Source of the DNA: a virus | Taxonomy: Duplodnaviria; Heunggongvirae; Uroviricota; Caudoviricetes | Reading direction: 5' to 3' (one strand) | Length of the DNA: 37,588 nucleotides | IMG/VR virus record: IMGVR_UViG_2563366827_000004 | Coordinates: 1-37,588 of that record | Shown here: in pieces, positions 1 to 37,588 of the stretch | Layout: each line of letters begins with the position of its first letter | Position numbering within the stretch: the first letter of the stretch is position 1 | Notes under the pieces: generated by a model | The model's database searches: none | Seen by the model: the letters and a program-made list of their open reading frames with translations, nothing else | What the model was told of the DNA's origin: nothing | Made by a program: the position numbers and the translations under genes

Positions 1-1167
1 TCAGGCCTTATGGTGGAAATAATCACTCAGGCGAGAAAACATGCTGCCTTCCCCAACAGATTCCAGGGTAACCAGCGGCCAGTGCGCCACCTGTTTATCA
101 CGGTCGTAAAGTTCAATTTCCCCTACCCGCTGATGGGCGCTAATTGGCGCGGTGAGTTCTTTACCATCAAGGGTATATTTGGCTTTGATATGTGGAATTT
201 CGGCTTTCGGTAGTACCATCCAGAACTCTTGTTCTGTTCCCAGGGCGATATTTTCTTTATCGCCATACCAGATGCGTTCCGTACCGACCTTTTTCCCACG
301 GTGCAAAATTTGCACCGTAGTAAAGTTTTGTTGCCCCCAACGCAGTAATTTTCTTGCCTCTTCCTCACGACCTTTTGCACTGTCAGCCCCCATTACCACT
401 GCAATGAGACGACGCTGCCCATCTACAGCCGAAGCAATGAGGTTAAAACCGGCACCAGAAGTATGACCCGTTTTCAGGCCGTCAACATTCATGGTTTTAT
501 CCCACAACAACCCGTTACGGTTTTGCTGGGTGATACCGTTCCAGGTGAGACTTTTCTCACTGTACATATGATAAAACTCGGGCTCGCCGTGGATGATAGC
601 ACGAGAAAGCACAGCTAAATCATAAGCCGAGCTATGCTGGCCAGGTGCATCCAGACCATGCACTGTTTCAAAATGCGTATCCTTGAGATGCAGCTTCTCG
701 GCATAGTTGTTCATCATTTCAACAAACTGCCGTTGCCCACCGGCAATATAGTCAGCCAGAGCAACACAAGCGTCATTTCCGGAATCCACAATTAAACCAC
801 GGCTTAAATCATGTACCGATACGCGATCGCCCTCTTTCAAAAACATCAGTGAAGAACCGACAAACACCGGATTATCTTTCGCCCACGCATCGCGCCCCAC
901 GGTGACAATATCGTCTGGCGTAATGCGATGACTATCGATAGCGCGATCCACGACATAACCCGTCATCAGCTTTGTCAGGCTGGCGGGATTGCGCTGTTGA
1001 TGCTCATTACCCGCGGTGAGGATCTGACCGGTGGTGTAATCCATCAGTACCCAGGACCCGGCATGAATCTGTGGAGGCTGAGGTGAAAAAGGAATGTTTT
1101 CCGCCGCAAAACCAGACGATAAGTTAAAAACGAACAAAGAAGCAGCAATAATAAGACGGCGTTTCAA
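1..1167 (-). CDS. dacD: D-alanyl-D-alanine carboxypeptidase DacD (PBP6b)
   Basis: ORF 1..1173 matches recalled E. coli DacD end to end (MLLKRRLIIAASLFVF...SRLSDYFHHKA). Probable TTG start at 1167, 7 nt after GAGGG, giving 388 aa. Confidence 0.9.
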   Translation of the reverse strand: MKRRLIIAASLFVFNLSSGFAAENIPFSPQPPQIHAGSWVLMDYTTGQILTAGNEHQQRNPASLTKLMTGYVVDRAIDSHRITPDDIVTVGRDAWAKDNPVFVGSSLMFLKEGDRVSVHDLSRGLIVDSGNDACVALADYIAGGQRQFVEMMNNYAEKLHLKDTHFETVHGLDAPGQHSSAYDLAVLSRAIIHGEPEFYHMYSEKSLTWNGITQQNRNGLLWDKTMNVDGLKTGHTSGAGFNLIASAVDGQRRLIAVVMGADSAKGREEEARKLLRWGQQNFTTVQILHRGKKVGTERIWYGDKENIALGTEQEFWMVLPKAEIPHIKAKYTLDGKELTAPISAHQRVGEIELYDRDKQVAHWPLVTLESVGEGSMFSRLSDYFHHKA

Positions 1168-1375
1168 CAGCAAACCCTCAGGAGTTTCAAATAGCTGTTC
1201 TTTTTACGGAAATACTTATGAACTGGCTGGAATAAAGTGCAAGAAAATGTGACTACTCTCTCATTTTTATCTGACATGATCTGTTGCCACTCGCTGTCAA
1301 ATTGTTGCGCTAAAGCTGATTAGCACGGTGATATTTGATACTCTGGCAGACAGCAGAAATAACGGATTTAACCTA

Positions 1376-1423
1376 ATGATGAATGACGGTAAGCAACAAT
1401 CTACCTTTTTGTTTCACGATTAC
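1376..1423 (+). pseudogene. sbcB: 5' fragment of exonuclease I gene sbcB, truncated by prophage insertion
   Basis: ATG ATG AAT GAC GGT AAG CAA CAA TCT ACC TTT TTG TTT CAC GAT TAC encodes MMNDGKQQSTFLFHDY, the recalled SbcB N-terminus. The frame then leaves SbcB and stops 4 codons later at 1436-1438. Confidence 0.6.
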
Positions 1424-1478
1424 GCGCAACACCCCTGAGAACCGCCATGAACAAGGGTTTCATGATTTGTGATTTTAG

Positions 1479-1502
1479 TTTGGTACGCAATTTGGTACAC
1501 AA
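1479..1502. repeat. Tandem 12-bp direct repeat TTTGGTAC(G/A)CAA x2, candidate integrase arm-type site
   Basis: tttggtacgcaa immediately followed by tttggtacacaa, about 55 bp inside the inferred prophage end. Confidence 0.35.
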
Positions 1503-1847
1503 CACAATTTTCACTTCAGCGGGTAGTCATCAAACTCACCATAACGAGCATCGTTAATGATGTATGTGATCACCACAAATATCACATCTGGACTAGTTCC
1601 GTCTTCATGCGCAGGTATCTGTTCACGCCTCCCTTTCTGCAAATCCTAAAGATGAGATTTTGGGGTTTTGGGATATCTTTTTATCCTCAGTTCTCTATCA
1701 ATTCTACAAAGCAGTAATGAACCATCACTATGTGATAGTGAGGCATCCGCTACATTAAGCGCAGAGAAATGATGCAGTGGTGGGCGGACTGGCTTGATGA
1801 AAAGGTGGAGTGATGGTTATTCTAAATAAAAATAATGCATTAATTTA

Positions 1848-1870
1848 GCCCTTACATTATCTGTAAGGGC
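1848..1870. terminator. Hairpin just downstream of the tailspike stop
   Basis: gcccttaca-ttatc-tgtaagggc, a 9-bp perfect stem. T-rich flanks are modest on both strands. Confidence 0.4.
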
Positions 1871-1883
1871 TTTGCCTTAAAAA

Positions 1884-3731
1884 TTAAAAAAACTCTTTTC
1901 CTGTTGTAAACATGCCTTCGGGAAGACGCGCACCGTTAACTGAAGAAAATATAGGACCATAATATTGCTTGTTATAGCTTTGTTGAAATGAAATATATCC
2001 ACCACCATATCCGTTATCTGACATATTTACTTGCGAAAAATAACAATTAATTGTTGACGCATCAATATCTCTAAACTGCTGCATGAATCCGCATTGGCCA
2101 ACAACAACATCACCATCATCTTCTTTTTTTGTTAAAATAGGAAGGTGAATCCAGTTAAAATTCCTTGCGCTCGTAGCCATATGTGTATACACGCGCTCGC
2201 AAATAATATCATCACCAGATGTTTTATTTATTGCATAATTTGTCACGTTTGCTCCATCGCCAAATATAGTTTCAGCAACATAGCTATATGTAGATGACGA
2301 AACTGTAAGCGTTGATGCTGTATGTAGTGTTACATGCCTTGATAAGAGCAATTTAGGAGCATAACCAGAATCAAGGTTAAAGGATGCATTTTCTGTCCTC
2401 AACCTTTGAAGAAAATCACTATGACCACCATGGTATGTACCGAAGAACTTTCCAGTTGATAATTCTTTTGCAGCAAACTCTGTTGCTCCATTCCCACCGA
2501 AGTAATATGAAGGCCCCCCATTCACAAAAGGAGTTATTGTTGCTATAAAATTGTCATAATCTAGTAATTCACAACATCCAAGGCTAAAAACGTTTAGCCC
2601 AACGAGATTTGCAGGTTGAAGCGTTGTCGTATCTGTATTTTCAACTTTAAGATACCAAGTTCCTCCAAGTCCATTTATTTCAATATCAATAGGAAGTGGT
2701 GGCTGACCACCTGGTAATATTTTTGTGTCAACGATCTTTTGCGTTGTCCAGTCAGTGTTGTTTCTGCTTATTGATATTGTTACTGACTTACTTGATGCAT
2801 TAGAGCATGCAAGTCTGACATGCGCTATGCTATTTGTTAACATATATGTTACATAAGCGTTTGTGGAAATTGAATAAACTTGAGGTGTGTTAAGGGTGAA
2901 ATCACCTTGTTCTGTTTCCGCGTGTATAGCGTCATCTGTTTTAGAAAAGCCATACAATGTACTTATTTGAGATTCAGTAAATGAAGATAGGGAGACGCCA
3001 GTGTCACTTTTTGTATGTGGTGATAATTTTGCGATAACTGCATCACTTACCATATATACACTTCCAGGCCTAAAAGGTGATGCCCCGCCATAGTTATTCG
3101 AGTCTGATGGTGAAACCTCATTTGTTACTCTATGAGAAATATATTTTCCTTTCCCATGACATCTTTTACTTATAATATAAAAGTCATTAGAATTTTCATC
3201 TTTGACTATTGCTTTTATGTGTGTTGTTATTGTAGGTGATGTTGGGGGGATGATTGATGTCACAAAGTTAACATCTATAGATTTTCGCACATTAATAAAT
3301 TCATCATCTATACTAGTAATTTTATCTTTTAACGTTCCATCTTCATATCCAATATTTTCAGTCCCATCAGGACCTGCGAGAGACTTTGATAGTTGATCCG
3401 GGTCATACTTCAGAACATTCGGAAAATAGAACTGCTGCGCACCATACGCATCATAAACAGCCATAGAGTGGCCTTGCACGGTTACAAACTTGGCAATCTG
3501 TCCGTTATATACCGGATATCCAGAAGCGTTAATGATGATTGGTTGCGAAACAGGAACGTGAGAACCGTCTTCATTTTCCACATAAACCTGAATCTGGTTT
3601 TCATGATTTACCGGGTCAGTGTCAATTTTACCGATATAAATTTTACCATTAGCTACGGCTTTAAAAGAACGAGCCATAGTGAAGAGTTGCGAAGGCATTC
3701 CTATAACCACATTTGGTGTTATATTAGTCAT
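1884..3731 (-). CDS. Tailspike protein with P22 gp9-like N-terminal head-binding domain and divergent receptor-binding body
   Basis: From the internal Met at 3731 the first ~110 aa (MTNITPNVV...RSFKAVANGKIYIGKIDTDPVN...VQGHSMAVYDA...VLKYDPDQ) closely match the recalled P22 tailspike N-terminus. GGA RBS upstream. The rest does not resemble P22. Confidence 0.85.
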   Translation of the reverse strand: MTNITPNVVIGMPSQLFTMARSFKAVANGKIYIGKIDTDPVNHENQIQVYVENEDGSHVPVSQPIIINASGYPVYNGQIAKFVTVQGHSMAVYDAYGAQQFYFPNVLKYDPDQLSKSLAGPDGTENIGYEDGTLKDKITSIDDEFINVRKSIDVNFVTSIIPPTSPTITTHIKAIVKDENSNDFYIISKRCHGKGKYISHRVTNEVSPSDSNNYGGASPFRPGSVYMVSDAVIAKLSPHTKSDTGVSLSSFTESQISTLYGFSKTDDAIHAETEQGDFTLNTPQVYSISTNAYVTYMLTNSIAHVRLACSNASSKSVTISISRNNTDWTTQKIVDTKILPGGQPPLPIDIEINGLGGTWYLKVENTDTTTLQPANLVGLNVFSLGCCELLDYDNFIATITPFVNGGPSYYFGGNGATEFAAKELSTGKFFGTYHGGHSDFLQRLRTENASFNLDSGYAPKLLLSRHVTLHTASTLTVSSSTYSYVAETIFGDGANVTNYAINKTSGDDIICERVYTHMATSARNFNWIHLPILTKKEDDGDVVVGQCGFMQQFRDIDASTINCYFSQVNMSDNGYGGGYISFQQSYNKQYYGPIFSSVNGARLPEGMFTTGKEFF

Positions 3732-3833
3732 GTGTGCAATCCTATTAGACTTGTTTGATAAAGAAGATAATGGAGTTAATGCTACAAATGACGCTATTGA
3801 TTTGAAAAATGATCTTCTATTCATATTAAACAC

Positions 3834-3862
3834 ACATTAATGCAGAAAATTTGCATTAATGT
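3834..3862. promoter_or_regulatory. Perfect 11-bp inverted repeat (acattaatgca-N7-tgcattaatgt) between ejection-protein gene and tailspike
   Basis: Seen directly in the 190-bp gap upstream of the tailspike start. Operator or RNA hairpin. Confidence 0.35.
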
Positions 3863-3922
3863 AAGCAAAAAGCGCAATCAACTCCATAGCAATTTAATTT
3901 TTAACTGTAATTTACATCTACA

Positions 3923-5920
3923 TTACCATGACAACGCATCAGACTTAGCCCCCTGCGTCATAGCGTTAATGGCCTTTTGCGCCTGCTGCATGGCTTTCTC
4001 GAACACTGTTGATCCGCGTGGGGTGTTTGCCATTCGGAGCATTGCATTTCTGAATGGCTCGCTCTCATAGGCGCGAGTAAGAAGTCCGTAGCTTACTGCT
4101 GCGCCAGTTGTTGCAGGGTTCATTGCCGTCCCATACCCGATAATGAACGGGATGGTTTGCTGGCCTGTTGGTGTTGTTACTGCCGCTTTTGCAGCCTGCT
4201 GCGTGGATTGCAGGTAGTTTTTTAATCCTTTCAGATAAGCAGCGTCCTGCCCCTTAAATGTGATGCCAGTCTGGTTTTGCAGGATGTTAAGCTGCCGAAG
4301 GAACTGGTCAGGGGATCCGCCAGATTTCTCCATCGCCTTTCCAATGATGCCATTGCGCATTTGCGCCCTGCCAACACGACCAACTGAGTTATACAGCGTC
4401 TTAATTTCCGATTTGTTCTTGCTGAATAGCATGTTGTTGACAACTTCCGGCGTCAGGTCTCCTTTCATGAGAACATTCTTCAGCCTGGTATTCTTTAGTT
4501 TCGCCGCTTCGTCAGCGTAGACGGCATTGGCCTGCTGATATTTACGGAGAGTATCGTTGCCAAGATTCTGACCAATGGCACCATTGATATCGTCGGTCAT
4601 CGCCTTGTAAACACGTTGAATGGCGGCATCGGAACGGTTTGGTAACACTGGTCGCTCCCCCTTCACGTCCATTCTGAACTGGCTGCGCAGATCGCTTAAT
4701 TGCTTCAAATCCAGATTAACCGGACCATCAGGGCCAGCATTGCGAACAAGCTCATCACGATATGACTGAAGTTTTGAAATTGTCTCGTTATCAGCTACCT
4801 TACCAAGCTTCTGCAGATTAGATATTTCTGTATCAATCTGCTGAATTGCTCGCGCAGGCTGAATGTTTACTCCAGCCATAGCATTCTGAACCTGCTCCAG
4901 TCGATTACCGGCGGCACGACGAATTCCTGATGTTTTCGCTTTAAGGCTGTCAATAACAACAGATGGATCATACTCACCGAATTTATCAGCAAATCTCTGC
5001 ACCAACTGACTTCTCGCTTCCTGTTGCGTTGCTCTCATTCCGCTTGTGCCAGCCAGGGGGATATTTTCTGCTGTAGTCTGCGCCATTTTCCCGACGCGGG
5101 AAGTAGGCTGTAACAGGTCTGTGGTGTGCAGAGGAACTCCTTCACGCTCTGCAAATCTGATAGCCTGCTGCGCTTCTGGCGCAATAGCACCACGAACGCC
5201 ACGATAAGCAGCACCTAATCCACGTCCGGCAGCGTTAATAGCACCGCCAGCCAACACACCAACGCCTAAATCGGTGGCGAGTGCTTCCGCATCATCTTTC
5301 GCACTATTTGCAGCAAGTGATCCAACTGCGTTTTCTGCGAGAAGTCGTGTTGCCCCATGAGCAATTCGACCAGCAAGTGTTGGTGCCTGTGTTGCCGCCC
5401 TCTCAACGCCAGCAGGAGTGAGGTAAGGCAATGCTTCAGCAAATACCCTTCCCTCTGTCGTTTGTGGCGTCAGCGCGCCTTGCTGAAGGCCAAAGTCCTG
5501 CTCTAATCCCTGCGTTGTTACTCGTGGTGCTGGTTGATATGTACCATCGCCAATGCCGAGTTTACCGCCAGCCCAAGCCGCCGCGCTTGTTACAGCATCG
5601 GCAACTGATGCAGGTATGTTTGCCACGTTCACGCCAGCCTGCACCAGTCCGCGACCAGTCTCTTTCACTGCTTCACCAAGATCAGGCATAAATCCACTTT
5701 GCTGTGGTTGTTGCTGTGCTACTGGTTGCTGTGTCTCCACTGGCTGCACAGATGGCAATGGATAGGCTGCATAGAAAGCTTGCTTAGCCTGCTCTGCATT
5801 TTCTCCGGCTTGCGGGGCCACGACTTCATTGAAGTATTGCTCCTGAGCCTGCGCTTTTTGTTCTGGTGCTAACGCCTGATACTGTGGAGAGGCGATAACA
5901 TCTTTCCATGCTTTAGCCAT
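3923..5920 (-). CDS. DNA ejection (injection) protein, P22 gp16 position
   Basis: 665-aa ORF at the gp16 position of the conserved P22 order 7-20-16-tailspike; start overlaps upstream stop. Assigned by synteny and size only. Confidence 0.6.
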   Translation of the reverse strand: MAKAWKDVIASPQYQALAPEQKAQAQEQYFNEVVAPQAGENAEQAKQAFYAAYPLPSVQPVETQQPVAQQQPQQSGFMPDLGEAVKETGRGLVQAGVNVANIPASVADAVTSAAAWAGGKLGIGDGTYQPAPRVTTQGLEQDFGLQQGALTPQTTEGRVFAEALPYLTPAGVERAATQAPTLAGRIAHGATRLLAENAVGSLAANSAKDDAEALATDLGVGVLAGGAINAAGRGLGAAYRGVRGAIAPEAQQAIRFAEREGVPLHTTDLLQPTSRVGKMAQTTAENIPLAGTSGMRATQQEARSQLVQRFADKFGEYDPSVVIDSLKAKTSGIRRAAGNRLEQVQNAMAGVNIQPARAIQQIDTEISNLQKLGKVADNETISKLQSYRDELVRNAGPDGPVNLDLKQLSDLRSQFRMDVKGERPVLPNRSDAAIQRVYKAMTDDINGAIGQNLGNDTLRKYQQANAVYADEAAKLKNTRLKNVLMKGDLTPEVVNNMLFSKNKSEIKTLYNSVGRVGRAQMRNGIIGKAMEKSGGSPDQFLRQLNILQNQTGITFKGQDAAYLKGLKNYLQSTQQAAKAAVTTPTGQQTIPFIIGYGTAMNPATTGAAVSYGLLTRAYESEPFRNAMLRMANTPRGSTVFEKAMQQAQKAINAMTQGAKSDALSW

Positions 5921-7215
5921 TAATCACCCCATAGTGAAGAAAAATTACTGCCAGTAGTAGGTTGTTGCGCTGGCGTATTCTGTACTGGCTCCTGATAATC
6001 AAACTGTTTTTTAACAGTGCTCAACTTGCTTTCAAGCTGATTTCTAATCTTTCCGATAGAGTCACGAAAAGCCTTTTCACTCATTTTGGGGCTTAGGGCA
6101 CCAACCGCATCGGATAATTTTTTACCCTCAGCATCTGAAAGAGCACCCATACCCTTCAGGGACTGCACCATAGGAAGGAATGTTTGAGCTTTAAAGGTGT
6201 CGAGCCTTGCTTCAAAGTTAGCCGCATCAGAGCCAGGAACTGTCGGAAACGCTGAGCGAATTCCTACTGCTTTTGAAAGGCCGGGGCTTTGCTCTATCTC
6301 GTTGAGAGAATCAAGCGCGGTGCTGAACGTATCAACTGCACCCTGAGCGGCGGCCTGCCTGTCAGCGCGGGCTATGTCAGCCTTTTGCCGAACATCTGCC
6401 TGTTTCTGTTTTAGCTCTTCAAGCTTTAACTGATTGCTTTCTCTGGCTATCTGTCTGTCCAGAGCCTTTTCTTGTAATTCTGCTCTTTGTATTTCTCGGG
6501 AAAGAGCAGCATTCTGTGCGCTGATGTTCTGTCCACGTATCTGGATGTCCTGACCTCGAGCTGTTAGTGCTTCACCTGCCTGATTGCTGCGGATTGTCTC
6601 TGCCAGCCTGCCTCGGTCAATCTCACGACCAGCCATCTTGTCCTGAACATTGAAGTAATCAATCGGACCAAGCGCGGCCATTCCAAGGTGATCAACAAAC
6701 TCACCAAATCCTGAAGGATTCTGCTGATACATCTGAGCAACGTTATTAGGGTCAACACCGACGCGCGCCAGCTCATTGGCGTTGTTTTGCAGCCATGATT
6801 GCATTGCTTCTGGAGACGATGACGCAAGGCGTGCGCCAGCCGCTAAGGTGCCGATAGAATTACGCTGATCTTCATCAATGAATCCCATGCCTTTACGAAC
6901 GGATTCAATCTGTTCTGGATATTGAGTAGCCAACTGACGCAAAGCTCCGCGATCACCAGACGCATAAGCATTAGCGTACGCCTGCTGAAATTCTTTCTGC
7001 CGCTGAGCCTGCTTTTCCTGCTGAAACACCCCTGCAATACCTGAAAGACCTTGCAAAGCAGTCAGCCCAACATTGTTAGCGCCTGAACGCTCAATATCAT
7101 TGTTCTGCCTGATAAGCTGAAGCGTATTGCCGATGTCATTTACGCTCGGAGCGTTTGAGTTGACGCCGCCGATACCAGCTAACAATCCGCCATTTGATCC
7201 TTGCCAAGTAGCCAT
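5920..7215 (-). CDS. DNA ejection protein, P22 gp20 position
   Basis: 431-aa ORF between the gp7 and gp16 homologs; synteny. Confidence 0.6.
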   Translation of the reverse strand: MATWQGSNGGLLAGIGGVNSNAPSVNDIGNTLQLIRQNNDIERSGANNVGLTALQGLSGIAGVFQQEKQAQRQKEFQQAYANAYASGDRGALRQLATQYPEQIESVRKGMGFIDEDQRNSIGTLAAGARLASSSPEAMQSWLQNNANELARVGVDPNNVAQMYQQNPSGFGEFVDHLGMAALGPIDYFNVQDKMAGREIDRGRLAETIRSNQAGEALTARGQDIQIRGQNISAQNAALSREIQRAELQEKALDRQIARESNQLKLEELKQKQADVRQKADIARADRQAAAQGAVDTFSTALDSLNEIEQSPGLSKAVGIRSAFPTVPGSDAANFEARLDTFKAQTFLPMVQSLKGMGALSDAEGKKLSDAVGALSPKMSEKAFRDSIGKIRNQLESKLSTVKKQFDYQEPVQNTPAQQPTTGSNFSSLWGD

Positions 7216-7224
7216 GATTACCCC

Positions 7225-7917
7225 TTAAAACAACGAGCCAAGCAATCCGATACCAGCACCAATGCCAGCGCCCCAAGGTGTTGATGTTCCCAAAAGGCTG
7301 GCAAGACCTGCACCGGCAATCGCACCAGACGTTCCGCCACTAATTGCTGTCTGAAGACTTGATGGTTTGTTGGCATTAGCAGCGGCAAGAGCTGCGCTTT
7401 GCTGTGCAATGCTGCTCATGTTGTTGGCGTATGTCTGCCCGGCGTTTGCCTGACCTTGCAGCGCACCAAGCCCAACGTTTGCCAGATTATTGTAATTGCT
7501 CATCTGATTTGATAACCAAGACTGACCGAGTGTCGGCGCGATCGTAGCCAGTTGATTGCTTGTGGCTGTCGAACCAAGTCCACCCGTCGCCTCCGCAGCA
7601 GCAAGACTCTGGTAACGAGCCTGACCTGCAAGGTCTTTATACTGCTGAGAGTTGTAATACTGATTAAGTGCCTGCCCCTGACCTTCTAAACTGGAAAGGT
7701 TCTGAAGCTGGTTAACATACTGCTCCGCAAGAGGCGTGAACGGAGCAAGGTTTTTCATGATCGTCTGCCACTGCTGATTTTGCAGGTCTGCGGCATACTT
7801 CTGGGCTTCTGCTGCATACTTTGCGCTTTTATCAGAGCTACCACCTTTCCCGCCTTTTTCAGGGCAATAAGGTTCCTCGCCACGCAGTTTTCTGCCTAGC
7901 TTAAATGCATATAACAT
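7225..7917 (-). CDS. DNA ejection protein, P22 gp7-like
   Basis: 230 aa; N-terminus MLYAFKLGRKLRGEEPYCPEKGGKGGSSDKSAKYAAEAQKYAADLQNQQ and the Gly/Ala-rich C-terminus match recalled P22 gp7. Confidence 0.8.
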   Translation of the reverse strand: MLYAFKLGRKLRGEEPYCPEKGGKGGSSDKSAKYAAEAQKYAADLQNQQWQTIMKNLAPFTPLAEQYVNQLQNLSSLEGQGQALNQYYNSQQYKDLAGQARYQSLAAAEATGGLGSTATSNQLATIAPTLGQSWLSNQMSNYNNLANVGLGALQGQANAGQTYANNMSSIAQQSAALAAANANKPSSLQTAISGGTSGAIAGAGLASLLGTSTPWGAGIGAGIGLLGSLF

Positions 7918-7919
7918 GG

Positions 7920-8375
7920 CTATCTCCTGTGATTCAGGAAGTCGATTAGTTCTTCGCGTGTGGCGCTGTAAAAAGTCACGTCATCCACGCCTTTAAAGTA
8001 TTTCTTGATGGTTCCGACACGCTTAAGGCCAATCATTGCGCAGTAAATCTGCCCGTGGCGGAATTTGCGTGCGGCGAACGATGTGACGCACTGAACGGTG
8101 GTGTTAGTCAGAATGTATCGCCAGAACGCCAGCCCGATTTCCTTGCTGAACCCACGAACCTCTGGCAGGTACATGGCGTGGCAATCGAATGTCAGCGGCT
8201 GAATCTCCTGATAGTAAACAATGCCGCCGAACTGCCCGTGCACGTTCACCTCAAAGTAACGGCAATCAGGTTTGTAGTCGTATCCATCACCGTTATTGCT
8301 CCCGGCGATAATGTCAGGGTGATTTCCGACAGCTTCGATCAGGTCGATGTTTCGCGTTGGTTTGAATGTAATCAT
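7920..8375 (-). CDS. Virion protein at the P22 gp14 position
   Basis: 151-aa ORF between the gp26 and gp7 homologs; synteny only. Confidence 0.5.
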   Translation of the reverse strand: MITFKPTRNIDLIEAVGNHPDIIAGSNNGDGYDYKPDCRYFEVNVHGQFGGIVYYQEIQPLTFDCHAMYLPEVRGFSKEIGLAFWRYILTNTTVQCVTSFAARKFRHGQIYCAMIGLKRVGTIKKYFKGVDDVTFYSATREELIDFLNHRR

Positions 8376-9076
8376 CAGTCAATCAGCCCATGTAATCTAA
8401 GTGCCGTTTCAAGCGCCAGAATACGCTGCCGAGCCTGCTGCAAACCTGTAGCGAGAGCCGCGACTTCGGATTGTGTGTACGTAGTGCCGACCGTGTATGA
8501 CTGGTTAGCGTTGAATGAGCCAAGAAGAGGTGTACCTGTGGCTGCAGTCCATCCGGTCTGCCTTGCTCCAACGACCTGAATTCCATCAACTGAATATGAT
8601 GTTTTTACATCCAGCGGTGACGCAAGAGACTGCGATTCGGTTACGGTTTTCGATACGTAATCACTCTTAATGCCAGAGACATCGTTTTCTACGTTATCCA
8701 GTCTTTGGTCAACAGTGACCAGATGCGCCTGAATATCGATAACCTCATCCAGCAAGTAATCAACATCGCTACGCAGTACGACTATCTTCCCTTCGGCAGT
8801 TGTTAACCTGACCTCAAGTAGATTTATCGCTTTTGTGTTTGCGGTGATTCTTGCATCGTGATCTGCCAGTTCGACGTCCTGTTCATCGTTTTTTACCTGG
8901 GCATCGTAAGCGCCCTGACCAGCCTGATTTGCCTTCCCAGCAATTGCACCGACATCAGCTCCCTGATTTATGACATACAGCAGGTAAGACTGGCTGAATA
9001 TATTGCGTGGCAAAATTGAAGCATCAAGGCGCGTAGCCTGAACCACGACAGGATCATTCAGTGATGAATCAGCCAT
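8375..9076 (-). CDS. Tail needle protein, P22 gp26-like
   Basis: 233 aa; [25 protein letters not shown]...[22 protein letters not shown]...RLHGLID matches recalled P22 gp26. Confidence 0.85.
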
Positions 9077-10494
9077 TACTCAATCCTTATCTGGCAGCCA
9101 GACAGAGTGACAGGTGACTTCGTGATAACGCGCAATTTGAAGCCGACATTTTTCCTGATGCGCCCTACTCGCTTCCACAAAACACGTTTGTCGTAAACGA
9201 ACGGTTCATTCTGCTCAATCATCTGTTCACGCCCGTAATTTATGCCATCAGTGGTTGCAGATAGGAACAGGCGGTCGGCGTACTGCGCAACACCAGTCGA
9301 TGATTCCACCTCCAGATCGAAGCATCTGGCGTTATCCGCTTTGAACAACGGAGTAAACAGCAGGTGTTCCTGTTGAAGACCATACTGACTGCTGATATCG
9401 AACTGCAATTTGCCGGTAACCGATTCCAGCTTATCGCCGCACGTTATCTGATTGCCTTCGTAAATGAAGTCGATAGCGCGGTACACATCGTCATACAGGC
9501 CTGTTTTCAACACACACCATTGCGGACCATTGGCGCTTGAAGATGCGTCGTACACGAGAACATGGCGAGGAAGGTGGATAATCAGCAACTCATGAGCATC
9601 AAATCGCAGCGATTCCATCACACCATCAGCCAGTTCATCAGCAGTGTAGGAGCGGAGAATTTTCTCAATGCTCGCGCTGGCGATTGGTGACACCTGACCG
9701 GAGCCGATGATGTATACAGACGGCGCACCTGTTGCCGGATTGCTGATGAACGCATAAGAATCAGCAAACGGCGTTTTGCAGTAAGTCCCGGCAATGCCTT
9801 TCTGCACCATCAGCGATGGCTGTGCGACATACAAAGCAGCACCAACTGTGGTTGCGCCAGTCAGGGAGAAATATTCAATTGTCGATGAACCAAAGCAGAC
9901 GATGAAGTCTCGCCATGTTCCGATGCCGACAATACCGTCAGGCTGCGACTCGGCACGATATTGTGCGCTGTAGCGGTCAGGATGCGATTCGTCTTCAAGG
10001 TCAGTGATAAACCATGAATCAGTTCCGTCTTTTGACCACGCATAACGCCCACGTAAGCGTGTAATGTCGCGGACTGAGCCTAACTCATACTGCGTGAATC
10101 CGCTGTCTGTAGGCCAGTTTGAGACGGTTTTAACCGTGCCATCATAGCGATACTCGACCAGTTGACCATTAACGCCTACTGCCTGTGATGTCCTACCGTG
10201 TGCCATTGATACGCGACCACTTCCGGCAACATCACCGACCTCGCTTTCGCCCTTATACAGCTTGCCGCCACACACGCGATAAACAGCACTCTGCGCCATG
10301 TTGTACTCGACGCCGCGCGATACACCGTTCACATCAGAGCGTTTGGCAATGCCCGGGAATGAGCGAAGATATCCGCTGCTGTTCAGGATTTCTTTGGGTG
10401 TAGCCAACATATTCGCTGGCAGATAGTCGATATAGTCGGCGTTTCGAAAGTCTTTGCCGACACCTTTCATAAGCGGAAGTTGCTGAATCGGCAT
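9076..10494 (-). CDS. Tail hub / head-closure protein, P22 gp10-like
   Basis: 472 aa, same length as P22 gp10; position between gp4 and gp26 homologs. Confidence 0.7.
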
Positions 10495-10503
10495 TTATTC
10501 ACC

Positions 10504-10965
10504 TCACGTACTCGGATCATCTTTCTCGATGTAAAACCGATTCCACGTAAACGCGCTTTTGTTACCACTACCGCGAGGCATGTCATTTCGTCGCTCAAGT
10601 GGTGGTATTTTTGTTAAAGCGATACAGATTGTCTGATATGCACTGTCAGCAGTGGTCAGGAGAGCATCCGACGGCTGAATGACGTTATCCATGCACACCT
10701 GCACAGCGAGCTTCAAAGCGACGCCATCATTTGCCCATGCAGGGATACCTGAATCATCGTCAGGTAACGGCATGATGCCGTTTTCTGTATCAGCAAACTG
10801 ATATCCAAGCTCGATACCTTTCGCCTGCCATGCTGCCATCATGTCTTCGAGGTCATTAATGGCATCTTCAATTGCCTGAGGGTCGGCATCTGTCAACGTG
10901 GCATTGGAATACAGCCCGGCTTTTCGTAAAGCCTTAAGAACGAGATCACCCTTCGTTTTCGCCAT
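10504..10965 (-). CDS. Tail adaptor / head completion protein, P22 gp4-like
   Basis: 153 aa, directly downstream of the coat gene block; synteny. Confidence 0.65.
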   Translation of the reverse strand: MAKTKGDLVLKALRKAGLYSNATLTDADPQAIEDAINDLEDMMAAWQAKGIELGYQFADTENGIMPLPDDDSGIPAWANDGVALKLAVQVCMDNVIQPSDALLTTADSAYQTICIALTKIPPLERRNDMPRGSGNKSAFTWNRFYIEKDDPST

Positions 10966-11134
10966 CTTCTTCCGCCTTAGCCACTTTTTGCTTCGTTGCG
11001 GTTTCTTCAGGAGTTTTTACCCAGCCTTTTTTCAGGTGAGATTTAACTTCTTCGTCATCAACAATGATGTAATCGACAGCAAACTGACCACAGGTGATCA
11101 TGTTGCCAGGCTTATAGAGCATTGTTCGTGCCAT
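10946..11134 (-). CDS. Small hypothetical protein between coat and gp4
   Basis: 62-aa ORF from the internal Met (MARTMLYKPGN...), GGGAGA RBS, lysine-rich C-terminus. Confidence 0.4.
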   Translation of the reverse strand: MARTMLYKPGNMITCGQFAVDYIIVDDEEVKSHLKKGWVKTPEETATKQKVAKAEEDGENEG

Positions 11135-11175
11135 TGTCTTCTCCCAATAAAAATGGGGCCGAAGCCCCACCAAAA

Positions 11176-12429
11176 TTACTGCCCGGCAATAACGATGCCC
11201 GTATATTCAGGAACAAGTACAGAGCAACCATACAGAGTGGTGAAACGAGCAGTGGTTACGCCTTTGATGTGGTCGAAGGCGTAAGACATGATCAGCGTAG
11301 CGCCCTGCTCGGTGGTTGCTGTCATTACCTGTGGACCCTGACCAGTCGGGAACGCCAGTTTGCCGTACATCAGTTCAACAGAACCATCAGCCCAGAACAG
11401 GTTAGCCGGTGCGGCATTTTTGTTGAGAATGGTAATTGCTGCACCATTTGCCGCGTTAGCATCAACGTTTGCATATGGACGGCTGGCGACATCCGCGTTG
11501 TCAGGCGGCAGAATTTTCGGGGAGATAGTTACTGTCGTTCCGCTAACTGCAAGAACGCGGAATACCTGTGGCTGCCCGGTGGTGTCTTTGGTGATCTGGT
11601 GTACGGAATTCACGTCAGCAATGGTGAACGCATCGCCAACCTGCAAACCAGATGCAGATACCGTAATAGTCCCCTGTCGGTTATCCACTGGCATATCGTT
11701 GGCATCTTTCGCTTCAACCTTGTGCGCAGGTTCAGCCGCCAGCGTCAGGGAAGTTGCTGTACCCTTCGGAACACGACCAGAAATATCGGTCTTGTAGCTA
11801 TCGAAGGACGCAACCGGAGGGATCTGCGCTTTTTCGTATGCTGTCAGGGTTGCGCCCTGAGCATAGGCACGGTGACCAAGCTCGCCAGCAAGGTCTTTGT
11901 AGTTGAAGGGGTTCCAGAAAGAGCGACGGTTGATACCCTGAGGTACACCAATCGCCGTCATGGTGGCATCAATACCTGCCGCACAGTTCCACAAATCACG
12001 GCCCTGTGAACCAGTGGTTGAGTCAGCCATTGTGATCACGTTAGTAGCACGCTGCGTGACCATGGAAATCAGGTCAGAGTCAATCTGTGCAGCAAGGCGC
12101 ATACCTGCGGCGCGACCAGCTTCAGTTTTATGTTCCGGGTCACGCATTTCACGCGCATCCAGAGTGTACAGAATGTTTTTCGGCTCCTTGAACACAGAAG
12201 GAACAAGGCGCTGAACCAGTGCTGTTGGCGTTTTGCTGCTGAGGTCGAGGCCTTCCTCAATGTTCATGTGGTAATGCTGCGGACGATACAGAACATCACC
12301 TGCTCGCTGCATTGCTGTATCACCGGGACGGAATTTTTTAGCGTTACGGGAAACTACGCAGGCGGCCTCAAAGCCTTCAACGTAGTTTTCGAACATGATT
12401 TCAAGGTCTTTTGCTAATTGGTTAGCCAT
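11176..12429 (-). CDS. Major capsid (coat) protein, P22 gp5 family
   Basis: 417 aa, follows the scaffold gene by 18 bp; blocks such as NLFWADGSVELMYG resemble the recalled P22 coat. Confidence 0.8.
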   Translation of the reverse strand: MANQLAKDLEIMFENYVEGFEAACVVSRNAKKFRPGDTAMQRAGDVLYRPQHYHMNIEEGLDLSSKTPTALVQRLVPSVFKEPKNILYTLDAREMRDPEHKTEAGRAAGMRLAAQIDSDLISMVTQRATNVITMADSTTGSQGRDLWNCAAGIDATMTAIGVPQGINRRSFWNPFNYKDLAGELGHRAYAQGATLTAYEKAQIPPVASFDSYKTDISGRVPKGTATSLTLAAEPAHKVEAKDANDMPVDNRQGTITVSASGLQVGDAFTIADVNSVHQITKDTTGQPQVFRVLAVSGTTVTISPKILPPDNADVASRPYANVDANAANGAAITILNKNAAPANLFWADGSVELMYGKLAFPTGQGPQVMTATTEQGATLIMSYAFDHIKGVTTARFTTLYGCSVLVPEYTGIVIAGQ

Positions 12430-12447
12430 GCTTAATGCTCCGATAGG

Positions 12448-13341
12448 TTATTTTTTTGCCTTTTTAGCGGCGAAATACGGCGTCCAGTCACCAGTTTCCA
12501 GCGCCTTGGCTTTCAGTTTGTCGAGGTTATTGATTACTGCGCCGTTGCTCCCCTTAACTGTCGGGGTTGTGGCTGCCGTGGTTTTTGCTTTTGGCATGAT
12601 TCTGGCCTTCGATTCGATACGTTCCAGCAGACGACCAATTGCTACGGGGTTGGTAGCTTCTGCCAGTTGCTTGCGCAGTTCAGCGTTGCGACCGAGCGCC
12701 AGAACAACGATTTCCGGCTTCTCTGACTCAAACAGGATCGCGTTTTGTGTCTCGATGGGGATTTCCTCGAGTACGGCCTGTTCTGCTTCCTGATAGCCAG
12801 GAACCTTGAGAGCCTTAACACGTTGCTGATATTTGGATAATCGCTCTTGATAGGCAGCCTGAAGCTCCTGCTCCTTCTGCTTGCGAGCCATCTCCTGTTG
12901 CTGGTACTTGCCGTTATCCTCTGCCCACTTAGCCATGCGTTGCTGGTAGATTTCTTCATCGAAACCGATGTCCTCATCGTCCAGTTTTGGCATTCGCGGT
13001 GGTTGAGTGATTACCGGCTGCTGCTCGACGGGTTTCTGAGACTGACGCATCAGCTCTTTCAGCTCGCGGTCTTTCTCTTTAATCGTCTTGCGCAGGTGTT
13101 TTACCAGTCCATGCTCTGCGCCATCTTCGCTGGTTGGCGAATCCAGCTTTTCGTCACCAAAGTAGAATTCCTGTTCTGATTCGTCGTCATCAGTTTCAGT
13201 AGCTTCCTCTGCATCATTGCCGGAGGACTCACTGCCATCTTCTGTTTCTACTTCTTCAGCCAGTTCGACATCATCAGGAATCTGCTCTGACGCGTCGGTT
13301 TCGATTTCAACTTCTGGTGTGTTTTCTGCCATCTGGTCCAT
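12448..13341 (-). CDS. Scaffolding protein
   Basis: 297 aa with a highly acidic N-terminus and helical, charged remainder; sits between portal and coat. Confidence 0.6.
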   Translation of the reverse strand: MDQMAENTPEVEIETDASEQIPDDVELAEEVETEDGSESSGNDAEEATETDDDESEQEFYFGDEKLDSPTSEDGAEHGLVKHLRKTIKEKDRELKELMRQSQKPVEQQPVITQPPRMPKLDDEDIGFDEEIYQQRMAKWAEDNGKYQQQEMARKQKEQELQAAYQERLSKYQQRVKALKVPGYQEAEQAVLEEIPIETQNAILFESEKPEIVVLALGRNAELRKQLAEATNPVAIGRLLERIESKARIMPKAKTTAATTPTVKGSNGAVINNLDKLKAKALETGDWTPYFAAKKAKK

Positions 13342-13431
13342 TTGTTACCCCTGTTTACTCGATGTTCAGCCCATCGGAAGGCAATAGGGTGCCAGGCCTC
13401 ATAAAGACAGCCATTGCACGTTATGGGTTAA

Positions 13432-15636
13432 TTACTGCTGTGGTTGTTGCTGAGTTGATTTTTGCAGGATGCTGCTGATGTCCATGCGCTGCGCATGGCC
13501 CTGTGCCTGACTTTTCAGGACAAGCTCTGCATCAGCACGGGCATTATCTCCTTGCTGTTGCTGGAACTGTCCGAGCAGTTTCAGAGCCTCGCGGATATCA
13601 GATTTCTGCTGACTATCGGCAGATGCGAGTATTTTCACAACATTTGCCGCTGCAACCTGAGCATCCGTCTGTGCCTGGAATGCTTTAACCTGAATGGCTG
13701 CCTGCTCGTTCTGCGCTTTCTGCAATTCAGCCTGACCAGCAAGAAGCTGACCTTGCGCTGCAACCATAGCCGGATCTGGCTGACTGGCCTGTTGTTGTTT
13801 CGCCTGTTCAACCATCTGCTGTTCTTCAGGCGTTCTCGGCTTGATAACGCCAGACAGAAGCAACTGATTGCGGTTGTATTCTTTCAGGTCGTTCATCCCT
13901 TCGCCGTCCATATTGTCGAGAATCATAGACGATACAAGGTCGTGCTTCGGCGTTCCTGGTGGGATAAGTGCCAGCATGGAAAGTAACGACTTAACCGTTG
14001 CATCACGGCGAGTAGCGAACGACTGACCAACATCGACAGTCACTTCATAGTTACCCTGCGAAAGGTCGTTAAGCGCGATAACCTTCCCTGTCTGACGGTC
14101 AACCACTTCACCTGTCATCAGCGCCACGTCATCGCTGCCGTCCTCATTAACGATACGCATCGGCGTATCACTGCCATAGACCTCACGCGCCATAGAAAGC
14201 CACACGACGCCAGCGCGGCGCATGGATTTAGCCATGTTGTCCATGTAGATATAGGACTGCGTATCCATCCGGTTAAAAATGCTATCAACGGTATCGGTGG
14301 CGATGTTGCTCGGCATGTTCTCAAGCTGCGACGCACCTGTAATTTGCTGAATAGCCGTTCCGGTGTACTGCAATAGCCCGGCAAGAGCAGGAGGCATTTG
14401 TGTCGGAGGTGTCCAGCCAGCAACCTGAGCCTCTGAAATGACCGTTCCGTTTTTGTCCTTCTTGCTGGTCATGGGAAGAACTGCAGGTCTTTTCTTATTC
14501 CTCTCTGCCCAGTGATTCATTAATGGACCGGGAATGAAATCAACATCCACGATAGGAATGCCATCACCGCCAGCCTGAGTAGCGTTATCTGCAATCATGG
14601 AAACCATCAGGTTCTCAAGACGCTGTGCATCCATCGCTTTTGCTGCGTGGCCTTCGATTCGCTCCTGATTATCAACAAATGAACGACGCCCATATACCGG
14701 GATGAGAGGAATATGTTCGCCCGGAATACGCTTAGGTTCTTCCAGCCATTCAGCGCCAGACAGAAGACCGCAATAAACTCTGCGTTTCTTCACCGTCCGC
14801 TCACCGATCAGTTCGAATGCACCATCGGTTAGCTCATCGACAATATCTTTGATTTGATCTTCATCATAGATTGCCGTTTCTCCGCTAACAGGGTTGCGCC
14901 ATGCCGTGAGCTTCACCTTCTCTATGCGAACTTCGTAGTAGCGCCCAACATAGATGGCATCTGGCGTTGACCAGTCATATTGAGTGCCAGTGTCATCACG
15001 AGAAAGGCTTGCCGCGATGGAATCAGGGTATTCAGCCTCGAACGCTTTGGGCGTCATGGAGAACATTTCCATAGCCCACATAGCATCAGAGCGGTCATAT
15101 TGCTTGCTGTCCTGATCGAAGAAGACGCATGTCGCTGGGTCGTAAACAGGAAGAAGGCTGATGCGTCGCTGCTCGTTACTCGGGTCCATTTCATCTTCGT
15201 AATCGGCACACATGCGGAAACAACCGAATCCGCCCGTTACGGCATCATCAAATGCGTTATCACACGCTTCACCACCGGATGTTTCCTGATAGTCAGCGCG
15301 GAATTTGCCGTTCATCTTTTCGGCTAACGCTTCCGATGCCTTATCGTCCTTCGGCCTGAATTTAACGCTGATGCGATTCTGTCGATACTCGCCAATGATG
15401 CGATCACATTCACGGGCAATCTTATTCAGTTCAAAGCGCGGATAATGCTCAAACCTGCCTTCATCAAATGAGTAACCAGCGCTTGTGCTGCCTTCCCACT
15501 GTGCGCCGGATACCCGGACGAAACGTTGAGCCTCAATAATCTGCTCACGCATATCCTGCGTTGCTGACCAGGCATTATCAAAGTTGCACAGCACCTTGCG
15601 ATGCCAGTCAGTCATCTTTCTATCATCAGCCATCAT
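13432..15636 (-). CDS. Portal protein, P22 gp1-like
   Basis: Conserved blocks RRVY, GEHIPLIPVYG, PDPAMVAAQGQLLAGQAELQKAQN match recalled P22 portal. Start placed at ATG 15636 after GGAG; the track's 15648 start is TTG. Confidence 0.85.
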   Translation of the reverse strand: MMADDRKMTDWHRKVLCNFDNAWSATQDMREQIIEAQRFVRVSGAQWEGSTSAGYSFDEGRFEHYPRFELNKIARECDRIIGEYRQNRISVKFRPKDDKASEALAEKMNGKFRADYQETSGGEACDNAFDDAVTGGFGCFRMCADYEDEMDPSNEQRRISLLPVYDPATCVFFDQDSKQYDRSDAMWAMEMFSMTPKAFEAEYPDSIAASLSRDDTGTQYDWSTPDAIYVGRYYEVRIEKVKLTAWRNPVSGETAIYDEDQIKDIVDELTDGAFELIGERTVKKRRVYCGLLSGAEWLEEPKRIPGEHIPLIPVYGRRSFVDNQERIEGHAAKAMDAQRLENLMVSMIADNATQAGGDGIPIVDVDFIPGPLMNHWAERNKKRPAVLPMTSKKDKNGTVISEAQVAGWTPPTQMPPALAGLLQYTGTAIQQITGASQLENMPSNIATDTVDSIFNRMDTQSYIYMDNMAKSMRRAGVVWLSMAREVYGSDTPMRIVNEDGSDDVALMTGEVVDRQTGKVIALNDLSQGNYEVTVDVGQSFATRRDATVKSLLSMLALIPPGTPKHDLVSSMILDNMDGEGMNDLKEYNRNQLLLSGVIKPRTPEEQQMVEQAKQQQASQPDPAMVAAQGQLLAGQAELQKAQNEQAAIQVKAFQAQTDAQVAAANVVKILASADSQQKSDIREALKLLGQFQQQQGDNARADAELVLKSQAQGHAQRMDISSILQKSTQQQPQQ

Positions 15637-17129
15637 CCAACTCCGCAAGGTATGTTGTAGCTTGAGTAATCAATCTCTTTAGGATCTTTGATGTCTCGCA
15701 TCTGTATTGCAAAACGCCTCATCATGTAGCCATAGCGAACAGCAGAAAGGATGTCGTCATTTAGCTTGACGATCTTCCCGTTCTCATCGCGGTGATACAG
15801 GCGAAACTCTTCAAAGAATGGCTCGCAGGTGTTAAATACCTTGAAACGACCGTCGAGCATCATGTCGCGTATCTCTGCTATCCCGGGTTCGACCGCATTA
15901 CCTCCATCAGGCCATGTTGCATGATCTGGCAACATGTCGAACCCAGCGTCGGCGTATTGTTCCTTGAGCTGAGCGCCGCCTCCCTTTTCGTGCTGATGCC
16001 CGTCATGAGGCCAAGCCGTAGGGGTGTTTTTGCTCCATGCTTTAACAGCACTCCATGCCTCTGTCGCCTTCTTCTGTTTGGCCTTCCAGACGCGAGAAAG
16101 ATAAATCACGTCCTCGTCTTTATCCCACCAAAGCTGGATGTGTGCCTGTGGGTGATCCCATCCGAAGTCCATTGCATTGATGACGTAGAAGTGATCAGGA
16201 CACTCGAACGGCTGACACTTAATCGTCTCTTCCGGTATCTGGAAGATTCGACCGCTACCCATCGTAGGAATACCGCGAGCACGCGCCTCTCTCTCATGCT
16301 CAGGATAGGATGCGATGATTTGCTCTTTCTGCTCGTCGGTGTAGTGCTCAGCGTCATAGATGGTCATGTTGACCACTTTCTGCGACTTGCTGGGATTCTT
16401 CAGGAACTTGGTAACAACGTCAGACATCCCCATCAGCGGGGTAAACGTCAGAATTGAGAATTGCCCGTATTTGTTGGTACGGGTAAGGCCTTCGCCATAA
16501 ATGCTGTATGGTGGCTCTTCGTCAAACCACACGCCGTGGATTGTGTCACCCTGCCAGCGAGCACGGCCTTGCGAGTATGGTTTGAAGTAGCAGATTGAAA
16601 TGCCATCTTCAACGCCATCAGCTGTATGATGCTTAACCAGAAGATGATCAACAAGGTTCGGAAAGAAAGGAGACTTCTTCCAGCTAATGATGTCTTCTTT
16701 CGGTATGGAACCGTAGCCAGGCTCATCATTCTCTTCGATACGACCGCACAGGATGCGTTGAGTCGTTTTGGTTACAGTCTCGTTTGTCTCGCCACCAATC
16801 CAGAAGACAACAGGCTCATAGAAACGCTTACCTTTCCACTCACCGCCATATTTACCATCAGCTGGATAGCCTTTTGTGCCCGGATAACGCCCGGTAAGGT
16901 GAAACGCGACTTCAGCAGCACCAGTAAATGACTTACCAAGCTGGTTACCAGCCATAAAACATCGCTCTGGATAGTCATGCCCGGCGTCGATGAACTCACG
17001 CTGTTTGCTGTATGGCGTAAATTCATATAGCAGGTGTGTGTTCCGGTAGTTCTCTTCTTCTTCGAGTAGCTCGAGCAATTCGATTTGCTCTTCGTCGCTC
17101 AGGTTATCAAGAATCGCGTCCAGTTCCAC
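15633..17129 (-). CDS. Terminase large subunit
   Basis: 498 aa between TerS and portal; Walker A-like [11 protein letters not shown] start at 17129 after AAGGAG, overlapping TerS by 23 nt. Confidence 0.75.
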
Positions 17130-17595
17130 GGTTGAATAGCTCCTTGATACGAGAGCGTCGCTTATCGCGATCTCCCTTATCAGGTGTCACGTCTTCAACT
17201 TGCGACTGCTCTTTGAGGCCCAAATCACGGGCGATGATGTTAGCGTTGAGAAGGTCAGCGGCTGCGCCAGAGAATTTCTGGTCGTAGATGATGTCTTCCG
17301 CTCGTGATGTGACGTCAGAAAAACCTTCCATTGACCGGAAGGTTCCCCATGTTTGCCTGGTGATATCAAGGAAGGTACACAATCCTGAAATAGTCATGGC
17401 TCGCATCTTAGGGACATTAGCCTTAATTATTTCTCCCTGATATGAAAATACCTTACCCTCCCATAGTGGGTTATCATCAGCCCACTCGAAGTATTCACAA
17501 CAAGCAGCCCACAGCGCCTCAGGCGATTCGAATTTAGGATTTCGCCCATGACTACTGCGGGCCTCCCAAAATCGGTTGCCCTTTGGTGCTGCCAT
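17107..17595 (-). CDS. Terminase small subunit, P22 gp3-like
   Basis: 162 aa; [38 protein letters not shown] matches the recalled P22 gp3 N-terminus. Confidence 0.9.
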
Positions 17596-17674
17596 ATTGA
17601 TTATTTCCCTTCTGCTTGCTTATCCCATTCATCGCGGAATTTGGATGGGTTGTCGAAACCTTGAGTTGCCATGT

Positions 17675-17854
17675 TTATGCTCCGGTGGTGAACAGGTCTA
17701 ACGCTTCCTTCGATTTACGCACCGCTTCGATAGTGCGGGTCGTGATATCTGAATTAGCGCCGCCTGACTGGAAGTGAATTTTGAATAGCTCAAGCTTCAG
17801 TTCGTCAGTGCCAATGAACTGAAATGCTTCTTCTGCGGCTGCGTTCTGGTTCAT
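17675..17854 (-). CDS. Possible small protein upstream of TerS
   Basis: 59-aa ATG ORF (MNQNAAAEEAFQF...), below the track cutoff; weak RBS. Confidence 0.25.
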   Translation of the reverse strand: MNQNAAAEEAFQFIGTDELKLELFKIHFQSGGANSDITTRTIEAVRKSKEALDLFTTGA

Positions 17855-18083
17855 GACCAGTTTGCCGTTTATCCGTTAAAAGGGATATCAGTTAAGTTAT
17901 CCCGTGTAGGGTATAAGCCATTATCGAGACCACTCATTGAATGGCCTCTGCAATAACCGATGTCTTTCCATCAGTCCGCCACCACAAAGAATCTTTTTTG
18001 CCATCAGGCAGGAGGTTCATCTTTCAGTGGCTGCCAGTGTTATTTCCCCACTTACTGGCTTGGGTTGTTTCGTGGTACTGCTG

Positions 18084-18626
18084 TTAATTAGTGAGTCCGG
18101 GGATTACGGTTTGCCCGTGCTGTTCAAGGCGTTCAATTCTCGCCAGTAGCTGAGGCTTCTTAATTTTTCCCCAGCGATTGAGCAGGCGACCTGACATGCT
18201 GGCAACATCCTTCTCTTTCATGTACTCCAGCATTACGGCATTTCTCTCTTCTTCAAATTGACGATGACCAACCTGAAGCATGGCGTACATCCAGTTAAAT
18301 GCGTTGATGTAAGCAATTTTGATACGCATTGCTTCTTTTTTGGTGTAGGACATAACCAAAAGCATCAACCCATCCTTGCGGAGACGGTAGAATTTTTGCG
18401 GCTTACCATTCTGTAACTCATTGTTTTTATAGCAAAGCTCAAAGTTGAGCTTTGTATCAAACTCAGGAGGGCAAGCTTCTATGGTTCGCTCAATGTCACG
18501 GACTACGTTCTTCGGCAGCTTTCCAAATGCTTTTGCCACCATAAAAGAATCTGTAACCGGATCGTTGTTTGCTACAAAAATTAGGTCTCTGAAATCTATA
18601 TCGTTAACAACGGTTGGGTAGTTCAT
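18084..18626 (-). CDS. rha: Rha-family phage regulatory protein
   Basis: 180 aa; N-terminal block DFRDLIFVANNDPVTDSFMVAKAFGKLPKNVVRDIE resembles the Rha signature. Confidence 0.65.
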   Translation of the reverse strand: MNYPTVVNDIDFRDLIFVANNDPVTDSFMVAKAFGKLPKNVVRDIERTIEACPPEFDTKLNFELCYKNNELQNGKPQKFYRLRKDGLMLLVMSYTKKEAMRIKIAYINAFNWMYAMLQVGHRQFEEERNAVMLEYMKEKDVASMSGRLLNRWGKIKKPQLLARIERLEQHGQTVIPGLTN

Positions 18627-18774
18627 TGCGTCTTTACCTTTTAGAAAGATGAGCCTGTTCGCACAGAAAAGCCGTCCCCGAGATGGTCGCCACCATATAC
18701 GGCAATTCTCAGGCTCAGCTTTCTGAAAGACTCGGGATTGTTACGCGCTGCGATGCGCGGTTTACTGCAGATGT

Positions 18775-18798
18775 AAAAAAGCCCCGCAAATGCGAGGC
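18775..18798 (-). terminator. Intrinsic terminator downstream of the lysis cassette
   Basis: Minus-strand RNA GCCUCGC-AUUU-GCGGGGC followed by UUUUUU; 7-bp stem with one G-U pair. Confidence 0.5.
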
Positions 18799-18972
18799 TA
18801 AATCCTGGTATTTGTAATGACTGGCTCTTATCTCAACGCAGACCCTTACCGCGCGCCAGATGCTCAATATCAAGCATCAGCAATGAGATGTTTAATCTGG
18901 ATTCACTCCAGAAGTGATCACCACCCTGTCTACAGAGCCAGATGTGAAGGATGATGAGTAAAATTATCGCTA

Positions 18973-19410
18973 TCATCGAAGGCATTGCGTCCTGATGTAC
19001 TCCTGCAGGTAGTTAACCTGCGCGGTTATCCTGTCTATTCCACTTCGGAGACGGTAATAATTGAGTTCAGCATCTGCTGTAAGTCTTGGGCTTTCTCCAT
19101 CGCCCATGCTGCTGGCTCCGGTCGTTGACTTTGCACAGGTGGCGGCGACTTGCAGGCGCTTACGACCAGCAGAAACATCAGCACGGAGACTTTCGATAGT
19201 CGCGTTAGCATCAGCAAGCTCCTTTGTGTATCTGGCATCGAGTTCAGCTACATCACGTTGACGCTTCTGCATATCAGCGATGATGGATGTGGCTTTATCG
19301 CGCTGCTCTTTGTAGGTCATGGCGTTATCACGGTAATGATTAACAGCCCATGACAGGCAGACGATGATGCAGATAACCAGAGCGGAGATAATCGCGGTTA
19401 CTCTGCTCAT
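18973..19410 (-). CDS. Rz: Spanin inner-membrane subunit Rz
   Basis: 145 aa; [30 protein letters not shown]... near-identical to recalled lambda Rz N-terminus. Confidence 0.9.
19035..19211 (-). CDS. Rz1: Spanin outer-membrane lipoprotein Rz1, embedded in Rz in the +1 frame
   Basis: Embedded ORF with lipoprotein signal [20 protein letters not shown] and proline-rich mature part, as in lambda Rz1. Confidence 0.8.
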
Positions 19411-19883
19411 ACCTCAATCTCTCTGACCGTTCCGCCTGCTTCTTTGAATTTTGCAATCAGGTTGTCAGCCTTATGCTCGAACTGACCATAACCAGCGCCC
19501 GGCAGTGAAGCCCAGATATTGCTGCAACGGTCGATAGCCTGACGGATATCACCGCGATCAATCATCGGTAAAGCGCCACGCTCTTTAATCTGTTGCAGTG
19601 CCACAGCGTCCTGGCTTTTCGGAGAGAAATCTTTCAGGCCAAGCTGCTTACGATAGGCATCCCACCAACGGGAAAGAAGCTGGTAACGGCCTGCAGCTGT
19701 TGATTTGAGTTTGGGGTTTAGCGTGACAAGTTTGCGAGGGTGATCTGAGTAATCAGTGAATAGCTCTCCGCCTACAATGACGTCATAACCATGATTTCTG
19801 GTTTTCTGACGTCCGTTATCAGTCCCCTCTGACCACGCCAGCATATCGAGGAACGCCTTACGTTGATTATTGATTTCCACCAT
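19407..19883 (-). CDS. R: Endolysin, lambda R lytic transglycosylase
   Basis: 158 aa, near-identical to recalled lambda R ([45 protein letters not shown]...). Confidence 0.95.
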
Positions 19884-20190
19884 CTTCTACTCCGGCTTTT
19901 TTAGCAGCGAAGCGTTTGATAAGCGAACCAATCGAGTCAGTACCGATGTAGCCGATGAACACGCTCGTTATATAAGCGAGATTGCTACTTAGTCCGGCGA
20001 AGTCGAGAAGGTCACGAATGAACCAGGCGATAATGGCGCACATCGTTGCGTCGATTACTGTTTTTGTAAACGCACCGCCATTATATCTGCCGCGAAGGTA
20101 CGCCATTGCAAACGCAAGGATTGCCCCGATGCCTTGTTCCTTTGCCGCGAGAATGGCGGCTAACAGGTCATGTTTTTCTGGCATCTTCAT
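19867..20190 (-). CDS. S: Holin/antiholin, lambda S
   Basis: 107 aa, near-identical to recalled lambda S, with the MKM dual-start motif. Confidence 0.95.
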
Positions 20191-20588
20191 GTCTTACCCC
20201 CAATAAGGGGATTTGCTCTATTTAATTAGGAATAAGGTCGGTTACTGATAGAACAAATCCAGGCTACTGTGTTTAGTAATCAGATTTGTTCGTGACCGAT
20301 ATGCACGGGCAAAACGGCATGAGGTTGTTAGCGCAACCTCCTGCCACCCGCTTTCACGAAGGTCATGTGTAGAAGGCCGCAGCGTAACTATCACTGATGA
20401 ATTCAGGATAGCCAGTGGCTACGGCTCAGTTTAGGTTGTGCTGTTGCTGGGCGGCGATGACGCCTGTACGCATTTGGTGATCCGGTTCTGCTTCCGGCAT
20501 TCGCTTAATTCAGCACAACGATAAGAGCACTCGGTGCATTTAAGCCAAGCCCCATAAGGGAGAATGCTCTTACCTGTTGCACAGATAT

Positions 20589-20781
20589 AAAAAATCCCGA
20601 AACCGTTATGCAGGCTCTAACTATTACCTGCGAACTGTTTCGGGATTGCATTTTGCAGACCTCTCAGCCTGCGATGGTTGGAGTTCCAGACGATACGTCG
20701 AAGTGACCAACTAGGCGGAATCGGTAGTAAGCGCCGCCTCTTTTTATCTCACTACCACAACGAGCGAATTAACCCATCGTT
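20589..20781 (-). ncRNA. Lambda-type 6S RNA (pR' leader) ending at tR'
   Basis: Region matches the recalled lambda pR'-tR' segment almost base for base. tR' hairpin AAUCCCGAAAC...GUUUCGGGAUU plus U6 lies at about 20589-20646 on the minus strand. Confidence 0.6.
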
Positions 20782-20787
20782 GGGTCA

Positions 20788-20816
20788 AATTTACCCAACT
20801 TTATTCAAAAAGTCAA
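20788..20816 (-). promoter_or_regulatory. Late promoter pR' (-35 TTGACT, -10 TAAATT, 17-bp spacer) with Q-utilisation site
   Basis: Minus-strand TTGACTTTTTGAATAAAGTTGGGTAAATTTGACCC matches the recalled lambda pR'. Confidence 0.8.
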
Positions 20817-20858
20817 TATCATGCCGTTAATATGTTGCCATCCGTGGCAATCATGCTG

Positions 20859-21482
20859 CTAACGTGTGACCGCATTCAAGATATTGTCTGCGATTGACTC
20901 TTCCTTGTGGCATTGCACCACCAGAGCGTCATACAGCGGCTTAACAGTGCGTGACCAGGTGGGTTGAGTAAGGTTTGGGATTAGCATCGTTACAGCGCGA
21001 TATGCGGCGCTTGCTGGCATCCTTGAATAGCCGACACCTTTGCATCTTCCGCACTCTTTCTCAACAACTCTCCCCCACTGCTCTGTTTTTGCTATATCAA
21101 CCGCGCGGCCTGTACCGTGGCAATCTCTGCATCTTGCCCCCGGCGTCGCGGCACTACGGCAATAATCCGCATAAGCGAATGTTGCGAGCACTTGCAGTAC
21201 CTTTGCCCTAGTATTTCCTTCAAGCTTTGCCACACCACGGTATTTCCCCGATACCTTGTGTGCAAATTGCATCAGATAGTTGATAGCCTTTTGTTTGTCG
21301 TTCTGGCTGAGTTCATGCTTACCGCAGAATGCAGCCATTCCGAATCCGGCTTGTGATTGCGCCATCCCCATAGCAGCCATCACATCAGTACCGGAAAGAG
21401 AGTCAGAAGCCGTAGCCCGTGGTGAGTCGCTCATCATCGGGCTTTTTGGCGAATGAAATTTAGCTACGCTTTCGAGTCTCAT
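20859..21482 (-). CDS. Q: Late antiterminator Q
   Basis: 207 aa, near-identical to recalled lambda Q. Confidence 0.95.
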
Positions 21483-22144
21483 GCGCCTTCTCCCTGTACC
21501 TGAATCAATGTGAGGTTTCCGCAGAACACTGCGCCGGTATCGATATACATCTGGTTGGCAAACTTGAGTGGTTTCACTGCTGGCGTATGACCAAAGATGA
21601 ACGTGTCCGCGCCTTTGATTTCTTTCACGATCCCGTCTTGTGAGTTGCTGATTCGTTCGCGGTTCCAGATTACCTGCTGATGATCAACTGGCTTTCCAAA
21701 CTCGTATTCGTCACAAGGATAATCGGCGTGGCAGATGACATATTTTTTATCTTTGCTCACCAGTTCGATGATTAACGGAAGTTCTTCTGCTTTATGGGCA
21801 AGAGCTTTAGCCAGAGTTTCTTTGTCGTAATCGAGATTAAAGAACCAACTACCGCCATTAAGCAGCCAGTGATTGACGTTTCCGCGCTCTGATAAGCCAT
21901 CAATCATCATTTGCTCATGGTTTCCACGTACAGCTCTGAACCAGGGGAATGTGATTAATTCCAGGCATTCAACGTTCTCTGCACCACGATCAACCAAATC
22001 GCCCACCGAGATAAGCAGGTCTTTTTTGTTGTCGAATCCAATCGTATCCAGTTTGTTCATCAGGTTCGTGTAGCATCCGTGCAGATCGCCAACTACCCAA
22101 ATATTTCGGTATTTGCTGCCATCAATTTTTTCGTAATAGCGCAT
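21479..22144 (-). CDS. ninI: Ser/Thr protein phosphatase NinI (lambda PPase)
   Basis: From [25 protein letters not shown]... (GDxHG, GDxVDRG, GNHE motifs), 221 aa. The track's upstream extension overlaps ninH and is not used. Confidence 0.9.
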
Positions 22145-22328
22145 CTCTTTCACTCCATCCGCGATGAACCATGAGAACGTCGTTGACGATGGCGTGCATT
22201 TTCCCGTCTTTATCATCAACGTATTTTCTGACCGTACCGCGACTACATTTCAGTCTGCGAGCTACTTCTGTCTGGTTTCCGTATGCTTCAACGAGCATGT
22301 CTGGAATGGTTTTTACTGAGAACGTCAT
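22122..22328 (-). CDS. ninH: NinH
   Basis: 68 aa, matches recalled lambda NinH. Confidence 0.85.
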
Positions 22329-22936
22329 GCGGCCTCACTTCTGCTATTTCGCAGGTCTTTGAGTTTCTGTTGGTACTCTGCCTTGATCGCCTTGCACTCT
22401 TCGATAGTCCAGCGATGGCGGTTATGGTTTGATTCGATTTCGTCTACTGCTTCCTGCCCGATTCGGTTAATCAGTTCGACGCGATACGGAACAAGATTTC
22501 CGCTTTTGTGCTGGTTGCACACCACGCATTGCTTGTGAATATTGCGTTCATCAAATCGGAGTTGAGGTGCCGCAGCAGTTGTCCGGTAATGCCCGGCATC
22601 CCACTGAGCAGACGTGAGCGTTCCGCACGAGATACATGGTAAGTCGCGGTCTCTTTCTCTGATGAAGGCGTTTACGGCTTGCTGGGCTTGTTTAATCCAG
22701 TAACTGCGGGGCTTTAAGGCGAGTTTTCGAATCTTCAGTTTATCTTTCTGTTTCTGCTCCTCTCGTCGTCGTTTCTTCTCTGCTGCTTTTTCCGCTTTTT
22801 CGCGTTCTTTGCTTCGTCGTTCGAGTGCTATCTTTGTTCCACACTCTGGAGAGCACCACCACTGATTAGCGAATGCAGGGTGAAACCATTCCCGACATTC
22901 TTCGTTTTTACATCGTCTTCGCGCTGGTTTAGCCAT
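22325..22936 (-). CDS. ninG: NinG (Rap) recombination-associated protein
   Basis: 203 aa, [20 protein letters not shown]..., matches recalled lambda NinG. Confidence 0.9.
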
Positions 22937-23105
22937 CGTCTTCTTCCTCGTACATTGAGCTATTCGGATCGCTCATCAGTTCTGCGCAGCAGTGCTCACA
23001 CACGTGAACTTCCAGCACATGCAGCTTCTGACCGCAGTTAGCGCACGTTAAAGCCCGCTCGACGCTTTCTTTCTGGTATTGAATGGATTGGGATGGGCTA
23101 AGCAT
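22929..23105 (-). CDS. ninF: NinF
   Basis: 58-aa [43 protein letters not shown]..., below the track cutoff; stop overlaps the ninG start. Confidence 0.8.
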
Positions 23106-23470
23106 TATTGGATTCTCTGCATCATGAGAAAGACAATCATGGCGGCTCGGAGGGGATTTTCATGTATAGCTCGCTTAGATTTACAGTAGGCCACACCGCG
23201 TGCACCCCACTCATCTTCATCGAGATTGATAATGCTAATCCTGTATTTTTCAATAATCGGCCATGCGTCTGCTGGGTTTGCGCATGGGTTAAAGGATCCG
23301 CGCTCAACTTCTACTTCAACTGCGTCTCCGTTTACAATGTCTCCCTCAAATGAGACAAACACCATATCGCCATTCTCACCTTCTTTGTAATCCGGTGATC
23401 CGTTATGAATGGCTTCGAATACCGCCACGTTAATTTCAAAATCACTTAACTGTGAATAATCCATTGTCAT
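23105..23470 (-). CDS. NinX-like protein
   Basis: 121 aa from [14 protein letters not shown]...; ATGA overlap with the ninE stop; sits where P22-type phages carry ninX. Confidence 0.5.
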
Positions 23471-23643
23471 TTCCTCGCACGATGTCTTAGCCACCGGATA
23501 TCCCACAGGTGAGCCGTGTAGTTGAAGGTTTTTACGTCAGATTCTTTTGGGATTGGCTTGCGTTTATTTCTGGAGCGTTTCGTTGGAAGGTATTTGCAGT
23601 TTTCGCAGATGATGTCGGTGATGCTTCGTCGCTGTCGTCTCAT
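23467..23643 (-). CDS. ninE: NinE
   Basis: [51 protein letters not shown]... matches recalled lambda NinE. Confidence 0.85.
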
Positions 23644-24167
23644 TCTGCCCTCCTGACGCCCTGCCCGATCGCCATCAATGCCGCTTTGGATACGGTAGTA
23701 AACATCCGTCGAGGACTGATGAACGGTCGCCAAATCAGCAGCATGGAGCCTTTGCTGTTTCCCTTCTTCTCCAGCCCTGTCGATGGTTCGATAAAATTAA
23801 TCCGTCCATCAGTGATAATGCGAACTTCGTCGACACTCTCCAGAGCCTTGCTGAACCATCCGACTGACATATCCTCTGGCACAAGCATAACTACCGTCTG
23901 TCGCTGTTGTATGCACTGCTCAGCGGCTTTATCCACCCACGGCCTGATATTGCTGTACGGTGGGTTATTCCAGATTGCACCGTGGCTTACCCACTCAGAA
24001 TTGAGCGCGTCGTCGGCCTCAGTTAGCCAGTGAGCACACAGAGCATTTTTGTCGCTCGCTGCCGAATCCAGCCAGAATCCAAACTCAATATCCAGTGCAT
24101 CAAAAAGCCAAAGCGGCGTTTGCCAGCAGTCCTTGTCGTGTGCTGGCGTATTTGATTTGATAGTCAT
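23640..24167 (-). CDS. Phage Dam-like DNA N6-adenine methyltransferase (orphan)
   Basis: 175 aa from [25 protein letters not shown]...; NPPY catalytic motif ([10 protein letters not shown]); no adjacent restriction gene. Confidence 0.7.
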
Positions 24168-24604
24168 GCAGCCCGATCTCCCCATCGCGCTTTCCACTCC
24201 AGAGCCAGTCGCGCTTCGTCTGACCACTTAACGCCACGCTCTGTACCGAATGCCTGTATAAGCTCTAATAGCTCCGCAAATTCGCTTACACGCATCCTGC
24301 TGGTTGACTGGCCTATTACCACAAAGCCATTCCCGGCAAGGTTAGGAACAACATCCTGCTGCTTTAATGCTGCGGTAAACACACACTTCCAGCTTTCTGC
24401 ATCCAGCCAGCGACCATGCCATTCAACCTGACGAGAGACGTCACCTAAGCAGGCCCATAGCTTCCTGTTTTGGTCTAAGCTGCGGTTGCGTTCCTGAATG
24501 GTTACTACGATTGGTTTGGTTGGGTCTGGAAGAATTTGCTGTACTGCGTGAATAGCGTTTTGCTGATGTGCTGGAGATCGAATTTCAAAGGTTAGTTTTT
24601 TCAT
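24164..24604 (-). CDS. ninB: NinB (Orf) recombination mediator
   Basis: From MKKLTFEIRSPAHQQNAIHAVQQILPDPTKPIVV..., near-identical to recalled lambda NinB. Confidence 0.9.
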   Translation of the reverse strand: MKKLTFEIRSPAHQQNAIHAVQQILPDPTKPIVVTIQERNRSLDQNRKLWACLGDVSRQVEWHGRWLDAESWKCVFTAALKQQDVVPNLAGNGFVVIGQSTSRMRVSEFAELLELIQAFGTERGVKWSDEARLALEWKARWGDRAA

Positions 24605-24620
24605 GACTTCCCTCTCCCCC

Positions 24621-24652
24621 AAATAAAAAGGCCTGCGATTACCAGCAGGCCT
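24621..24652 (-). terminator. tR2-like intrinsic terminator between helicase gene and nin region
   Basis: Minus-strand hairpin AGGCCUGC-N8-GCAGGCCU (8-bp perfect stem) followed by UUUUUAUUU. Confidence 0.6.
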
Positions 24653-24677
24653 GTTATTAGCTCAGTGATGTAGATGG

Positions 24678-26054
24678 TCATACGTCCGCCCCTTGTGCAT
24701 ATCGTCTGCCACGCGCAGCAGGTGCATTTGATGCTGTGCAAATCTGTCTGGCTTCATCCTGGTCACATGCAACAAAGTGTCCGTTGCAGAACCGCTGGTA
24801 AACCGTACCAAGTGAGCCAAAACGGTTTTTTGTCACAATGATTTCAGCAAATGGTGCGGCGCTACTGTTCTCGTCATATACCGCTTCCCGATAGAGCATG
24901 ATGATTGAGTCTGCGTCCTGTTCAATGCTTCCAGAATCACGCAAATCTGCGTTTGTCGGGCGTTTGTTTGGTCGCTTCTCAACATCGCGCGAAAGCTGAC
25001 TCAGGGAGATAACAGGCGTTTTCAGGTCTTTCGCCATCGCCTTCAGGCTTCCGGAGATGTGAGCAATTGCGAGGTCGTTGCGGTCTGCTTTCGGCTTCTC
25101 AATCAGGCCAAGATAATCCGCCATGATGAGTGACAGGTTTGGATTTTCCTGTTTATGCCGTTCTGCGATTGAGCGTATTTCTTCGACCGATAACCGCGAG
25201 GCATCGACTACCCATACATCCAAATCTGCAAGCTGACTCATGCCGTTAGCAACACGCGCCCAGCCTTCGTCATCCATCGATGCAGGATTTCGCAGTACGC
25301 TAACCGACATCCTCCCGGCGTTGGCAATGCTTCGCTCTGCAATCTGCAATGCGCTCATTTCCATCGAGAAAATCAACACTCCGCGCCTGACGTCAGAACC
25401 AGGAATAACGCGGCTTGCAACGCCTTCGGCAATCTTCAGCGCCAGTTCGGTTTTCCCCATACCAGGACGAGCAGCGATTATCACCAGGTCTTCCGCGTTC
25501 ATCCCTCCGGTGATGGCATCAAGTTCTTCGATTCCGGTCTTCAGGGTATCTGACTCTTCTCCGTTCCTCAGACGCCTGTCAAGCGTGTCAGTGTAGTCAG
25601 TGATGATTTCCCCTAACCGTACAGGTTTAACCTCGTCACGGGGCTTTCTGATGGCTGAAAGACGCTTTACAAGTTCATCCATCGCCTGACTCGATGCGTC
25701 GATGGTTCCGCTCTGAATTGGTTCACGCATTTCATCCATGATTTCCAGCACCAGACGGCGGTGATAGTTATCCGCGACCATTCCGGCATATCCCTTCAGG
25801 TTTGCGGCACTCGGGCAGTTTTTGCTGGTCATCAGGATTGACGTGAAATGCTCCTCTCCGCACGCCTCGGCAACCATCAGCGCATCGATTAGGTTTCTGT
25901 TTCTCGCCTGCTTGCGGATAACCTCGAAGGCTTTCCGGTAGAGCGGAATTGAAAACGCTTCCGGCTCCAGCGTTGCAAGAACGTCACTGGCGGTTGGAGT
26001 TAATCCACCAATCAGCAGGCCACCGATAACGCTCGCTTCGATATCCTGTCTCAT
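24678..26054 (-). CDS. Replicative DNA helicase, DnaB family
   Basis: 458 aa; Walker A ARPGMGKT and DnaB-like C-terminal domain; at the P22 gene 12 position downstream of O. Confidence 0.85.
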
Positions 26055-26998
26055 GCAATCCCCCTGTCTGCAAACTTCCCTTCCCGAACTCCCGTTAACG
26101 AGTCTTCTCTCAGCAGGTAATCAAAATCAGCCGTCCAGCCCGTGTCGTTGTCTCCGAAGTAAAACGGCTTGGCCTGATGCACAAACGCCCTGACATACGC
26201 TCTGAAACCGTCCACGTTTGGCGTTTTCAGTTGCGGGATGATTTTCTTCAGGCGGCGTTTTCGTTTCTCGTTGACCGCAACAGCGTGTGGCAGTCTGTCA
26301 CCGACTTCGGTGTTGTAGGCGTTCAGGAAGGATTCGTAGTCGATTCGTTCTGCCTTGCGACGTTCAGGTTTAACCTGCCCATCGCCTCCCCCATTGGGGG
26401 GTAGGGGGGTATTATTTATATTCTTGTTAATACCTTCTTGTTCATGATGTGCGGTTGTTTGTGCGGCTTCATGTGCGCTTTCATGTGCGGCATGTACGCT
26501 GAAAGCCGCGCTATTGCTGGCTTCATCATGTGCGGCATCATGTGCGGTTGTTTGTGCGGCTTCATGTGCGGGTAAATTGTCCATTTTTTGAGCATATTCA
26601 TGGTAATTTGTGATGGTTATCACACGGCCTTTTTGCTTCTCTCCATCAATGGAGATCATCCCCTCTTTCACAAAAACCTGAAGCATCCGCTCAACCTGAT
26701 CACGGCTTGCTGGCTTGCCATGTCTGTCGCATAACTGAAGACCTAAATCAGCTGCTGTCACAACCAGTTGACCGGGTTGCAGATGCCATTCATGACCTTT
26801 GAAATTCGCTTTGTATGGCTTTCTGGCGGCATTCAGGAGAAGGTTTTCCCACAGGGTGCGAAGATAAACATCTTTCGCCCATGACTGTTTCAGAATGCTC
26901 CGGTACAACGGAATGTAACCAGTTTTCTGGTTCTCCATCCTGTTGCTCCTGCGCTCGTGTGCGGCGCTGAAATCGTAGATTTTTGCTGTATTGCTCAT
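26051..26998 (-). CDS. O: Replication initiator O-like protein
   Basis: 315 aa; N-terminus [10 protein letters not shown] resembles lambda O (MTNTAKILNF); iteron array inside the gene; 4-bp overlap with the helicase gene. Confidence 0.75.
26441..26571. repeat. Origin-like iteron array (~9 tandem copies of a 12-bp unit nnTCATGTGCGG) with adjacent AT-rich block
   Basis: Tandem units seen directly; AT-rich stretch at about 26400-26440, downstream in the direction of O as in the lambda origin. Confidence 0.5.
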
Positions 26999-27000
26999 AA

Positions 27001-27273
27001 CTACCTGCCTTGACGAAAGACCTTAAGAACATCGTTAAACTGACTTACGGATATGTCTTCTTTGAGAAGCTTTTCCAGAAATGCGTTTGGAATGAACGTA
27101 TATCCCTCCTCTTTTGGTAGAGACGGGAGCAACGCCCTCGCCTCAGCCTTCAGAAGCTCAGTTCTGGCAACTTTCACAAAAGAGATTTGAGTTCTTTCAT
27201 CAATGGAACGAAGGAAGCGCAAACGCTTAGCTTCTTTGTGTGTATCAGGTGGATTAAAGCCTTTGTTTCGCAT
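27001..27273 (-). CDS. Hypothetical basic 90-aa protein between cII and O
   Basis: ATG at 27273 preceded by GAGGT; 22 bp after the cII stop and 2 bp before the O start. Taken from inside the longer track ORF 27001..27546. Confidence 0.55.
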   Translation of the reverse strand: MRNKGFNPPDTHKEAKRLRFLRSIDERTQISFVKVARTELLKAEARALLPSLPKEEGYTFIPNAFLEKLLKEDISVSQFNDVLKVFRQGR

Positions 27274-27295
27274 ATAATTACCTCGTTGGATGTTG

Positions 27296-27589
27296 TTAAA
27301 ATTCCATTTGTATTTGATCAGAACGCTCGGTTGCCGCCGGGCGTTTTTTATTGGTGAGAATCGAAGCAACTTGTCGTGCCAATCGAGCCATGTCGTCGTC
27401 GACAACACCCCATTCAAGAACAGCAAGCAGCATTGAGAACTTTGGAATCCAGTCCCTCTTCCACCTGCTGATCTGCGACTTATCAACGCCCACAGCTTCC
27501 GCTGTCTTCTCAGTTCCAAGCATTGCGATTTTGTTAAGCAACGCACTCTCGATTCTTAGAGCCTCGTTGCGTTTGTTTGCACGAACCAT
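27296..27589 (-). CDS. cII: Transcriptional activator CII
   Basis: 97 aa from MVRANKRNEALRIESALLNKIAMLGTEKTAEAVGVDKSQISRWKRDWIPKFSMLLAVLEWGV..., near-identical to recalled lambda CII. Confidence 0.95.
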   Translation of the reverse strand: MVRANKRNEALRIESALLNKIAMLGTEKTAEAVGVDKSQISRWKRDWIPKFSMLLAVLEWGVVDDDMARLARQVASILTNKKRPAATERSDQIQMEF

Positions 27590-27600
27590 ATGTAAGTATT

Positions 27601-27640
27601 TCCTTAACAAATAAGAAGTTATGCGCATCAACTTATGCGC
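27601..27640 (-). terminator. tR1-like hairpin between nutR and cII
   Basis: Minus-strand GCGCAU-N6-AUGCGC followed by a U-rich tract; weak. Confidence 0.3.
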
Positions 27641-27647
27641 GTTGTAT

Positions 27648-27691
27648 TCCCGCATTTCGGCGGGAATGAGGACCATGACTGTTAAAGAGCG
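27648..27691 (-). promoter_or_regulatory. nutR (boxA CGCTCTTTAACA and boxB hairpin)
   Basis: Minus-strand boxA is a perfect consensus, followed by a 6-bp stem hairpin UCCCGC-CGAAAU-GCGGGA, between cro and cII. Confidence 0.7.
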
Positions 27692-27697
27692 GTGTTA

Positions 27698-27892
27698 CTA
27701 TTTGTTTTTCTTGTTGCTTGGGAAAGGACGAACTTCCTCTCCAATCACACTGCCATCAGGCTTTACCGTAACCATAATGTTACGGCCTGCCAGAATGGCC
27801 TTGCTGATAGCGCACTGGATTACACCAAAGTCACTGGCTGCTTTAGCCTGTCCATGGATTTTGGCGTAATCGGCAAGTGTCATTCGAATCAT
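27698..27892 (-). CDS. cro: Cro repressor
   Basis: [62 protein letters not shown] aligns with recalled lambda Cro; ATG 27892 sits 6 nt after GGAGA. Confidence 0.9.
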
Positions 27893-27921
27893 ATGCACTC
27901 TCCGTTATTAACCATGAACAA

Positions 27922-27992
27922 AGAATACTACAGGTATTCAAAGCAATCAATACTTAGGGTATTTTTAGTTTAAGTACCTTAGCTATTAGAAT
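27922..27992. promoter_or_regulatory. OR operator region with divergent pR and pRM
   Basis: Palindromic sites AATACTACAGGTATT (27924-27938), AATACTTAGGGTATT (27949-27963) and a degenerate third (about 27972-27987). Minus-strand pR: -35 TTGATT, 17 bp, -10 TATTCT. cI ATG has no SD, so probably leaderless from pRM. Confidence 0.65.
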
Positions 27993-27998
27993 TAAGCT

Positions 27999-28715
27999 AT
28001 GGAAAATAAAAAATCACTGACGACAGAACAGCTGGAAGACGCTAAGCGGCTTAAGGCTTTGTATGAGTCAAAAAAGAAAGAATTGGGAATAACCCAATAC
28101 TCAATCGCTGATGAACTGGGTATCACCCAAGGAGCGGTAGGGCATTATCTTAATGGCAGAAATGCGCTAAACGTTGAGGTTGCATCTGGTTTTGCACGAT
28201 TGTTGCAAGTCTCAATTGCTGATTTTAGCCAGTCAATTGCTGCCAAGGTTGCAGAACAGGCAGAAAGCCTTAAGAGCGATGCCAACGTAAGGTATGCAGG
28301 GGAATACAGAGCAGGAAAGAGGTATCCGGTGTTAAGCAGTATCCAGGCTGGCTCGTGGTGTGAAGCATGCGAACCATACACCATTAAAGACATAGATGTT
28401 TGGCTTGAGTCTGACGCGCATATTCAAGGTAATGCGTTCTGGCTTAAAGTGGAAGGTGATTCAATGACGGCACCGGTTGGGTTAAGCATTCCAGAGGGAA
28501 CATTCGTTCTTTTCGATACCGGAAGGGAGGCGATCAACGGCAGCTTGGTCATAGCAAAACTTTCTGACTCTAACGAAGCAACATTCAAGAAGCTGATAAT
28601 CGACGGCGGAAATAAATACCTCAAGGGACTTAATCCTGCATGGCCTCTCGTGCCAATCAATGGAAACTGCAAGATTATAGGCGTTGCAATTGAGACAAAA
28701 CTCAGACTGGTTTGA
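27999..28715 (+). CDS. cI: CI repressor (lambda-CI-like, LexA-type autocleaving C-terminal domain)
   Basis: 238 aa; aligns with recalled lambda CI along its length (TQEQLEDA.RLKA.YE.KK.ELG...FWL.VEG.SMTAP...FTFKKLI.D) but the HTH recognition-helix region differs. Confidence 0.9.
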   Translation: MENKKSLTTEQLEDAKRLKALYESKKKELGITQYSIADELGITQGAVGHYLNGRNALNVEVASGFARLLQVSIADFSQSIAAKVAEQAESLKSDANVRYAGEYRAGKRYPVLSSIQAGSWCEACEPYTIKDIDVWLESDAHIQGNAFWLKVEGDSMTAPVGLSIPEGTFVLFDTGREAINGSLVIAKLSDSNEATFKKLIIDGGNKYLKGLNPAWPLVPINGNCKIIGVAIETKLRLV

Positions 28716-28733
28716 TCACGCAAGGGGGCGCTT

Positions 28734-29102
28734 ATGGTTGGAACCGCTATAGCAAGCTTTTTTGGGATGTTGGCAATCTCGACAATTTACGGCTTAGCGC
28801 ATGCTTTTATTGCGAAATCTCTATCAGAAAAAATAAGCCAGGCTTGGGCGCATAGATCAGCTCGTTTCATGATTCTGGTGATCATAGCAATACAAGGGAT
28901 ATCTGCATTTATCCTCTATGGATCAAGCTTATACCTATTGTATCAAGGCGCGACATTTACGCCTTACACCAGTGATTACGGAACTCTATACGATGGTAGT
29001 GAAGACATCACTGTGGCTTGGATCGTCTTTGGTTTATCTATGGCCGTGTCTGTTGTAGCAGACATCATTAAGGTAATTCTCGTCTTAACCTTCGCTGACT
29101 AA
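28734..29102 (+). CDS. Hypothetical 3-TM membrane protein, rexAB-position gene
   Basis: 122 aa; AGGGGG RBS 5 nt upstream; starts 18 bp after the cI stop; three hydrophobic segments (about aa 2-27, 45-70, 92-120). Confidence 0.7.
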   Translation: MVGTAIASFFGMLAISTIYGLAHAFIAKSLSEKISQAWAHRSARFMILVIIAIQGISAFILYGSSLYLLYQGATFTPYTSDYGTLYDGSEDITVAWIVFGLSMAVSVVADIIKVILVLTFAD

Positions 29103-29233
29103 CCTATAATCCCGGCAGCAATAGCTATCGGGATCCACTTCACATATCCCGCATAAAAAGCACTGAACAAGCAGACACCGAAAAAATAAATATCCTTTGT
29201 ATTCATTTGCTTATCATTATTTCATCAAAAATA

Positions 29234-29275
29234 AATACCTTGGGTATTTACACAATAAAATACCTACAGTATTCT
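29234..29275 (+). promoter_or_regulatory. OL operators and pL promoter
   Basis: AATACCTTGGGTATT (29234-29248) and AATACCTACAGTATT (29259-29273), same palindrome family as OR; -35 TTTACA (29247-29252), 17 bp, -10 TATTCT (29270-29275). Confidence 0.6.
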
Positions 29276-29321
29276 TTAGCCATCAGCAGGAAGCTGGAAG
29301 CCAAACGGAAAAGATTGGCAG

Positions 29322-29362
29322 GCTCTTTAACATTGATGGGATTGTCCCGCCGAAATGCGGGA
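29322..29362 (+). promoter_or_regulatory. nutL (boxA GCTCTTTAACA and boxB hairpin)
   Basis: boxB TCCCGC-CGAAAT-GCGGGA is identical to the nutR boxB. Confidence 0.7.
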
Positions 29363-29469
29363 ACCAAAGAGTAATTGGCTTTGGGGTGACGTGAAGTGCA
29401 GCTGCACGACGGCAACCGGAAGATAAGCACCCGGCGCGTCACCGCCAAAGTCAATCATCGGAGGTCAAC

Positions 29470-29769
29470 ATGACAGTAGTCATTACATATCTGGCTGACG
29501 ATAACGCCAGAAATCGCCGCAGAGCACGCAGACAGGCTCAACGTGAACAGGCGATGCAAGAACAGCGACTGGCGCGAAAAATTGCGCTAAAGCTCTCTGG
29601 TTGCGTCAGAGCGGATAAAGCAGCATCACTCGGAATCCTTCGCTGCAAGAAGGCAGATGAAGTCGAGAGTAAACAGAATCGTATTTACTACCGCAAGCCA
29701 CGCAGTGAAATGGGTGTGACTTGTGTTGGTCGCCAGAAAATGAAATTAGGCAGCAAACCACTTATTTGA
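29470..29769 (+). CDS. N: N-like antitermination protein
   Basis: 99 aa, first gene after pL/nutL, GGAGG RBS, N-terminal arginine-rich motif DNARNRRRARRQAQREQ. Confidence 0.7.
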   Translation: MTVVITYLADDNARNRRRARRQAQREQAMQEQRLARKIALKLSGCVRADKAASLGILRCKKADEVESKQNRIYYRKPRSEMGVTCVGRQKMKLGSKPLI

Positions 29770-29780
29770 GAGGAATTAAT

Positions 29781-30404
29781 ATGTCATCAATCCGCTTAAC
29801 TACGAGAATGAAAGAGGAAATCGCTCGTAACGCTTTAATTAAGTCTGGGGTTTTCACTGAACTTGAAGAAGTAACAAAGTTAAAGAACCAGCTTGCACTT
29901 GACGCCAGAGTTATTGCGTTTGGCGGTAAAAAGAAAACTGAGGAAGTGGATCGGTTATCATCCAAGTTAGCAGCTATAAGTGAAGAACTTGAGAAGATGG
30001 GATGTTCATTTTACTCATGCGATGTTCGTTCTGCTTCGATTTATCTGACTGTATCTGGAAGAAGGGTTGGCTGGCATTCATACGGAAAAGACGGCAACGG
30101 TGAAGATATATTGCTCCCCACCCCAGAAAAAGATAAATGCATGTTTGACGCAGAACACGAAATAACAAAAAGGTTTGATGAAATCTGCGCATTGCAACAA
30201 AAACTTGAAGCCAAGAAAAAGGATATCGAATCAAATGTATGGGCTGCTTTGAACTCAGTCACAACAGTTAAGCGACTTATTGAAGTTTGGCCTGAAAGCA
30301 AAGAATTGCTACCAAAAGAAGCAGATAAAGCAAGTACAGCACTTCCTGCTTTACGGGTAGAAGATTTGAATAAGATGATTGGACTTCCTTCCGAGGCCGC
30401 ATAG
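29781..30404 (+). CDS. Hypothetical 207-aa protein co-transcribed with N
   Basis: ATG at 29781 with GAGAGGAA RBS, 12 bp after the N stop; soluble, no recognised motif. Confidence 0.7.
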   Translation: MSSIRLTTRMKEEIARNALIKSGVFTELEEVTKLKNQLALDARVIAFGGKKKTEEVDRLSSKLAAISEELEKMGCSFYSCDVRSASIYLTVSGRRVGWHSYGKDGNGEDILLPTPEKDKCMFDAEHEITKRFDEICALQQKLEAKKKDIESNVWAALNSVTTVKRLIEVWPESKELLPKEADKASTALPALRVEDLNKMIGLPSEAA

Positions 30405-30419
30405 TCGGCCTTTATTTTT
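30394..30419 (+). terminator. Intrinsic terminator overlapping the stop of the 207-aa gene
   Basis: AGGCCG-CATAGT-CGGCCT followed by TTATTTTT. Confidence 0.6.
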
Positions 30420-30448
30420 GGCATAAACAACAGAATAAACACTGCACT

Positions 30449-30476
30449 GTGTATTCATTCCAACGAGTGAATACAC
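30449..30476. promoter_or_regulatory. 12-bp inverted repeat (gtgtattcattc-caac-gagtgaatacac, 11/12 match)
   Basis: Seen directly between two terminators; no T-run follows. Confidence 0.3.
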
Positions 30477-30538
30477 GGAGCAATGTCGCTCGTAACTAAA
30501 CAGGAGCCGACTTGTTCTGATTATTGGAAATCTTCTTT

Positions 30539-30564
30539 GCCCTCCTATGTGAGGGCAATTTTTT
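30539..30564 (+). terminator. Second intrinsic terminator, immediately before the coiled-coil gene
   Basis: GCCCTC-CTATGT-GAGGGC followed by AATTTTTT, 12 bp before the GGAGG RBS. Confidence 0.55.
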
Positions 30565-30576
30565 GACGGAGGATAT

Positions 30577-31545
30577 ATGAGTGAAGTAACAGATTTAGTT
30601 GTTATTGAAAAAGCAAATGCAATGACTGTATTTCAGTCTGCCGACCAGATTGAAGAAATCCTTCAAAAGGTTGAACGTGAAGTTATGTCCTTTGTGCCTG
30701 ATATCACAACGGCAAAGGGCAGAAAGGAGATCGCTTCTCTGGCGTATAAAGTTGCGCAAACGAAAACATATCTCGATGGTCTTGGAAAAGACCTTGTTGC
30801 TGAACTGAAGGAAATTCCAAAGCTAATTGATGCCAACCGCAAGACAGTGCGTGATCGCCTTGATGAGCTGAAAGCCAAGGCACGCCAGCCTCTTACTGAT
30901 TATGAGGAGGAGCAGGCGCGGATTAAAGCCGAAGAAGAGGCTAAGGCAGCAGCTGAAGCTCTCGCAAAGCAAATTGAGTCTGACCATGAAATAGCGATTT
31001 TGATGGATCGCGAATTTGACCGCCAAAGAGAAGAGGCAAGACTCAAAGCGGAGCAGGAAAAGCGAGAGCATGAAGAACGCTTAAAAAGAGAAGCTGAAGA
31101 GAAAGCCAGAGCAGAAGCCGAAGCAAAGGCAAAAGCCGAAATTGAAGCAGCAGCAAGGCGAGAAGCAGAGGCTAAGGCCGCAGCGGAACGTGCAGAGCGT
31201 GAACGCATTGAAGCCGAGCAACGAGCACAGCGCGAAGCAAAAGAGGCAGCAGAACGGGCTGAAAGAGAAAAGCAGGCGGCAATTGAAGCAGAACGCCGAA
31301 AAGCACAGGAGGAGGCAGAACGAATCCGGCGCGAGGCTGAAGCAAAAGAGCAAGCCAGAATAGCAGAAGAAAAAAGAATCAAGGACGAAGAAGAGCGTAG
31401 AGCAAAGGATAAAGCTCACCGGAAAGAAGTAAATAACAAAATACTTGCTGACCTTATCAAGGTTGGCGCATCAGAAGATGTTGCTAAAAATATCATAACA
31501 GCCATCGTAAAAGGCGAAGTATTCGCAACAAAAATAACCTACTAA
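30577..31545 (+). CDS. Hypothetical protein with a long E/R/K/A-rich helical repeat region
   Basis: 322 aa; about 150 central residues are almost only E, A, R, K, Q; globular-looking N- and C-termini; GGAGG RBS. Confidence 0.7.
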   Translation: MSEVTDLVVIEKANAMTVFQSADQIEEILQKVEREVMSFVPDITTAKGRKEIASLAYKVAQTKTYLDGLGKDLVAELKEIPKLIDANRKTVRDRLDELKAKARQPLTDYEEEQARIKAEEEAKAAAEALAKQIESDHEIAILMDREFDRQREEARLKAEQEKREHEERLKREAEEKARAEAEAKAKAEIEAAARREAEAKAAAERAERERIEAEQRAQREAKEAAERAEREKQAAIEAERRKAQEEAERIRREAEAKEQARIAEEKRIKDEEERRAKDKAHRKEVNNKILADLIKVGASEDVAKNIITAIVKGEVFATKITY

Positions 31546-31569
31546 TAAAACCAACATAAGGAACCACCC

Positions 31570-31701
31570 ATGATTTACGCAATCGCGGGAGGCGCTCGCA
31601 TGGGTGCCTTCCAACTAAATGAATCTTTACTTGAACGAATCACCCGTAAATTACGTGACGGATGGAAAAGAGTTGAGATCTTATTATGCGCAATGAAATA
31701 G
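31570..31701 (+). CDS. Possible small protein (43 aa)
   Basis: ATG 31570 after AAGGAA; below the track cutoff. Confidence 0.3.
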   Translation: MIYAIAGGARMGAFQLNESLLERITRKLRDGWKRVEILLCAMK

Positions 31702-31838
31702 CCATCAATCACCAGATGCTTCGTGCTGCACAGAACAAAGCAGTAATAGCCAGATTTATTGGTGATTCAAAAATGTGGCTTGAAGCAAATAAAGCGATGA
31801 AATCAGCTATCAACCTTCCGTGGTATCGCAGGAAATGA
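31686..31838 (+). CDS. Possible small protein (50 aa)
   Basis: Overlaps the previous ORF; stop overlaps the next start (ATGA). Confidence 0.3.
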   Translation: MRNEIAINHQMLRAAQNKAVIARFIGDSKMWLEANKAMKSAINLPWYRRK

Positions 31839-31993
31839 GTTTTACAGATAACTGGTCAGACGAAGAATTCATTCGTCAGATGAAAGATTTAATCGGTAAC
31901 GAAGGAGATATTCATGTCACTTGCAACCACAGTGAAGGAGAGCAAGTTACAGAGACGCATGTACACGCAGAAAGCTCTCTGGTATCGCCATAA
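31835..31993 (+). CDS. Possible small protein (52 aa)
   Basis: ATGA-coupled to the previous ORF; below the track cutoff. Confidence 0.3.
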   Translation: MSFTDNWSDEEFIRQMKDLIGNEGDIHVTCNHSEGEQVTETHVHAESSLVSP

Positions 31994-32092
31994 TGGTGAC
32001 CGCGAAGGAATGCGGGTATGCCTTAATTTGTCCCGAGTCGAAGTATTAAATCAGCGTTATTTCCTTGGGCCTTGTCCATTCTGAGGTGAATT

Positions 32093-32800
32093 ATGGATTT
32101 GAACAAATTCGATGAGCCATTCAGCCCTGAAGATATCGAATGGCGAATACAGCAAAGCGGTAAAACACGCGATGGCAAGGTGTGGGCTATGGTGCTGGCT
32201 TATATCACGAACCGGGCAATCATGAAACGCCTGGACGATGTTTGCGGCAAAGCAGGATGGCGCAATGAATACCGCGATATTCCCAACAACGGCGGCGTTG
32301 AATGCGGCATATCAATAAAGATTGATTCCGAATGGGTAACCAAATGGGATGCTGCTGAAAACACGCAGGTAGAAGCCGTCAAAGGTGGTCGTTCAGGTGC
32401 AATGAAGCGTGCTGCCGTTCAGTGGGGAATCGGTCGGTATCTGTATAACCTTGAGGAAGGTTTCGCACAAACATCTCTCGATAAAAAGCAGGGGTGGCAC
32501 AGGGCAAAACTGAAGGATGGAACAGGATTTTACTGGCTCCCTCCATCGCTGCCGGGATGGGCAATCCCAGCATCAGATAACAAACCATCACCAGAAAATA
32601 CCAACCAGAAATCTCCATCGGTTGACTGCGAACAAATCCTGAAAGACTTCAGCGATTATGCGTCAACAGAAACTGACAAGAAAAAACTCATCGAGCGTTA
32701 TCAGCGTGACTGGCAATTAATGGCTGGCAACGAGGAGGCGCAGGCTAAATGCGTTCAGGTAATGAACATCAGAGTTAACGAACTAAAACAGGCGGCATAA
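32093..32800 (+). CDS. Single-strand annealing recombinase (Rad52/Erf-type SSAP)
   Basis: 235 aa; motif AMKRAAVQWGIGRYLYNLE is typical of Rad52-like phage annealases; the C-terminal ~50 aa resemble what I recall of the P22 Erf C-terminus (unverified). Confidence 0.7.
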   Translation: MDLNKFDEPFSPEDIEWRIQQSGKTRDGKVWAMVLAYITNRAIMKRLDDVCGKAGWRNEYRDIPNNGGVECGISIKIDSEWVTKWDAAENTQVEAVKGGRSGAMKRAAVQWGIGRYLYNLEEGFAQTSLDKKQGWHRAKLKDGTGFYWLPPSLPGWAIPASDNKPSPENTNQKSPSVDCEQILKDFSDYASTETDKKKLIERYQRDWQLMAGNEEAQAKCVQVMNIRVNELKQAA

Positions 32801-33274
32801 ATGGCAAGCAGAGGCGTAAATAAGGTGATCATTATTGGTCGCCTTGGGCATGATCCAGAAATCAGATATTCACCATCAGGAACGGCATTTGCAAACCTTA
32901 CAGTTGCTACGTCAGAACAATGGCGTGATAAGCAAACTGGAGAGCAAAAGGAGCAGACGGAGTGGCACCGTGTGGTAATGAGCGGGAAACTAGCAGAAAT
33001 TGCCAGCGAGTATCTGCGAAAAGGCTCTGAGGTTTATCTTGAAGGCAAATTGCGGACAAGAAAATGGCAGGATCAAAGCGGACAGGATCGGTTCACTACC
33101 GAAGTTATCGTAGGCGTTGGTGGAACCATGCAAATGCTTGGTGGCAAGCAAGGAGGCAATGAACAGTCTTCACCTCAGCGAAATAACGGTCAGCAACAAA
33201 GACAGCAACCTCTGCAGCAGGGAAATCACAGCGAACCACCTATGAACTTCGACGATTCGGATATTCCGTTCTAG
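32801..33274 (+). CDS. ssb: Single-stranded DNA-binding protein
   Basis: 157 aa; OB-fold-like N-terminus, Gln/Gly-rich linker and acidic tail ending DDSDIPF. Confidence 0.9.
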
Positions 33275-33283
33275 GAGCTGAAT

Positions 33284-33763
33284 ATGAAAATCTGCTCAAG
33301 ATGCCATCAACAGAAGGAAGAAAAGGACTTTCAAATCAGAAGAGCATCCAGAGATGGATTAACTGCCGCTTGCCGGGCTTGCCTGGCTGAATACGACAAA
33401 GAGCGCGCGGGATTGCCACATCGAGTATCAGCAAGGAGAGAATATCAATCATCGGAACGCGGCAGAGAACGGTGTAACGCAGCCAAAAAGCGGTTCATTC
33501 AGAGCAACCCATGGAAAAGAAAAGCCCACATCATCGTGGGTAATTTTTTGCGCGACGGTAAGCTAATCCGACCACCACAATGTGAGTGCTGCGGATCAGA
33601 ATGTAAACCACAGGCGCACCACTGCGACTACAGCAAACCAACCGATGTGATGTGGCTCTGCAAGTCATGTCATGTCGAGTGGCACAAACATAACAAACCT
33701 ATCTACCCAGACGAGGAACCAGTAACTCTCCCCTTCCCTCGTCACGCTATTCACGCAATTTAA
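33284..33763 (+). CDS. HNH endonuclease-like zinc-binding protein
   Basis: 159 aa; N-terminal Cys pairs and C-terminal CECCGSE...AHHCDY...LCKSCHVEWH, an HNH-type motif. Confidence 0.6.
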   Translation: MKICSRCHQQKEEKDFQIRRASRDGLTAACRACLAEYDKERAGLPHRVSARREYQSSERGRERCNAAKKRFIQSNPWKRKAHIIVGNFLRDGKLIRPPQCECCGSECKPQAHHCDYSKPTDVMWLCKSCHVEWHKHNKPIYPDEEPVTLPFPRHAIHAI

Positions 33764-33776
33764 TCAGGAGAAAATC

Positions 33777-34070
33777 ATGCCAGCGCCTCTGTATGGTGCG
33801 GATGACGCGCGCCGCTGTTCCGGCAATTCCGTATCGGAGGTGCTGGATAAATTCAGAAAAAACTACGATCGAATAATGTCGCTACCGCAGGAAACGAAAG
33901 AGGAAAAGGAATTTCGCCATTGTATATGGCTTGCAGAGAAAGAAGAACGCGAGCGAATTTACCAGACATCAATCCGACCATTCCGCAAAGCCACATATAC
34001 CCACTTCCCTGAAATTGACCCGCGCCTGCGTAATTACCGCTCACGCTATGGCGCTATCAGTAATGACTGA
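33777..34070 (+). CDS. Hypothetical protein
   Basis: 97 aa; AGGAG RBS 6 nt upstream. Confidence 0.5.
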
Positions 34071-34080
34071 GGAATTTACC

Positions 34081-34245
34081 ATGAGAGGACTTGCATACAA
34101 TCCCGGCATTCTTCCGGCAGAAATGATTATTCGCCAACGCGTAAAGCCAATGCCATCGAGAGAGGAATTGCTCAAGAGAAATTCTTTTCCATCAGTAAAT
34201 CAAAACAAATATCTGAATGCGATGTGGCGGAGTGGGAAGAAATGA
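34081..34245 (+). CDS. Hypothetical small protein (54 aa)
   Basis: ATG 34081 after GAGGAA; start choice uncertain (alternative ATG 34060). Confidence 0.35.
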
Positions 34246-34778
34246 AACAAATGTCACTAATTGAGATGGATGGATTTCTGAAAGGTAAATGCATCCCACG
34301 AGATTTAAAGGTTAACGAAACAAACGCTGAATATCTGGTGCGTAAATTTGCTGAAGCGGAGGCCAAGATTTCGGCTCTGTCCGAAGACCACCAGAAAGCG
34401 ATTGAGTCAATTAAGCAGGCTGATGCGGCTGTTAAGTTGGCACACGAGAAGTTTTCGGCGCTGGCGGCGGAGAATGCGGGGCTGAAGTCTGGCGCTATGG
34501 ACGAAATCAAGGTTATCAACCGTGGAGGGCAGGCATATTGCGTAAAAGATGGAGTGCAAGTTAATCCCATGTATGCAAGAGGGTGGAATGACTATCGCGC
34601 AAAGTCTATGCAATCAGACACCCCAGCCACCGATGCTTTCCTGACTGAAATTGAACGCAAAGCAATCCGAAAGTTCATTAACAGCATTGAACACATCCTG
34701 CGTGACAAGTTGTCACCGTATGACACCGAAGAGATGCTTGAGACTATGCGTATTTTTCTGGAAGAACAGGGAGGCTAG
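34242..34778 (+). CDS. Hypothetical protein (178 aa)
   Basis: ATGA overlap with the upstream stop; GGAG RBS. Confidence 0.55.
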
Positions 34779-34783
34779 CAAAA

Positions 34784-35098
34784 ATGACAATCACAAAACA
34801 ACGAGTAGAAAAAATCATATATCGCCATGAAATGGGACTGAACAGCGATGTCACTGCCGAAGAGGTTTATGACCTGGCTGTACTGGCGCTGAATTTATCA
34901 AATATCGCAAACCTGAAGCGATACGAGCTTGATATGGGAGGTTGCGACTCGTGCGGTCAGGATTGTGGCGCTGACATGACTGAAGATTCTGATGGCGATT
35001 ATGTCCTGTTTGATGACGTGGTTAAGTTGTTTGAGTTTGATACAACCACTCAGAAGTTAGAAGGCCCAGCAAAGGAGACAACCAGTGAGCGAAATTGA
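34784..35098 (+). CDS. Hypothetical acidic protein (104 aa)
   Basis: ORF with RBS; cysteine cluster CDSCGQDCG. Confidence 0.5.
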   Translation: MTITKQRVEKIIYRHEMGLNSDVTAEEVYDLAVLALNLSNIANLKRYELDMGGCDSCGQDCGADMTEDSDGDYVLFDDVVKLFEFDTTTQKLEGPAKETTSERN

Positions 35099-35981
35099 CT
35101 ATCAGGCACTGCGTGAAAAGGCAGAGAAAGCAACGTGTGGGGTGTGGTCGCTCGAATATGGAGAGAGCCGATTTGATTGTGATGATGCGCTAATTCATCG
35201 TGACGTTGTTGGATATATTCCCATTTGCAGAATTGAAGGAGCGCATCCTGAAAGCGGTTTCGATGAAGATTTCCAAATGGAACAGCAGGCCAATGCTGAA
35301 TTCATCGCCGCAGCCAATCCGGCTACTGTGCTGGCACTACTGGATGAACGGGAAAGAAACCAGCAATACATAAAACGCCGCGACCAGGAGAACGAGGAGA
35401 TTGCGCTAACGGTAGGGAAGCTGCGCGTTGAGCTGGAAGGCAAAGACAAGCTGATTGCAGAGCTTAGAAAACAATGCGCTGAATGGGAGCGAAAAGCATT
35501 AAGCAACTTTGAAGAGTGTGCTGCGATGGCTGAACGTATCGAAGAGTTGCAGACAAAATCTGCACCAGATTCGTTTGGCATCATCGGTGAAAATATTCGA
35601 ACACAGGATAATCGAATAACGTCAGACCCTATGTTTTGTGTGTATCAAAAGCGCGAAATCGTTGTTGATGCTGATTATGACTATGACCGGATTGTCTGGG
35701 TTGATGAAGATGGCAATGAAGCCAATAAACGCCAAAGTCGTCGTCTCGAACTACTTCACGAAAACTTTCGAGAGCCACCAGAAAAGTGGCGGCGCGTTGC
35801 TGTGAAAGATATTGATGAATTCGTTACCTGCTGTTTCACCGAACAGGGTTGTAAAGATTACCTGGCAGTCAATGGTCACAATCTTCGCTTGCCATTTATA
35901 TATGTAAAAAGTGGTTTCAGGAACGCTGAATATATCGGCATAAGAAACTGGCTTGCTGGCATTCGCATCAAAGGAGAGTGA
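35085..35981 (+). CDS. Ead/Ea22-like protein
   Basis: 298 aa; GTG start after AAAGGAGA; block ANAEFIAAANPATVLALLDERE is characteristic of Ead/Ea22-like prophage proteins. Confidence 0.65.
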   Translation: MSEIDYQALREKAEKATCGVWSLEYGESRFDCDDALIHRDVVGYIPICRIEGAHPESGFDEDFQMEQQANAEFIAAANPATVLALLDERERNQQYIKRRDQENEEIALTVGKLRVELEGKDKLIAELRKQCAEWERKALSNFEECAAMAERIEELQTKSAPDSFGIIGENIRTQDNRITSDPMFCVYQKREIVVDADYDYDRIVWVDEDGNEANKRQSRRLELLHENFREPPEKWRRVAVKDIDEFVTCCFTEQGCKDYLAVNGHNLRLPFIYVKSGFRNAEYIGIRNWLAGIRIKGE

Positions 35982-35982
35982 G

Positions 35983-36174
35983 ATGAACGGACAAATATCA
36001 ATTGTTCGACCGGGAGCATGTGACGATTGCGAGATACGAATGATTATTCGTCTGGCGATGGGGAAAACAATAACTGCTCTCATTACTCCTGAAAATCTCG
36101 CATTAGCATTAACAGGAAAGTCAGACCTGCCAGTAGAGCTAAAGCTGCGAAACGTTGAGATTAAAGTGAAATAG
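35983..36174 (+). CDS. Hypothetical small protein (63 aa)
   Basis: ATG 35983 after AAGGAGAG, 1 bp after the upstream stop. Confidence 0.45.
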   Translation: MNGQISIVRPGACDDCEIRMIIRLAMGKTITALITPENLALALTGKSDLPVELKLRNVEIKVK

Positions 36175-36176
36175 TT

Positions 36177-36701
36177 ATGAATACTCTTACCAAAGAATGG
36201 TTACAGAACACGATTACCAGCATTGAGTCAGCACGGGATGAAATACCGTTCGGACTCAATGAAGATCAAAACAACATGCTTACCGCATTAAAAATTGCAC
36301 TGACATCGCTGGAAGCAGAGCCGGTGGCATGGAAGGCAACCTTCACGCAAATTGACAATGAATATAATACATTCACCACTATGTATTCTGACAAAGCAGA
36401 AGTCGAACGCTGGGTGCGACTGCATGAAATAGGTGACTTTCGGGCAGAAATAACACCGCTTTACGCAGCGCCGTCAGCGCCGGTAATTCCGGATGGTTGG
36501 ATAAGCTGTAGTGAGCGGATGCCAGATGATGGTCAGCACGTAATTATTTTATGTGATGGCGCATTCGTTCTTTATGCGCAATATCGAGACGGAGAGTTTT
36601 TCGATATTGTCCGCAATGGTGATGAATTTTTCGAAACACAGAGTCGCAATGTAACCGACTGGATGCCGCTGCCAGAACCGCCGGAGCAGGATGGTGAATG
36701 A
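36177..36701 (+). CDS. DUF551-like phage protein
   Basis: 174 aa; C-terminal part (DGWISCSERMPDDGQHVIILCDG...DWMPLPEPP) resembles the DUF551 family seen in lambdoid early-left regions. Confidence 0.55.
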   Translation: MNTLTKEWLQNTITSIESARDEIPFGLNEDQNNMLTALKIALTSLEAEPVAWKATFTQIDNEYNTFTTMYSDKAEVERWVRLHEIGDFRAEITPLYAAPSAPVIPDGWISCSERMPDDGQHVIILCDGAFVLYAQYRDGEFFDIVRNGDEFFETQSRNVTDWMPLPEPPEQDGE

Positions 36702-36787
36702 TGCCGCCAGTTAAAGTTGTGATTATCACTTTGGTGATGATAGTGATTGCGAGAATCATGTCTGGTGAAATTGGGTGGATATGGTAA
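36698..36787 (+). CDS. Possible 29-aa hydrophobic peptide
   Basis: MMPPVKVVIITLVMIVIARIMSGEIGWIW; ATG overlaps the upstream stop; single predicted TM helix. Confidence 0.3.
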   Translation: MMPPVKVVIITLVMIVIARIMSGEIGWIW

Positions 36788-36888
36788 TGACCATGGCAGC
36801 AGCAGATCGCAACTAACAATCCTCGCACTCGCGGGGATTTCTTTTATCTGAACTCGCTACGGCGGGTTTTGTTTTATGGAGATGATAA

Positions 36889-37056
36889 ATGCACTTTCGA
36901 GTCACAGGTGAATGGAATGGAGAGCCATTCAACAGGGTTATCGAAGCAGAGGACATCAACGACTGCTATAACCACTGGATGATATGGGCGCAGATAGCGC
37001 ATGCAGACGTAACCAATATTCGAATTGAAGAACTGAAAGAACACCAAGACGCCTGA
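36889..37056 (+). CDS. Hypothetical small protein (55 aa)
   Basis: ATG 36889, 7 nt after GGAG; followed by a hairpin and T-run. Confidence 0.4.
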   Translation: MHFRVTGEWNGEPFNRVIEAEDINDCYNHWMIWAQIAHADVTNIRIEELKEHQDA

Positions 37057-37069
37057 TGGCGGTTTTTTT
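37050..37069 (+). terminator. Weak hairpin plus T7 run (CGCC-TGAT-GGCG then TTTTTTT)
   Basis: Seen directly; stop codon of the 55-aa ORF lies in the loop. Confidence 0.35.
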
Positions 37070-37080
37070 GGGGGTAGTAG

Positions 37081-37296
37081 ATGGCTGCAATTCACATTGT
37101 CTCAATAATATGCAATGCAATTCAGATAGTTGCTTGCATTATCTTTGTTTTCTCAATCCTTCGCTCCCGACGATATTCTCCAGCAATTAACCGACATCCT
37201 GCACAGGTTGAAGCCGTCAGGATGGCTATAGAGTTACGAAATGAGATGAATAAGGCATTAATGGAGATGGAGAAACCATTCACTGACAAACATTAA
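37081..37296 (+). CDS. Small membrane protein (71 aa)
   Basis: MAAIHIVSIICNAIQIVACIIFVFSIL: N-terminal TM helix followed by a charged helical tail. Confidence 0.5.
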   Translation: MAAIHIVSIICNAIQIVACIIFVFSILRSRRYSPAINRHPAQVEAVRMAIELRNEMNKALMEMEKPFTDKH

Positions 37297-37358
37297 GAGT
37301 GTAAATAAAGAAATCACACCGCCTCACACTCGATGAGGCATGTACATATCTGATAGAT

Positions 37359-37381
37359 CCGCTATATGGCGGTTTCTTTTT
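37359..37381 (+). terminator. Weak hairpin plus T-run (CCGC-TATATG-GCGG then TTTCTTTTT) upstream of xis
   Basis: Seen directly; same GGCGGTTT motif as the element at 37050. Confidence 0.3.
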
Positions 37382-37396
37382 GCCTGGAGAATTAAG

Positions 37397-37588
37397 ATGA
37401 CCGATACCAGCCTGATTCCTGAGAAAGAAGTGATGAACAAGCTCGGTGTTTCATCACGTCAGACAATCTGGAACTATACCAAACGGCACGGATTTCCGAA
37501 GCCAGTCAGAACCCACCCCAAATCATACCTTCGTGAAGCTGTTGAAGGGTGGATTCTTAACGGTGGCGTTAATCAGAAATGCTCCTGA
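37397..37588 (+). CDS. xis: Excisionase / AlpA-family DNA-binding protein
   Basis: 63 aa from MTDTSLIPEKEVMNKLGVSSRQTIWNYTKRHGFPKPV...; GGAGA RBS; last gene before the expected int; stop is the final triplet of the window. Confidence 0.65.
   Translation: MTDTSLIPEKEVMNKLGVSSRQTIWNYTKRHGFPKPVRTHPKSYLREAVEGWILNGGVNQKCS

Follow-up and report, generated by a model that had tools for sequence, protein, structure and literature searches.

The closest described counterpart of the locus analysed here is found in coliphage HK620, whose GenBank feature table (AF335538; Clark et al., 2001, J Mol Biol 311:657) annotates putative nutL and nutR sites beside pL, pR, the operators and tR1, the last of these right after nutR. 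According to its record, HK620 N resembles the N proteins of H-19B and phi21. H-19B N is a protein of 127 amino acids with the arginine-rich motif (ARM) RSRRRER (PMC3526286). In phi21, the CUAACC loop of boxB adopts a GNRA-like fold with a C-C pair at its flank, and the boxB of P22 forms a GACAA pentaloop with an extruded C (PMC12550061).

Here we compare these systems with a window of 37,588 nucleotides, by which we mean the whole stretch of DNA analysed (positions 1 to 37,588 of IMG/VR virus record IMGVR_UViG_2563366827_000004). The original prediction had read two hairpins in this window as nutL and nutR and a 99-amino-acid protein as their cognate N, together making up an N-type antitermination system. 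This reading fits the HK620 annotation, the covariation of the hairpin stem and the strict co-inheritance of protein and RNA types and, judging from sequence, the two sites are very probably nutR and nutL of an HK620-type lambdoid N antitermination module. The sites as such are already known, the same sequences having been annotated in HK620 in 2001.

Results

Anatomy of the two candidate nut sites

The 18-mer TCCCGCCGAAATGCGGGA occurs exactly twice in the window, at 27648-27665 on the minus strand and at 29345-29362 on the plus strand, and a search of the window that allowed two mismatches found no extra copy (chance expectation 0 in 100 shuffles). This confirms, including the positions, the identical 18-nt hairpin that had been predicted after pL and after cro, and the stretch common to both hairpins is in fact 19 nt long, TCCCGCCGAAATGCGGGAA. 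The predicted boxA consensus before each hairpin was equally borne out: GCTCTTTAACA has exactly two occurrences in the window (27680-27690, minus strand; 29322-29332, plus strand), which with the preceding base read CGCTCTTTAACA at nutR and GGCTCTTTAACA at nutL, and the spacer to the hairpin measures 14 nt and 12 nt, respectively. At both sites (C/G)GCTCTTTAACA followed by the hairpin keeps the same polarity, that of transcription from pR and from pL, on opposite DNA strands.

The nutR site consists of boxA CGCUCUUUAACA (27680-27691, minus strand) and the boxB hairpin AUUCCCGC-CGAAAU-GCGGGAAU (27646-27667, minus strand), whose stem has 8 bp, the inner 6 bp and the loop being those of nutL. The nutL site consists of boxA GGCUCUUUAACA (29321-29332, plus strand) and the boxB hairpin UCCCGC-CGAAAU-GCGGGA (29345-29362, plus strand), identified by repeat, fold and covariation, with a 6-bp stem and the same 6-nt loop. 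Folding of the whole sites from boxA to boxB gave unremarkable z-scores (-0.7 and -0.9), so thermodynamics alone would not pick out these hairpins and the evidence for them lies in the repeat, the context and the covariation. Scanned against Rfam at gathering thresholds, the whole window returned no family, hence no curated model for nut sites, N leader or oop.

Operon context and comparison with HK620

One site lies between pL and N, the other in the pR operon directly after cro, and the order of the sites relative to pL, N, cro and cII is as in lambda. The left hairpin stands between a pL-like promoter (29247-29275, plus strand; -35/-10 TTTACA-17-TATTCT), which was found by a consensus scan, is surrounded by OL operators and has its correspondence in HK620 pL, OL1 and OL2, and the 99-amino-acid ORF (29470-29769, plus strand). 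The right copy lies 7 nt past the stop codon of the Cro-family ORF and lies 5' of a lambda-type cII (Pfam Phage_CII, E 5e-48); cro itself (27698-27898, minus strand; Pfam Cro, E 4e-26), also recognised through HK620, opens the pR operon. The position of pR (27915-27950, minus strand) was transferred from the HK620 annotation (HK620 locus 1329-1364, offset 26586) and had no match in a simple promoter consensus scan. Between nutL and the N ribosome-binding site, folding predicts a long-range helix in the N leader, UUGGCUUUGGGGUGACG ... CGUCACCGCCAAAGUCAA (29376-29454, plus strand; z = -2.7), which is kept in relatives with compensatory block changes. Moreover, pattern matches predict intrinsic terminators on the sense strand downstream of the nut sites in both operons: a strong, tL1-like one (30537-30558, plus strand) and a second one (30393-30412, plus strand) downstream of N in the pL operon, and a strong one in the pR operon (24629-24652, minus strand), just after the DnaB-like helicase gene and in a tR2-like position.

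The region is 98.7% identical to HK620, in which exactly these stretches are annotated, the HK620 nutR feature mapping to window positions 27646-27691 and the nutL feature to 29321-29362; in addition, the mEpX2 record annotates both boxA sites. Shared with HK620 are boxA, spacer and boxB at both sites, cro, cI, hkaS, pL and pR, and the first ~64 codons of N, so that the window holds an identical boxA-spacer-boxB array together with an HK620-type N over residues 1-64. The two phages differ in the C-terminal third of N, which is phi21/lambda-like here (...NRIYYRKPRSEMGVTCVGRQKMKLGSKPLI) and P22-like in HK620 (...CLPNVAIYAAGYRKSKQLTAR), in the gene that follows N, an Nmad5-domain gene here and hkaQ in HK620, and in cII, which is of the lambda type in the window.

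A predicted N protein of mosaic build

The 99-amino-acid ORF is predicted to encode the N antiterminator on the basis of its match to phrog_271 ('anti-termination protein N-like', E 3e-36) and of a profile match to lambda N. An N-family profile built from 20 proteins, the N of this window included, finds lambda N of 6GOV, an antitermination complex, with a whole-sequence E of 6e-8 and a match at residues 63-99, which is the RNA-polymerase-binding C-terminus, and aligns the HK620-type N-terminus to lambda's DAQTRRRERRAEKQAQ and to residues 9-28 of the phi21 N peptide in 1NYB, the NMR structure of phi21 N with boxB. As had been pointed out for the protein after pL, its N-terminus is rich in arginine, with seven Arg in residues 14-25; against Pfam N_peptide it scores 19.4 bits, below the cut-off of 27.9. 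The position equivalent to lambda Trp18 is Ala, and a profile comparison detected no similarity between the central region and the NusA-binding segment of lambda N (residues 34-47). Overall the protein is a mosaic, in which residues 1-33 form an HK620-type ARM module, ARNRRRARRQAQREQ, and residues 34-99 are the phi21-like central and C-terminal parts. Where the module occurs in complete E. coli genomes, the label given to the N protein is mostly 'hypothetical protein'.

ARM type and boxB type are inherited together

Among distinct related loci, 100 combine the HK620-type ARM ARNRRRARRQAQREQ with the loop family described here at both nut sites, and 35 combine the phi21-type ARM with a CUAACC-type loop at both nut sites, whereas mixed sets of these two types number 0 among these ~135 loci. 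In about 145 distinct related loci the HK620-type ARM is invariably accompanied by this boxB at both nut sites. This tally was made with a class-agnostic hairpin finder, and two odd loops that it returned, CCCGCC and CUCUAU, are artefacts of the finder (a 5-bp stem and a stem with a C.C mismatch). An earlier count, which used class-specific loop patterns, found that the same immunity region of ~1085 nt carries either set, at 44 distinct loci the HK620-type and at 35 the phi21-type one, and the HK620-type set occurs with nine inter-nut clusters. The similarity of two aligned loci breaks off precisely at the nutR boxB, at the nutL boxB and at N codons 1-33, and stands at 93-100% from codon 34 onwards. 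In the same aligned pair the DNA past the nutR boxB differs too, and the nutR boxB could have moved with the cII-side segment.

We regard this as a natural swap, in which one immunity region and one N body carry either of two full sets of N-terminus, nutL boxB and nutR boxB. Because nutL is only ~110 nt away from the ARM codons, the co-inheritance of these two is partly simple linkage, and it is the association of nutR across swapped immunity regions that argues for selection. What the loci display of the putative cognate pairing between ARM and boxB is solely this co-inheritance, and in this form the swap supports the long-held view that ARM and boxB make up the specificity module of N antitermination.

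The original prediction had further taken the difference from the boxB of lambda to imply a matching N specificity. The matching gains from the co-inheritance of ARM and boxB types; exclusivity, in contrast, does not follow from a differing boxB, because the boxB requirements of P22 and lambda are reported to overlap, as the title of Cocozaki et al. (2008) states. Functional nut sites and a functional N could accordingly go along with a specificity that is not private to them, and cross-react with lambda-type or P22-type partners, all of which have a GNRA-like loop: at the core of the loop stands a canonical GNRA, GAAA, and the ARM can be aligned with that of lambda (A-x-x-RRR-x-RR). We nevertheless consider such cross-reaction unlikely, given that no mixed set with the phi21 class occurs in ~135 distinct loci despite a common immunity region and N body, and that this system has Ala at the Trp18-equivalent position and a 6-nt loop with C.U closure as opposed to a pentaloop on a U-A pair.

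Compensatory changes in the boxB stem

Covariation of boxB across relatives, which had been suggested as a check of the nut reading, was evaluated on stem variants drawn from four protein look-ups. Across 14 distinct natural variants, five of the eight stem pairs had exchanged both bases (C-G to U-A, U-A to C-G and G-C to A-U) and 88% of cells were paired; since most relatives are near-identical E. coli prophages, this covariation rests on ~6 independent lineages. None of 500 shuffles reached the covariation score, and slid registers were 31-63% paired. The loop CGAAAU was unchanged in 12 of the 14 variants, and the two exceptions, UGAAAU and CGUAAU, come from one phage. A scan of genome contigs with the N alignment yielded only 5 loci, and scans of viral contigs gave mostly near-identical E. 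coli prophages.

This pattern bears on whether the hairpins could be palindromic protein-binding sites at the DNA level, or intrinsic or Rho-related terminators such as tR1. The sequence is indeed an inverted repeat, tR1 follows nutR directly in HK620, and lambda's tR1 has a rut site that overlaps nutR (PMC3526286). However, there is no T-run 3' of either the nutL or the nutR hairpin, so these are not terminators, and the terminator scan does not detect them; the asymmetric CGAAAU loop and boxA keep the polarity of the transcripts, which a symmetric DNA site would not need; and a compensatory stem around a fixed loop is characteristic of an RNA hairpin whose loop is recognised. We therefore rejected both the terminator and the DNA-palindrome readings as highly improbable. 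A decayed, functionless remnant in a defective prophage, conserved through recent common descent, is just as hard to credit: most relatives are E. coli prophage copies of >95% identity and the module is very common, being present in ~10% of complete E. coli genomes, but the N ORF is unbroken and has a GGAGG ribosome-binding site, the same module occurs in the plaque-forming isolates HK620, HF4s, HK140, HK630 and mEpX2, and in diverged Cronobacter and metagenomic lineages compensatory changes preserve the hairpin.

Discussion

We believe that the two sites and the N protein would work together along the lines of the lambda paradigm. RNA polymerase starting from pL or pR would transcribe boxA and then boxB; the nascent boxA RNA would recruit NusB/NusE(S10), and the arginine-rich N-terminus of N (ARM, residues ~12-30), itself the product of what would be the first gene of the pL operon, would bind the boxB hairpin. 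The C-terminus, as the lambda N homologue, would then lock onto the elongation complex with NusA and NusG, and the polymerase modified in this way would be expected to read past tR1 and the terminators that follow N and the helicase gene. The searchable literature contains no experimental test of this N/boxB pair, and a full-text search with the boxB string gave no match.

By analogy, CGAAAU is most plausibly a true GNRA tetraloop, GAAA, that a C.U mismatch closes, a reading that parallels the boxB of phi21, in which a C.C pair flanks the GNRA-like UAAC fold, and that draws in addition on two single-locus loop variants, UGAAAU and CGUAAU, both of which retain a pyrimidine.U closure plus GNRA. 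We tentatively, and with some doubt, suggest from the sequence comparisons that the HK620-type pair may represent a fourth class of N-boxB recognition, with a Trp-less ARM ARNRRRARRQAQREQ, a C.U-closed GAAA tetraloop and a G+C-rich stem, which might be orthogonal to those of lambda, P22 and phi21 and, if so, would be usable as a further peptide-RNA tethering pair. As a secondary possibility, a sequence 3' of the nutL boxB, at 29366-29372, that is complementary to boxA at 29322-29328 could, in combination with the N-leader helix, provide a layer of boxA sequestration or autoregulation that is undescribed for lambda. Otherwise our analysis adds little beyond confirmation, and illustrates that a textbook regulatory module can be recovered exactly from sequence alone.

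With lambda, the locus shares the layout pL-nutL-N and pR-cro-nutR-tR1-cII and the placement of boxA before boxB, and the long N-leader helix after nutL has a lambda counterpart. It differs from lambda in having a full rrn-like boxA, GCUCUUUAACA, where lambda has CGCUCUUA, in a distance between boxA and boxB that is 7-9 nt longer, and in a central region of N that is unrelated. The boxB stem and loop are also unlike those of lambda (GCCCUGA(A/G)AAAGGGC), as the original prediction had stated: the lambda class combines a GAAAA or GAAGA pentaloop, a U-A closing pair and stacking of Trp18, whereas here the hexaloop CGAAAU sits on the C-G pair of a G+C-rich stem of different sequence, and the ARM has Ala and no equivalent of Trp18. 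With phi21-type N proteins the locus shares 90-98% identity over N residues 34-99; boxA is the same as in phi21, and both loops have 6 nt and start with C. The locus is nonetheless not of the phi21 N-boxB class (CUAACC hexaloop, ARM GTAKSRYKARRAELIAERR), since the ARM (AKSRYKARRAELIAERR in phi21, ARNRRRARRQAQREQ here), the loop (CUAACC versus CGAAAU) and the stems all differ, and what is phi21-like is the N body only. P22 gene 24 and H-19B N belong to the same kind of system, and neither has this boxB. If the HK620-type pair is indeed a fourth class, it would stand structurally between lambda and P22, with their GNRA-like pentaloops, and phi21, with its C.C-closed UAAC.

Results

Anatomy and prior record of the nut sites

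The 18-mer TCCCGCCGAAATGCGGGA is present in exactly two copies in the whole 37.6-kb window, as the boxB of nutR (27648-27665, minus strand) and of nutL (29345-29362, plus strand). Both are exact matches, no third copy was found in the window at up to two mismatches, and 100 shuffles yielded none; the stretch common to both hairpin sites is 19 nt. The boxA element GCTCTTTAACA likewise has exactly two copies in the window, both exact, at 27680-27690 (minus strand) in nutR and 29322-29332 (plus strand) in nutL. The right site reads CGCTCTTTAACA, 14 nt and the hairpin, the left site GGCTCTTTAACA, 12 nt and the hairpin, and at both boxA and boxB have the polarity of the sense of their own operon, despite lying on opposite DNA strands. 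RNA folding gives a stem of 6 bp at nutL and 8 bp at nutR, with the loop CGAAAU at both. A T-run is absent 3' of either hairpin, and a terminator scan of the window reported neither of them.

The original prediction of a duplicate hairpin after boxA at nutL and nutR is borne out, and the sites are identical to those in the coliphage HK620 record (AF335538). Positions 27587-29661 show 98.7% identity to HK620 and likewise to HK630, HK140 and mEpX2; phage HF4s is 98.3% identical over 98% of a 2.5-kb query. In AF335538 the two sites are entered as 'nutR; putative N-utilization rightward' and 'nutL; putative N-utilization leftward', together with pL, pR, OL1-3, OR1-3, tR1 and tIMM. Its nut features map to 27646-27691 (nutR) and 29321-29362 (nutL), span boxA, spacer and boxB and no more at either site, and are identical in sequence to the window; in the mEpX2 record, boxA is marked at both sites. 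Since the HK620 record holds the same features, the prediction is a correct rediscovery: the sites have been in the public record since 2001, and the system type is textbook. Of 5426 complete E. coli genomes, 525 carry the module from nutL to the N-terminus of N, and in them the N protein mostly goes under the name 'hypothetical protein' or 'regulator', an annotation gap.

At nutL only, the boxB 3' flank AAAGAGU (29366-29372, plus strand) is complementary to boxA GCUCUUU (29322-29328, plus strand), and in the minimum-energy fold boxA pairs with this flank, enclosing boxB. This complement (AAAGAG; 7 nt in some) is kept in nutL of HK620, Cronobacter and other diverged sites and is missing from phi21-type nutL and one metagenomic variant. 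It could reflect transient boxA sequestration, or chance.

Conservation of boxB as an RNA hairpin

Nearly all of the ~100 distinct relatives have the same boxB and are uninformative on hairpin conservation; stem variants were taken from diverged N loci in Cronobacter, metagenomes and other E. coli prophages. These include CUCCGC…GCGGAG, CUCCAC…GUGGAG and UUCCGC…GCGGAA, an outer U.G in place of U-A, and one stem with a C.C mismatch. Among 14 distinct 24-mers, standard pairs fill 88% of cells, and the covariation proposed as a check across phages with similar N proteins was found, with changes on both sides at five of the eight stem pairs (C-G to U-A in four sequences, U-A to C-G in three, G-C to A-U in two). 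The covariation score was reached by 0 of 500 shuffles, and slid registers gave 31-63% pairing. The support for conservation of boxB as an RNA hairpin is real but not deep, the variants representing perhaps six independent lineages.

A single phage departs from the loop CGAAAU, with UGAAAU at its nutL and CGUAAU at its nutR; in both variants a pyrimidine.U flank and a GNRA core (GAAA, GUAA) remain. The CUAACC hexaloop of the solved phi21 complex has a GNRA-like UAAC fold with a flanking C-C pair (PMC12550061). By analogy, we infer that the HK620-type loop would be a true GAAA tetraloop with a C.U mismatch closing it.

The immunity region and its transcripts

Gene order is that of the lambda immunity region, with the lambda leftward direction on the plus strand. 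A Cro-family ORF (27698-27898, minus strand) is followed by a cI-type repressor with HTH_3 and Peptidase_S24 domains (27999-28715, plus strand) and a 122-aa predicted membrane protein (28734-29102, plus strand; HK620 hkaS; phrog_6534, function unknown). The latter lies between cI and pL in the orientation of cI and, given this co-orientation and its position at the place of lambda rex, is a candidate exclusion or conversion gene expressed by the prophage. The left hairpin falls between a pL-like promoter (29247-29275, plus side) and the N ORF (29470-29769, plus strand), which encodes 99 aa, has a GGAGG ribosome-binding site and places seven Arg in residues 14-25. Directly 3' of N lies a gene for an Nmad5 protein (29781-30404, plus strand; phrog_1965, function unknown), which matches PF18757, 'nucleotide modification associated domain 5' (E 6e-71), whereas HK620 has hkaQ at this position.

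The right hairpin lies between the cro stop and the genes for a lambda-type cII, an O-like protein and a DnaB-like helicase. A mechanical call of cII as a 126-aa ORF (27296-27676, minus strand) placed its ATG inside nutR, and this start was rejected. The ATG at 27589, just after a lambda-like AAGGAAATACTTACAT, is almost certainly the true one; the resulting 97-aa product spans the whole Pfam Phage_CII model.

Sense-strand intrinsic terminators, on which the antitermination system would act, are predicted downstream of both nut sites: two on the pL side, past N and its neighbour (30393-30412 and 30537-30558, plus strand), and two on the pR side, directly after the helicase gene (24652-24629, minus strand) and at 18799-18780 (minus strand). 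The HK620 record places tR1 directly 3' of nutR. Just past the tL1-like terminators, a 322-aa ORF (30577-31545, plus strand) has a very long, highly charged central segment rich in Glu, Ala, Arg and Lys and coiled-coil-like in appearance. Antisense to the cII 3' end, a strong terminator hairpin, GCCGCCGGGCG plus a T-run (27320-27347, plus strand), lies where lambda has its oop antisense RNA terminator, which it presumably also matches in sequence; no Rfam model matched it.

The N leader (29376-29454, plus strand) contains a long-range helix, UUGGCUUUGGGGUGACG ... CGUCACCGCCAAAGUCAA, around a variable insert, ending just 5' of the N ribosome-binding site. Relatives keep the helix through block compensatory changes (GAUUGGAUG/CAUCCAAUC, GGUGAGUU/AACUCACC, GGUGUGGU/ACCACACC). 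Because it resembles the stem that RNase III processes in the lambda N leader, N may regulate its own translation as it does in lambda. Some relatives (such as L003, L010, L034 and L167) have an insertion here, so that nutL and the start of N are 200-450 nt apart, and several such insertions carry a G+C-rich hairpin, GCCCCUC-AGUUC-GAGGGGC, with a boxA-like UGCUCUUUCUGC upstream of it.

N is a mosaic protein

N matches PHROGs 'anti-termination protein N-like' (E 3e-36) and scores 19.4 bits against Pfam N_peptide, below the 27.9-bit threshold. A profile built on 20 relatives matches lambda N of 6GOV, a solved antitermination complex, over residues 63-99, the end that binds RNA polymerase, and aligns NARNRRRARRQAQREQAMQE with lambda DAQTRRRERRAEKQAQWKAA and with the phi21 N peptide of 1NYB. 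The relatives' alignment is mosaic: residues 1-33, with the arginine-rich motif (ARM), exist in two unrelated versions, …ADDNARNRRRARRQAQREQ… in the window and HK620 and …SKGTAKSRYKARRAELIAERR… in phi21, and behind both stands the same central region (LARKIALKLSGCVRADKAASLG…), joined in turn to several alternative C-termini. The window N combines an HK620-type N-terminus with a phi21/lambda-like C-terminus, unlike HK620 N, whose C-terminus is P22-like. One locus on a Pantoea sp. chromosome (L087) has a hybrid N-terminus between the phi21 and HK620 types, AKSRYRARRAAKREQ, and a third hexaloop boxB at nutL, UUCCUCU-CUGACA-GGAGGAA, ~160 nt before N; at its nutR candidate the loop differs (CUAAUC) and the stem contains a C.A mismatch.

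ARM and boxB types are inherited together

With a class-agnostic hairpin finder and loci de-replicated by sequence, an HK620-type N-terminus was accompanied by CGAAAU-family loops at both nut sites in 100 distinct loci and a phi21-type N-terminus by CUAACC-family loops at both in 35; mixed loops occurred in none. The association of nutL with the ARM is partly linkage, because nutL lies only ~110 nt upstream of the ARM codons, and that of nutR is more informative, because nutR sits across the immunity region from them. The sequences that separate the two boxA elements form 10 clusters, and the HK620-type set is found with nine of them. The largest (~1085 nt, with a P22-c2-like repressor; 79 members) is flanked by either set, HK620-type in 44 and phi21-type in 35 distinct loci.

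Pairwise alignment of one locus per type (L027 and L088) gave mostly 80-100% identity from nutR boxA to nutL boxA. Similarity is lost at the nutL spacer and boxB, returns at ~80% identity through the N leader, is lost again over N codons 1-33 and resumes at 93-100% from codon 34. At nutR the break begins at the spacer and boxB and runs into a different cII region, so the nutR boxB could have been carried along by the segment to its right. Recombination appears to have joined the segments at the conserved boxA elements and at N codon 34, and zero mixed sets despite evident recombination is, at the level of sequence, what a cognate ARM-boxB requirement predicts.

Discussion

The original prediction took the divergence of this boxB from that of lambda to imply a matching N specificity. 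Co-inheritance is as this reading predicts, but a different boxB by itself does not prove a private specificity; the requirements of P22 and lambda boxB are reported to overlap (Cocozaki et al. 2008). A full-text literature search for the boxB sequence string returned no match, and the HK620-type ARM-boxB pair appears to be without earlier biochemical or structural characterisation.

Our analysis shows the anatomy of the sites, their identity with annotated ones, the conservation of the hairpin, the co-inheritance of the module and the homology of N, and the remainder of the mechanism is modelled on the lambda paradigm. On that model, boxA RNA would bind NusB/S10, the ARM of N would bind boxB, and the C-terminus of N, together with NusA and NusG, would convert RNA polymerase to a terminator-resistant form, the three regions of N having the roles described in PMC3526286. 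H-19B N is a different protein, of 127 aa with the ARM RSRRRER (PMC3526286).

Compared with lambda, boxA here is the full rrn-like GCUCUUUAACA, the boxB loop has six bases instead of five, and Ala stands at the position of lambda N Trp18. boxA and boxB are 24-26 nt apart, compared with 17 nt in lambda. The N body and the hexaloop format are common to this system and phi21, whereas the ARM, loop and stems differ.

Follow-up and report, generated by a model that had tools for sequence, protein, structure and literature searches.

We analyzed a window of 37,588 nucleotides (37.6 kb, the whole stretch of viral DNA presented here), in which the cI and cro genes lie divergently on either side of a 106-bp spacer. 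The cI gene (27999..28715, plus strand) encodes a repressor of 238 aa with an N-terminal HTH domain (Pfam HTH_3, E-value 8e-10) and a C-terminal S24 autopeptidase domain (Peptidase_S24, E-value 5e-24); the protein shares 43% identity with lambda CI across 233 aa. In that alignment, the cleavage residues of the repressor are Ala117-Gly118, Ser155 and Lys197 (A111-G112, S149 and K192 in lambda), and the QAG, GDSM and FKK motifs are conserved, predicting self-cleavage. The cro gene (27698..27892, minus strand) has a GGAG Shine-Dalgarno sequence 7 nt before its ATG at 27892 and encodes a protein of 64 aa that matches the Pfam Cro profile (PF09048, E-value 3.6e-26; 91.4 bits for a cutoff of 32.7) over profile positions 1-59 of 59, which places it in the lambda Cro fold family; it shares 63% identity with lambda Cro across 60 aa. 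The closest solved structures for both proteins are those of lambda, with lambda Cro structures as the top PDB matches. A preliminary description of this DNA had stated that CI and Cro align with their lambda counterparts over most of their length but differ in their recognition helices, and the alignments agree on both counts. Helix 3 of CI reads QGAVGHYLNGRN for QSGVGALFNGIN in lambda (Gly for Ser45, Ala for Gly46 and His for Ala49), and the Cro recognition helix reads QCAISKAIL for QSAINKAIH (Cys for Ser28, Ser for Asn31 and Leu for His35).

On the cro side, nutR (27648..27690, minus strand) comprises boxA GCTCTTTAAC (27681-27690) and the boxB hairpin TCCCGCCGAAATGCGGGA (27648-27665), as in the HK620 record, and is followed by the gene for the lysogeny-establishment activator cII (27296..27574, minus strand; Pfam Phage_CII, E-value 1.1e-47), with the same start as in HK620. 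On the cI side, a hydrophobic ORF of 122 aa (28734..29102, plus strand; phrog_6534), annotated as hkaS in HK620, is co-oriented with cI in the place of lambda rexAB. We considered and set aside a defence role for this ORF, which had no PADLOC match and belongs to a PHROG family without assigned function. Further on come nutL (29322..29362, plus strand; annotated in HK620), whose boxA and boxB are identical in sequence to those of nutR, and a 99-aa ORF for the N antiterminator (29470..29769, plus strand; phrog_271 N-like, E-value 2.9e-36, with a weak Pfam N_peptide match) that has an arginine-rich N-terminus.

An exact search of the window for AATACNNNNNGTATT returned four copies, two in the cro-cI spacer (OR1, 27924-27938; OR2, 27949-27963) and two upstream of N (OL2, 29234-29248; OL1, 29259-29273). 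Outside the cro-cI spacer and the region upstream of N, the same search found no exact copy in the 37.6 kb. Dinucleotide shuffles of the window contained 0.02 exact copies on average, and none of 100 shuffles reached four. This 15-bp palindrome, AATAC-N5-GTATT, is the core of a 17-bp site with the family half-site (T/a)1 A2 A3 T4 A5 C6 Y7. A mismatch search within 27922-29275 yielded two degenerate copies, at 27973-27987 (2 mismatches) and 29189-29203 (1 mismatch). The preliminary description, which had called for a genome-wide motif search, had rightly counted four clean copies, all at OR and OL, but had listed a single degenerate one. We then scored the window with a matrix built solely from the sites of three phages of other genera, themselves chosen with the same pattern; the six best scores were, in order, OL2 (21.5), OL1, OR2, OR1 (18.7), OR3 (15.2) and the site at 29189. 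Another one-mismatch match, at the 3' end of cII (27300-27314), was treated as chance: it scored 10.6, less than the average maximum of the shuffles (12.6), and by our own estimate about one such match per window is expected by chance.

The three rightward sites, at 27924, 27949 and 27973, are overlapped by the hexamers of pR and of a candidate pRM. OR1 (AATACTACAGGTATT, 27924..27938 within the 17-bp site 27923-27939) is an exact match that the HK620 record also labels OR1. The pR promoter (27922..27950, minus strand) has a -35 TTGATT (27950-27945), a 17-bp spacer and a -10 TATTCT (27927-27922) that overlaps OR1 by 4 bp. It was placed by hand and from the HK620 annotation, being absent from our promoter-scan list because it matches the sigma-70 consensus at 8 of 12 positions (threshold 9). 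OR2 (AATACTTAGGGTATT, 27949..27963; exact, also in the HK620 record) has its centre 25 bp from that of OR1; it overlaps the -35 of pR and lies directly against the -35 of the candidate pRM (27964..27992, plus strand; -35 TTTAGT, 17-bp spacer, -10 TAGAAT). The HK620 annotation lists no pRM; a TAnAAT -10 is conserved at the same position in Hafnia, Serratia, Erwinia and Fostie phages. The cI ATG lies 7 nt past this -10, so that the cI mRNA would be leaderless, as it is in lambda. OR3 (AGTACCTTAGCTATT, 27973..27987; OR3 in the HK620 record) lies 24 bp from OR2, centre to centre; it overlaps the spacer of pRM and just reaches the -10, and a weakened third site at this offset is found in nearly all relatives.

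A second operator cluster lies upstream of nutL and N, where the sites at 29234 and 29259 overlap a TTTACA-17-TATTCT promoter. This is pL (29247..29275, plus strand), which matches 9 of 12 positions in the promoter scan, is annotated in HK620 and is conserved in relatives. OL2 (AATACCTTGGGTATT, 29234..29248) overlaps its -35, and OL1 (AATACCTACAGTATT, 29259..29273), centred 25 bp away, is overlapped by 4 bp by its -10 (29270-29275); both are exact matches present in the HK620 record. The -10 hexamer TATTCT thus stands over the promoter-proximal operator at pR and pL alike, as the preliminary description had it.

The whole region is 98.9-99.3% identical in DNA sequence to those of HK620, mEpX2, HK630 and HK140 over cro-OR-cI-hkaS-OL-nutL. 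Phage HK620 was reportedly published by Clark et al. in 2001. Its public record (GenBank AF335538 / NC_002730) annotates OR1-3, OL1-2, pR, pL and nutL/R at the corresponding coordinates, most of these sites having been marked since 2001. Between the two phages, CI is identical at 237 of 238 positions (the one change, A66T in HK620, lies outside helix 3) and Cro at 64 of 64, and at OR1, OR2, OL1 and OL2 all ten specified bases agree; neither OR3 nor the site at 29189 shows any change. OR2 has a T where HK620 and five other homoimmune phages have a C; this sole difference falls in the unspecified centre, as do both of the differences seen at the sites examined in homoimmune phages. The preliminary description had seen here a distinct operator family: the operators are indeed unlike those of lambda, but the family is not new, since the HK620 region is 99% identical and its operators are annotated in AF335538. 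Since its CI and Cro recognition helices and its specified operator bases are those of HK620, the prophage belongs by sequence to the HK620 homoimmune group. The rest of it is a mosaic unlike HK620, with virion genes closest to those of E212, IME10 and CUS-3 and with other genes after N. HK620-type immunity regions also occur in mEpX2, HK630, HK140, HZ41, HF4s, phi296/phi367, 611R6 and two Stx2c phages, and 146 of 5,426 complete E. coli genomes (about 2.7%) carry the module. We found no binding, footprinting or cross-immunity experiment on the HK620 immunity type in the searchable literature, and the identification of the OR and OL palindromes as operators is suggested by annotation and by comparison among relatives.

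The palindromes, to which the preliminary description had tied the immunity specificity and whose absence from related regions it would have counted as a refutation, are present at the same offsets in the homologous immunity regions of four phages of other genera and in the genome loci with the same CI helix. In Hafnia, Serratia and Erwinia phages, whose CI N-terminal domains are 68-84% identical to this one and carry the same helix, the spacer has diverged, yet three sites are kept at the same spacing. Among genome loci, all 25 with a CI helix of the form [ST]QG[AG][VI][GA]HY (from 24 species, Lonsdalea britannica contributing two and each of the others one) carry at least two palindromes, compared with none of the 47 loci with clearly different helices; these are raw counts irrespective of shared ancestry, with 8 loci of related helices left out. 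In 23 of the 25, at least two sites stand at the -200/-176/-152 offsets. The same-helix loci with sites span at least 14 genera, and in an unbiased enumeration of inverted repeats in the spacers of 22 species, AATAC-N5-GTATT came first, occurring in 20. The sites therefore appear to track the CI recognition helix across genera and to be gone where the helix clearly differs, which supports a function for them.

The gene order is that of lambda, with divergent cI and cro genes around a tripartite OR and an OL overlapping pL upstream of N, and lambda likewise has 17-bp operators with an odd central base, a CI made of HTH and S24 domains, a Cro of the same fold family, an OR2 abutting the pRM -35 and a cI ATG 7 nt past the pRM -10. 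Operator centres are spaced by 25 and 24 bp here and by 24 and 23 bp in lambda; with one small membrane ORF instead of rexA and rexB, the distance between OL and OR comes to about 1.3 kb, compared with some 2.4 kb in lambda. Half-site bases A2, A5, C6 and C7 are shared, whereas positions 3-4 are T-C in lambda and A-T here. The combination of an xAATACY half-site, where imm-lambda has TATCACCGC-type operators, and of a QGAVGHYLN helix, where lambda has QSGVGALFN, suggests that the prophage is heteroimmune to lambda. A second comparison is offered by Escherichia phage Fostie, which has a CI N-terminal domain 68% identical to this one, a lambda-like Cro, an OR with the same three-part geometry and a pRM whose -10 is in the same place. 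Its helices (QSAVGHY in CI, QIAISK in Cro) and its sites (AGTAC-N5-GTACT type) differ. Since Fostie departs at the second helix residue and at half-site position 3, the two changes go together; Fostie is a sister specificity to the HK620 type.

Our candidate for OL3 and the site so labelled in HK620 differ, which leaves the position of OL3 uncertain. The candidate, AATATCCTTTGTATT at 29189..29203, is centred 45 bp from OL2 (20 bp in lambda), a distance that exceeds the usual spacing by about two helical turns and thereby keeps the site on the same helix face. In the HK620 record, "tIMM" occupies 3084-3114 of its stretch (window 29183-29213) and OL3 is placed at 3111-3127 (about 29210-29226), so the palindrome at 29189-29203 could instead be the stem of tIMM, the terminator of the immunity transcript, with OL3 at the labelled position. 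The third OL site of the Hafnia phage does align with that position, and the 29189 element keeps its left part (AAATAAAT) even where OL3 lies elsewhere, so that this part may have another role. Judged by visual inspection, the labelled stretch nevertheless matches the pattern poorly, and it is absent from the listed top matrix scores, whereas the 29189 site, with its single mismatch, is identical in six homoimmune phages, and a site at the same 45-bp offset recurs in Serratia, Tatumella and Kluyvera loci with diverged central bases. As a terminator, the palindrome would have a stem of just 4 A/T base pairs and would lack a U-run; the scan for terminators found nothing at 29189, and in RNA folding its bases pair with distant flanks and its own hairpin does not form. 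Folding of 29095-29225 gave one good hairpin, at 29109-29134 just past the hkaS stop, also lacking a U-run. We likewise discarded intrinsic termination as a role for the palindromes in general, as the scan had no match at OR or OL and its two listed matches are on the minus strand elsewhere. We therefore regard the tIMM reading as possible but doubtful, and favour 29189-29203, tentatively, as the best OL3 candidate from sequence; a correction of the OL3/tIMM annotation of HK620 is probable. Related switches show three alternative placements of OL3, at 21, 29-30 and 45 bp. We would give even odds to the joint claim that OL3 of the HK620 type is mis-assigned, the real one being 29189-29203, and that QGAVGHY and AATAC form a recognition pair conserved from E. 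coli to Microbulbifer, sometimes with a Cro of a different family.

A further alternative is that CI and Cro read different determinants, the palindrome being the CI site and Cro recognizing mainly flanks or centre, in which case the palindrome pattern would only partly define immunity. Lambda CI and Cro do rank the three OR sites differently, Microbulbifer loci keep the CI helix and the sites but have a Cro that belongs to another family, and the Erwinia-type Cro, whose sites are unchanged, has Thr at helix position H2, where Cys stands here. An "evolutionary code" for Cro is said to derive from Hall, Lefevre & Cordes in 2005 and Hall et al. in 2011. It couples Gln at H1 to A at +2, Ala at H3 to A at +5 and Lys at H6 to C at +6 (PMC6649833). 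It leaves out positions 3-4, those that separate the HK620 type from lambda. The Cro encoded here has Gln, Ala and Lys at these helix positions, which predict the A2, A5 and C6 of the palindrome, and cro and cI of this type are transmitted along with the sites in each of the 16 phage records with query coverage of 80% or more and in the 146 E. coli genomes, making separate determinants improbable. That the palindromes arose by chance in the A+T-rich operator regions, or bind another factor (a host nucleoid protein, N or CII), can be dismissed given four exact copies for 0.02 expected and none elsewhere in the window, their ranking by a matrix from relatives only, their placement over the -10 and -35 elements of pR and pL, just as lambda has it, their association with the CI helix over at least 14 genera, and the location of the CII site (TTGC-N6-TTGC type) and nut sites elsewhere.

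Divergent cI and cro genes, three OR sites over pR and pRM, an HTH and S24 repressor and an OL over pL together make up the sequence hallmarks of a lambdoid switch, and we conclude with a probability of about 0.9 that the region is the immunity region of a mosaic, P22-like lambdoid prophage and that its immunity type is that of HK620. In the model that we infer, which extends to CI and Cro binding, affinity order, cooperativity, pRM activation and induction, CI dimers would bind the 17-bp (T/a)AATACY-N3-RGTATT(A/t), shutting pR from OR1 and OR2 and pL from OL1 and OL2. CI on OR2, next to the weak pRM -35, would be expected to activate pRM, which would produce a leaderless cI-hkaS transcript; the weakened OR3 would permit negative autoregulation, and Cro would be expected to shut pRM there. 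Published co-crystal work reportedly shows Gln44, Ser45 and Asn55 of lambda CI in contact with operator bases. Specificity would be set apart from that of lambda solely at half-site positions 3-4 (T-C to A-T). The CI encoded here keeps the equivalents of Gln44 and Asn55 and has Gly in place of Ser45, and Cro keeps Gln H1, Ala H3 and Lys H6 and has Cys in place of Ser H2 and Ser in place of Asn H5.

The HK620-type switch found here is already known, and as a textbook lambda-type switch with a specificity annotated in 2001 it adds little scientifically. Two modest by-products are a clean natural case of helix-operator co-variation, relative to lambda (positions 3-4) and to Fostie (position 3), and the probable fix to the OL3 and tIMM annotation. 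For the biology of the prophage, the retained S24 cleavage site and Ser/Lys dyad of CI indicate that SOS/RecA-stimulated self-cleavage should induce it, and from its helix and half-site it should exclude HK620, HK630, HK140, mEpX2 and other phages with the same module, including some Stx2c-converting phages, but not lambda, 434, 21 or P22.

The window's immunity region, at 27922-29275, is of the HK620 immunity type, which has already been described, and its switch is of the textbook kind. Between 27600 and 29500 the sequence aligns over its full length, at 98.9-99.3% identity, with mEpX2, HK620, HK630, HK140, HZ41, HF4s, phi296 and phi367, with almost as full a match to 611R6 and two Stx2c-converting phages. 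CI and Cro are identical to the HK620 proteins at 237 of 238 and 64 of 64 residues. The HK620 record (AF335538; Clark et al. 2001) annotates cro, pR, OR1, OR2, OR3, cI, hkaS, tIMM, OL3, OL2, pL, OL1, nutL, nutR and N, and its OR1-3 and OL1-2 operator sites are the palindromes found in the window. Six homoimmune phages carry all specified operator bases as in the window, the two site differences observed both falling in the unspecified centre. At an identity of at least 95%, the module is present in 146 of 5,426 complete E. coli genomes; the remainder of the window is a P22-like mosaic (HK620, CUS-3, IME10, E212-type). A search of the accessible literature for biochemical or cross-immunity studies of HK620-type immunity returned none.

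The region is bounded by two -10 hexamers, of a leftward-reading promoter at its left end and a rightward-reading one at its right. Using Pfam profiles, we assigned cI (27999-28715, +; HTH_3 and Peptidase_S24), cro (27698-27892, -; lambda Cro family PF09048, 91 bits, cutoff 33), cII (Phage_CII; left of cI, the next gene after cro) and N (29470-29769, +; a weak N_peptide match, with PHROGs concurring on N). Directly downstream of cI, in the place of rexA/rexB in lambda, a hydrophobic ORF of 122 amino acids (28734-29102, +; hkaS in HK620; PHROG 6534, of unknown function) travels with the immunity module. It gave no match in PADLOC and could encode a prophage-expressed exclusion or membrane protein. 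A stable hairpin, ATCCCGGCAGCAATAGCTATCGGGAT (29109-29134, +), lies 7 nt past its stop codon with no U-run following, and could either mark where the immunity transcript really ends or stabilise that transcript. The nutR (27648-27690, -) and nutL (29322-29362, +) sites share the boxA GCTCTTTAAC and an identical boxB, TCCCGCCGAAATGCGGGA, a hairpin with a 5-bp G+C stem and a 6-nt loop; in Hafnia phage Pocitis76 the place upstream of N where nutL would be expected has an annotated tRNA-Gly gene (locus L004, 3923-4002). The product of the first gene after N (29781-30404, +) is an Nmad5 protein (nucleotide modification associated domain 5; Pfam, E 6e-71) for which PADLOC gave no match, and the position of this gene is filled by other genes in HK620 and mEpX2.

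The window's 37,588 bases contain four exact copies of the palindrome AATACNNNNNGTATT, at 27924, 27949, 29234 and 29259, for a chance expectation of 0.02 in shuffled sequences (0/100 shuffles reached four). With a relaxed pattern, two degenerate local sites were found, AGTACCTTAGCTATT at 27973 (two mismatches) and AATATCCTTTGTATT at 29189 (one mismatch), so that of the four clean copies and one degenerate copy in the preliminary description the former stand and the latter becomes two. A further one-mismatch copy, AATTCCATTTGTATT, at the 3' end of cII (27300-27314) is probably non-functional, because by our own arithmetic about one such match per window is expected by chance. The promoter scan called pL at 29247-29275 (TTTACA, 17 bp, TATTCT). 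On the other strand, pR has its -10 TATTCT at 27927-27922 and TTGATT 17 bp upstream; its 8 of 12 consensus matches place it slightly below the scanner's threshold. The shared -10 hexamer previously noted is correct. At both promoters its first four bases belong to the promoter-proximal palindrome, and the -35 is overlapped by the second. A candidate pRM (27964-27992; TTTAGT, 17 bp, TAGAAT) abuts OR2, and TAnAAT is kept at its -10 position in four diverged relatives. The candidate promoter ends 7 nt ahead of the cI ATG, so that the cI mRNA, like that of lambda, would have no leader.

Among solved structures, those of lambda CI and lambda Cro come closest. The alignment to lambda over most of the length of both proteins, as first described, extends over 233 residues for CI (43% identity) and 60 for Cro (63%), and the Ala-Gly cleavage site and the S24 Ser and Lys of lambda CI align with those of the window's CI. 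The recognition helices differ, as had been proposed: QGAVGHYLNGRN against QSGVGALFNGIN in lambda CI, and QCAISKAIL against QSAINKAIH in lambda Cro. Nor are the operators lambda's, since the half-site x-A-A-T-A-C-Y agrees with the T-A-T-C-A-C-C of the 17-bp lambda site at positions 2, 5, 6 and 7 and differs at positions 3-4; the centres of neighbouring operators are separated by 25 and 24 bp, compared with 24 and 23 bp in lambda. In the lambda CI co-crystal, base pairs 2, 4 and 6 are read by Gln44, Ser45 and Asn55, respectively. The window's CI keeps the equivalents of Gln44 and Asn55 and has Gly for Ser45, which fits an operator change limited to positions 3-4. For Cro, a published "evolutionary code" matches residues to half-site bases: Gln H1 to A+2, Ala H3 to A+5 and Lys H6 to C+6 (PMC6649833). 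All three residues are kept in the window's Cro, and all three bases in the half-site.

Hafnia, Serratia and Erwinia phages encode CI N-terminal domains 68-84% identical to the window's, with the same helix 3. Their cro-cI spacers are diverged, yet each holds three AATAC-N5-GTATT-like sites at unchanged spacing, with two or three further sites upstream of N. A matrix built only from the 18 sites of these phages ranked OL2, OL1, OR2, OR1, OR3 and the 29189 site, in that order, as the top six in the window. A scan of one genome per species yielded 80 CI-related loci. The palindromes were not absent from homologous immunity regions: beyond these distant phages, all 25 loci with the helix [ST]QG[AG][VI][GA]HY had at least two sites with at most one mismatch, against 0/47 loci with clearly different helices (Fisher P 7e-20, uncorrected for shared ancestry; 8 related-helix loci left out). 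For 23 of these loci, two or three of the sites fall at about -200, -176 and -152 bp relative to the helix codon. The 25 loci span at least 14 genera, among them Lelliottia, Siccibacter, Enterobacter, Tatumella, Lonsdalea, Serratia, Pantoea, Providencia, Proteus, Yersinia, Pectobacterium, Scandinavium, Kluyvera and the distant Microbulbifer. In an unbiased enumeration of every exact 5-Nn-5 inverted repeat across spacers from 22 species, AATAC-N5-GTATT ranked first (20/22 species). The information profile gives the half-site (T/a)1 A2 A3 T4 A5 C6 Y7, positions 8-9 carrying no information. The distinct operator family seen in the preliminary description is confirmed as an observation, and its interpretation as the determinant of immunity specificity is supported.

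Variants of this specificity were also observed. Escherichia phage Fostie (locus L007, 2420-2500 and 3290-3340) represents a sister type, with the helices QSAVGHY in CI and QIAISK in Cro and sites of the AGTAC-N5-GTACT type; its record has no cro annotation, and an annotated opposite-strand ORF covers cro. In two Microbulbifer loci (L070, L073), CI is just 43-45% identical overall with helix 3 and the AATAC-N5-GTATT sites unchanged, and the divergent upstream gene encodes, in place of a lambda-type Cro, another small HTH protein, whose helix is TQG(M/L)VSAW; in a third (L072) the upstream ORF picked by the script is doubtful. Seven loci (L029, L030, L032, L033, L038, L040, L071) form a second CI N-terminal class (helix TKGAVSHW/TQGAVAHW) with TATAC-N5-GTATT-like sites upstream and, in most, two sites 25 bp apart downstream, which may be a related specificity.

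In the HK620 record (AF335538), OL3 corresponds to about 29210-29226 of the window, and the equivalent of 29183-29213 is labelled as the terminator tIMM. As a terminator, the 29189 palindrome has neither a G+C stem nor a U-run; the terminator scan detected none at 29189, and RNA folding did not form the palindrome's own hairpin. The record's OL3 sequence is by eye a poor match to the pattern and was not among the top scores listed by the matrix scan. The 29189 site is unchanged in the six homoimmune phages, and Serratia, Tatumella and Kluyvera likewise have a site 45 bp from OL2, differing in its central bases; in other lineages, OL3 lies 21 bp or 29-30 bp from OL2. The 45-bp offset exceeds the 25-bp OL1-OL2 spacing by 20 bp, about two helical turns, and the site therefore lies on the same helix face. 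However, AAATAAAT, which forms the left part of the element, is kept even in loci with OL3 elsewhere. On balance, the chances that the palindrome at 29189-29203, not the record's OL3, is the true OL3 of the HK620 type are even or slightly better.

A third site with one half-site weakened recurs in nearly all relatives. This systematic weakening of OR3 (27973-27987 in the window; around -152 relative to the CI helix codon in loci L004-L006 and L012-L039) nearly always alters one half-site at position 6 or 3 (AATAG, AATAA, AATAT, ATTAC), the altered half varying by lineage. Standard lambda logic is the best-supported reading of the switch, from which we infer operator binding, cooperativity, pRM activation and induction. 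Dimers of CI on OR1/OR2 and OL1/OL2 would occlude pR and pL, and CI at OR2 would activate the weak pRM. The weakened OR3 would provide negative autoregulation and is where Cro would be expected to act on pRM, and prophage induction would proceed through RecA-stimulated self-cleavage of CI.

Follow-up and report, generated by a model that had tools for sequence, protein, structure and literature searches.

What function does a temperate phage keep directly behind its repressor gene? Repressor-linked accessory genes are made in every lysogen, and RexAB, Hex and Stk decide which other phages can grow there. The question is raised here by a 37,588-nt stretch of viral DNA (IMGVR_UViG_2563366827_000004:1-37588; hereafter the window) with P22-like structural genes, in which the gene hkaS lies between the repressor gene cI and the left operators. 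hkaS has been catalogued since 2001 without an assigned function and is missed by the libraries used for finding defence genes. An earlier note on this DNA described it as an unrecognised membrane protein gene in the rexAB slot, with superinfection exclusion as a possible role. The repressor-linked accessory gene is known as a kind; new to that kind is the HkaS family, which appears unrelated to the known members.

The content of this slot varies across lambdoid phages. In lambda it holds rexA-rexB, between cI and OL on the cI strand, and hkaS takes up the same position in the window, as had been proposed. The slot holds hex in 434, HK446 and Huey; it is empty in P22, with only 38 bp from c2 to OL, and has no credible ORF in Serratia phage OS31. 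In Erwinia phage vB_EhrS_49, which has a related cI (65% identical), the gene 12 nt after cI (L014, 2730-3332) encodes an unrelated protein of 200 aa, soluble and carrying a TPR motif near its C-terminus, which has no match in PADLOC.

The further claim that lambdoid prophages carry exclusion genes in this slot agrees with this variable content and with the literature, in which exclusion of other phages is the most common role of accessory genes transcribed from pRM, as with RexAB, 933W Stk and 434 Hex (PMC3564112). Hex is co-transcribed from pRM and excludes P22, and it also blocks RecA-stimulated repressor cleavage, resulting in lower induction and a more stable lysogen (PMC3564112). Stk is a tyrosine kinase, transcribed with the repressor, that aborts HK97 (PMC3564112). 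BstA of BTP1 is described as a repressor-adjacent prophage defence protein that localises to phage DNA replication sites (PMC8585504). A different kind of exclusion is represented by SieA of P22, which is small, resides in the inner membrane and prevents the delivery of DNA (PMC10883804).

Identity and conservation of hkaS

The hkaS ORF occupies positions 28734-29102 on the plus strand, starts with ATG and encodes 122 aa, as is evident from the ORF listing and the sequence. The cI stop codon TGA (28713-28715) is followed by an 18-nt spacer (28716-28733, +) containing the Shine-Dalgarno sequence AAGGGGG (28722-28728), which ends 5 nt 5' of the hkaS ATG. These features correspond to the strong ribosome binding site and the spacing described in the earlier note. 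All five subfamilies of the gene retain a spacer of 17-20 nt with an AAGGA-type site. The ORF call is joined by a family match, conservation, hydropathy and an AlphaFold model.

The same gene is annotated in HK620 as hkaS (AAK28867.1, product 'unknown'), the protein being 99.2% identical over 120 aligned residues. It also matches phrog_6534 ('unknown function') over its full length, with residues 1-122 aligned to profile positions 1-122 of 122 (E 2.4e-79). Calling the ORF unrecognised was therefore right as to function, for which HK620 and PHROG both give 'unknown', but not as to existence, as both entries were already on record. Sixteen phage records have a match, 15 of them at 97.5-100% identity over 120 aligned residues; the remaining copy, in HF4s, is 91% identical and aligns as two pieces. 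Among 80 IMG/VR loci the most frequent allele, with T93 and V94, is the one found in the window, and S93 and M94 mark the second most frequent. Homologues drawn from the databases are always labelled 'hypothetical protein', and a literature search returned no paper naming HK620 together with hkaS, a word that on its own is also a herbarium acronym.

hkaS is a genuine gene, far beyond what a chance ORF would present, because all 80 of the viral contigs carry it intact, it is retained in homologues as distant as 52% identity, it shows dN/dS of 0.13-0.22 and it keeps its ribosome site and spacer. That it is instead a chance reading frame or a decaying remnant is exceedingly improbable. A few database variants (P0004, P0006-P0009) do have 5' frameshifts or short in-frame deletions, and the split alignment of the HF4s copy points the same way. 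Against this stand the 80 intact copies, the low dN/dS across saturated synonymous divergence, the conserved ribosome site and spacing, a confidently predicted fold (pLDDT 92) and the occurrence of the identical protein sequence on at least 1000 contigs, so that a non-functional ORF appears effectively refuted by the conservation data. Base composition was also considered as a sign of foreign origin and set aside, as the gap between hkaS (42.3% GC), cI (45.3%) and the window (47.7%) is too small.

Organisation of the immunity operon

Read in the cI direction, the layout is that of the lambda immunity region. The HK620 annotation, mapped onto the window with an offset of 26399, places cro at 27698-27892 on the minus strand, and PF09048 (Cro) is matched in homologous loci. 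Both cro and cII are divergent from cI. The right operators OR1 (27923-27939), OR2 (27948-27964) and OR3 (27972-27988) are taken from the same annotation, and the pattern ATAYN5GTATT matches OR1 and OR2, with 0.35 matches expected by chance. Directly after OR3, the hexamer TAGAAT (27987-27992) lies 7 nt before the cI ATG and is likely the -10 element of pRM. This distance suggests that the cI message from pRM is leaderless, as in lambda and unlike hkaS with its strong ribosome site. The cI gene (27999-28715, +) encodes a 238-aa repressor with HTH_3 (E 8e-10) and Peptidase_S24 (E 5e-24) domains, which is 99.6-100% identical to the cI of HK620, mEpX2, HK630 and HK140.

The cI stop, hkaS and OL follow one another along the cI strand, and this order recurs in the diverged subfamilies. 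hkaS is on the same strand as cI, the gap is 18 nt and a consensus scan found neither promoter nor terminator at the junction, so the two genes are probably co-transcribed, in line with the expectation of the earlier note. Judging from this layout, the immunity transcript would consist of cI followed by hkaS as its final cistron, and HkaS would accompany cI whenever that is produced, with pRM as the source in each lysogen and pRE as the source while lysogeny is being established. If the cI message is leaderless, the strong ribosome site would favour translation of hkaS.

The statement that the ORF ends just before OL and pL is also borne out, with 85 nt from its stop to the first operator-like site, followed by OL2, OL1 and pL. 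RNA folding predicts a stable hairpin without a U-tract 7 nt after the stop (29109-29134, +). Hairpins of unrelated sequence occur at the same position in a Salmonella-type (L005) and a K. aerogenes-type (L008) locus, and a related hairpin in another locus (L010). The conserved position suggests that the element is a candidate 3' end or stabilising structure of the cI-hkaS transcript. Further downstream, pattern matching identified the operator-like 17-mer AAATATCCTTTGTATTC at 29188-29204, within the stretch assigned to tIMM in the HK620 record. All five diverged modules have this site, at a constant distance of 45 bp upstream of OL2, and for this reason it is probably the true third left operator; the OL3 of the HK620 record maps to 29211-29227 and is unlike every other operator. 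OL2 (29233-29249, +) and OL1 (29258-29274, +) are supported by both the HK620 annotation and the operator pattern. They are accompanied by pL (29247-29275, +), found by promoter scan and in the HK620 annotation, with a -35 of TTTACA (29247-29252) and a -10 of TATTCT (29270-29275) separated by 17 bp. The first gene of the pL operon encodes the N antiterminator (29470-29769, +; phrog_271, E 3e-36, with a weak Pfam match to N_peptide).

Two further candidates in this region were rejected. The operator-like sequence AGATATCCCTTGTATT (28889-28904, -) lies within hkaS and is a near-match to the 29188 site in inverted orientation, but it occurs in the E. coli-type allele only, the other four subfamilies lacking it, and is probably due to chance. 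A 35-aa hydrophobic ORF on the minus strand (29099-29206), convergent with hkaS and overlapping its stop, has its ATG within the operator-like site, is reduced to about 10 codons in L005-L007, has no intact counterpart in L008 or L010 and matches no family in Pfam, PHROG or PADLOC.

Predicted structure and topology

Hydropathy analysis of HkaS gives three peaks, at residues 1-27, 45-63 and 97-119. AlphaFold2, run for the monomer on a shallow seven-sequence alignment, returned a model with mean pLDDT 92.1 and pTM 0.79, consisting of helices at residues 2-29, 31-38 (short and amphipathic), 41-73 and 89-121 with a small hairpin in the 74-88 loop. The peaks and the long helices of the model both support the three transmembrane helices and the polytopic character predicted earlier for this protein. 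Loop 1 contains four basic residues and one acidic residue, whereas the four acidic residues of loop 2 are not accompanied by any basic one. Under the positive-inside rule, such a bias would make loop 1 and the C-terminus cytoplasmic and leave the N-terminus and loop 2 on the periplasmic side. HkaS is predicted to be a three-helix inner-membrane protein with an N-out/C-in topology, which supplies the topology prediction that had been suggested as a check.

On the plus strand the predicted elements are helix 1 (residues 2-27, 28737-28814), a cytoplasmic loop with the short amphipathic helix (residues 28-44, 28815-28865), helix 2 (residues 45-70, 28866-28943), a periplasmic loop with the small hairpin (residues 71-92, 28944-29009) and helix 3 with the invariant C-terminal D..K.ILVLTFAD (residues 93-122, 29010-29099). 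The putative periplasmic loop is 22 residues long, acidic and aromatic. A cleavable signal peptide was considered and rejected: diverged homologues lack the AHA motif that HkaS has at residues 22-24 and the N-terminus is not basic, hence helix 1 is taken as an uncleaved N-out anchor.

Invariant residues fall into three clusters. The first, K33-x4-W38-x-H40-x3-R44-F45, lies in the predicted cytoplasmic loop; the second, S65-x-YLLY-x3-TF-x2-Y78, runs from the last part of helix 2 into the periplasmic loop; and the third, D110-x2-K113-x-ILVLT-x-A, is at the C-terminus. Averaged over pairs of sequences, identity reaches 0.84 in the C-terminal tail and 0.71 in cytoplasmic loop 1, the two best-conserved regions, and falls to 0.45 in the first half of helix 3 and 0.41 in the distal periplasmic loop, the two least conserved.

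A host protein that is itself conserved could dock onto the conserved cytoplasmic elements, a possibility that bears on the idea that HkaS is a lysogenic-conversion factor whose benefit to the host is unrelated to phages. It might, for example, protect against a membrane-damaging toxin such as a colicin that forms pores, help the cell to withstand envelope stress or regulate one of its transporters or sensors. Its apparent constitutive co-expression with the repressor, its small size and predicted inner-membrane location, and its presence in several Enterobacterales genera are all compatible with such a role. The immunity proteins for E1-type pore-forming colicins are of similar build, being three-helix inner-membrane proteins of ~110-115 residues with specificity residing in the helices. 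However, HkaS has no match to colicin-immunity or small-regulator families in Pfam or NCBIfam, no toxin gene is linked to it in the loci examined and the documented cargoes of the slot act on phages or on the repressor. A host benefit of this sort is accordingly regarded as doubtful.

Comparison with known families

Library searches agree with the remark in the earlier note that the protein has no recognisable motif. HkaS has no match above threshold in Pfam and none in NCBIfam, no family at E <= 1 among the 5027 models of PADLOC-DB v2 and nothing at E <= 10 among PDB sequences, and fold searches with its model returned only generic helical bundles. Sub-threshold Pfam matches to Cation_ATPase_C (17.6 bits, cut-off 27.3) and TssN (13 bits) are typical noise from hydrophobic segments and were discarded.

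The note had named RexB, SieB, Imm and Abi families for comparison, and none of these relationships was found, either with Pfam and PADLOC profiles or, for RexB, SieB and Imm, by hhalign (probability of 0.7% at most). Cor, the receptor-blocking exclusion protein of phi80 and N15 that the note also named, gave no match in the Pfam scan. HkaS does not match RexB (PF15968, PDLC02340) at E <= 1, and hhalign gives 0.7% against lambda RexB, which itself matches both models as a control. The same applies to SieB (PF14163; 0.10% against P22 SieB, control E 4e-29), to T4 Imm (PF14373, Imm_superinfect; 0.11%, control E 7e-16) and to HK97 gp15/YebO (PF13974; 0.22%, control E 1e-8). P22 SieA, for which no Pfam model exists, was compared by hhalign (0.28%), as was the class I holin gp13 of P22 (0.45%). 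By these comparisons the HkaS family is an orphan, unrelated to RexB, SieA, SieB, Imm, HK97 gp15 or class I holins. The proven exclusion proteins P22 SieA and 434 Hex are likewise without a Pfam or PADLOC match, so the silence of the libraries says nothing about the function of HkaS.

Likeness to known systems is instead one of position and build. HkaS shares with RexAB the slot and the strand, and RexB is also a small polytopic inner-membrane protein. RexB has four membrane helices and belongs to a two-gene system with a cytoplasmic sensor, whereas HkaS is a single gene product with three. Hex of 434, found also as Sf6 gp38 and in HK446 and Huey, is similarly encoded by a single accessory gene directly after cI. 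It differs in having an N-terminal signal-peptide-like segment, no membrane helices and an unrelated sequence, and hex overlaps the cI stop whereas hkaS starts after an 18-nt spacer. SieA, T4 Imm and HK97 gp15 (164, 83 and 62 aa, versus 122 aa for HkaS) are small phage-encoded proteins of the inner membrane, where they halt the entry of DNA (PMC10883804; T4 imm annotation), and SieA and gp15 are made by prophages. Their genes lie at other sites than hkaS, in the P22 late region, among the early genes of a lytic phage and as an insert among tail genes, respectively. 933W Stk and BTP1 BstA are defence genes beside or transcribed with a prophage repressor; by their published descriptions, they are set apart as a kinase and a DNA-replication-site protein, unlike a small membrane protein.

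Occupation of the RexAB slot also raises the possibility of an abortive-infection effector, a phage-triggered oligomeric pore that depolarises the membrane in the manner of RexB without a RexA-type sensor. Small polytopic proteins with invariant polar residues in or near their helices, here Q54, S65, S106, D110 and K113, could form such a pore, and three helices in a predicted N-out/C-in arrangement are the topology of class I holins. Nevertheless, this reading seems rather improbable, given that HkaS is unrelated to RexB and to the P22 holin, that it has no sensor partner, that it ends in LTFAD without the charged cytoplasmic tail typical of holins and that a pore made constitutively without a trigger would be toxic. 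A RexA partner was looked for in the window and in all related loci, in each of which the slot holds a single gene. A function as a class I holin proper was rejected on the tail and because the gene lies in the immunity operon rather than a lysis cassette, although the predicted topology fits. The only other hint of a holin, to TIGR01593 (holin_tox_secr), came from one homologue and is not significant (E 0.081, 12.9 bits, cut-off 40.2).

Distribution and linkage to the repressor

The 1.6-kb block of cro, cI, hkaS, OL/pL and N is 98.5-99.3% identical among phages with different virions. Its carriers include HK620 (P22-like), HK630 (lambda-like), mEpX2 (HK97-like), HK140, phi296, phi367 and two Stx2c phages, phi296 and phi367 being classed in their records as Traversvirus (Sepvirinae) and isolated on an EHEC host. 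As the same module is found in phages with unrelated virions, its function goes with lysogeny and immunity and not with the type of particle.

Of 5426 complete E. coli genomes, 146 (~2.7%) carry hkaS, always on the chromosome. A query spanning cI and hkaS is covered in full in the same 146 genomes; hence no E. coli genome among the 5426 searched has this cI without hkaS. In IMG/VR, where all 80 copies are intact, hkaS follows cI in each of the 79 loci that reach far enough upstream. The gene has been recorded from E. coli, Salmonella enterica, Enterobacter hormaechei, E. cloacae and E. ludwigii, Klebsiella aerogenes and Hafnia paralvei, and its E. coli carriers include Stx-converting phages. 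Contigs of four diverged subfamilies, with HkaS at 83, 61, ~57 and 52% identity, keep the order cro, cI (238-254 aa), hkaS, N. The family as a whole comprises 12 clusters among 5.8 billion proteins, and a profile search of 1.84 billion representatives found two at E <= 0.001, one of them a fragment, both from the family itself. An Enterobacter-type locus (L101) has a gap of ~655 bp between hkaS and N (2870-3524), compared with ~370 bp in the window, in which no gene was called; extra unannotated content is possible there.

Outside this clade, the closest cI proteins have 71-62% identity and no hkaS beside them, and hkaS was never seen apart from the one cI lineage in the E. coli genomes, the IMG/VR loci or the diverged subfamilies. 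This distribution indicates that hkaS was acquired once and then kept by a single repressor lineage.

Such strict and ancient co-inheritance with one cI/cro/operator lineage, contrasting with cI relatives of 71% identity or less that have no hkaS, would be expected if HkaS modulated the lysis-lysogeny switch or prophage stability, with exclusion absent or secondary. It might damp spontaneous induction, or act on the membrane proteins FtsH/HflKC and hence on the stability of cII and cIII. The most conserved surfaces of HkaS are predicted to be cytoplasmic, expression from pRE would supply the protein exactly at the time of the decision and 434 Hex provides a precedent in the same slot, lowering induction from pRM expression by its block of RecA-stimulated cleavage (PMC3564112). 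Such a role is nonetheless judged unlikely. With only ~17 and 13 cytoplasmic residues, HkaS makes an improbable partner for a DNA-bound repressor or RecA, it has no similarity to Hex, with its signal peptide and lack of membrane helices, and linkage over ~1.1 kb is explicable by descent alone.

Selection on hkaS and cI

Most pairs of loci are saturated at synonymous sites and dN/dS was taken from unsaturated pairs only. Between the window and a Hafnia-type locus (dS ~0.7) it is 0.13 for hkaS and 0.03 for cI, and a second usable pair gives 0.22 for hkaS. In deeper pairs dN is 0.34-0.42 for hkaS versus 0.08 for cI. At the protein level, identity is 86-95% for cI and 79-92% for Cro at loci where it is 52-83% for HkaS. 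The 80 E. coli-type loci contain 24 protein alleles of HkaS, compared with 6 of cI, which is twice as long, and every change is conservative. HkaS is therefore maintained by purifying selection, yet evolves 4-5 times faster than cI. This rate is compatible with an arms race and also with a general tolerance of membrane helices for hydrophobic swaps.

Proposed function of HkaS

The reading favoured here, at a probability of roughly 0.4, is that HkaS is an inner-membrane factor, expressed in the lysogen, that excludes other phages. It would act on heteroimmune phages at the cytoplasmic membrane, and a block to genome entry of the kind exerted by P22 SieA, T4 Imm or HK97 gp15 is favoured over an abortive-infection pore because HkaS lacks both a sensor partner and a charged tail, and nothing indicates what would keep a constitutive pore closed.

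Several lines of evidence argue for exclusion. The layout, with hkaS on the cI strand after an 18-nt gap and a strong ribosome site and before the hairpin and left operators, is that of an accessory gene of the immunity operon. Linkage to cI holds in 146/146 genomes, 79/79 IMG/VR loci and all five diverged subfamilies. The gene is maintained while changing faster than cI in both dN and allele number, and the most variable parts of the protein, the distal periplasmic loop and the first half of helix 3, are those that an incoming phage would meet. The module is independent of virion type, the slot has precedents in RexAB, 434 Hex and 933W Stk, all transcribed with the repressor, and a known analogue exists in P22 SieA, likewise small and located in the inner membrane, where it prevents DNA delivery (PMC10883804).

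Other observations count against exclusion. The best-conserved parts of HkaS are predicted to be cytoplasmic (0.71 and 0.84), which a conserved intracellular partner would explain at least as well as phage recognition in the periplasm would. No homology was found to any exclusion or defence family searched, and the fast evolution need not mean an arms race given the tolerance of membrane helices. Moreover, defence genes of this sort usually hop between contexts, whereas hkaS has been seen in one cI lineage only.

A more specific and more speculative form of the exclusion hypothesis is that HkaS is the first member of a new family of anti-phage factors, each a single protein of the inner membrane, that intercept the membrane-inserting ejection or tape-measure proteins of heteroimmune phages on arrival and so stop genome translocation. 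Recognition would take place within the membrane or on its periplasmic side, in a manner comparable to the interception of pore-forming domains by colicin immunity proteins. Specificity would depend on the periplasmic hairpin and helix 3, which evolve fast, and a conserved host partner would be bound by the cytoplasmic loop and the C-terminal tail, which are invariant. This proposal is doubtful in its particulars.

An exclusion role would not surprise a specialist, but if correct it would add a new family acting at the level of the membrane. A lysogen-stability phenotype would instead reveal a membrane input into the lysis-lysogeny switch, and either outcome would explain why hkaS is retained with one repressor lineage. 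The gene is readily testable, as the mEpX2 record lists an E. coli K-12 host and HK630 and HK140 come from classic E. coli collections.

Neighbouring genes in the pL operon region

Directly after N, positions 29781-30404 (+) encode a full-length Nmad5 protein (PF18757, 'nucleotide modification associated domain 5', E 6e-71; phrog_1965). HK620, HK630 and mEpX2 have other genes at this position. Further along, a 322-aa ORF (30577-31545, +) without a Pfam match contains a central, very charged stretch rich in Glu, Ala, Lys and Arg, which is coiled-coil-like.

What the first reader, a model, noticed from the sequence alone, without database searches (positions are those of the whole stretch)
29781..30564. 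207-aa unknown protein fused to the N transcript and fenced off by two intrinsic terminators
The ORF at 29781 begins 12 bp after the N stop, so it is made with N before any antitermination decision. It is followed by a strong terminator (30394-30419), a 12-bp palindrome and a second terminator (30539-30564). Lambda and P22 place ral, sieB and similar host-interaction genes here. The protein is soluble, has a coiled region and a Cys/His-bearing centre, and matches nothing I know. An immediate-early position is where anti-restriction or anti-defence factors are usually found.
Basis: partly seen in the sequence, partly recalled or inferred. Interest (0 to 1): 0.65.

Follow-up and report, generated by a model that had tools for sequence, protein, structure and literature searches.

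The report
Nmad5-family early gene after phage N

Summary
A 207-codon ORF (29781-30404) starts 11 nt after the N stop. An intrinsic terminator follows (30393-30419, stop codon in its loop), then a 14-bp hairpin (30447-30478) and a second terminator (30537-30564). pL, its operators, nutL and a matching nutR are all present, so co-transcription with N before antitermination is a sound inference.

The protein is not an orphan. It matches Pfam PF18757 (Nmad5) over its full length (E 6e-71), and RefSeq already names it. Copies 95-99% identical occur in mEp235, HK542, many Stx phages and about 4% of complete E. coli genomes.

The hairpin and second terminator are lambda's ral-ea10 spacer (tL2A), about 97% identical and present in 41% of E. 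coli genomes.

Function is untested. No solved fold matches, no catalytic-looking residues are conserved, and there are no domain fusions. Relatives sit in phage replication, recombination and DNA-modification modules, or again directly after N.

My best guess is a non-essential, non-catalytic early accessory protein that acts on phage or host DNA metabolism, possibly protecting phage DNA. It is a known family with modest interest.

The parts
29234..29273 (.). OL operators: two 15-bp sites of the form AATACCNNNRGTATT, at 29234-29248 and 29259-29273, overlapping the -35 and -10 of pL
   Evidence: exact matches here, and three more between cro and cI at 27924-27987. There are 14 matches in the window against 3.0 expected.
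29247..29275 (+). pL promoter (TTTACA, 17 nt, TATTCT)
   Evidence: This is the only sigma-70-like site found in 28600-31800, and the operators flank it.
29322..29361 (+). nutL: boxA GCTCTTTAAC plus the boxB hairpin CCCGCCGAAATGCGGG
   Evidence: an identical boxA and boxB pair lies at 27690-27649 (-), which is nutR between cro and cII, with 0 expected by chance. boxB folds at -10.5 kcal/mol.
29470..29769 (+). N antiterminator gene (99 aa, arginine-rich motif NARNRRRARRQAQRE)
   Evidence: phrog_271 'anti-termination protein N-like' at E 2.9e-36. Pfam N_peptide gives a weak hit, E 0.0016. Paired nut sites are present.
29781..30404 (+). Nmad5-family gene (207 aa), with RBS GAGG at 29770-29773
   Evidence: PF18757 at E 5.9e-71, profile positions 1-206 of 206. 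phrog_1965 at E 2.7e-83. NCBI names it 'Nmad5 family putative nucleotide modification protein'. The AF2 model has pLDDT 85. Purifying selection is seen. GC is 40.9% against 47.7% for the window.
30393..30419 (+). First intrinsic terminator of the pL operon (functional counterpart of tL1); the stop codon lies in its loop
   Evidence: It travels with the gene in related loci: a strict pattern found it in 52 of 75. It aligns with the 3' end of lambda ral.
30447..30478 (+). 14-bp RNA hairpin with a 4-nt loop and two G.U pairs, so it is stronger on the pL strand
   Evidence: -18.8 kcal/mol on the + strand against -13.1 on the - strand. Identical in lambda, mEp235 and HK542.
30537..30564 (+). Second intrinsic terminator, homologous to tL2A of lambda and HK620
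   Evidence: The HK620 record annotates the aligned hairpin as 'tL2A'. HK97 annotates it as a putative terminator.
30394..30566 (+). Conserved lambdoid spacer (lambda ral-ea10 intergenic region) that joins mosaic modules
   Evidence: About 97% identical to lambda. Present in 2237 of 5426 complete E. coli genomes and 331 phage records. Positions 30420-30566 fold at -50.3 kcal/mol, z -5.9.

Best explanation
The ORF is a genuine gene for a stand-alone member of the Nmad5 family (Pfam PF18757). It is the second cistron of the N-independent, immediate-early pL transcript, in the order pL, nutL, N, this gene, first terminator. It is therefore made together with N at the very start of infection or induction and is silent in the lysogen. 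That much is shown or follows directly from the sequence.

The terminator, hairpin and second terminator that follow are ordinary lambda-type pL punctuation. The first terminator plays the role of tL1. The hairpin and second terminator are the conserved tL2A spacer. N-modified polymerase reads through both.

The function is inferred. I think the protein is a non-essential, non-catalytic accessory factor of phage DNA metabolism. It most likely binds a partner, either a host or phage DNA-handling protein or DNA itself, through its near-invariant C-terminal segment (T162-x-K-R-L-x3-W170-P-E-x2-E-L-x-P ... L-P-A ... L-N-x2-I-G-L-P). Its role would be to protect or favour phage DNA while that DNA is first replicated, recombined or modified. 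That makes it a positional, and possibly functional, counterpart of lambda Ral, not a nucleotide-modifying enzyme.
For: Identity and transcription unit.

Same architecture elsewhere: the gene follows diverse N alleles or Nun in 80 close loci. In a lineage only 58% identical it again follows a different N and is again closed by a terminator.

Non-catalytic look:
- Across 54 diverse members the only invariant or near-invariant residues are G48, G49, G93, R43, T162, L166, W170, P171, E172, L176, P178, L196, N197, G201 and P203.
- No Cys, His or Asp position is conserved.
- There are no domain fusions among 124 homologues.

DNA-metabolism context:
- In 25 distinct groups, the genes within three positions are enriched for DUF2800 nuclease (8 groups), gp2.5-type ssDNA-binding protein (8) and family A polymerase (6).
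- Other neighbours include ThyX or dU hydroxymethylase, 3'-5' exonucleases, Dam, MT-A70 and C5 methylases, and a PurZ/DatZ cluster.
- In this window the same operon carries Rad52-type, SSB and Abc2 genes.

Accessory and host-directed:
- The gene is present in about 210 E. coli genomes, against 2237 that have the spacer.
- Its GC content is low.
- A Dhillonvirus nmad5 deletion is viable, the gene could not be cloned (apparent toxicity), and a single K-to-E change lets the phage escape the Tmn defence whereas deletion does not (PMC11846954).
- That residue aligns with R165 in the conserved C-terminal motif.

Same slot and same 3' junction as lambda ral.
Against: There is no experimental datum for this protein or any close relative. 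The only genetics comes from a homologue about 25% identical. No partner has been identified.

The recurrent position between the ssDNA-binding protein and the polymerase in one phage group looks more like a core replication function than a host-interaction factor.

The protein shows no similarity to Ral or to any catalogued defence-related model.

Co-transcription with N and termination at 30419 are inferred from sequence alone. Rho-dependent termination or processing inside the unit cannot be excluded.

A catalytic role that relies on poorly conserved or backbone groups cannot be ruled out by alignment.
Confidence: 0.4

Rival explanations
1. The protein is a dedicated replication or recombination accessory, for example a partner of the phage ssDNA-binding or annealing protein or of the polymerase. 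It would have no role against host defences. In the lambdoid phage it would assist the Rad52-type/SSB recombination genes of the same operon.
For: The gene order DUF2800 nuclease, gp2.5-like SSB, Nmad5, PolA is conserved in 7-8 of 25 groups, inside the known duf2800-gp2.5-polA module (PMC8093625). The gene lies directly upstream of PolA in phage Scuro, next to a primase-helicase in L109, and next to RecE and a replication initiator in a Vibrio phage. Rad52/22, SSB and Abc2 lie downstream in this window.
Against: Lambdoid phages have no PolA and use varied recombinases (Bet, Erf, Rad52, Sak4), yet carry the same Nmad5 protein. The gene is missing from most phages that have those modules. It is dispensable in Dhillonvirus. 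In Dhillonvirus and L262 it sits beside head genes, away from replication genes. Expression before N acts is earlier than the recombination genes it would serve.
Confidence: 0.25
2. The protein is what the family name says: an enzyme or essential subunit of a nucleotide or DNA base-modification pathway.
For: The family was named for its neighbourhood. In Yua-like and Vojvodina-like phages it lies in or beside the thymidine hypermodification cassette (PMC9476957). Elsewhere it lies next to PurZ/DatZ, MT-A70, Dam, a C5 methylase and ThyX. This phage also encodes a Dam-family methylase at 23640-24227, though in the other early operon.
Against: No conserved catalytic-type residues. No enzyme-like fold match. 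No cofactor-binding motif. The pL operon here has no modification gene, and in the neighbour census of 25 groups no methylase or other modification family ranked among the families shared by more than one group. Modification genes in phages are usually embedded in replication modules, so the association may be indirect.
Confidence: 0.1
3. The protein is a prophage-expressed exclusion or immunity factor, like sieB or rex, which occupy neighbouring positions in lambda.
For: Neighbouring slots in lambda and HK620 hold sieB-type genes.
Against: The gene is on the pL strand, 11 nt behind N. No promoter-like site of its own was found, and pL is flanked by repressor operators, so the gene should be off in a lysogen. 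There is no PADLOC match. Homologues occur in strictly virulent phages.
Confidence: 0.03

Closest known systems
Pfam PF18757 / InterPro IPR040835 'Nucleotide modification associated domain 5' (Nmad5); PHROG 1965
   Same: Full-length, single-domain match far above threshold (239 bits against a cut-off of 27). The protein has the family's length and its conserved GG, WPE..EL.P and LN..IGLP motifs.
   Different: Nothing differs in sequence terms. The family name implies a role that has never been tested, and the local gene neighbourhood here does not reproduce it.
Identical or near-identical genes in published phages: mEp235_037, HK542_033, Stx1a/Stx2a-converting phages, PhiR12 phages, Kapi1
   Same: 95-99% identical. 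They occupy the same position after N (or after Nun) and are followed by the same terminator and spacer.
   Different: The upstream N allele and the downstream genes vary, which is normal lambdoid mosaicism. All copies are annotated 'hypothetical protein'.
Lambda ral / sieB segment and the tL1-tL2A terminators of the pL operon
   Same: The protein fills the same slot between N and the tL2A spacer. The 3' end of the module and the 170-bp spacer align at about 97% with lambda. Expression is early and pL-driven.
   Different: There is no sequence similarity to Ral. Lambda has tL1 before ral, whereas here the first terminator comes after the gene, so this gene is N-independent and ral is not.
Dhillonvirus Nmad5 (phages SM_A8, SM_S22), implicated in escape from the Tmn defence
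   Same: Same Pfam family. The escape substitution K216E/K296E falls on the residue that aligns with R165, in the most conserved motif.
   Different: Only about 25% identical, and 254 aa long with a large insertion. It is a lone gene on the opposite strand inside the head-gene cluster of a virulent phage.

Membership tests
Nmad5 (PF18757) | Full-length match to the family profile above the curated threshold | tested here: met
   E 5.9e-71, 239.2 bits against a 27-bit cut-off; residues 4-203 match profile positions 1-206 of 206.
Nmad5 (PF18757) | Family-wide conserved motifs (N-terminal RL..I..NA..K.G, the GG turn, G93, T..L...WPE..EL.P, LPA...LN..IGLP) | tested here: met
   All are present in the window protein. 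Conservation was tabulated over 54 diverse members.
Nmad5 (PF18757) | Genomic association with nucleotide or base-modification genes (the basis of the name) | tested here: not met
   Neighbours here are N, a coiled-coil protein, cIII, Rad52/22, SSB and Abc2. The only methylase (Dam, 23640-24227) lies in the other early operon, 5.5 kb away. The association does hold in some relatives.
Nmad5 (PF18757) | A defined biochemical activity | not testable with these tools
   None has been reported. The literature search found only four papers that mention the family.
Lambda-type N-dependent pL early operon | Repressor-controlled promoter, nutL with boxA/boxB matched by a nutR, and N with an arginine-rich motif | tested here: met
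Lambda-type N-dependent pL early operon | Intrinsic terminators that stop unmodified polymerase (tL1, tL2A) | tested here: met
   There are two hairpin-plus-U-tract sites. The second is homologous to the annotated tL2A of HK620. Actual termination has not been measured.
Anti-restriction / anti-defence proteins (Ral, DNA mimics such as Ocr/ArdA) | Sequence similarity to Ral, or strongly acidic DNA-mimic composition | tested here: not met
   No BLASTP alignment to lambda Ral. pI 6.2 and net charge -1.
Anti-restriction / anti-defence proteins (Ral, DNA mimics such as Ocr/ArdA) | Measured relief of a host defence | not testable with these tools
   There is only indirect genetics from a distant homologue (Tmn escape, PMC11846954).

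The most novel reading that the evidence does not exclude
Nmad5 is mis-named. On this reading it is a widespread, non-enzymatic early effector, the functional successor of Ral in this slot, that neutralises a host nuclease or defence acting on freshly injected or replicating phage DNA. Its conserved C-terminal motif would be the binding surface, and single substitutions there would retune which host system is blocked, as the Tmn-escape mutants suggest.
Probability: 0.2. Interest if true: 0.6.

Novelty: already known. Interest (0 to 1): 0.27.

Why it matters
About 4% of complete E. coli genomes carry this gene, including many Shiga-toxin prophages. It is expressed in the first minute of the lytic programme, and its family has more than 2300 clusters at 50% identity, yet no member has a known activity. 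Showing what it does would put a function on one of the commoner unnamed early genes of enterobacterial phages. It would also test whether the database label 'nucleotide modification protein' is misleading. As a sequence feature, though, it is neither new nor unusual.

Tried and rejected
- Rfam over the whole window at gathering thresholds found nothing. A permissive scan of 29100-30700 gave only chance-level hits (RyhB, E 1.6).
- NCBIfam and PADLOC gave no model for the protein.
- A sequence search of PDB chains returned only coiled-coil noise.
- I looked for domain fusions as a functional clue. All 124 homologues are single-domain.
- I tested the 'Cys/His centre' as a metal site. It is not conserved.
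- I tested the DNA-mimic idea. The composition is not acidic.
- I asked whether a terminator after the gene is a family trait. It occurs in only 2 of 25 groups against 52 of 327 control genes, so it is a lambdoid feature, not a family one.
- The species-genome scan would not run with the broad alignments. With the narrow alignment it found only four species.
- A literature search for tL2/tL1 was swamped by unrelated hits. The tL2A identification therefore rests on the HK620 record annotation.
- My first guess at the operator spacing was wrong and was corrected.

Full report
**What is in the sequence**

The window is a lambdoid (P22/HK620-like mosaic) phage genome.
- The immunity region holds cII (27296-27676, -), cro (27698-27898, -) and a CI-type repressor (27999-28715, +).
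- Three 15-bp operators of the form AATACCNNNRGTATT lie between cro and cI, and two more lie at 29234-29248 and 29259-29273.
- The latter two overlap the only sigma-70-like promoter found in 28600-31800 (TTTACA, 17 nt, TATTCT, 29247-29275, + strand). This is pL.
- Forty-seven bases downstream lies a boxA/boxB pair (GCTCTTTAAC ... CCCGCCGAAATGCGGG, 29322-29361). The same pair is repeated exactly on the other strand between cro and cII (27690-27649), with none expected by chance. These are nutL and nutR.
- The 99-codon ORF at 29470-29769 has an arginine-rich N-terminus and matches the PHROG family of N-like antiterminators (E 2.9e-36). Its Pfam N_peptide hit is weak.

- The target ORF starts at 29781, 11 nt after the N stop, behind a GAGG. 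It runs to TAG at 30402-30404 (207 aa).
- The stop codon lies in the loop of a 7-bp G+C-rich hairpin followed by UAUUUUU (30393-30419; -11 kcal/mol).
- A 14-bp hairpin follows at 30447-30478 (-18.8 kcal/mol, z -5.3).
- A second hairpin-plus-U6 terminator lies at 30537-30564 (-13.2 kcal/mol, z -4.6).
- No terminator-like site on the + strand lies between pL and 30393.
- The inference that unmodified polymerase makes an RNA of about 1.1 kb carrying N and this gene is therefore reasonable. It remains an inference from sequence.
- The gene is real. Among 55 distinct alleles from related loci, differences pile up at third codon positions (725 against about 250 at each of the other two), and synonymous changes are over-represented.

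**The protein is not an orphan**

- It matches Pfam PF18757, 'Nucleotide modification associated domain 5' (Nmad5), over the whole profile (E 5.9e-71). It also matches PHROG 1965, function unknown.
- NCBI already names its relatives 'Nmad5 family putative nucleotide modification protein'.
- Genes 95-99% identical sit in phages mEp235, HK542, Kapi1 and the PhiR12 phages, and in dozens of Stx1a- and Stx2a-converting phages.
- The same gene is present in about 210 of 5426 complete E. coli genomes.
- An exhaustive profile search found 2315 clusters at 50% identity. Almost all are stand-alone proteins of about 200 residues.

**The 'fence' is standard lambda punctuation**

- The stretch 30394-30566 aligns at about 97% with the lambda ral-ea10 intergenic region. 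It is invariant in mEp235 and HK542.
- The HK620 record annotates the aligned second hairpin as tL2A, and HK97 annotates it as a putative terminator.
- This spacer is present in 2237 of 5426 E. coli genomes, ten times more than carry the gene. In those genomes it follows ral, small unknown ORFs, or other cargo.
- The first terminator travels with the Nmad5 gene and aligns with the 3' end of lambda ral.
- So the gene occupies the variable slot between N and the tL2A spacer, which lambda fills with sieB, orf28 and ral.
- In 80 close loci the gene follows several different N alleles, the HK022-type Nun, or a small unrelated ORF.
- In a lineage only 58% identical (L159 group) it again follows a different N, 20 nt behind it, with that phage's own pL and nutL, and it again ends in a terminator that overlaps the stop codon.
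- Across the wider family a terminator right after the gene is not typical (2 of 25 groups). The terminator is a property of lambdoid pL operons, not of Nmad5.

**What the protein looks like**

- AlphaFold2 gives a confident model (pLDDT 85, pTM 0.70). It has three N-terminal helices, a small beta-sheet, a long helix and a short helical C-terminal region whose last 25 residues are low-confidence.
- Over 54 diverse members the invariant or near-invariant positions are glycines, prolines and hydrophobics, plus R43, T162, E172 and N197.
- There are no domain fusions in 124 homologues.
- The protein is near neutral (pI 6.2), so it is not a DNA mimic.
- None of this looks like an enzyme. The strongest conservation is in the C-terminal segment T162-x-K-R-L-x3-W-P-E-x2-E-L-x-P ... 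L-P-A ... L-N-x2-I-G-L-P, which looks like a binding module.

**Where relatives sit**

I reduced 80 distant viral loci to 25 groups (below 80% identity) and scanned the three genes on either side.
- The commonest neighbours were DUF2800 PD-(D/E)XK nuclease (8 groups), the gp2.5/Enc34-type ssDNA-binding protein (8) and family A DNA polymerase (6).
- The recurring order was nuclease, SSB, Nmad5, polymerase. That places the gene inside the known duf2800-gp2.5-polA module (PMC8093625).

Other contexts:
- directly after a CI-type repressor or after N;
- beside a primase-helicase;
- beside RecE and a replication initiator;
- after ThyX in N4-like phages;
- in or beside the thymidine-hypermodification cassette of Yua-like and Vojvodina-like phages;
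- beside a PurZ/DatZ cluster;
- one gene away from MT-A70 or Dam methylases, and three genes from a C5 methylase, in other temperate phages;
- as a lone gene next to portal and MuF head genes in Dhillonvirus and one metagenomic phage.

The common denominator is early DNA metabolism. Base-modification genes are one frequent companion, not a constant one. In this window the operon continues with cIII, a Rad52/22 recombinase, SSB and Abc2. The only methylase (Dam) lies in the nin region of the other operon.

**The only genetics**

In Dhillonvirus phages, mutants that escape the Tmn defence carry K216E (SM_A8) or K296E (SM_S22) in nmad5. Reverting the mutation restores sensitivity. Deleting nmad5 is tolerated and does not give escape. 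The gene could not be cloned, apparently because it is toxic (PMC11846954). I fetched both phage genes and aligned them. The mutated lysine aligns with R165 of the window protein, inside the most conserved motif. This shows three things:
- the family is dispensable;
- it acts on the host cell;
- its C-terminal motif is functionally sensitive.

It does not reveal the activity.

**Best reading**

Shown:
- it is a real gene and a member of Nmad5;
- it is the second cistron of the pL unit, upstream of the first terminator;
- the downstream hairpin and terminator are the lambda tL2A spacer.

Inferred, at about 0.4:
- it is an accessory, non-catalytic early protein that binds a host or phage DNA-handling partner and favours or protects phage DNA during the first steps of replication, recombination or modification.

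Rivals:
- a pure replication or recombination accessory (0.25);
- a genuine modification enzyme or subunit (0.1);
- a lysogen-expressed exclusion factor (0.03).

**Verdict**

However, the protein is already catalogued, the gene is common in published phages, and the terminators are generic. Novelty: already known, as a family of unknown function. Interest is modest. What remains open is the function of a widespread early gene whose database name is probably guilt by association.

Noticed in passing
window 30420-30566 (+): The spacer between the two terminators folds into a very stable RNA (-50.3 kcal/mol, z -5.9). It has a 14-bp hairpin with two G.U pairs, so it is 5.7 kcal/mol stronger on the pL strand. 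An A/U-rich single-stranded stretch and a terminator follow, which together look like an sRNA-type 3' end. The element is about 97% identical to lambda, occurs in 41% of complete E. coli genomes (up to 6 copies per genome), and has no Rfam family. It also contains a possible 27-codon ORF starting at 30483.
   Followed up: partly
window 29099-29206 (-) and 28734-29102 (+): A 35-codon, very hydrophobic ORF lies antisense between the repressor operon and OL. It overlaps by 4 nt, tail to tail, the 122-residue membrane protein (phrog_6534, unknown function) that follows cI in the rexB-like slot. This could be an exclusion or toxin-like pair expressed in the lysogen.
   Followed up: no
L006 and 10 similar IMG/VR loci, upstream of the Nmad5 gene: In these prophages the ORF ahead of an identical Nmad5 gene is not N. 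It is an 88-residue protein with a C2H2-like motif (CPLCGRKF...HINDYH), 136 nt upstream. Other loci have a 66-residue unknown ORF there.
   Followed up: no
phage records LC616035-LC616070 (Stx2a-converting phages): In this group of Stx2a phages only residues 34-207 of the protein are matched, with a second matching place in each record. The copy may be truncated at its 5' end or split.
   Followed up: no
L257 5001-9789 (metagenomic phage contig): An Nmad5 homologue lies between a family A polymerase and an RNase T-like exonuclease. Directly upstream of these is an adenylosuccinate-synthetase-like (PurZ-type), dATP/dGTP pyrophosphohydrolase and HD-phosphohydrolase set, the gene signature of diaminopurine (Z-base) genomes.
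   Followed up: no
window 30577-31545 (+): A 322-residue protein with a long Glu/Lys/Ala/Arg-rich coiled-coil centre (phrog_1376, no Pfam match) occupies the lambda ea10 slot between tL2A and cIII (31570-31701).
   Followed up: no
window 23640-24227 (-): A Dam-family N6-adenine methyltransferase (PF05869, E 1.4e-64) lies in the nin region and overlaps the end of ninB. The same methylase family lies one gene downstream of Nmad5 in an Aeromonas prophage (L260). Whether the two genes co-occur across lambdoid phages was not tested.
   Followed up: partly

Follow-up and report, generated by a model that had tools for sequence, protein, structure and literature searches.

Two small end domains and a predicted ER/K single alpha-helix in a phage protein of the Agt/gp33/Orf53 family, encoded ahead of a single-strand annealing module

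The relative of the protein considered here for which a role is annotated is Agt (PHI80_40) of phage phi80/Lula. The GenBank annotation of phi80 presents agt as "anti-toxin for Gam; Mog (modifier of Gam)" and gamL as "toxic without Mog", in the gene order agt-gamL-recT-exo. So, relief of Gam toxicity is the annotated role of Agt, and the label comes from that GenBank note. The name itself reportedly originates in the phi80 genome paper of Rotman et al. (2012). Other members of the family are gp33 of Sf6 and Orf53 of D3. A literature search on Agt/Gam antitoxin, gamL, TolA with Erf, and SAH in phage, outside which the phi80 genome paper lay, yielded nothing on the Agt/gp33/Orf53 protein, and the protein is not among the components listed in a 2025 survey of lambdoid Rec modules. 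In the RefSeq, GenBank and PHROG-based annotations the family is named "cell envelope biogenesis protein TolA" or "TolA protein".

The window analyzed was a stretch of 37,588 nucleotides of a Caudoviricetes virus, and all the features located below by a coordinate range and a name lie on its plus strand. The coding sequence of interest (30577..31545) runs for 322 amino acids from an ATG start, exactly as given by a previous sequence-only reading of the same DNA, and is preceded by GGAGG at 30568-30572 as ribosome-binding site. The match of the product to phrog_1376 spans residues 1-322 (E 2e-110), its identity to phi80 Agt is 51% at full length (E 1e-64), and the gene is 98.2% identical to Sf6 gene 33 at the nucleotide level over 969/969 bp. 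By these alignments phi80 Agt/Mog, Sf6 gp33 and D3 Orf53 are orthologs of the window protein over its full length, including the ends that the sequence-only reading had considered unrecognised. Sf6 gene 33 is the same gene in the same context. Phi80 Agt is also 322 amino acids long, with the same N domain, DHE motif, ER/K helix and C-terminal I-x-Y, and both genes belong to the early-left operon, upstream of recombination genes; they differ in that gamL-recT-exo follows directly in phi80, whereas here the order is cIII-kil-small ORF-Rad52-like-SSB-...-abc2, with no Gam. D3 Orf53 has in common the N and C domains and the position before an SSAP gene, but the D3-type members contain an extra helical insert of ~80 amino acids after the N domain.

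The window gene is ordinary in itself, the interesting part being the family. A profile search (E<=1e-3) recovered 5,589 clusters at 50% identity, about 5,600, which share a strictly conserved three-part architecture and have neither a Pfam model nor a solved structural relative. The sequence-only reading had allowed for a well-characterised family that would explain the protein; the family found is absent from Pfam, and its function label derives from annotation. In all the clusters examined, the domain is at the N terminus and is followed by a variable ER/K stretch and then by the I-x-Y end. The ER/K stretch has a median of 82 amino acids and reaches at least 30 in 107 of 113 representatives, the helix length drifting across the wider family from <30 to ~150 residues. 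For the window protein, the predicted arrangement of a ~105-residue N domain, a long ER/K helix and a C-terminal module of ~40 residues is well supported; the model of a natural short homolog, built from a 123-sequence alignment, has the same layout with a mean pLDDT of 92.

Two terminator-like hairpins lie ahead of the gene. The first (30393..30412), a 7-pair stem with 5 GC pairs followed by a T-run with the tail TATTTTTGGC, is just 3′ of the upstream Nmad5 gene. The second (30537..30568) is formed by TTGCCCTCC...GAGGGCAA plus TTTTTT, 9 nt before the ribosome-binding site of the 322-residue gene, and is the counterpart of the element annotated as tL2A before Sf6 gene 33 (terminator 4960-4988 of the Sf6 locus, directly 5′ of gene 33). 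Since a tL2A-like terminator precedes the gene, N antitermination is probably needed for its expression, and the gene probably forms part of the N-dependent early-left transcription unit of a P22-like prophage.

Concerning the genes located downstream, the first is a cIII homolog of 43 amino acids (31570..31701; phrog_550, E 5e-20), followed by kil (31686..31838; PF06301, E 1.7e-20), a gene for a Rad52/22-family single-strand annealing protein or SSAP (32093..32800; PF04098, E 2.6e-26), a phage SSB gene (32801..33274; PF00436, E 1.7e-38) and a homolog of the anti-RecBCD gene abc2 (33777..34070; phrog_656, E 7.7e-55). The Rad52-like gene begins 1.5 kb downstream of the 322-residue gene, and the position directly upstream of the annealase/SSB pair assigned to the latter by the sequence-only reading has to be amended, as cIII, kil and an ORF of 57 amino acids stand between. 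Outside this locus, the neighborhood of an SSAP gene is recurrent with varied gene orders: family gene-erf-exo in D3 and JBD44, family gene-recT-exo in Acinetobacter phi5013-M1, recE-recT-family gene-rdgC in Iodobacter phiPLPE, and erf-exo-x-family gene-rdgC in Shewanella ZP9. In Yersinia, Aeromonas and Edwardsiella phages a few small ORFs separate the family gene from exo/recT or erf downstream of it, and in Vibrio phage Seahorse a weak AAA_24 ATPase match, below the Pfam cutoff and possibly Sak4-like, occurs two genes upstream. Altogether, an SSAP gene adjoins the family gene in 11/11 diverse phages, and the same holds for at least 66 of the 74 viral contigs whose downstream sequence covers 3.5 kb or more. 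Erf, Rad52-like or RecT genes were recognized by BLAST in 59 of those 74 contigs, and the seven representatives tested of the other 15 contained divergent ERF or AAA_24/Sak4-like genes. A recognized SSAP gene was present in at least 77 of the 85 loci examined, and no locus was shown to be without one. As a reference, the figure of Bobay 2013, in the form quoted in PMC12315714, is that an SSAP is absent from 134 of 275 lambdoid (pro)phages, i.e., about half.

On this synteny (11/11 phages, at least 66/74 contigs) rests the best-supported reading, which agrees with the suggestion of a spacer or scaffold protein, or an accessory recombination factor, made by the sequence-only reading. We favor, with a probability of about 0.4, that the protein works for the recombination/anti-nuclease module as a cytoplasmic, rod-shaped spacer or adaptor with two heads. 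The two small end domains would be kept ~20-28 nm apart by one long charged helix, stiff enough to work as spacer or tether, and each end would bind a different partner. Near-identical alleles of the gene pair with Erf, Rad52-like, RecT or Sak4-like genes, which makes a specific contact with the recombinase less likely. The partners may rather be common to all the SSAP modules: DNA ends, SSB-coated single-stranded DNA, or a host end-processing enzyme (RecBCD/SbcCD) together with the phage inhibitors that target such an enzyme. The outcome would be the tuning of recombination-dependent replication, or the buffering of the toxicity of a phage anti-nuclease, as annotated for phi80 Agt. Should the protein prove to be a recombination or anti-nuclease accessory, it would be a candidate for a host-independent factor so far missing from phage recombination and recombineering, and also for a rare case of a single-helix ER/K spacer in a prokaryotic virus.

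The same genomic data can be interpreted in another way, namely that the protein is unrelated to recombination, a host-takeover or anti-defence/decoy protein in a conserved early-left slot, with the nearness of the SSAP gene as a by-product of operon order. Across the enterobacterial prophages the gene, cIII and kil stay together as a block, while the SSAP module that follows may be of any of the four classes and the upstream flank is also mosaic (Nmad5, a Sf6 gp34-like protein or a TM protein). So, part of the adjacency may reflect a conserved early-left order and not function. In lambda this slot, right behind the tL2 terminators, holds ea10, and the neighboring slots are occupied by typical accessory genes (Nmad5, ral, a Lar-like protein, abc2). 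The gene is also optional: 530 of 5,426 E. coli genomes (~10%) and 157 of 50,697 phage records contain it. Elongated charged helical proteins are, besides, plausible as mimics or decoys. However, the adjacency persists outside Enterobacteria in other gene orders, sometimes with the genes abutting and sometimes with the family gene downstream of the SSAP gene; the frequency of SSAP genes in the loci examined exceeds that of about 50% quoted for lambdoid (pro)phages in general; the PADLOC defence models gave no match; and the phi80 annotation ties an ortholog to Gam. A role foreign to recombination is, with all this, somewhat unlikely, although a serious contender.

The spacer proposed depends on the nature of the central part of the protein. 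ER/K single alpha-helices, like those of myosin VI/X, caldesmon and drebrin, act as stiff spacers between domains. They are recognized by a content of E/K/R (plus Q/A) above 75% over more than 30 residues, together with an excess of opposite charges at i/i+4. In the window protein, residues 148-285 (31018..31431, ~21 nm) show both features and lack a heptad hydrophobic seam. The E/R/K/A composition attributed to the middle of the protein by the sequence-only reading was borne out, since this segment is ~90% Glu/Arg/Lys/Ala/Gln, with E/K/R/Q/A/D at 86% or more in all the sliding windows; for residues 161-285 the values are 30% E, 26% A, 18% R, 12% K and 4% Q, with ~5% hydrophobic residues. Over residues 100-290, there are 61 pairs of opposite charges at i/i+4 versus 28.9 +/- 4.2 in shuffled sequences (z = 7.6), an enrichment of about twofold in both orders, E->K/R and K/R->E, while no excess over the shuffles occurs at i+1, i+2, i+3 or i+5. 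The spectrum of the charged region contains no peak for a hydrophobic periodicity of 3.5 or 7 residues. The AlphaFold2 monomer model predicts a single unbroken helix for residues 106-295 (30892..31461, ~28 nm), with pLDDT of 86-95 across most of it. Inside this helix, residues 134-150 (30976..31026) form a hydrophobic patch with the subfamily motif ESDHEIAILMDREFDRQ, which occurs in 13 of the 113 family representatives and is lost in a natural variant of 245 amino acids. The charge pattern, the missing hydrophobic seam and the AlphaFold2 model also speak for the single-helix interpretation made previously, and it seems reasonable to interpret residues 148-285 as a predicted ER/K single alpha-helix, presumably monomeric. 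It resembles those of myosin VI/X, caldesmon and drebrin in its richness in E/K/R and its dense i/i+4 salt bridges without a hydrophobic seam, and differs from them in being unusually rich in Ala (26%) and Arg, of bacterial-viral origin, and ~140-190 residues long.

The structural alternative is that the center forms an Ala-rich coiled coil of two or three chains, like the one proposed for TolA domain II or the plasmid KfrA-type proteins, in which case the protein would be a multivalent rod or filament-former. The 26% of Ala could provide a seam of small residues, and there is a weak periodicity peak at 3.67 residues for Ala plus hydrophobics. Besides, the AlphaFold2 models covered the monomer, and two conserved segments modelled as non-helical, the N-terminal LVVIE and the C-terminal I-x-Y, could associate in trans. 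Against it count the scarcity of hydrophobic residues and their lack of the 3.5- or 7-residue periodicity, the very strong i/i+4 salt-bridge pattern, which is a hallmark of ER/K domains, and the confidence of the monomer model (pLDDT 90-95) without a partner. An oligomeric coiled coil is thus improbable.

Concerning the ends of the proposed two-headed spacer, the estimate of ~130 residues given by the sequence-only reading for the N-terminal domain has to be reduced to ~105, with the boundary marked by a break at P105, and the C-terminal module has ~37-45 residues instead of 50. The N-terminal helical domain (residues 1-105; 30577..30891) contains the signature PD.sT.KGR..IAS.A.KVA.sKTYLD..GK.L..E.K..PK.ID..RK..RD.LD.L....R.PL..WE.E and a conserved charged stripe along helix 46-102, and the invariant residues of the family (K63, D85, P105 and E110) are all present in the 322-residue protein. 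A conserved H-R-K-x-[VI]-N (residues 281-286) is found just upstream of the C-terminal module (residues 286-322; 31432..31542), which follows the pattern G-h-s-E-x-x-A-K...A-I-x-x-G...I-x-Y-COOH conserved across the family representatives. The chain ends in Y or F in 113/113 representatives and has I at position -3 in 100/113, the window protein ending in ...KITY. The counts of nonsynonymous/synonymous variants were 26/60 in the N domain, 13/19 in the C domain and 100/88 in the helix, which fits constrained heads joined by a composition-constrained spacer. Neither a transmembrane segment nor a signal peptide was detected (maximum Kyte-Doolittle(19) value of 1.03, in the C-terminal module), so the location of the protein is presumably cytoplasmic.

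Several candidate identities for the end domains were considered. The net charge of the N domain is near neutral (median +1 across the family), so DNA binding is not obvious, and its inference from charge was dropped. The N-domain profile found nothing among the PDB sequences, the sequence and fold searches with the family provided no functional analog, and the NCBIfam scan returned only noise. For the C-terminal module, the comparison with RuvA domain III, UBA or HhH folds gave sub-significant matches (LATS2 UBA, E 0.25, and RuvA domain III, E 0.35-0.5, against the PDB; RuvA_C in 5 of 74 members, best E 0.011) and is kept as a lead. Its identification with P22 Arf (PF17585) was abandoned, as Phage_Arf matched JBD44 gp65 only, with E = 0.6, and the Arf sequence bears no resemblance.

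The annotation of phi80 could also be extended literally, the protein being then an antitoxin or modulator dedicated to the phage anti-RecBCD protein, with Abc2 as its partner here. In agreement with this, phi80 agt is directly upstream of the gamL gene for which it is annotated as anti-toxin, and abc2 lies 2.5-3.8 kb downstream of the family gene in most of the enterobacterial loci; in the window it is at 33777-34070. On the other hand, close alleles accompanied by a RecT-type module (loci L008, L009 and L036) show no Abc2 or GamL match, and no annotated anti-RecBCD gene adjoins the family gene in D3, JBD44 or the Acinetobacter, Aeromonas, Shewanella and Iodobacter phages. Moreover, Gam and Abc2 are unrelated proteins, so it is unlikely that one conserved head serves for both. 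A dedicated role of this kind seems quite improbable.

Finally, that the protein is a TolA-like cell-envelope protein, the name given to it in most database records, is hardly credible, and TolA homology was rejected at the sequence level, because BLASTP against E. coli TolA gave E = 0.25 over 60 columns lying all inside the low-complexity charged helix, because the TolA C-terminal domain PF06519, found in E. coli TolA with E 2e-38, was not found in the window protein by the same scan, and because the protein has no transmembrane anchor. The long Ala/Glu/Lys-rich helix is what it shares with domain II of E. coli TolA, and it is the source of the name. Judged from these comparisons, the label is a compositional artefact, and the "TolA" annotations of the family should be corrected.

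Returning to the spacer or adaptor reading, it can be extended from this locus to the family at large. DUF1351 proteins (PF07083) of Firmicutes phages have ~300 amino acids and an all-helical N-terminal half, and they occupy the same slot, directly upstream of Sak4, Erf or RecT plus SSB, e.g., in the order DUF1351-Sak4-SSB of Oenococcus phi9805; the position of DUF1351 upstream of SSAP/SSB genes has been described (PMC8093625). They differ in having neither the ER/K helix nor the I-x-Y end. The DUF1351 Pfam model matched neither the window protein nor the 113 representatives (E<=0.01) nor 10 diverse members (E<=10). Alignment by hhalign against two DUF1351 alignments, including a run with a D3-type subfamily alignment, gave probabilities of 0.4-8% and E values of 0.001-0.14, in a consistent register (sKTYLD..GK ~ sRAdL.K...), the DUF1351 alignment being thin (Neff ~3.4). 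With negative Pfam scans of 123 members and hhalign probabilities of at most 8%, homology of the N domain to DUF1351 is unproven, and DUF1351 is kept as a positional analog. Other positional analogs are the genes of P22 Arf and Abc1, and the Mu Gam-like and Sipho_Gp157 genes found upstream of erf/sak4, all of them small non-enzymatic genes of Rec modules that aid recombination or end protection; no sequence relationship of these to the family was found. Tentatively, and with more doubt than confidence, Agt/gp33/Orf53 could be viewed as a widespread unrecognised component of the Rec modules of proteobacterial phages, DUF1351 being perhaps its counterpart in Firmicutes. It would be an ER/K "molecular ruler" of 10-30 nm, with heads that couple two players common to all the SSAP systems, for example a DNA end or SSB-coated single-stranded DNA and a host end- or branch-processing enzyme. 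This would explain that one allele works with Erf, Rad52-like, RecT or Sak4 recombinases and, if true, it would point to a missing factor that affects recombineering efficiency and phage mosaicism.

With regard to the DNA that encodes the charged helix, it uses chiefly the codons GAA, GCA, GAG and AAA. The region 30900-31420 is 72% purine and of low complexity, as had been noted; its description as a repeat did not hold, because TRF gave two marginal arrays only (scores 46 and 37) and a repeat search of the gene detected only imperfect short direct repeats. It is thus a case of compositional low complexity and not a tandem repeat. The antisense ORFs expected to be spurious do exist opposite the gene (160 and 112 amino acids), and no PHROG family matched them. 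The exact 322-residue sequence had no match in a collection of 15 billion proteins. An assembly artefact, considered in the sequence-only reading, is contradicted by the finding of the 969-bp gene, 98-99% identical, in phage and bacterial sequences alike, namely 35 phage records and 496 of the 5,426 complete E. coli genomes. Some gene copies are truncated or split, so the gene appears dispensable at least in prophages. As to the variation in repeat copy number anticipated among related prophages, the close relatives are mostly of 322 amino acids (55/80 loci), and the natural 245-residue variant corresponds to a deletion of 77 codons between two imperfect direct repeats of 27 nt; a further natural variant in helix length has 197 amino acids. 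The left copy of the repeat (30931..30957; GAAGAAGAGGCTAAGGCAGCAGCTGAA, encoding EEEAKAAAE) and the right copy (31162..31188) are 89% identical and lie 231 nt apart, that is, 77 codons.

The open reading frame at 30577–31545 (plus strand) is real and had been correctly described from sequence; it opens with ATG, runs for 322 codons and is preceded by GGAGG at a distance of four bases. Residues 161–285 of its product are composed of Glu (30%), Ala (26%), Arg (18%), Lys (12%) and Gln (4%), with about 5% of hydrophobic residues, and every 21-residue window within residues 148–285 contains at least 86% of E/K/R/Q/A/D. Opposite-charge pairs with i/i+4 spacing numbered 61, versus 28.9 ± 4.2 in shuffles (z = 7.6), with each direction (E to K/R, K/R to E) enriched about twofold; no excess over shuffles was found at other spacings, and no 3.5- or 7-residue periodicity of hydrophobic residues was seen. 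Given this charge excess without hydrophobic periodicity, the pattern can be taken as the signature of an ER/K single alpha-helix, not of a canonical coiled coil. The AlphaFold2 model agrees with a stable single helix, which the sequence-only reading had proposed alongside a long coiled coil: residues 106–295 form a single unbroken helix (pLDDT 86–95) of about 28 nm, the ER/K part by itself accounting for about 21 nm. The DNA at 30900–31420 is 72% purine, with GAA, GCA, GAG and AAA as the main codons, and this composition gives rise to the antisense ORFs (160 and 112 aa) that had been called spurious; they gave no matches to phage protein families and can be disregarded. The same DNA had been described as a repeat, but it is not a tandem one: TRF returned only two marginal arrays, and a separate repeat search only short imperfect direct repeats. 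The possibility of an assembly artefact is ruled out, as the same 969-bp gene occurs at 98–99% identity in 35 phage genomes. It is also present, at 80% coverage or more, in 496 of 5,426 complete E. coli genomes.

Scans of the protein against Pfam, NCBIfam and PADLOC gave no match, and PHROGs assigned it to phrog_1376, of 'unknown function'. By nucleotide search, it corresponds to Sf6 gene 33 (98.2% identity along its whole length), whose annotation refers to phage D3 Orf53, and is also found in mEp043/213/234, IME10, HK544, CUS-3, Sf101, HF4s and Stx1a phages, variously annotated as hypothetical, 'TolA', 'cell envelope biogenesis protein' or 'antitoxin'. Judged from these identities, the gene nearly duplicates a phage gene that was sequenced long ago but is still unstudied. 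The sequence refutes the TolA label: the protein has neither a TM anchor nor a TolA C-terminal domain, and the BLASTP match (E = 0.25) is confined to the charged helix. With tblastn, relatives were found in 157 phage records, from phages of Pseudomonas (58), Vibrio (20), Klebsiella, Erwinia, Shewanella, Acinetobacter, Aeromonas and Iodobacter. Among them is phi80 agt (4001–4969 of locus L003), annotated 'anti-toxin for Gam; Mog (modifier of Gam)' and followed by gamL, annotated 'toxic without Mog'. Agt also has 322 aa and aligns end to end with the studied protein (51% identity, E 1e-64 with composition-adjusted statistics). The helix and C-module are closer to Agt than is the N-domain (about 40% identity over residues 1–155), which suggests a mosaic junction inside the gene.

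A search of the N-domain profile against 1.84 billion 50%-identity representatives matched 5,589 proteins at E ≤ 1e-3 (4,837 at E ≤ 1e-10), with the N-domain at the N terminus in all of them; the family has no Pfam model. The strict plan of N-domain, charged helix and C-module was observed in 113 full-length representatives. In these, K63, D85, P105 and E110 are invariant and about 20 more N-domain positions are at least 90% conserved, including a stripe of basic and acidic residues, with i+3/i+4/i+7 spacing, along helix 46–102. The length of the ER/K stretch varies from less than 30 up to 151 residues, with a median of 82, and 107 of the 113 reach 30 or more. The C-module consensus is H-R-K-x-I-N...G-h-s-E-x-x-A-K...A-I-A-x-G-x-I-P-x-V-x-I-x-Y, the last residue being Y in 104 and F in 9, and the residue at –3 being Ile in 100. 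For a natural short member of 197 aa, a model from a 123-sequence alignment (mean pLDDT 92) shows helices 12–20, 22–37, 46–170 and 175–186, followed by an ordered non-helical tail. Across 54 distinct 322-aa alleles, nonsynonymous/synonymous counts were 26/60 in the N-domain, 13/19 in the C-module and 100/88 in the ER/K segment, a polymorphism that fits two constrained heads joined by a spacer constrained mainly in composition.

Concerning length, 55 of 80 close viral-contig relatives have exactly 322 aa; more distant ones have 311–341 aa, several copies being truncated, and the Klebsiella/Enterobacter relatives range from 166 to 257 aa. A 245-aa variant, found in about 20 clusters (one such protein by itself on 14 contigs), is otherwise identical to the window protein and lacks residues ~126–202. 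Two 27-nt direct repeats, at 30931–30957 and 31162–31188, are 89% identical and lie 231 nt (77 codons) apart, and the variant corresponds exactly to a deletion between them. The anticipated variation in repeat copy number is thus borne out for helix length and not for the number of repeat units: this variant and the length range of the relatives indicate deletion or drift in low-complexity DNA. In five viral contigs (L058–L062) the frame from the gene's start codon ends after codon 19, with kil about 14 nt closer in three of them, and the gene is annotated as two ORFs in the Louie, Huey, CurroJimenez_Bas106, phiv205-1 and CUS-3 records. The gene is thus inactivated or mis-called in some cases, as would fit a gene that prophages can do without.

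The window is a prophage of the P22-like (Lederbergvirus) type, with IME10, E212 and CUS-3 as relatives. On the plus strand, a cI-type repressor (27999–28715), a 122-aa protein of unknown function, N (29470–29769) and an Nmad5-domain protein (29721–30404; PF18757, E 8e-71) precede the studied gene. It is through point mutants of the Nmad5 family that Dhillonvirus phages evade Tmn defence (PMC11846954). The Nmad5 gene directly precedes the studied gene, and its slot is mosaic among related prophages, being filled by Nmad5, an Sf6 gp34-like or a TM-helix protein. The 170-bp gap before the gene contains two intrinsic-terminator-like hairpins, at 30393–30412 and 30537–30558 (or to 30568), the second ending 9 nt before the RBS and located at the position of Sf6 'tL2A', after which the Sf6 slot for this gene is annotated. 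Considering these hairpins, N antitermination should be needed to express both the gene and the entire recombination module, and the gene order places it among the delayed-early, N-dependent genes of the early-left operon. It had been placed directly upstream of the annealase/SSB pair; it is near but not adjacent, since cIII (31570–31701), kil (31686–31838) and a 57-aa ORF (31820–31993; phrog_2123, 'recombinase') precede the Rad52/22-family annealase (32093–32800) and SSB (32801–33274). The 57-aa ORF shares the motif 'SDEEFI' with P22 Arf (FSDEEFIALIS), gave no match to the Pfam Phage_Arf model, and may be an Arf-like recombination cofactor. Between SSB and abc2 (33777–34070) lies a 159-aa Cys-rich Zn-finger/endonuclease-like protein (33284–33763; phrog_2340, 'endonuclease'; weak Lar-like and endonuclease VII-like matches), present in only some of the prophage loci that are nearly identical elsewhere (7 of 74 viral contigs).

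In eleven diverse phages the family gene is in or beside a recombination module. The orders are agt-gamL-recT-exo in phi80, gene-erf-exo in D3 and JBD44, gene-recT-exo in Acinetobacter phi5013-M1, recE-recT-gene-rdgC in Iodobacter phiPLPE and erf-exo-x-gene-rdgC in Shewanella ZP9; in Yersinia, Aeromonas and Edwardsiella phages a few small ORFs separate the gene from exo/recT or erf, and Sf6 and HF4s are arranged as the window, with Rad52-like or Erf recombinases. In Vibrio phage Seahorse an AAA_24 ATPase, a weak match below Pfam's cutoff and possibly Sak4-like, is two genes upstream. RdgC is a DNA-binding protein associated with recombination; full-length homologs (PF04381, E 1e-84 to 7e-92) are directly downstream in the unrelated phiPLPE (4564–5466 of locus L087) and ZP9 (4480–5382 of locus L091). 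Among 74 viral contigs that extend at least 3.5 kb downstream, the single-strand annealing recombinase (SSAP) assigned by BLAST was Erf in 30, Rad52-like in 22 and RecT in 7; representatives of 7 of the 15 unassigned loci have divergent ERF or AAA_24 (Sak4-type) genes in the same position. By comparison, about half of lambdoid (pro)phages (134 of 275) carry no SSAP, according to the figure of Bobay et al. 2013 as quoted in PMC12315714. In 57 loci the N-domain shares at least 97% identity with that of the window; here the partner was Erf (28), Rad52-like (21), RecT (4) or, in L013, AAA_24 (Sak4-type), and contigs L034 and L052 have ORFs matching the L013 gene in length and position.

We tentatively propose, with a probability of about 0.4, that the protein acts for the recombination/anti-nuclease module as a rod-like adaptor with two heads. 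ER/K helices of eukaryotic SAH proteins act as stiff spacers or tethers, and this one could do likewise. Since one allele is combined with four recombinase classes that are unrelated or very distant, the recombinases are probably not its partners. Partners common to all SSAP systems would be more likely: DNA ends or SSB-coated ssDNA, host enzymes that process ends (RecBCD, SbcCD), or the inhibitors that phages direct against these enzymes. The GenBank annotation of phi80 agt points to such inhibitors. As the main caveat, the gene-cIII-kil block is constant in enterobacterial prophages and the SSAP cassette is swapped, so operon order explains part of the adjacency; this also favours a rival reading, somewhat less probable than ours, in which the protein has no link with recombination and serves host takeover or anti-defence from a conserved slot. 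A narrower role as antitoxin of Gam/Abc2, in line with the phi80 annotations, is improbable and is weakened by loci and phages that carry the gene without a recognisable anti-RecBCD gene. In Firmicutes phages, Mu-Gam-like, DUF2483, Sipho_Gp157 or DUF1351 genes occupy the slot just upstream of erf/sak4/recT, which Steczkiewicz and colleagues took as analogous function (PMC8093625). Oenococcus phi9805, for example, has the order DUF1351-Sak4-SSB. The order of motifs in the N-domain and its hhalign register are similar to those of DUF1351, with a probability of at most 8%, and none of the members scanned matched DUF1351 in Pfam. Its large size, wrong annotations, lack of a Pfam model and consistent association with phage recombination modules make the family a reasonable, inexpensive experimental target; the protein goes unmentioned in a 2025 survey of lambdoid Rec modules.

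Against the PDB, the C-module gave sub-significant matches to UBA-like folds, including RuvA domain III (E 0.25–0.5), and 5 of 74 members matched RuvA_C, also sub-significantly (best E 0.011); the resemblance is intriguing in a recombination context and is not evidence. A Phage_Arf match of one family member (E = 0.6) was noise. Inside the long helix, a sharply conserved motif, E-[SA]-D-H-E-[IM]-A-[IL]-L-M-[ND]-x-x-F-D-R (30976–31026, aa 134–150), is the only hydrophobic patch. It is deleted from the natural 245-aa variant, marks a subfamily of 13 of the 113 representatives that includes the Klebsiella/Enterobacter relatives, and is a candidate site for partner binding or dimerisation.

Follow-up and report, generated by a model that had tools for sequence, protein, structure and literature searches.

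CIII of phage lambda inhibits FtsH and stabilises CII (PMC1838920), and lambda Kil blocks the assembly of the FtsZ ring and causes filamentation (PMC3961180, PMC11762379). In P22, where the genes are arranged in the order c3-kil-arf-erf, the Arf protein is reported to stimulate Erf-dependent recombination (Poteete 1991, as cited in PMC12315714). A 2026 preprint reported that a clone of HK75 gp33 alone triggers P2 OLD toxicity, and proposed that gp33 manipulates RecBCD (bioRxiv 10.64898/2026.07.10.737580). For the two small genes next to the textbook cIII-kil pair, annotations in Sf6, HK97 and HK022 date back two decades.

The DNA analysed here (the window) is the 37,588-nucleotide stretch of the virus record IMGVR_UViG_2563366827_000004, and all features described below lie on its plus strand. 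As regards gene structure and family identities, it is quite probable that positions 31570–32092 represent, in an early-left (pL) operon of a lambdoid (Sf6/HK75-like) kind, the cIII-kil end that runs into the recombination module. Upstream of the cluster are a repressor of the S24/HTH type, an N-like protein and a pair of terminator-like hairpins; SSB and Abc2 are found downstream of it. The annealase gene at 32093–32800 codes for a single-strand annealing protein of the Rad52/Rad22 family (Pfam PF04098, 92.8 bits; phrog_1097, E 5e-130), and its ribosome-binding site, GAGGTG at 32083–32088, overlaps the stop codon of the preceding gene, ORF56. The search of the 30400–32300 region against Rfam at E 1 detected no RNA family.

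One N-antiterminated transcript would give rise to four small proteins, CIII, Kil, ORF3 and ORF56. CIII (43 aa) would be translated from its own ribosome-binding site, Kil (50 aa) from a start located 16 nt within the 3′ end of cIII, and ORF3 (52 aa) from a start on the ATGA that ends kil. Translation of ORF56 (56 aa) would begin in another frame, from its own strong GAAGGAG inside ORF3, and would stop 8 nt short of the gene for the Rad52-like annealase. Such a cluster is unremarkable and known from earlier descriptions. Sf6 (GenBank AF547987) has each of the four real genes annotated, as 32, 31, 30 and 29, and the same genes bear the numbers 44, 43, 42.1 and 42 in HK022. The new points are limited to the ORF3/ORF56 overlap and to a confound in the published gp33 clone.

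The probable early-left operon's cIII-kil end

Conservation was assessed on 52–60 distinct haplotypes of viral contigs, for which a single selection criterion was used, an exact 25-nt anchor in the 3′ end of kil. Since selection was based solely on this anchor, the sample is unbiased for the ORFs located downstream of kil. An earlier sample of loci, picked for 100% identity of the ORF56 protein, was biased and was therefore discarded for the ORF56 tests and replaced by the kil-anchored one.

The cIII gene (31570–31701, 43 codons) matched the Lambda_CIII model of Pfam (PF02061; 56.3 bits, cut-off 25.7, E 3e-15) and phrog_550 (E 5e-20), corresponds to gene 32 of Sf6, and its CDS is labelled 'protease FtsH-inhibitory lysogeny factor CIII' by PGAP. 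The ribosome-binding site that the initial annotation had claimed for the first ORF of the cluster could be read from the sequence as AAGGA at 31558–31562, 7 nt before the ATG. The pN/pS ratio of cIII was 0.05 (p 0.001). The conserved central amphipathic region of lambda CIII is the part needed for activity. The CIII of the window shares the central segment ESLLERITRKLRDGWKR with lambda and HK022 CIII, and this core is also identical in HK620 cIII. As in lambda and HK022, the gene stands directly before kil in the pL operon and overlaps its start. Unlike lambda CIII, the protein is shorter (43 aa, HK022-type), and the HK620-type CIII has a C-terminal tail (...LIDVLNQPGVPKNG) that is replaced here at the onset of the HK022-type kil module. 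By homology to a family whose role is established, this protein would act as an inhibitor of the FtsH protease, leading to stabilisation of CII.

The first 16 nt of the second gene, kil (31686–31838, 50 codons), are shared with the end of cIII. The Kil protein matched the Lambda_Kil model (Pfam PF06301; 72.6 bits, cut-off 27.6) and phrog_2055 (E 1e-35), and had 100% identity with its counterparts in HK022 (X16093), HK97 and Sf6. The gene showed a pN/pS of 0.13 (p 4e-8). The closest lambda-type Kil compared, that of the HK620 type, was ~46% identical, and the basic C-terminus YRRK is comparable with the RSK/RSSK motif reported for homologues of lambda Kil. Dependence on FtsZ and ZipA was shown for lambda Kil. 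The host cell-division inhibitor encoded here would be expected, by homology to a family of established role, to block FtsZ-ring assembly.

The gene immediately upstream of the annealase gene

The initial annotation had described a chain of four translationally coupled micro-ORFs upstream of the annealase gene. Four such ORFs do exist, at 31570–31701 (43 codons), 31686–31838 (50 codons), 31835–31993 (52 codons, counted from the ATG) and 31993–32049 (18 codons). Two of the proposed stop/start junctions were also found as described, ATGA between the second and third ORFs and TAATG between the third and fourth, whereas the first two ORFs are joined by a 16-nt out-of-frame overlap. The 3′ end of the chain was mis-parsed, as the gene directly preceding the annealase gene is a 56-codon ORF in a third frame with a strong ribosome-binding site of its own. 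This ORF, located at 31914–32084, is missing from the initial annotation.

The 18-codon ORF lies wholly inside ORF56. Its frame showed a pN/pS of 1.00 (p 0.56) and carried three nonsense alleles (L11* twice and S16*), its start codon is changed to AGG (M1R) and lost in the common HK022-type allele, and no ribosome-binding site was seen in the sequence before it. Although the ORFs exist, and so do the two junctions ATGA and TAATG, it is extremely improbable that all four micro-ORFs are translated in series with the 18-codon ORF included, since the latter shows the pattern just described and is embedded in a gene whose frame bears the synonymous bias (dN/dS 0.10–0.22). This conservation pattern refutes the four-ORF parse, and the 18-codon ORF is a chance ORF, spurious rather than a gene. 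Synonymous-biased conservation was found in cIII, in kil and in the N-terminal half of ORF3, and was lacking in the 18-codon ORF. The idea of an early-region micro-operon of small regulators or inhibitors fits three of these ORFs, namely CIII, Kil and ORF3, a gp33 homologue.

As judged from its sequence, the real fourth gene is ORF56, a conserved 56-codon gene corresponding to gene 29 of Sf6 and gp42 of HK022 (phrog_1723; E 9.4e-36 over residues 1–56, that is, the full length). It codes for a protein of pI 10, overlaps ORF3 in another frame by 80 nt and leaves 8 nt between its end and the annealase start. Its ribosome-binding site, GAAGGAG at 31901–31907, was read from the sequence 6 nt before the ATG, inside ORF3. 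In the part shared with ORF3 the pN/pS of ORF56 was 0.16 (p 1.5e-4), and past that part it was 0.25 (p 9e-6); the pairwise dN/dS values ranged from 0.10 to 0.22, with synonymous sites near saturation in the comparisons with distant homologues. The protein is 100% identical to Sf6 gene 29, 82% to HK022 gp42 and 36% to HK620 hkaM, and phages of Enterobacter and Erwinia, as well as prophages of Yersinia, Kluyvera and Pseudocitrobacter, carry homologues of 48–82% identity. The gene was found without ORF3 at L019, L020, L005, L222, L228 and HK620 hkaM; hkaM and several prophage homologues stand alone, with no ORF3 overlapping them, and homologues not accompanied by ORF3 (L222, L223 and L228) likewise have an AGGAG-type site upstream. 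RNA folding around the ORF56 start revealed no convincing structure hiding the ribosome-binding site (z = −1.7), and conservation of the small hairpin GACGAA...TTCGTC, located inside ORF3, does not extend to L018 or L006.

The AlphaFold2 model of ORF56 (pLDDT 90) contained helices at residues 7–27 and 30–49, predicting a basic helical hairpin that ends in ...PF. None of 13 family members had a significant match in Pfam, and the sequence profile search of PDB gave no significant match for ORF56 either. The Foldseek searches against PDB and BFVD returned nothing significant (all E ≥ 0.19), the fold being a generic two-helix hairpin. When the ORF56 profile was run against 1.84 billion representative proteins, it gave only 22 matches, mostly of ~42–71 aa, plus five larger repeat-like matches; the small ones were full-length relatives, fragments and frameshift variants. 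The family is narrow, and this search provided no functional anchor. Nothing relevant was found in the literature on hkaM and gp42.1. The 'recombinase' label carried by phrog_2123 (ORF3) and phrog_1723 (ORF56), and for the latter family also in RefSeq, is not supported for proteins of 52 and 56 aa that show no Pfam domain and no similarity to solved structures; it probably originates from the gene neighbourhood.

The predicted shape of ORF56 recalls that of Kil, as both are basic proteins of ~50 aa with a predicted two-helix hairpin and a G-D turn, and the Kil core was reported to be a helix-turn-helix (PMC11762379). ORF56 could on these grounds be a diverged second Kil, a tandem paralogue acting as another helix-turn-helix division inhibitor. 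However, the hhalign probability between the two families was as low as 0.25%, and the paralogy was rejected; moreover, no ORF56 family member matches the Pfam Kil model, and ORF56 is present at loci devoid of any kil (L019 and L020) and tracks the recombinase gene and not kil. We consider this relationship very unlikely.

ORF56 is, on the other hand, always located immediately upstream of a recombinase gene, whatever the type of the recombinase. Near-identical copies precede Erf in 43 loci and a Rad52-like gene in 38, and the diverged homologues precede genes of AAA_24/Sak4-like ATPases, ERF or Rad52. This invariant position before unrelated recombinase types suggests, as the foremost though still rather doubtful candidate role, that ORF56 may be a second accessory protein of the recombination module, which would act on a host target and not on the annealase.

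ORF3, its conservation and its likeness to Arf

ORF3 (31835–31993) encodes an acidic protein of 52 aa (pI 4.4, net charge −9), whose start overlaps the kil stop in ATGA. It matched phrog_2123 (E 1e-41) and is the equivalent of Sf6 gene 30, HK022 42.1 and gp33 of HK75 and HK446; PGAP annotates it in only part of the E. coli genomes. In the AlphaFold2 model a single helix was formed by residues 9–20 and the remainder was of low confidence, and the helix bears the conserved motif W-S-D-E-E-F-I-R. This N-terminal helix is Arf-like, and the acidic tail is predicted to be disordered.

The two halves of the frame differed in constraint. The N-terminal half had a pN/pS of 0.29 (p 0.015), a modest signal in the close sample that is based on 7 synonymous and 10 non-synonymous changes, and the C-terminal half was unconstrained (2.38). 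Across lineages of 64–85% nucleotide identity, the N-terminal half gave values of 0.23–0.47 in its own frame versus 0.7–2.8 in the other frames, and the ORF3 frame had the lowest pN/pS of the three in 9 of the 9 informative lineage pairs. In L006, L224 and L018, where the gene ahead of it is Kil, KilR or a cIII-like one, the ORF was retained and starts with ATG or GTG. A 35-aa variant of the ORF3 N-terminus, which occurs without ORF56, stayed open across many haplotypes. A nonsense codon (S8*) was found in one of the 52 sampled haplotypes.

Some of these data could also be read as the trace of a non-functional ORF, that is, a leader or a mosaic-junction remnant, the 5′ 80 nt of which would be conserved for nucleic-acid reasons such as the ORF56 ribosome-binding site, coupling to kil or a recombination boundary. 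The unconstrained C-terminal half and the natural nonsense allele fit this explanation, as do the many lineages that have ORF56 without ORF3 and the coincidence of ORF3 codons 22–25 with the ORF56 ribosome-binding site. Furthermore, the first 50 nt of ORF3 are 100% identical in otherwise unrelated modules (e.g. SEN22), as would be expected of a recombination linker. Nevertheless, the preference for synonymous changes belongs specifically to the ORF3 frame, within lineages as well as across them, the frame and its ATG or GTG start overlapping the upstream stop have been kept behind three different upstream genes, and the 35-aa variant remains open in frame; in addition, a clone of exactly the ORF3 CDS has a phenotype. 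Considering these results, a remnant is improbable.

The position of ORF3 resembles that of P22 arf, as both lie between kil and the annealase gene and are coupled to both neighbours. Both proteins are small and acidic (47 aa for Arf, 52 aa for ORF3) and possess an N-terminal [FW]-S-D-E-E-F-I helix. The C-terminal parts of the two are unrelated and the similarity is limited to ~19 residues, and unlike arf, ORF3 does not abut the annealase gene and overlaps another gene. The Arf model of Pfam (PF17585) matched neither ORF3 nor six of its relatives, even at E 10. The profile–profile comparison with Arf by hhalign gave a probability of 12% and E 0.0024 over just 19 columns, the match to phrog_2445 (Arf) was weak (E 0.011, residues 5–26), and only W/FSDEEFI was found by BLASTP.

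The likeness to HK75 gp33 is much closer, with 90.4% identity over 52 aa. HK75_33 and HK446_033 also start on the ATGA of kil, and HK75 has the same Rad52-like annealase, SSB and Abc2 downstream. ORF3 departs from gp33 of HK75 and HK446 in its last seven residues and is shorter by 4 aa (AESSLVSP* vs AAGVNVSPEGRS*), which is due to an allelic patch in the overlapping ORF56. Based on the phenotype reported in the one preprint and on the gene position, the most likely role of ORF3, which we propose tentatively and at somewhat less than even confidence, would be that of an Arf-like accessory factor acting on host RecBCD or recombination.

The ORF3/ORF56 overlap and the gp33 clone

Mosaic breakpoints were located at 31684, 31835 and 32085. 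Recombination that placed an Arf-like 5′ segment ahead of an ORF56 gene is the probable origin of the overlap, and the C-terminal half of ORF3 would then be ORF56 sequence read through in another frame, free of constraint.

The annotation of HK97 suggested a different relationship between the two frames. Here gp42.1 is 83 aa long and shares one frame with gp42, and the protein collection contains 82-aa proteins and, altogether, at least seven different ORF3N-ORF56C fusions of 81–82 aa, so that ORF3 and ORF56 might be made as one fusion protein by programmed frameshifting. The common frame in HK97 is, however, caused by two 1-nt insertions, which were found in no other phage record and in 0 of 836 E. 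coli records, and the idea was rejected because these insertions are unique to the HK97 record. The database fusions, in turn, break at differing positions, as random indels or assembly errors would. ORF56 also comes with a strong ribosome-binding site and an ATG of its own, and both are conserved in the absence of ORF3; by eye, no obvious shift-prone site was seen at the ORF3 stop, and this stop differs between the Sf6-type and HK022-type alleles. Production of such a fusion is therefore hardly credible, and the two frames are regarded here as separate overlapping genes.

The overlap affects how the published gp33 experiment can be read. According to the primers given in the preprint, the gp33 clone corresponds exactly to the ORF3-frame CDS, and it also carries the ribosome-binding site, the ATG and the first 30 codons of ORF56. 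Because of this content, the OLD phenotype is not cleanly assignable to ORF3. NCBI PGAP and the HK75 and HK446 records leave ORF56 unannotated. A bolder and improbable proposal is that ORF56, an overlooked overlapping gene that is nevertheless subject to strong purifying selection, codes for a host-directed effector within the recombination module, e.g. a basic hairpin whose invariant C-terminal ...PF mimics the tip of the SSB tail, or a partner of the acidic ORF3, in which case part or all of the OLD-triggering or RecBCD-manipulating activity credited to gp33 would belong to ORF56 or to the pair.

A 66-nt probe spanning the ORF3/ORF56 overlap matched 833 of the 5426 complete E. coli genomes. 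The ORF3/ORF56 module is thus common in E. coli, and standard annotation drops one of the overlapping members, usually the better conserved ORF56. Any follow-up of the OLD-triggering and putative anti-RecBCD activity of gp33 needs the reading frames of ORF3 and ORF56 to be separated.

Composition of the small-gene cluster

The initial annotation described four tiny ORFs of 43, 50, 52, and 18 codons chained by ATGA- and TAATG-type stop/start overlaps, the first having an RBS. All four can be read from the sequence: ORF1 (31570–31701, 43 codons), ORF2 (31686–31838, 50 codons), ORF3 (31835–31993, 52 codons counted from the ATG), and ORF4 (31993–32049, 18 codons), and AAGGA lies 7 nt 5′ of the ORF1 start. 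The proposed chaining was seen at the ORF2/ORF3 (ATGA) and ORF3/ORF4 (TAATG) junctions, but ORF1 and ORF2 share a 16-nt overlap. The observation was real, while the 3′-end of the cluster had been mis-parsed, as a 56-codon ORF in the third frame (ORF56, 31914–32084) was overlooked. Its start is preceded by GAAGGAG at a spacing of 6 nt, it overlaps ORF3 by 80 nt, and 8 nt separate its end from the annealase ATG at 32093.

ORF1 and ORF2 are identified by sequence as cIII and kil: they matched Pfam Lambda_CIII with 56.3 bits (cut-off 25.7) and Lambda_Kil with 72.6 bits (cut-off 27.6), respectively, PGAP names them "protease FtsH-inhibitory lysogeny factor CIII" and "host cell division inhibitory peptide Kil", and Kil has 100% identity to the kil product of HK022 (X16093). 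The functions of CIII and Kil are established at the family level; lambda Kil uses a helix-turn-helix core to block the assembly of FtsZ, an effect that depends on ZipA (PMC3961180, PMC11762379).

These genes belong to the early-left operon of a lambdoid prophage. The cluster is preceded by an S24/HTH repressor (27999–28715), an N-like arginine-rich protein (29470–29769), and two terminator-like hairpins (30393–30412 and 30537–30558), while genes for a Rad52/Rad22-family annealase, SSB, and the anti-RecBCD protein Abc2 follow downstream. Two further pL operon products encoded upstream of cIII, an Nmad5-domain protein (29721–30404; PF18757, 239 bits) and a 322-aa highly charged coiled-coil protein (30577–31545, TolA-like in PGAP naming), have no known role in lambdoid phages. 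A 547-nt stretch is 98.7–99.1% identical to phages IME10, Sf6, and CUS-3, and parts of it were found in 2181 of 5426 complete E. coli genomes. In the Sf6 annotation, this DNA bears genes 32 (cIII-like), 31 (kil-like), 30, and 29, the HK022 counterparts being genes 44, 43, 42.1, and 42. All real genes of the cluster have been annotated before in one or more phage records, which makes it an ordinary finding.

Constraint on the overlapping frames

Because the first set of loci, chosen for an identical ORF56 protein, was biased, 120 viral contigs were picked by their exact match to a 25-nt anchor from the kil 3′-end. The ORF3/ORF56 module was present in 81 of them, representing 52 distinct haplotypes. 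Each segregating allele was counted once, and the counts were set against those of synonymous and non-synonymous sites. The annotated frames of cIII and kil gave pN/pS values of 0.05 (p = 0.001) and 0.13 (p = 4e-8). In the N-terminal half of ORF3 (31840–31913) the ORF3 frame gave 0.29 (p = 0.015) and the other two frames 0.73 and infinity, whereas in the overlap (31914–31990) pN/pS was 0.16 in the ORF56 frame (p = 1.5e-4) and 2.38 in that of ORF3. Farther downstream (31994–32081), the ORF56 frame gave 0.25 (p = 9e-6) and the frame of the 18-codon ORF 1.00 (p = 0.56). Three alleles interrupt the latter frame with a nonsense codon, and the common HK022-type allele has AGG in place of its ATG; therefore, the 18-codon ORF is a chance ORF. 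The synonymous bias by which the initial annotation proposed to judge these ORFs was found for cIII, kil, and the N-terminal half of ORF3 but not for ORF4, and the suggestion that they encode small regulators or inhibitors held for those three only.

In the HK97 record (AF069529), gp42.1 and gp42 are in one frame because single extra bases at locus positions 2780 and 2787 (a spacing of 7 nt, corresponding to approximately 31962–31969 of the window) join the ORF3 frame to the ORF56 frame. These two bases were absent from every other phage record and from all 836 E. coli records; a sequencing error or private mutation is the probable explanation. Several 81–82-aa fusions of the ORF3 N-terminus to the ORF56 C-terminus also occur in the protein collection. 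Programmed frameshifting was considered and rejected, since the fusions break at differing positions, as sporadic indels or assembly errors would give.

ORF3, an Arf-like gene

ORF3 is a real, half-constrained gene. An ORF3-like frame, with an ATG or GTG start on the stop of the upstream gene, is kept in three diverged lineages, in which that gene is KilR-type (L224), cIII-like (L018), or Kil (L006), and the N-terminus MS[FI][TA]D[NT]W[ST][DE][ED][EA]F[IV]R[QL]M[KQ][DE]LI is conserved. Cross-lineage pN/pS was lowest in the ORF3 frame for every informative pair (0.23–0.47 vs. 0.7–2.8 in the other frames). With a pI of 4.4 and a net charge of −9, the protein is strongly acidic, and AlphaFold2 gave a single helix (residues 9–20) with a low-confidence tail. 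Some ORF3 homologues from E. coli and Salmonella prophages (P0036, P0054) carry one or two extra in-frame tandem 21-nt units encoding FIRQMKE, inside the conserved N-terminal helix.

The gene order c3-kil-arf-erf of P22 is the same as here, and [FW]SDEEFI occurs close to the N-terminus of both ORF3 and the accessory recombination protein Arf. Support for homology is weak (BLASTP E 0.013; E 0.011 to the Arf family phrog_2445; hhalign probability 12%). As neither ORF3 nor its relatives matched the Pfam Arf model PF17585, ORF3 can be called Arf-like for its position, size, charge, and N-terminal motif but not a member of that family. Erwinia phage vB_EhrS_59 has a 49-aa gene (L005, 2355–2504) between its cIII-like gene and ORF56 homologue, which contains DFDFIRALYEM; this faintly resembles DEEFIRQM of ORF3/Arf, and the gene could be a third variant of this peptide family.

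One mosaic breakpoint coincides exactly with the ORF3 ATG (31835), and another lies just past the ORF56 stop (32085). In approximately 32 of the 116 usable kil-anchored contigs (four were too short), another module follows the same first 50 nt as in ORF3: a 35-aa acidic ORF (MSFTDNWSDEEFIRQM..DDDSDSE), open across many haplotypes (phage SEN22, L011, 1501–1608, and approximately 32 of loci L102–L221). Beyond these 50 nt, such loci diverge into a recombination module with a 103-aa ORF and a RecE-like exonuclease, and the common 50 nt behave like a mosaic boundary sequence. In the simplest history, an Arf-like 5′ segment would have been placed in front of an ORF56 gene, and the tail of ORF3 would be ORF56 read through in another frame.

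ORF56, an often unannotated conserved gene

ORF56 is a real gene. Compared with homologues at 50–82% nucleotide identity, pS was 0.41–0.94 (near saturation) and pN 0.12–0.41, with dN/dS of 0.10–0.22 where computable. Phages with a homologue include an Enterobacter phage (63% identity), Erwinia phage vB_EhrS_59 (48%), and HK620 (hkaM, 36%); prophage-encoded homologues come from Pseudocitrobacter, Kluyvera, Yersinia, and Symbiopectobacterium. The family is a small one, with 22 matches among 1.84 billion representative proteins searched by profile. Most are of ~42–71 aa (full-length relatives of 56–60 aa, fragments, and frameshift variants), and five are larger and repeat-like. The protein is basic (pI 10) and was modelled by AlphaFold2 as a confident two-helix hairpin (pLDDT 90), with no significant match in Pfam, PDB, or Foldseek searches. 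Descent as a Kil paralogue was rejected (hhalign probability 0.25%).

In every locus examined, a recombinase gene lies directly 3′ of ORF56 regardless of its type (Rad52-like, Erf, AAA_24/Sak4-like ATPase, or HK620 hkaL type); near-identical ORF56 copies precede Erf in 43 loci and a Rad52-like gene in 38, and ORF56 is also present in loci without kil or cIII (L019, L020). Every family member examined ends in ...PF (32067–32084 here), as does the phage SSB 0.7 kb downstream (..DSDIPF; 33257–33274). This shared end resembles the partner-recruiting SSB C-terminal tip, and that of ORF56 could be a mimic of it.

PGAP did not call ORF56 in E. coli genome L003, and among the E. coli matches listed none had a second hypothetical CDS under the match. 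Despite the above dN/dS range, it is also uncalled in the HK75 (L229, 2794–2964) and HK446 (L230) GenBank records. Of the overlapping pair, ORF3 alone is annotated in such records and genomes, and that inconsistently. Proteins of the ORF3 (phrog_2123) and ORF56 (phrog_1723) families bear the product name "recombinase", RefSeq phage records included (e.g., NC_005344); for these small proteins, the label has no support from any domain, fold, or experiment, and it was probably taken from the neighbouring gene.

HK75 and HK446 gp33 were reported to be sufficient to trigger the P2 abortive-infection nuclease OLD, and gp33 was proposed as a new RecBCD inhibitor or manipulator (July 2026 preprint, bioRxiv 10.64898/2026.07.10.737580). 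HK75_33 and HK446_033 are the ORF3-frame gene (90% identity to ORF3), and the primers in the supplement of that preprint amplify exactly their CDS. The fragment takes in the 5′ part of the ORF56 homologue as well, from its RBS through the ATG to codon 30; therefore, the OLD phenotype does not yet tell the ORF3 frame from the ORF56 frame. What is worth keeping is that ORF56 is strongly conserved, overlapping, and often left unannotated, and that it is a confound for the recent gp33/OLD result.

Follow-up and report, generated by a model that had tools for sequence, protein, structure and literature searches.

Recombination modules of P22-like phages

In phage P22, whose recombination genes lie in the order arf-erf-abc1-abc2, the Abc2 protein binds RecC and alters the response of Escherichia coli RecBCD to Chi, and the structure of the RecBCD-Abc2 complex places Pro68 of Abc2 in the active site of PpiB (PMC9836394). 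Phages that encode Abc2 characteristically lack an exonuclease gene, and the Abc2-modified RecBCD has been proposed as their source of resection (PMC9836394, PMC5928155). HK620 carries a Sak4-SSB-Abc2 module in which the tail of the SSB stimulates the annealase (Hutinet et al. 2018, PMC5928155). A survey from 2025 described an 'ES18-type' Rec module composed of an anti-RecBCD protein, an SSB, a nuclease and a single-strand annealing protein (SAP), found in 25 of 314 lambdoid phages (PMC12315714). In the lambda Red system (Exo-Beta-Gam), Red-beta's C-terminal domain binds both Exo and the SSB tail. The module of phage Sf6, genes 33-25, was reportedly sequenced by Casjens et al. in 2004.

The locus is a near-copy of the Sf6 module

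We analyzed a 37,588-nucleotide stretch of DNA from a tailed phage, referred to in its full length as the window. The recombination block at 32093-34070 and the genes discussed with it are as follows.

30577-31545, plus strand: coiled-coil protein of the Sf6 gp33 type, homologue of phi80 Agt/Mog (upstream context gene)
31570-31701, plus strand: cIII, FtsH inhibitor (PF02061, E 3.3e-15; phrog_550, E 5.1e-20)
31686-31838, plus strand: Kil, cell-division inhibitor (PF06301, E 1.7e-20; phrog_2055, E 1.2e-35)
31835-31993, plus strand: small acidic protein of the Sf6 gp30 type, 52 aa (phrog_2123, E 1.4e-41)
31914-32084, plus strand: small basic protein of the Sf6 gp29 type, 56 aa (phrog_1723, E 9.4e-36)
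32093-32800, plus strand: single-strand annealing protein, 235 aa (Rad52_Rad22, PF04098)
32801-33274, plus strand: bacterial-type SSB with the acidic tip ...DDSDIPF (PF00436, TIGR00621)
33284-33763, plus strand: predicted zinc protein of the HNH fold (beta-beta-alpha-Me), whose N-terminus forms a CxxC...CxxC zinc ribbon and whose middle part has four helices
33777-34070, plus strand: Abc2, anti-RecBCD (PF11043, phrog_656, identity to P22 Abc2)
34081-34245, plus strand: P22 orf56 homologue, DUF2737-type (75% identity, E 4e-31; phrog_1117, E 5e-37)
24164-24622, minus strand, elsewhere in the same prophage: NinB, Orf-family recombination mediator (PF05772, E 1.3e-54)
22325-22936, minus strand, elsewhere in the same prophage: NinG/Rap-type branched-DNA endonuclease (PF05766, E 8.5e-92)

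With high probability, the block serves homologous recombination as the Rec module in the N-antiterminated early-left operon of an E. coli/Shigella prophage of the P22/Sf6-like kind (Lederbergvirus-type), with Abc2-redirected RecBCD taking the place of Exo. As a type it is nothing new, being an ordinary and previously catalogued P22/Sf6-like gene set. Along the operon, cIII and kil are followed by an Arf-like acidic peptide, a small basic peptide, the annealase, the SSB, the HNH protein, Abc2 and orf56. The spacing is tight, with gaps of 0, 9 and 13 nt between the annealase, SSB, HNH and Abc2 genes. The region from 31.5 to 34.2 kb holds a single weak promoter-like match (9/12, at 31841) and a single weak terminator-like hairpin (at 33524, within the HNH ORF), counts that do not exceed the shuffle expectation. 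Both the spacing and these counts support a Rec module of the Sf6/P22 type, and the lack of any Chi site in the window was likewise counted in favor of a module of the Abc2/RecBCD type.

At the DNA level, identity to Sf6, IME10 and N7 is 97-98% from cIII to abc2; the 31.5-34.2 kb block is 98.3% identical to Sf6 genes 32-25, and 97.4% identical to IME10 over 92%. Sf6 shares the whole gene order, from the gp33 coiled-coil protein through cIII, kil, gp30, gp29, the gp28 annealase, the gp27 SSB and the gp26 HNH protein to gp25 Abc2. The two diverge past abc2, where Sf6 has gene 24 and the window has an IME10-like arrangement of the P22 orf56-type gene and an Ea22-like mosaic. The ORF at 34081-34245 was considered as a truncated Sf6 gene 24, and this assignment was rejected; the ORF resembles P22 orf56, and genes of the orf56 type also come after abc2 in P22, HK75 and mEp235.

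The four classes that make up the ES18-type module (anti-RecBCD, SSB, nuclease and annealase) are all present at 32093-34070, and ES18 itself has them in the same order (SAP, SSB-1, HNH, Abc2), although its gp47 (HNH_3, PF13392) is unrelated in sequence to the HNH protein of the window. With P22 the locus shares the operon position, Abc2 (93% identity), orf56, the annealase's C-terminal domain (63%), an upstream small acidic peptide bearing the N-terminal motif of Arf, and the absence of an Exo gene. It differs from P22 in its annealase core, which is of the Rad52/Sak type (PF04098) instead of ERF (PF04404), in the SSB and HNH genes that stand in place of Abc1, and in an Arf similarity limited to about 20 residues. 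HK620 resembles it in the succession of an annealase, a cognate acidic-tailed SSB and Abc2, and provides the best experimental precedent for the window SSB; its annealase, however, is the RecA-like Sak4 and its SSB is not of the bacterial type. The likeness to lambda Red lies in the pairing of an annealase with control of RecBCD, and in a separate small helical C-terminal domain of the annealase. The module is carried by at least 97 of 5,426 complete E. coli genomes. In E. coli genomes, PGAP labels its products 'Rad52/Rad22 family DNA repair protein', 'ssb' and 'phage anti-RecBCD protein'.

Abc2 and the proposed source of resection

The preliminary description of this DNA reported no Gam- or Abc-like RecBCD inhibitor and listed the ORF at 33777-34070 as unknown. 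This ORF, separated by 13 nt from the HNH gene that precedes it, encodes Abc2. It matches the Pfam family Anti-RecBCD_p2 (PF11043) over positions 1-97 of 97 (E 5.6e-63, 209.6 bits against a cutoff of 25) and PHROG 656, 'abc2 anti-RecBCD' (E 7.7e-55), and is 93% identical to P22 Abc2 across all 97 residues. Pro68 is conserved (...SIRPFRK...), and three substitutions relative to P22 fall within residues 1-66, the stretch that includes the RecC-binding helices (residues 3-66). The same description held that a clear anti-RecBCD homologue would speak against its reading, and Abc2 is such a homologue.

Its statement that an Exo-like nuclease is lacking is borne out among the ORFs of the early left operon. 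Scans with Pfam, PHROG and NCBIfam found no lambda Exo, RecE or YqaJ among the ORFs at 28.7-37.3 kb and 20.8-27.7 kb, and no above-threshold family match to lambda Gam, GamL or Mu Gam among those of the early left operon. No counterpart of P22 Abc1 was found here either; the HNH protein, considered for this role, fails to align to it.

The proposed scheme for this gene set would begin with Abc2 acting on host RecC and blocking the normal Chi/RecA response, as seen for the P22 protein and expected here from the 93% identity. RecBCD would then, on the same P22-based grounds, resect the ends of the phage DNA to give a 3' single strand. The phage annealase, aided by the phage SSB, would pair this strand with its complement; loading of the annealase by Abc2-RecBCD is a proposal even for P22. 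No Exo gene would be needed in this scheme, because Abc2-redirected RecBCD would supply the resection.

A Rad52-type annealase with an Erf-type C-terminal domain

Residues 4-136 of the annealase match PF04098 (E 2.6e-26, 92.8 bits against a cutoff of 20.3, profile positions 7-153 of 153), in agreement with the Rad52-like core described before. The ERF profile PF04404 has no match to the protein at E ≤ 0.1, whereas the true ERF proteins of P22, HK022, EhrS_49, RCIP0098 and IME1369_01 match it with E values from 1e-18 to 1e-46. BLASTP against P22 Erf aligns annealase residues 157-235 with Erf residues 134-205 (63% identity, E 2e-30) and leaves the N-terminal parts unaligned. The protein is a domain chimera that joins a Rad52-type core, predicted to form the ring and bind DNA, to a C-terminal domain of the Erf type, as had been suspected from its last residues. 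Among the best 120 of its 5,270 homologues, all 120 contain PF04098, and most align with the whole query, its C-terminal domain included.

The AF2 model of residues 125-235 shows a three-strand WW-like segment (residues ~129-160), which is conserved, followed by a disordered linker and a three-helix C-terminal domain of the Erf type (residues ~179-234). The architecture of proteins with this domain was surveyed by tblastn against phages combined with Pfam, a word-indexed protein search with 62 residues having given 15 fragments only. The tblastn search with the domain retrieved 127 phage records, P22 erf among them. By analogy with Red-beta, the domain most likely acts as a partner-docking adaptor for the SSB tail, the resection machinery, or both. 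As it is also present on ERF proteins of phages without Abc2 or a phage SSB (EhrS_49), it is not an Abc2-specific adaptor.

The SSB and the variable slot before abc2

The TAA stop codon of the annealase (32798-32800) lies directly against the ATG of the SSB at 32801, as expected from the translational coupling proposed earlier. The SSB has a bacterial-type OB-fold (PF00436, E 1.7e-38, 131.3 bits against a cutoff of 26; TIGR00621, 180.6 bits against a cutoff of 53.95). Its C-terminus reads ...NFDDSDIPF and is followed by TAG, so that the acidic tail noted previously ends in a free IPF tip. In HK75 and mEp235, the SSB ORF runs 15 residues beyond the point where the SSB of the window stops.

For the downstream HNH protein, phrog_2340 ('endonuclease') is the sole profile match; no family was matched in Pfam (E ≤ 0.1) or NCBIfam (E ≤ 0.01), and neither a sequence nor a profile match was obtained against the PDB. 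In 29 homologues with identities down to 34%, residues C100, H112, H113, D115, H130 and H134 are invariant, and C103, C126 and C129 are kept in at least 90%. A conserved Cys4 zinc site thus flanks the HH...(N/D)...H catalytic motif, and the earlier assignment to HNH-type zinc-binding proteins holds. The protein would serve the module as an accessory nuclease that nicks DNA or cuts branches, or else be a mobile cassette.

The first of these options, which we consider possible though somewhat doubtful, is that the module has a nuclease of its own in the HNH protein, which would nick or cut DNA at ends, at D-loops or at branches and in this way initiate or resolve recombination by the annealase, so that the module would make its own recombinogenic ends. 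P1 Ref, an HNH protein that acts with RecA, is offered as a precedent. The gene is packed 9 and 13 nt from ssb and abc2, its residues of the catalytic type vary little or not at all over the 29 homologues, and tightly packed nuclease genes are counted as legitimate members of Rec modules (PMC12315714). The slot between ssb and abc2 also varies among relatives. It is empty in the HK75 type, holds an unrelated HNH_3 protein in ES18, and holds a DnaQ-like exonuclease in mEp235 and epsilon34; relatives thus place other nucleases in the same slot. Two observations stand against this role: the near-identical HK75-type modules (27 phages) work without the HNH protein, and one E. coli prophage carries the HNH protein and the DnaQ-like exonuclease in tandem.

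The boundaries of the gene bear on the other option. Its final 14 codons derive from the 3' end of an HK75-type ssb, the cassette being positioned between the IPF codon of ssb and these last 14 codons, and the Sf6 record already flags 14 SSB-identical residues in gp26. The PHROG profile stops at HNH residue 143, which leaves the 14-residue tail outside the HNH family, and only a few of the 29 homologues possess it, among them alleles of 51% identity that occupy this site. We hold it equally possible, though somewhat doubtful, that the HNH gene is a selfish, free-standing cassette of the homing-endonuclease type, inserted in the 3' end of ssb and playing no part in recombination. Besides the ssb-derived tail that now forms its C-terminus, foreign to the HNH family, this would account for the presence/absence polymorphism at a precise site and for the occasional database entries that are products of SSB-HNH and Exo-HNH fusion or of deletion; HNH genes have been cautioned to be mobile (PMC12315714). 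The sequences, however, fit insertion and deletion alike, and a slot that consistently holds nucleases of three unrelated kinds argues for a selected function and against a selfish cassette.

A broader proposal, which we regard as unlikely, combines two parts: that the Erf-type domain of about 70 residues is a portable docking adaptor that can be joined to annealase cores of unrelated kinds (ERF-type in P22 and HK022, Rad52-type here), and that the state of the nuclease slot toggles the SSB tip between free and masked. If it were true, the ...IPF tip would be free when the HNH gene is present and masked by 15 additional residues in HK75 and mEp235, and a cassette exchange at one junction would rewire the partners of the SSB and the annealase.

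Flanking genes and Gam-like candidates

The preliminary description instead envisaged a module without inhibitor or exonuclease, in which new Gam- or Exo-like activities come from the coiled-coil protein, the tiny ORFs or the ORFs at 34.2-35.1 kb. With a canonical Abc2 in place, this appears highly improbable. One of the flanking unknowns is the Abc2 ORF; the others include cIII, Kil, an Arf-like peptide, orf56 and an Ea22-like protein, and do not resemble Gam or Exo. Comparison of the flanking ORFs with Gam, Abc2, Exo and Arf, as had been suggested, recovered Abc2 and the Arf N-terminus (~20 residues), and neither Exo nor an above-threshold Gam.

The tiny ORFs encode cIII, Kil and the Arf-like peptide, which also speaks against new activities of this kind. 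The last of these, the gp30-type protein, sits at the position of P22 arf, has 12 D+E against 2 K+R, and starts at an ATG overlapping the kil stop (ATGA). An Arf-family motif lies in its N-terminal 21 residues. The N-terminus is 52% identical (E 6e-7) to gp41 of Klebsiella phage RCIP0098, which in turn is 50% identical to P22 Arf over its full length (E 2e-15); the direct match to P22 Arf comprises only the 7-residue SDEEFI motif. The gp29-type ORF overlaps that of the gp30-type protein in a different frame and is annotated in Sf6 and mEp235; compared with ES18 gp50, its product gives a Smith-Waterman score of 87 and no BLASTP alignment.

One argument for additional Gam-related activities is the coiled-coil protein, which is 51% identical to phi80 Agt (322 and 322 aa, full length, E 1e-64), annotated as needed against GamL toxicity. 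The function of Agt/Mog is taken here solely from its GenBank annotation, 'anti-toxin for Gam; Mog'. Rotman et al. (2012) is said to be the primary paper on this protein. The coiled-coil protein is the only one of these neighbors with a link to RecBCD inhibitors, and solely through this annotation. It is 46-51% identical to genes at the same position in EhrS_49 and RCIP0098, and homologues occur in 160 phage records, nearly all of those listed bearing hypothetical or generic coiled-coil-type names. Against a role as a new inhibitor, Agt/Mog homologues are also found in phages without any anti-RecBCD gene.

The remaining signal comes from the ORF at 34224-34778 (184 aa), an Ea22-like mosaic protein. 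It matches Mu Gam below threshold in Pfam (E 0.058, 13.8 bits against a cutoff of 28.3) and by BLASTP (E 0.001), with a Smith-Waterman score reached by 2 of 2,000 shuffles. A Mu Gam-like assignment was nonetheless rejected after a full-library phmmer search (590 homologues), which revealed a hypermosaic coiled-coil family with the 'Gam-like' stretch as a swappable segment. When 30 members of this family were scanned with Pfam, coiled-coil families were matched, Ead/Ea22 was matched in three, and Mu Gam was not one of the families that two or more members matched.

Implications

As a discovery the locus carries little weight, being a near-copy of the 2004 Sf6 module whose type was classified in 2025 (PMC12315714). 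Its lesson is that a gene of 97 residues was overlooked by eye, and a gap in recognition was mistaken for a gap in biology. The Rad52-type annealase and its cognate SSB could be a candidate pair for recombineering. For the phage, the reading that we favor follows the textbook logic of P22-like phages, in which Abc2 takes over RecBCD and an Exo is hence dispensed with.

Abc2 and the proposed source of single-stranded DNA

The recombination module of the prophage consists of four consecutive genes, the first three lying where the preliminary description had placed them:

32093-32800, annealase, 235 aa; Pfam Rad52_Rad22 (PF04098) at residues 4-136, E 2.6e-26
32801-33274, bacterial-type SSB; PF00436, E 1.7e-38; TIGR00621, 180.6 bits (cutoff 53.95)
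33284-33763, predicted HNH-type protein, 159 aa, starting nine bases after the SSB ORF
33777-34070, Abc2, 97 aa; Pfam Anti-RecBCD_p2 (PF11043) end to end, E 5.6e-63; PHROG 656 'abc2 anti-RecBCD'

The preliminary description had reported no recognisable RecBCD inhibitor, but a clear anti-RecBCD homologue, Abc2, starts thirteen bases past the HNH stop codon, which is the kind of result that the description itself had named as a refutation. Across its 97 residues this protein shares 93% identity with P22 Abc2, Pro68 is conserved, and the NCBI pipeline labels the abc2 gene in E. coli genomes 'phage anti-RecBCD protein'. Judged by curated sequence thresholds, Abc2, the annealase and the SSB are members of the Abc2, Rad52-annealase and SSB families, respectively, and the identities of Abc2, the annealase core and the SSB are established at the sequence level.

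P22 Abc2 attaches to RecC close to the Chi-recognition domains; RecBCD bound in this way is still an active helicase and nuclease but loses the normal Chi response. In the long-standing P22 model, Abc2 hijacks RecBCD to produce single-stranded DNA for loading of the phage annealase. Given its identity to the P22 protein, the window Abc2 would bind E. coli RecC; the hijacked RecBCD would then make single strand for the phage annealase and hand it off, a model step that is proposed in P22 too. Genes of the lambda Exo, RecE and YqaJ families were not found in Pfam, PHROG and NCBIfam scans of the ORFs at 28.7-37.3 kb and 20.8-27.7 kb, in agreement with the earlier reading of no recognisable exonuclease. 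Since RecBCD hijacked by Abc2 would supply the strand, the missing exonuclease is the expected signature of an Abc2 system and no gap. The Chi site (GCTGGTGG) is absent from both strands of the whole window, which is not significant alone with about 1.1 expected by chance, and fits the report of Sf6 and P22 without Chi.

A Rad52-type core with an Erf-type C-terminal domain

The Rad52-like core noticed in the preliminary description corresponds to the PF04098 match. A Pfam scan of the ORF found no ERF-family match, placing the annealase outside that family by sequence despite the common 'Erf-like' label. The likeness of its C-terminus to P22 Erf, noted in the preliminary description, was borne out, with 63% identity between annealase residues 157-235 and Erf residues 134-205 (E 2e-30) and no alignment of the N-terminal parts. 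Used as a tblastn query, the C-terminal 77 residues retrieved 127 phage records. In every divergent carrier inspected (P22, HK022, Erwinia EhrS_49, Klebsiella RCIP0098 and Morganella IME1369_01), it sits behind a genuine ERF core (PF04404, E 1e-18 to 5e-46). The domain is thus native to ERF proteins, and the Sf6 lineage has it fused to a core of Rad52 type. This fusion is stable and widespread, as the annealase has 5270 homologues, and the best 120 of them all carry PF04098 and mostly cover the full query.

The AF2 model of residues 125-235 displays a three-stranded WW-like segment, a disordered linker and a three-helix bundle. The C-terminal domain occurs alongside Abc2 in P22, HK022, HK75 and the window, but also in EhrS_49, an annealase-only Rec module (PMC12315714) without Abc2 or phage SSB, and an identical domain adjoins SSBs with free as well as masked tails. 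An Abc2-specific adaptor role is thus unlikely. By likeness to the Red-beta C-terminal domain, our best guess is that it serves in docking, either to the host SSB or more generally.

Residues 129-160 (window 32477-32572), placed after the Rad52 core and before the linker, show a conserved WW-domain-like pattern, GW..K.KD...FYW.PP.LP.WA.P, whose second Trp and LP.WA residues do not vary among 36 sequences. In the AF2 prediction the three strands of this segment are short, and its sole PDB sequence match is the Prp40 WW domain (E about 0.1).

The SSB tip and the variable interval between ssb and abc2

The annealase stop TAA (32798-32800) directly abuts the SSB ATG at 32801, and the SSB ends in ...NFDDSDIPF, the acidic tail already recognised in the preliminary description. 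In HK620, the acidic SSB tip was shown to stimulate Sak4; with this pair as precedent, the window SSB probably stimulates the neighboring annealase via its own tip. The window SSB stops right after IPF, whereas the ssb frame of HK75 and mEp235 runs beyond ...DDDIPF into APVTLPFPRHAIHAI. In the window, the 44 bases of this extension encode the HNH protein's C-terminal 14 residues. Such masked-tip SSBs, with an internal IPF followed by 15 residues, occur in HK75, mEp235, epsilon34 and ECP1. The extended junction was found in 17 phage records and the window-type junction, with a free canonical tip, in 8.

Searches of Pfam, NCBIfam, PADLOC and PDB gave no sequence match to the ORF at 33284-33763. 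Among 29 aligned homologues, the most distant at 34% identity, C100, H112, H113, D115, H130 and H134 are invariant and C103, C126 and C129 nearly invariant; a CxxC...CxxC pair is also present at the N-terminus. Together with the two-strand-plus-helix unit at the end of the AlphaFold2 model (pLDDT 92.8), these residues support the HNH-type zinc-binding assignment made earlier.

Alignment of the ssb-abc2 interval with those of HK75, mEp235 and ES18 shows that the HNH cassette is bounded precisely by the SSB IPF codon on one side and by the final 14 codons of an HK75-type ssb gene on the other (window 33257-33274 and 33719-33763; HK75 locus L009, 2120-2187; mEp235 locus L010). The cassette uses these ssb-derived codons as its own C-terminus, PVTLPFPRHAIHAI, and its position inside the HK75-type ssb 3' end accounts for the masked tips in sister phages versus the free tip of the window type. 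The 14-residue tail is missing from most HNH homologues and falls outside the PHROG profile; its sharing with the SSB was already remarked in the Sf6 GenBank record. Across the compared phages, the interval has four states:

Contents of the ssb-abc2 interval
Empty: HK75
Window-type HNH protein: window, Sf6, IME10, N7
Unrelated HNH_3 protein: ES18
DnaQ-like Rv2179c-type 3'-5' exonuclease: mEp235, epsilon34

In E. coli EC05 (locus L012, 2392-3428), the ssb-abc2 interval holds a tandem of the HNH gene and a gene for a DnaQ-like 3'-5' exonuclease. The 159-aa HNH ORF, although intact, is not annotated by RefSeq/PGAP in this strain or in TW14425 (locus L013, 2383-2884). Public databases contain SSB-HNH and HNH-exonuclease fusions made by deletions within the interval (for example ...TTEVIVG joined to NFLRDGK..., at IVG microhomology), and on this sequence evidence the interval is a rearrangement hotspot. 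The HNH protein may be a working recombination nuclease, or its gene may be a mobile insert, a caution also given in PMC12315714.

Flanking genes and the nin region

31570-31701, cIII
31686-31838, Kil
31835-31993, acidic Arf-like peptide, 52 residues
31914-32084, small basic protein, PHROG 1723
30577-31545, coiled-coil protein, 51% identity to phi80 Agt/Mog, full length, E 1e-64
34081-34245, P22 orf56 homologue, 75% identity
34224/34242-34778, Ea22-like coiled-coil ORF, weak Mu Gam signals
34784-35098, PHROG 3126
24164-24622 (-), NinB, nin region
22325-22936 (-), NinG/Rap, nin region

The tiny ORFs proposed earlier as Gam- or Exo-like suppliers are instead cIII, Kil and, from sequence likeness, a partial Arf relative in the Arf position: the first 21 residues of the acidic peptide are 52% identical to a Klebsiella phage protein (E 6e-7) that is itself 50% identical to P22 Arf over its full length (E 2e-15). 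Ahead of the annealase gene, the acidic ORF and the basic one share 80 nt, read in different frames. The annotations of Sf6 and mEp235 include both, that of HK75 includes the acidic ORF alone, and in ES18 and E. coli EC05 a single basic ORF of 62 aa occupies this position.

The coiled-coil protein belongs to the Sf6 gp33 / D3 orf53 family and is the sole neighbor linked to RecBCD inhibition, the link being the phi80 GenBank annotation of agt/mog as 'anti-toxin for Gam' and of gamL as 'toxic without Mog'. That record casts Agt/Mog as an antitoxin or modifier of GamL. Homologues occur in 160 phage records (Escherichia, Pseudomonas, Vibrio, Klebsiella and others), including phages without an anti-RecBCD gene; among the other records listed, most name it hypothetical, and nearly all use either that or a generic coiled-coil-type name.

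A Mu Gam reading of 34224/34242-34778 was rejected. When relatives were collected from the full library and aligned, they formed an Ea22-like coiled-coil family of hypermosaic type, and in a Pfam scan of 30 members Mu Gam was not among the families matched by more than one of them. Freely swapped segments lie between the conserved motifs of this family (ALAAENA and a second). Alignments to homologues start at query residue 7, so the start is probably ATG 34242, overlapping the orf56 stop as ATGA.

Further away, a complete Nmad5 protein (29781-30404; PF18757, 'nucleotide modification associated domain 5', E 5.9e-71) directly follows the N-like antiterminator gene, with no obvious partner enzymes nearby. 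Near NinB, NinX and NinG, the nin region encodes a Dam-type N6-adenine methyltransferase (PF05869, 23640-24227, -) and a calcineurin-like phosphoesterase (PF00149, 21479-22219, -).

Relatives and distribution

Sf6 genes 32-25 are 98.3% identical in DNA to the 31.5-34.2 kb block of the window, and IME10 is 97.4% identical over 92% of a 3.6-kb query. Among 314 enterobacterial lambdoid phages surveyed in 2025, 13 Rec-module types were distinguished, including the 'ES18 type' (anti-RecBCD, SSB, nuclease and annealase; 25 phages) and the 'HK75 type', the same module minus the nuclease (27 phages) (PMC12315714). Part of the annealase-to-Abc2 block is present in 1107 of 5426 complete E. coli genomes, and at least 80% of it in 97. 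The recombination module as a whole is ordinary and already known.
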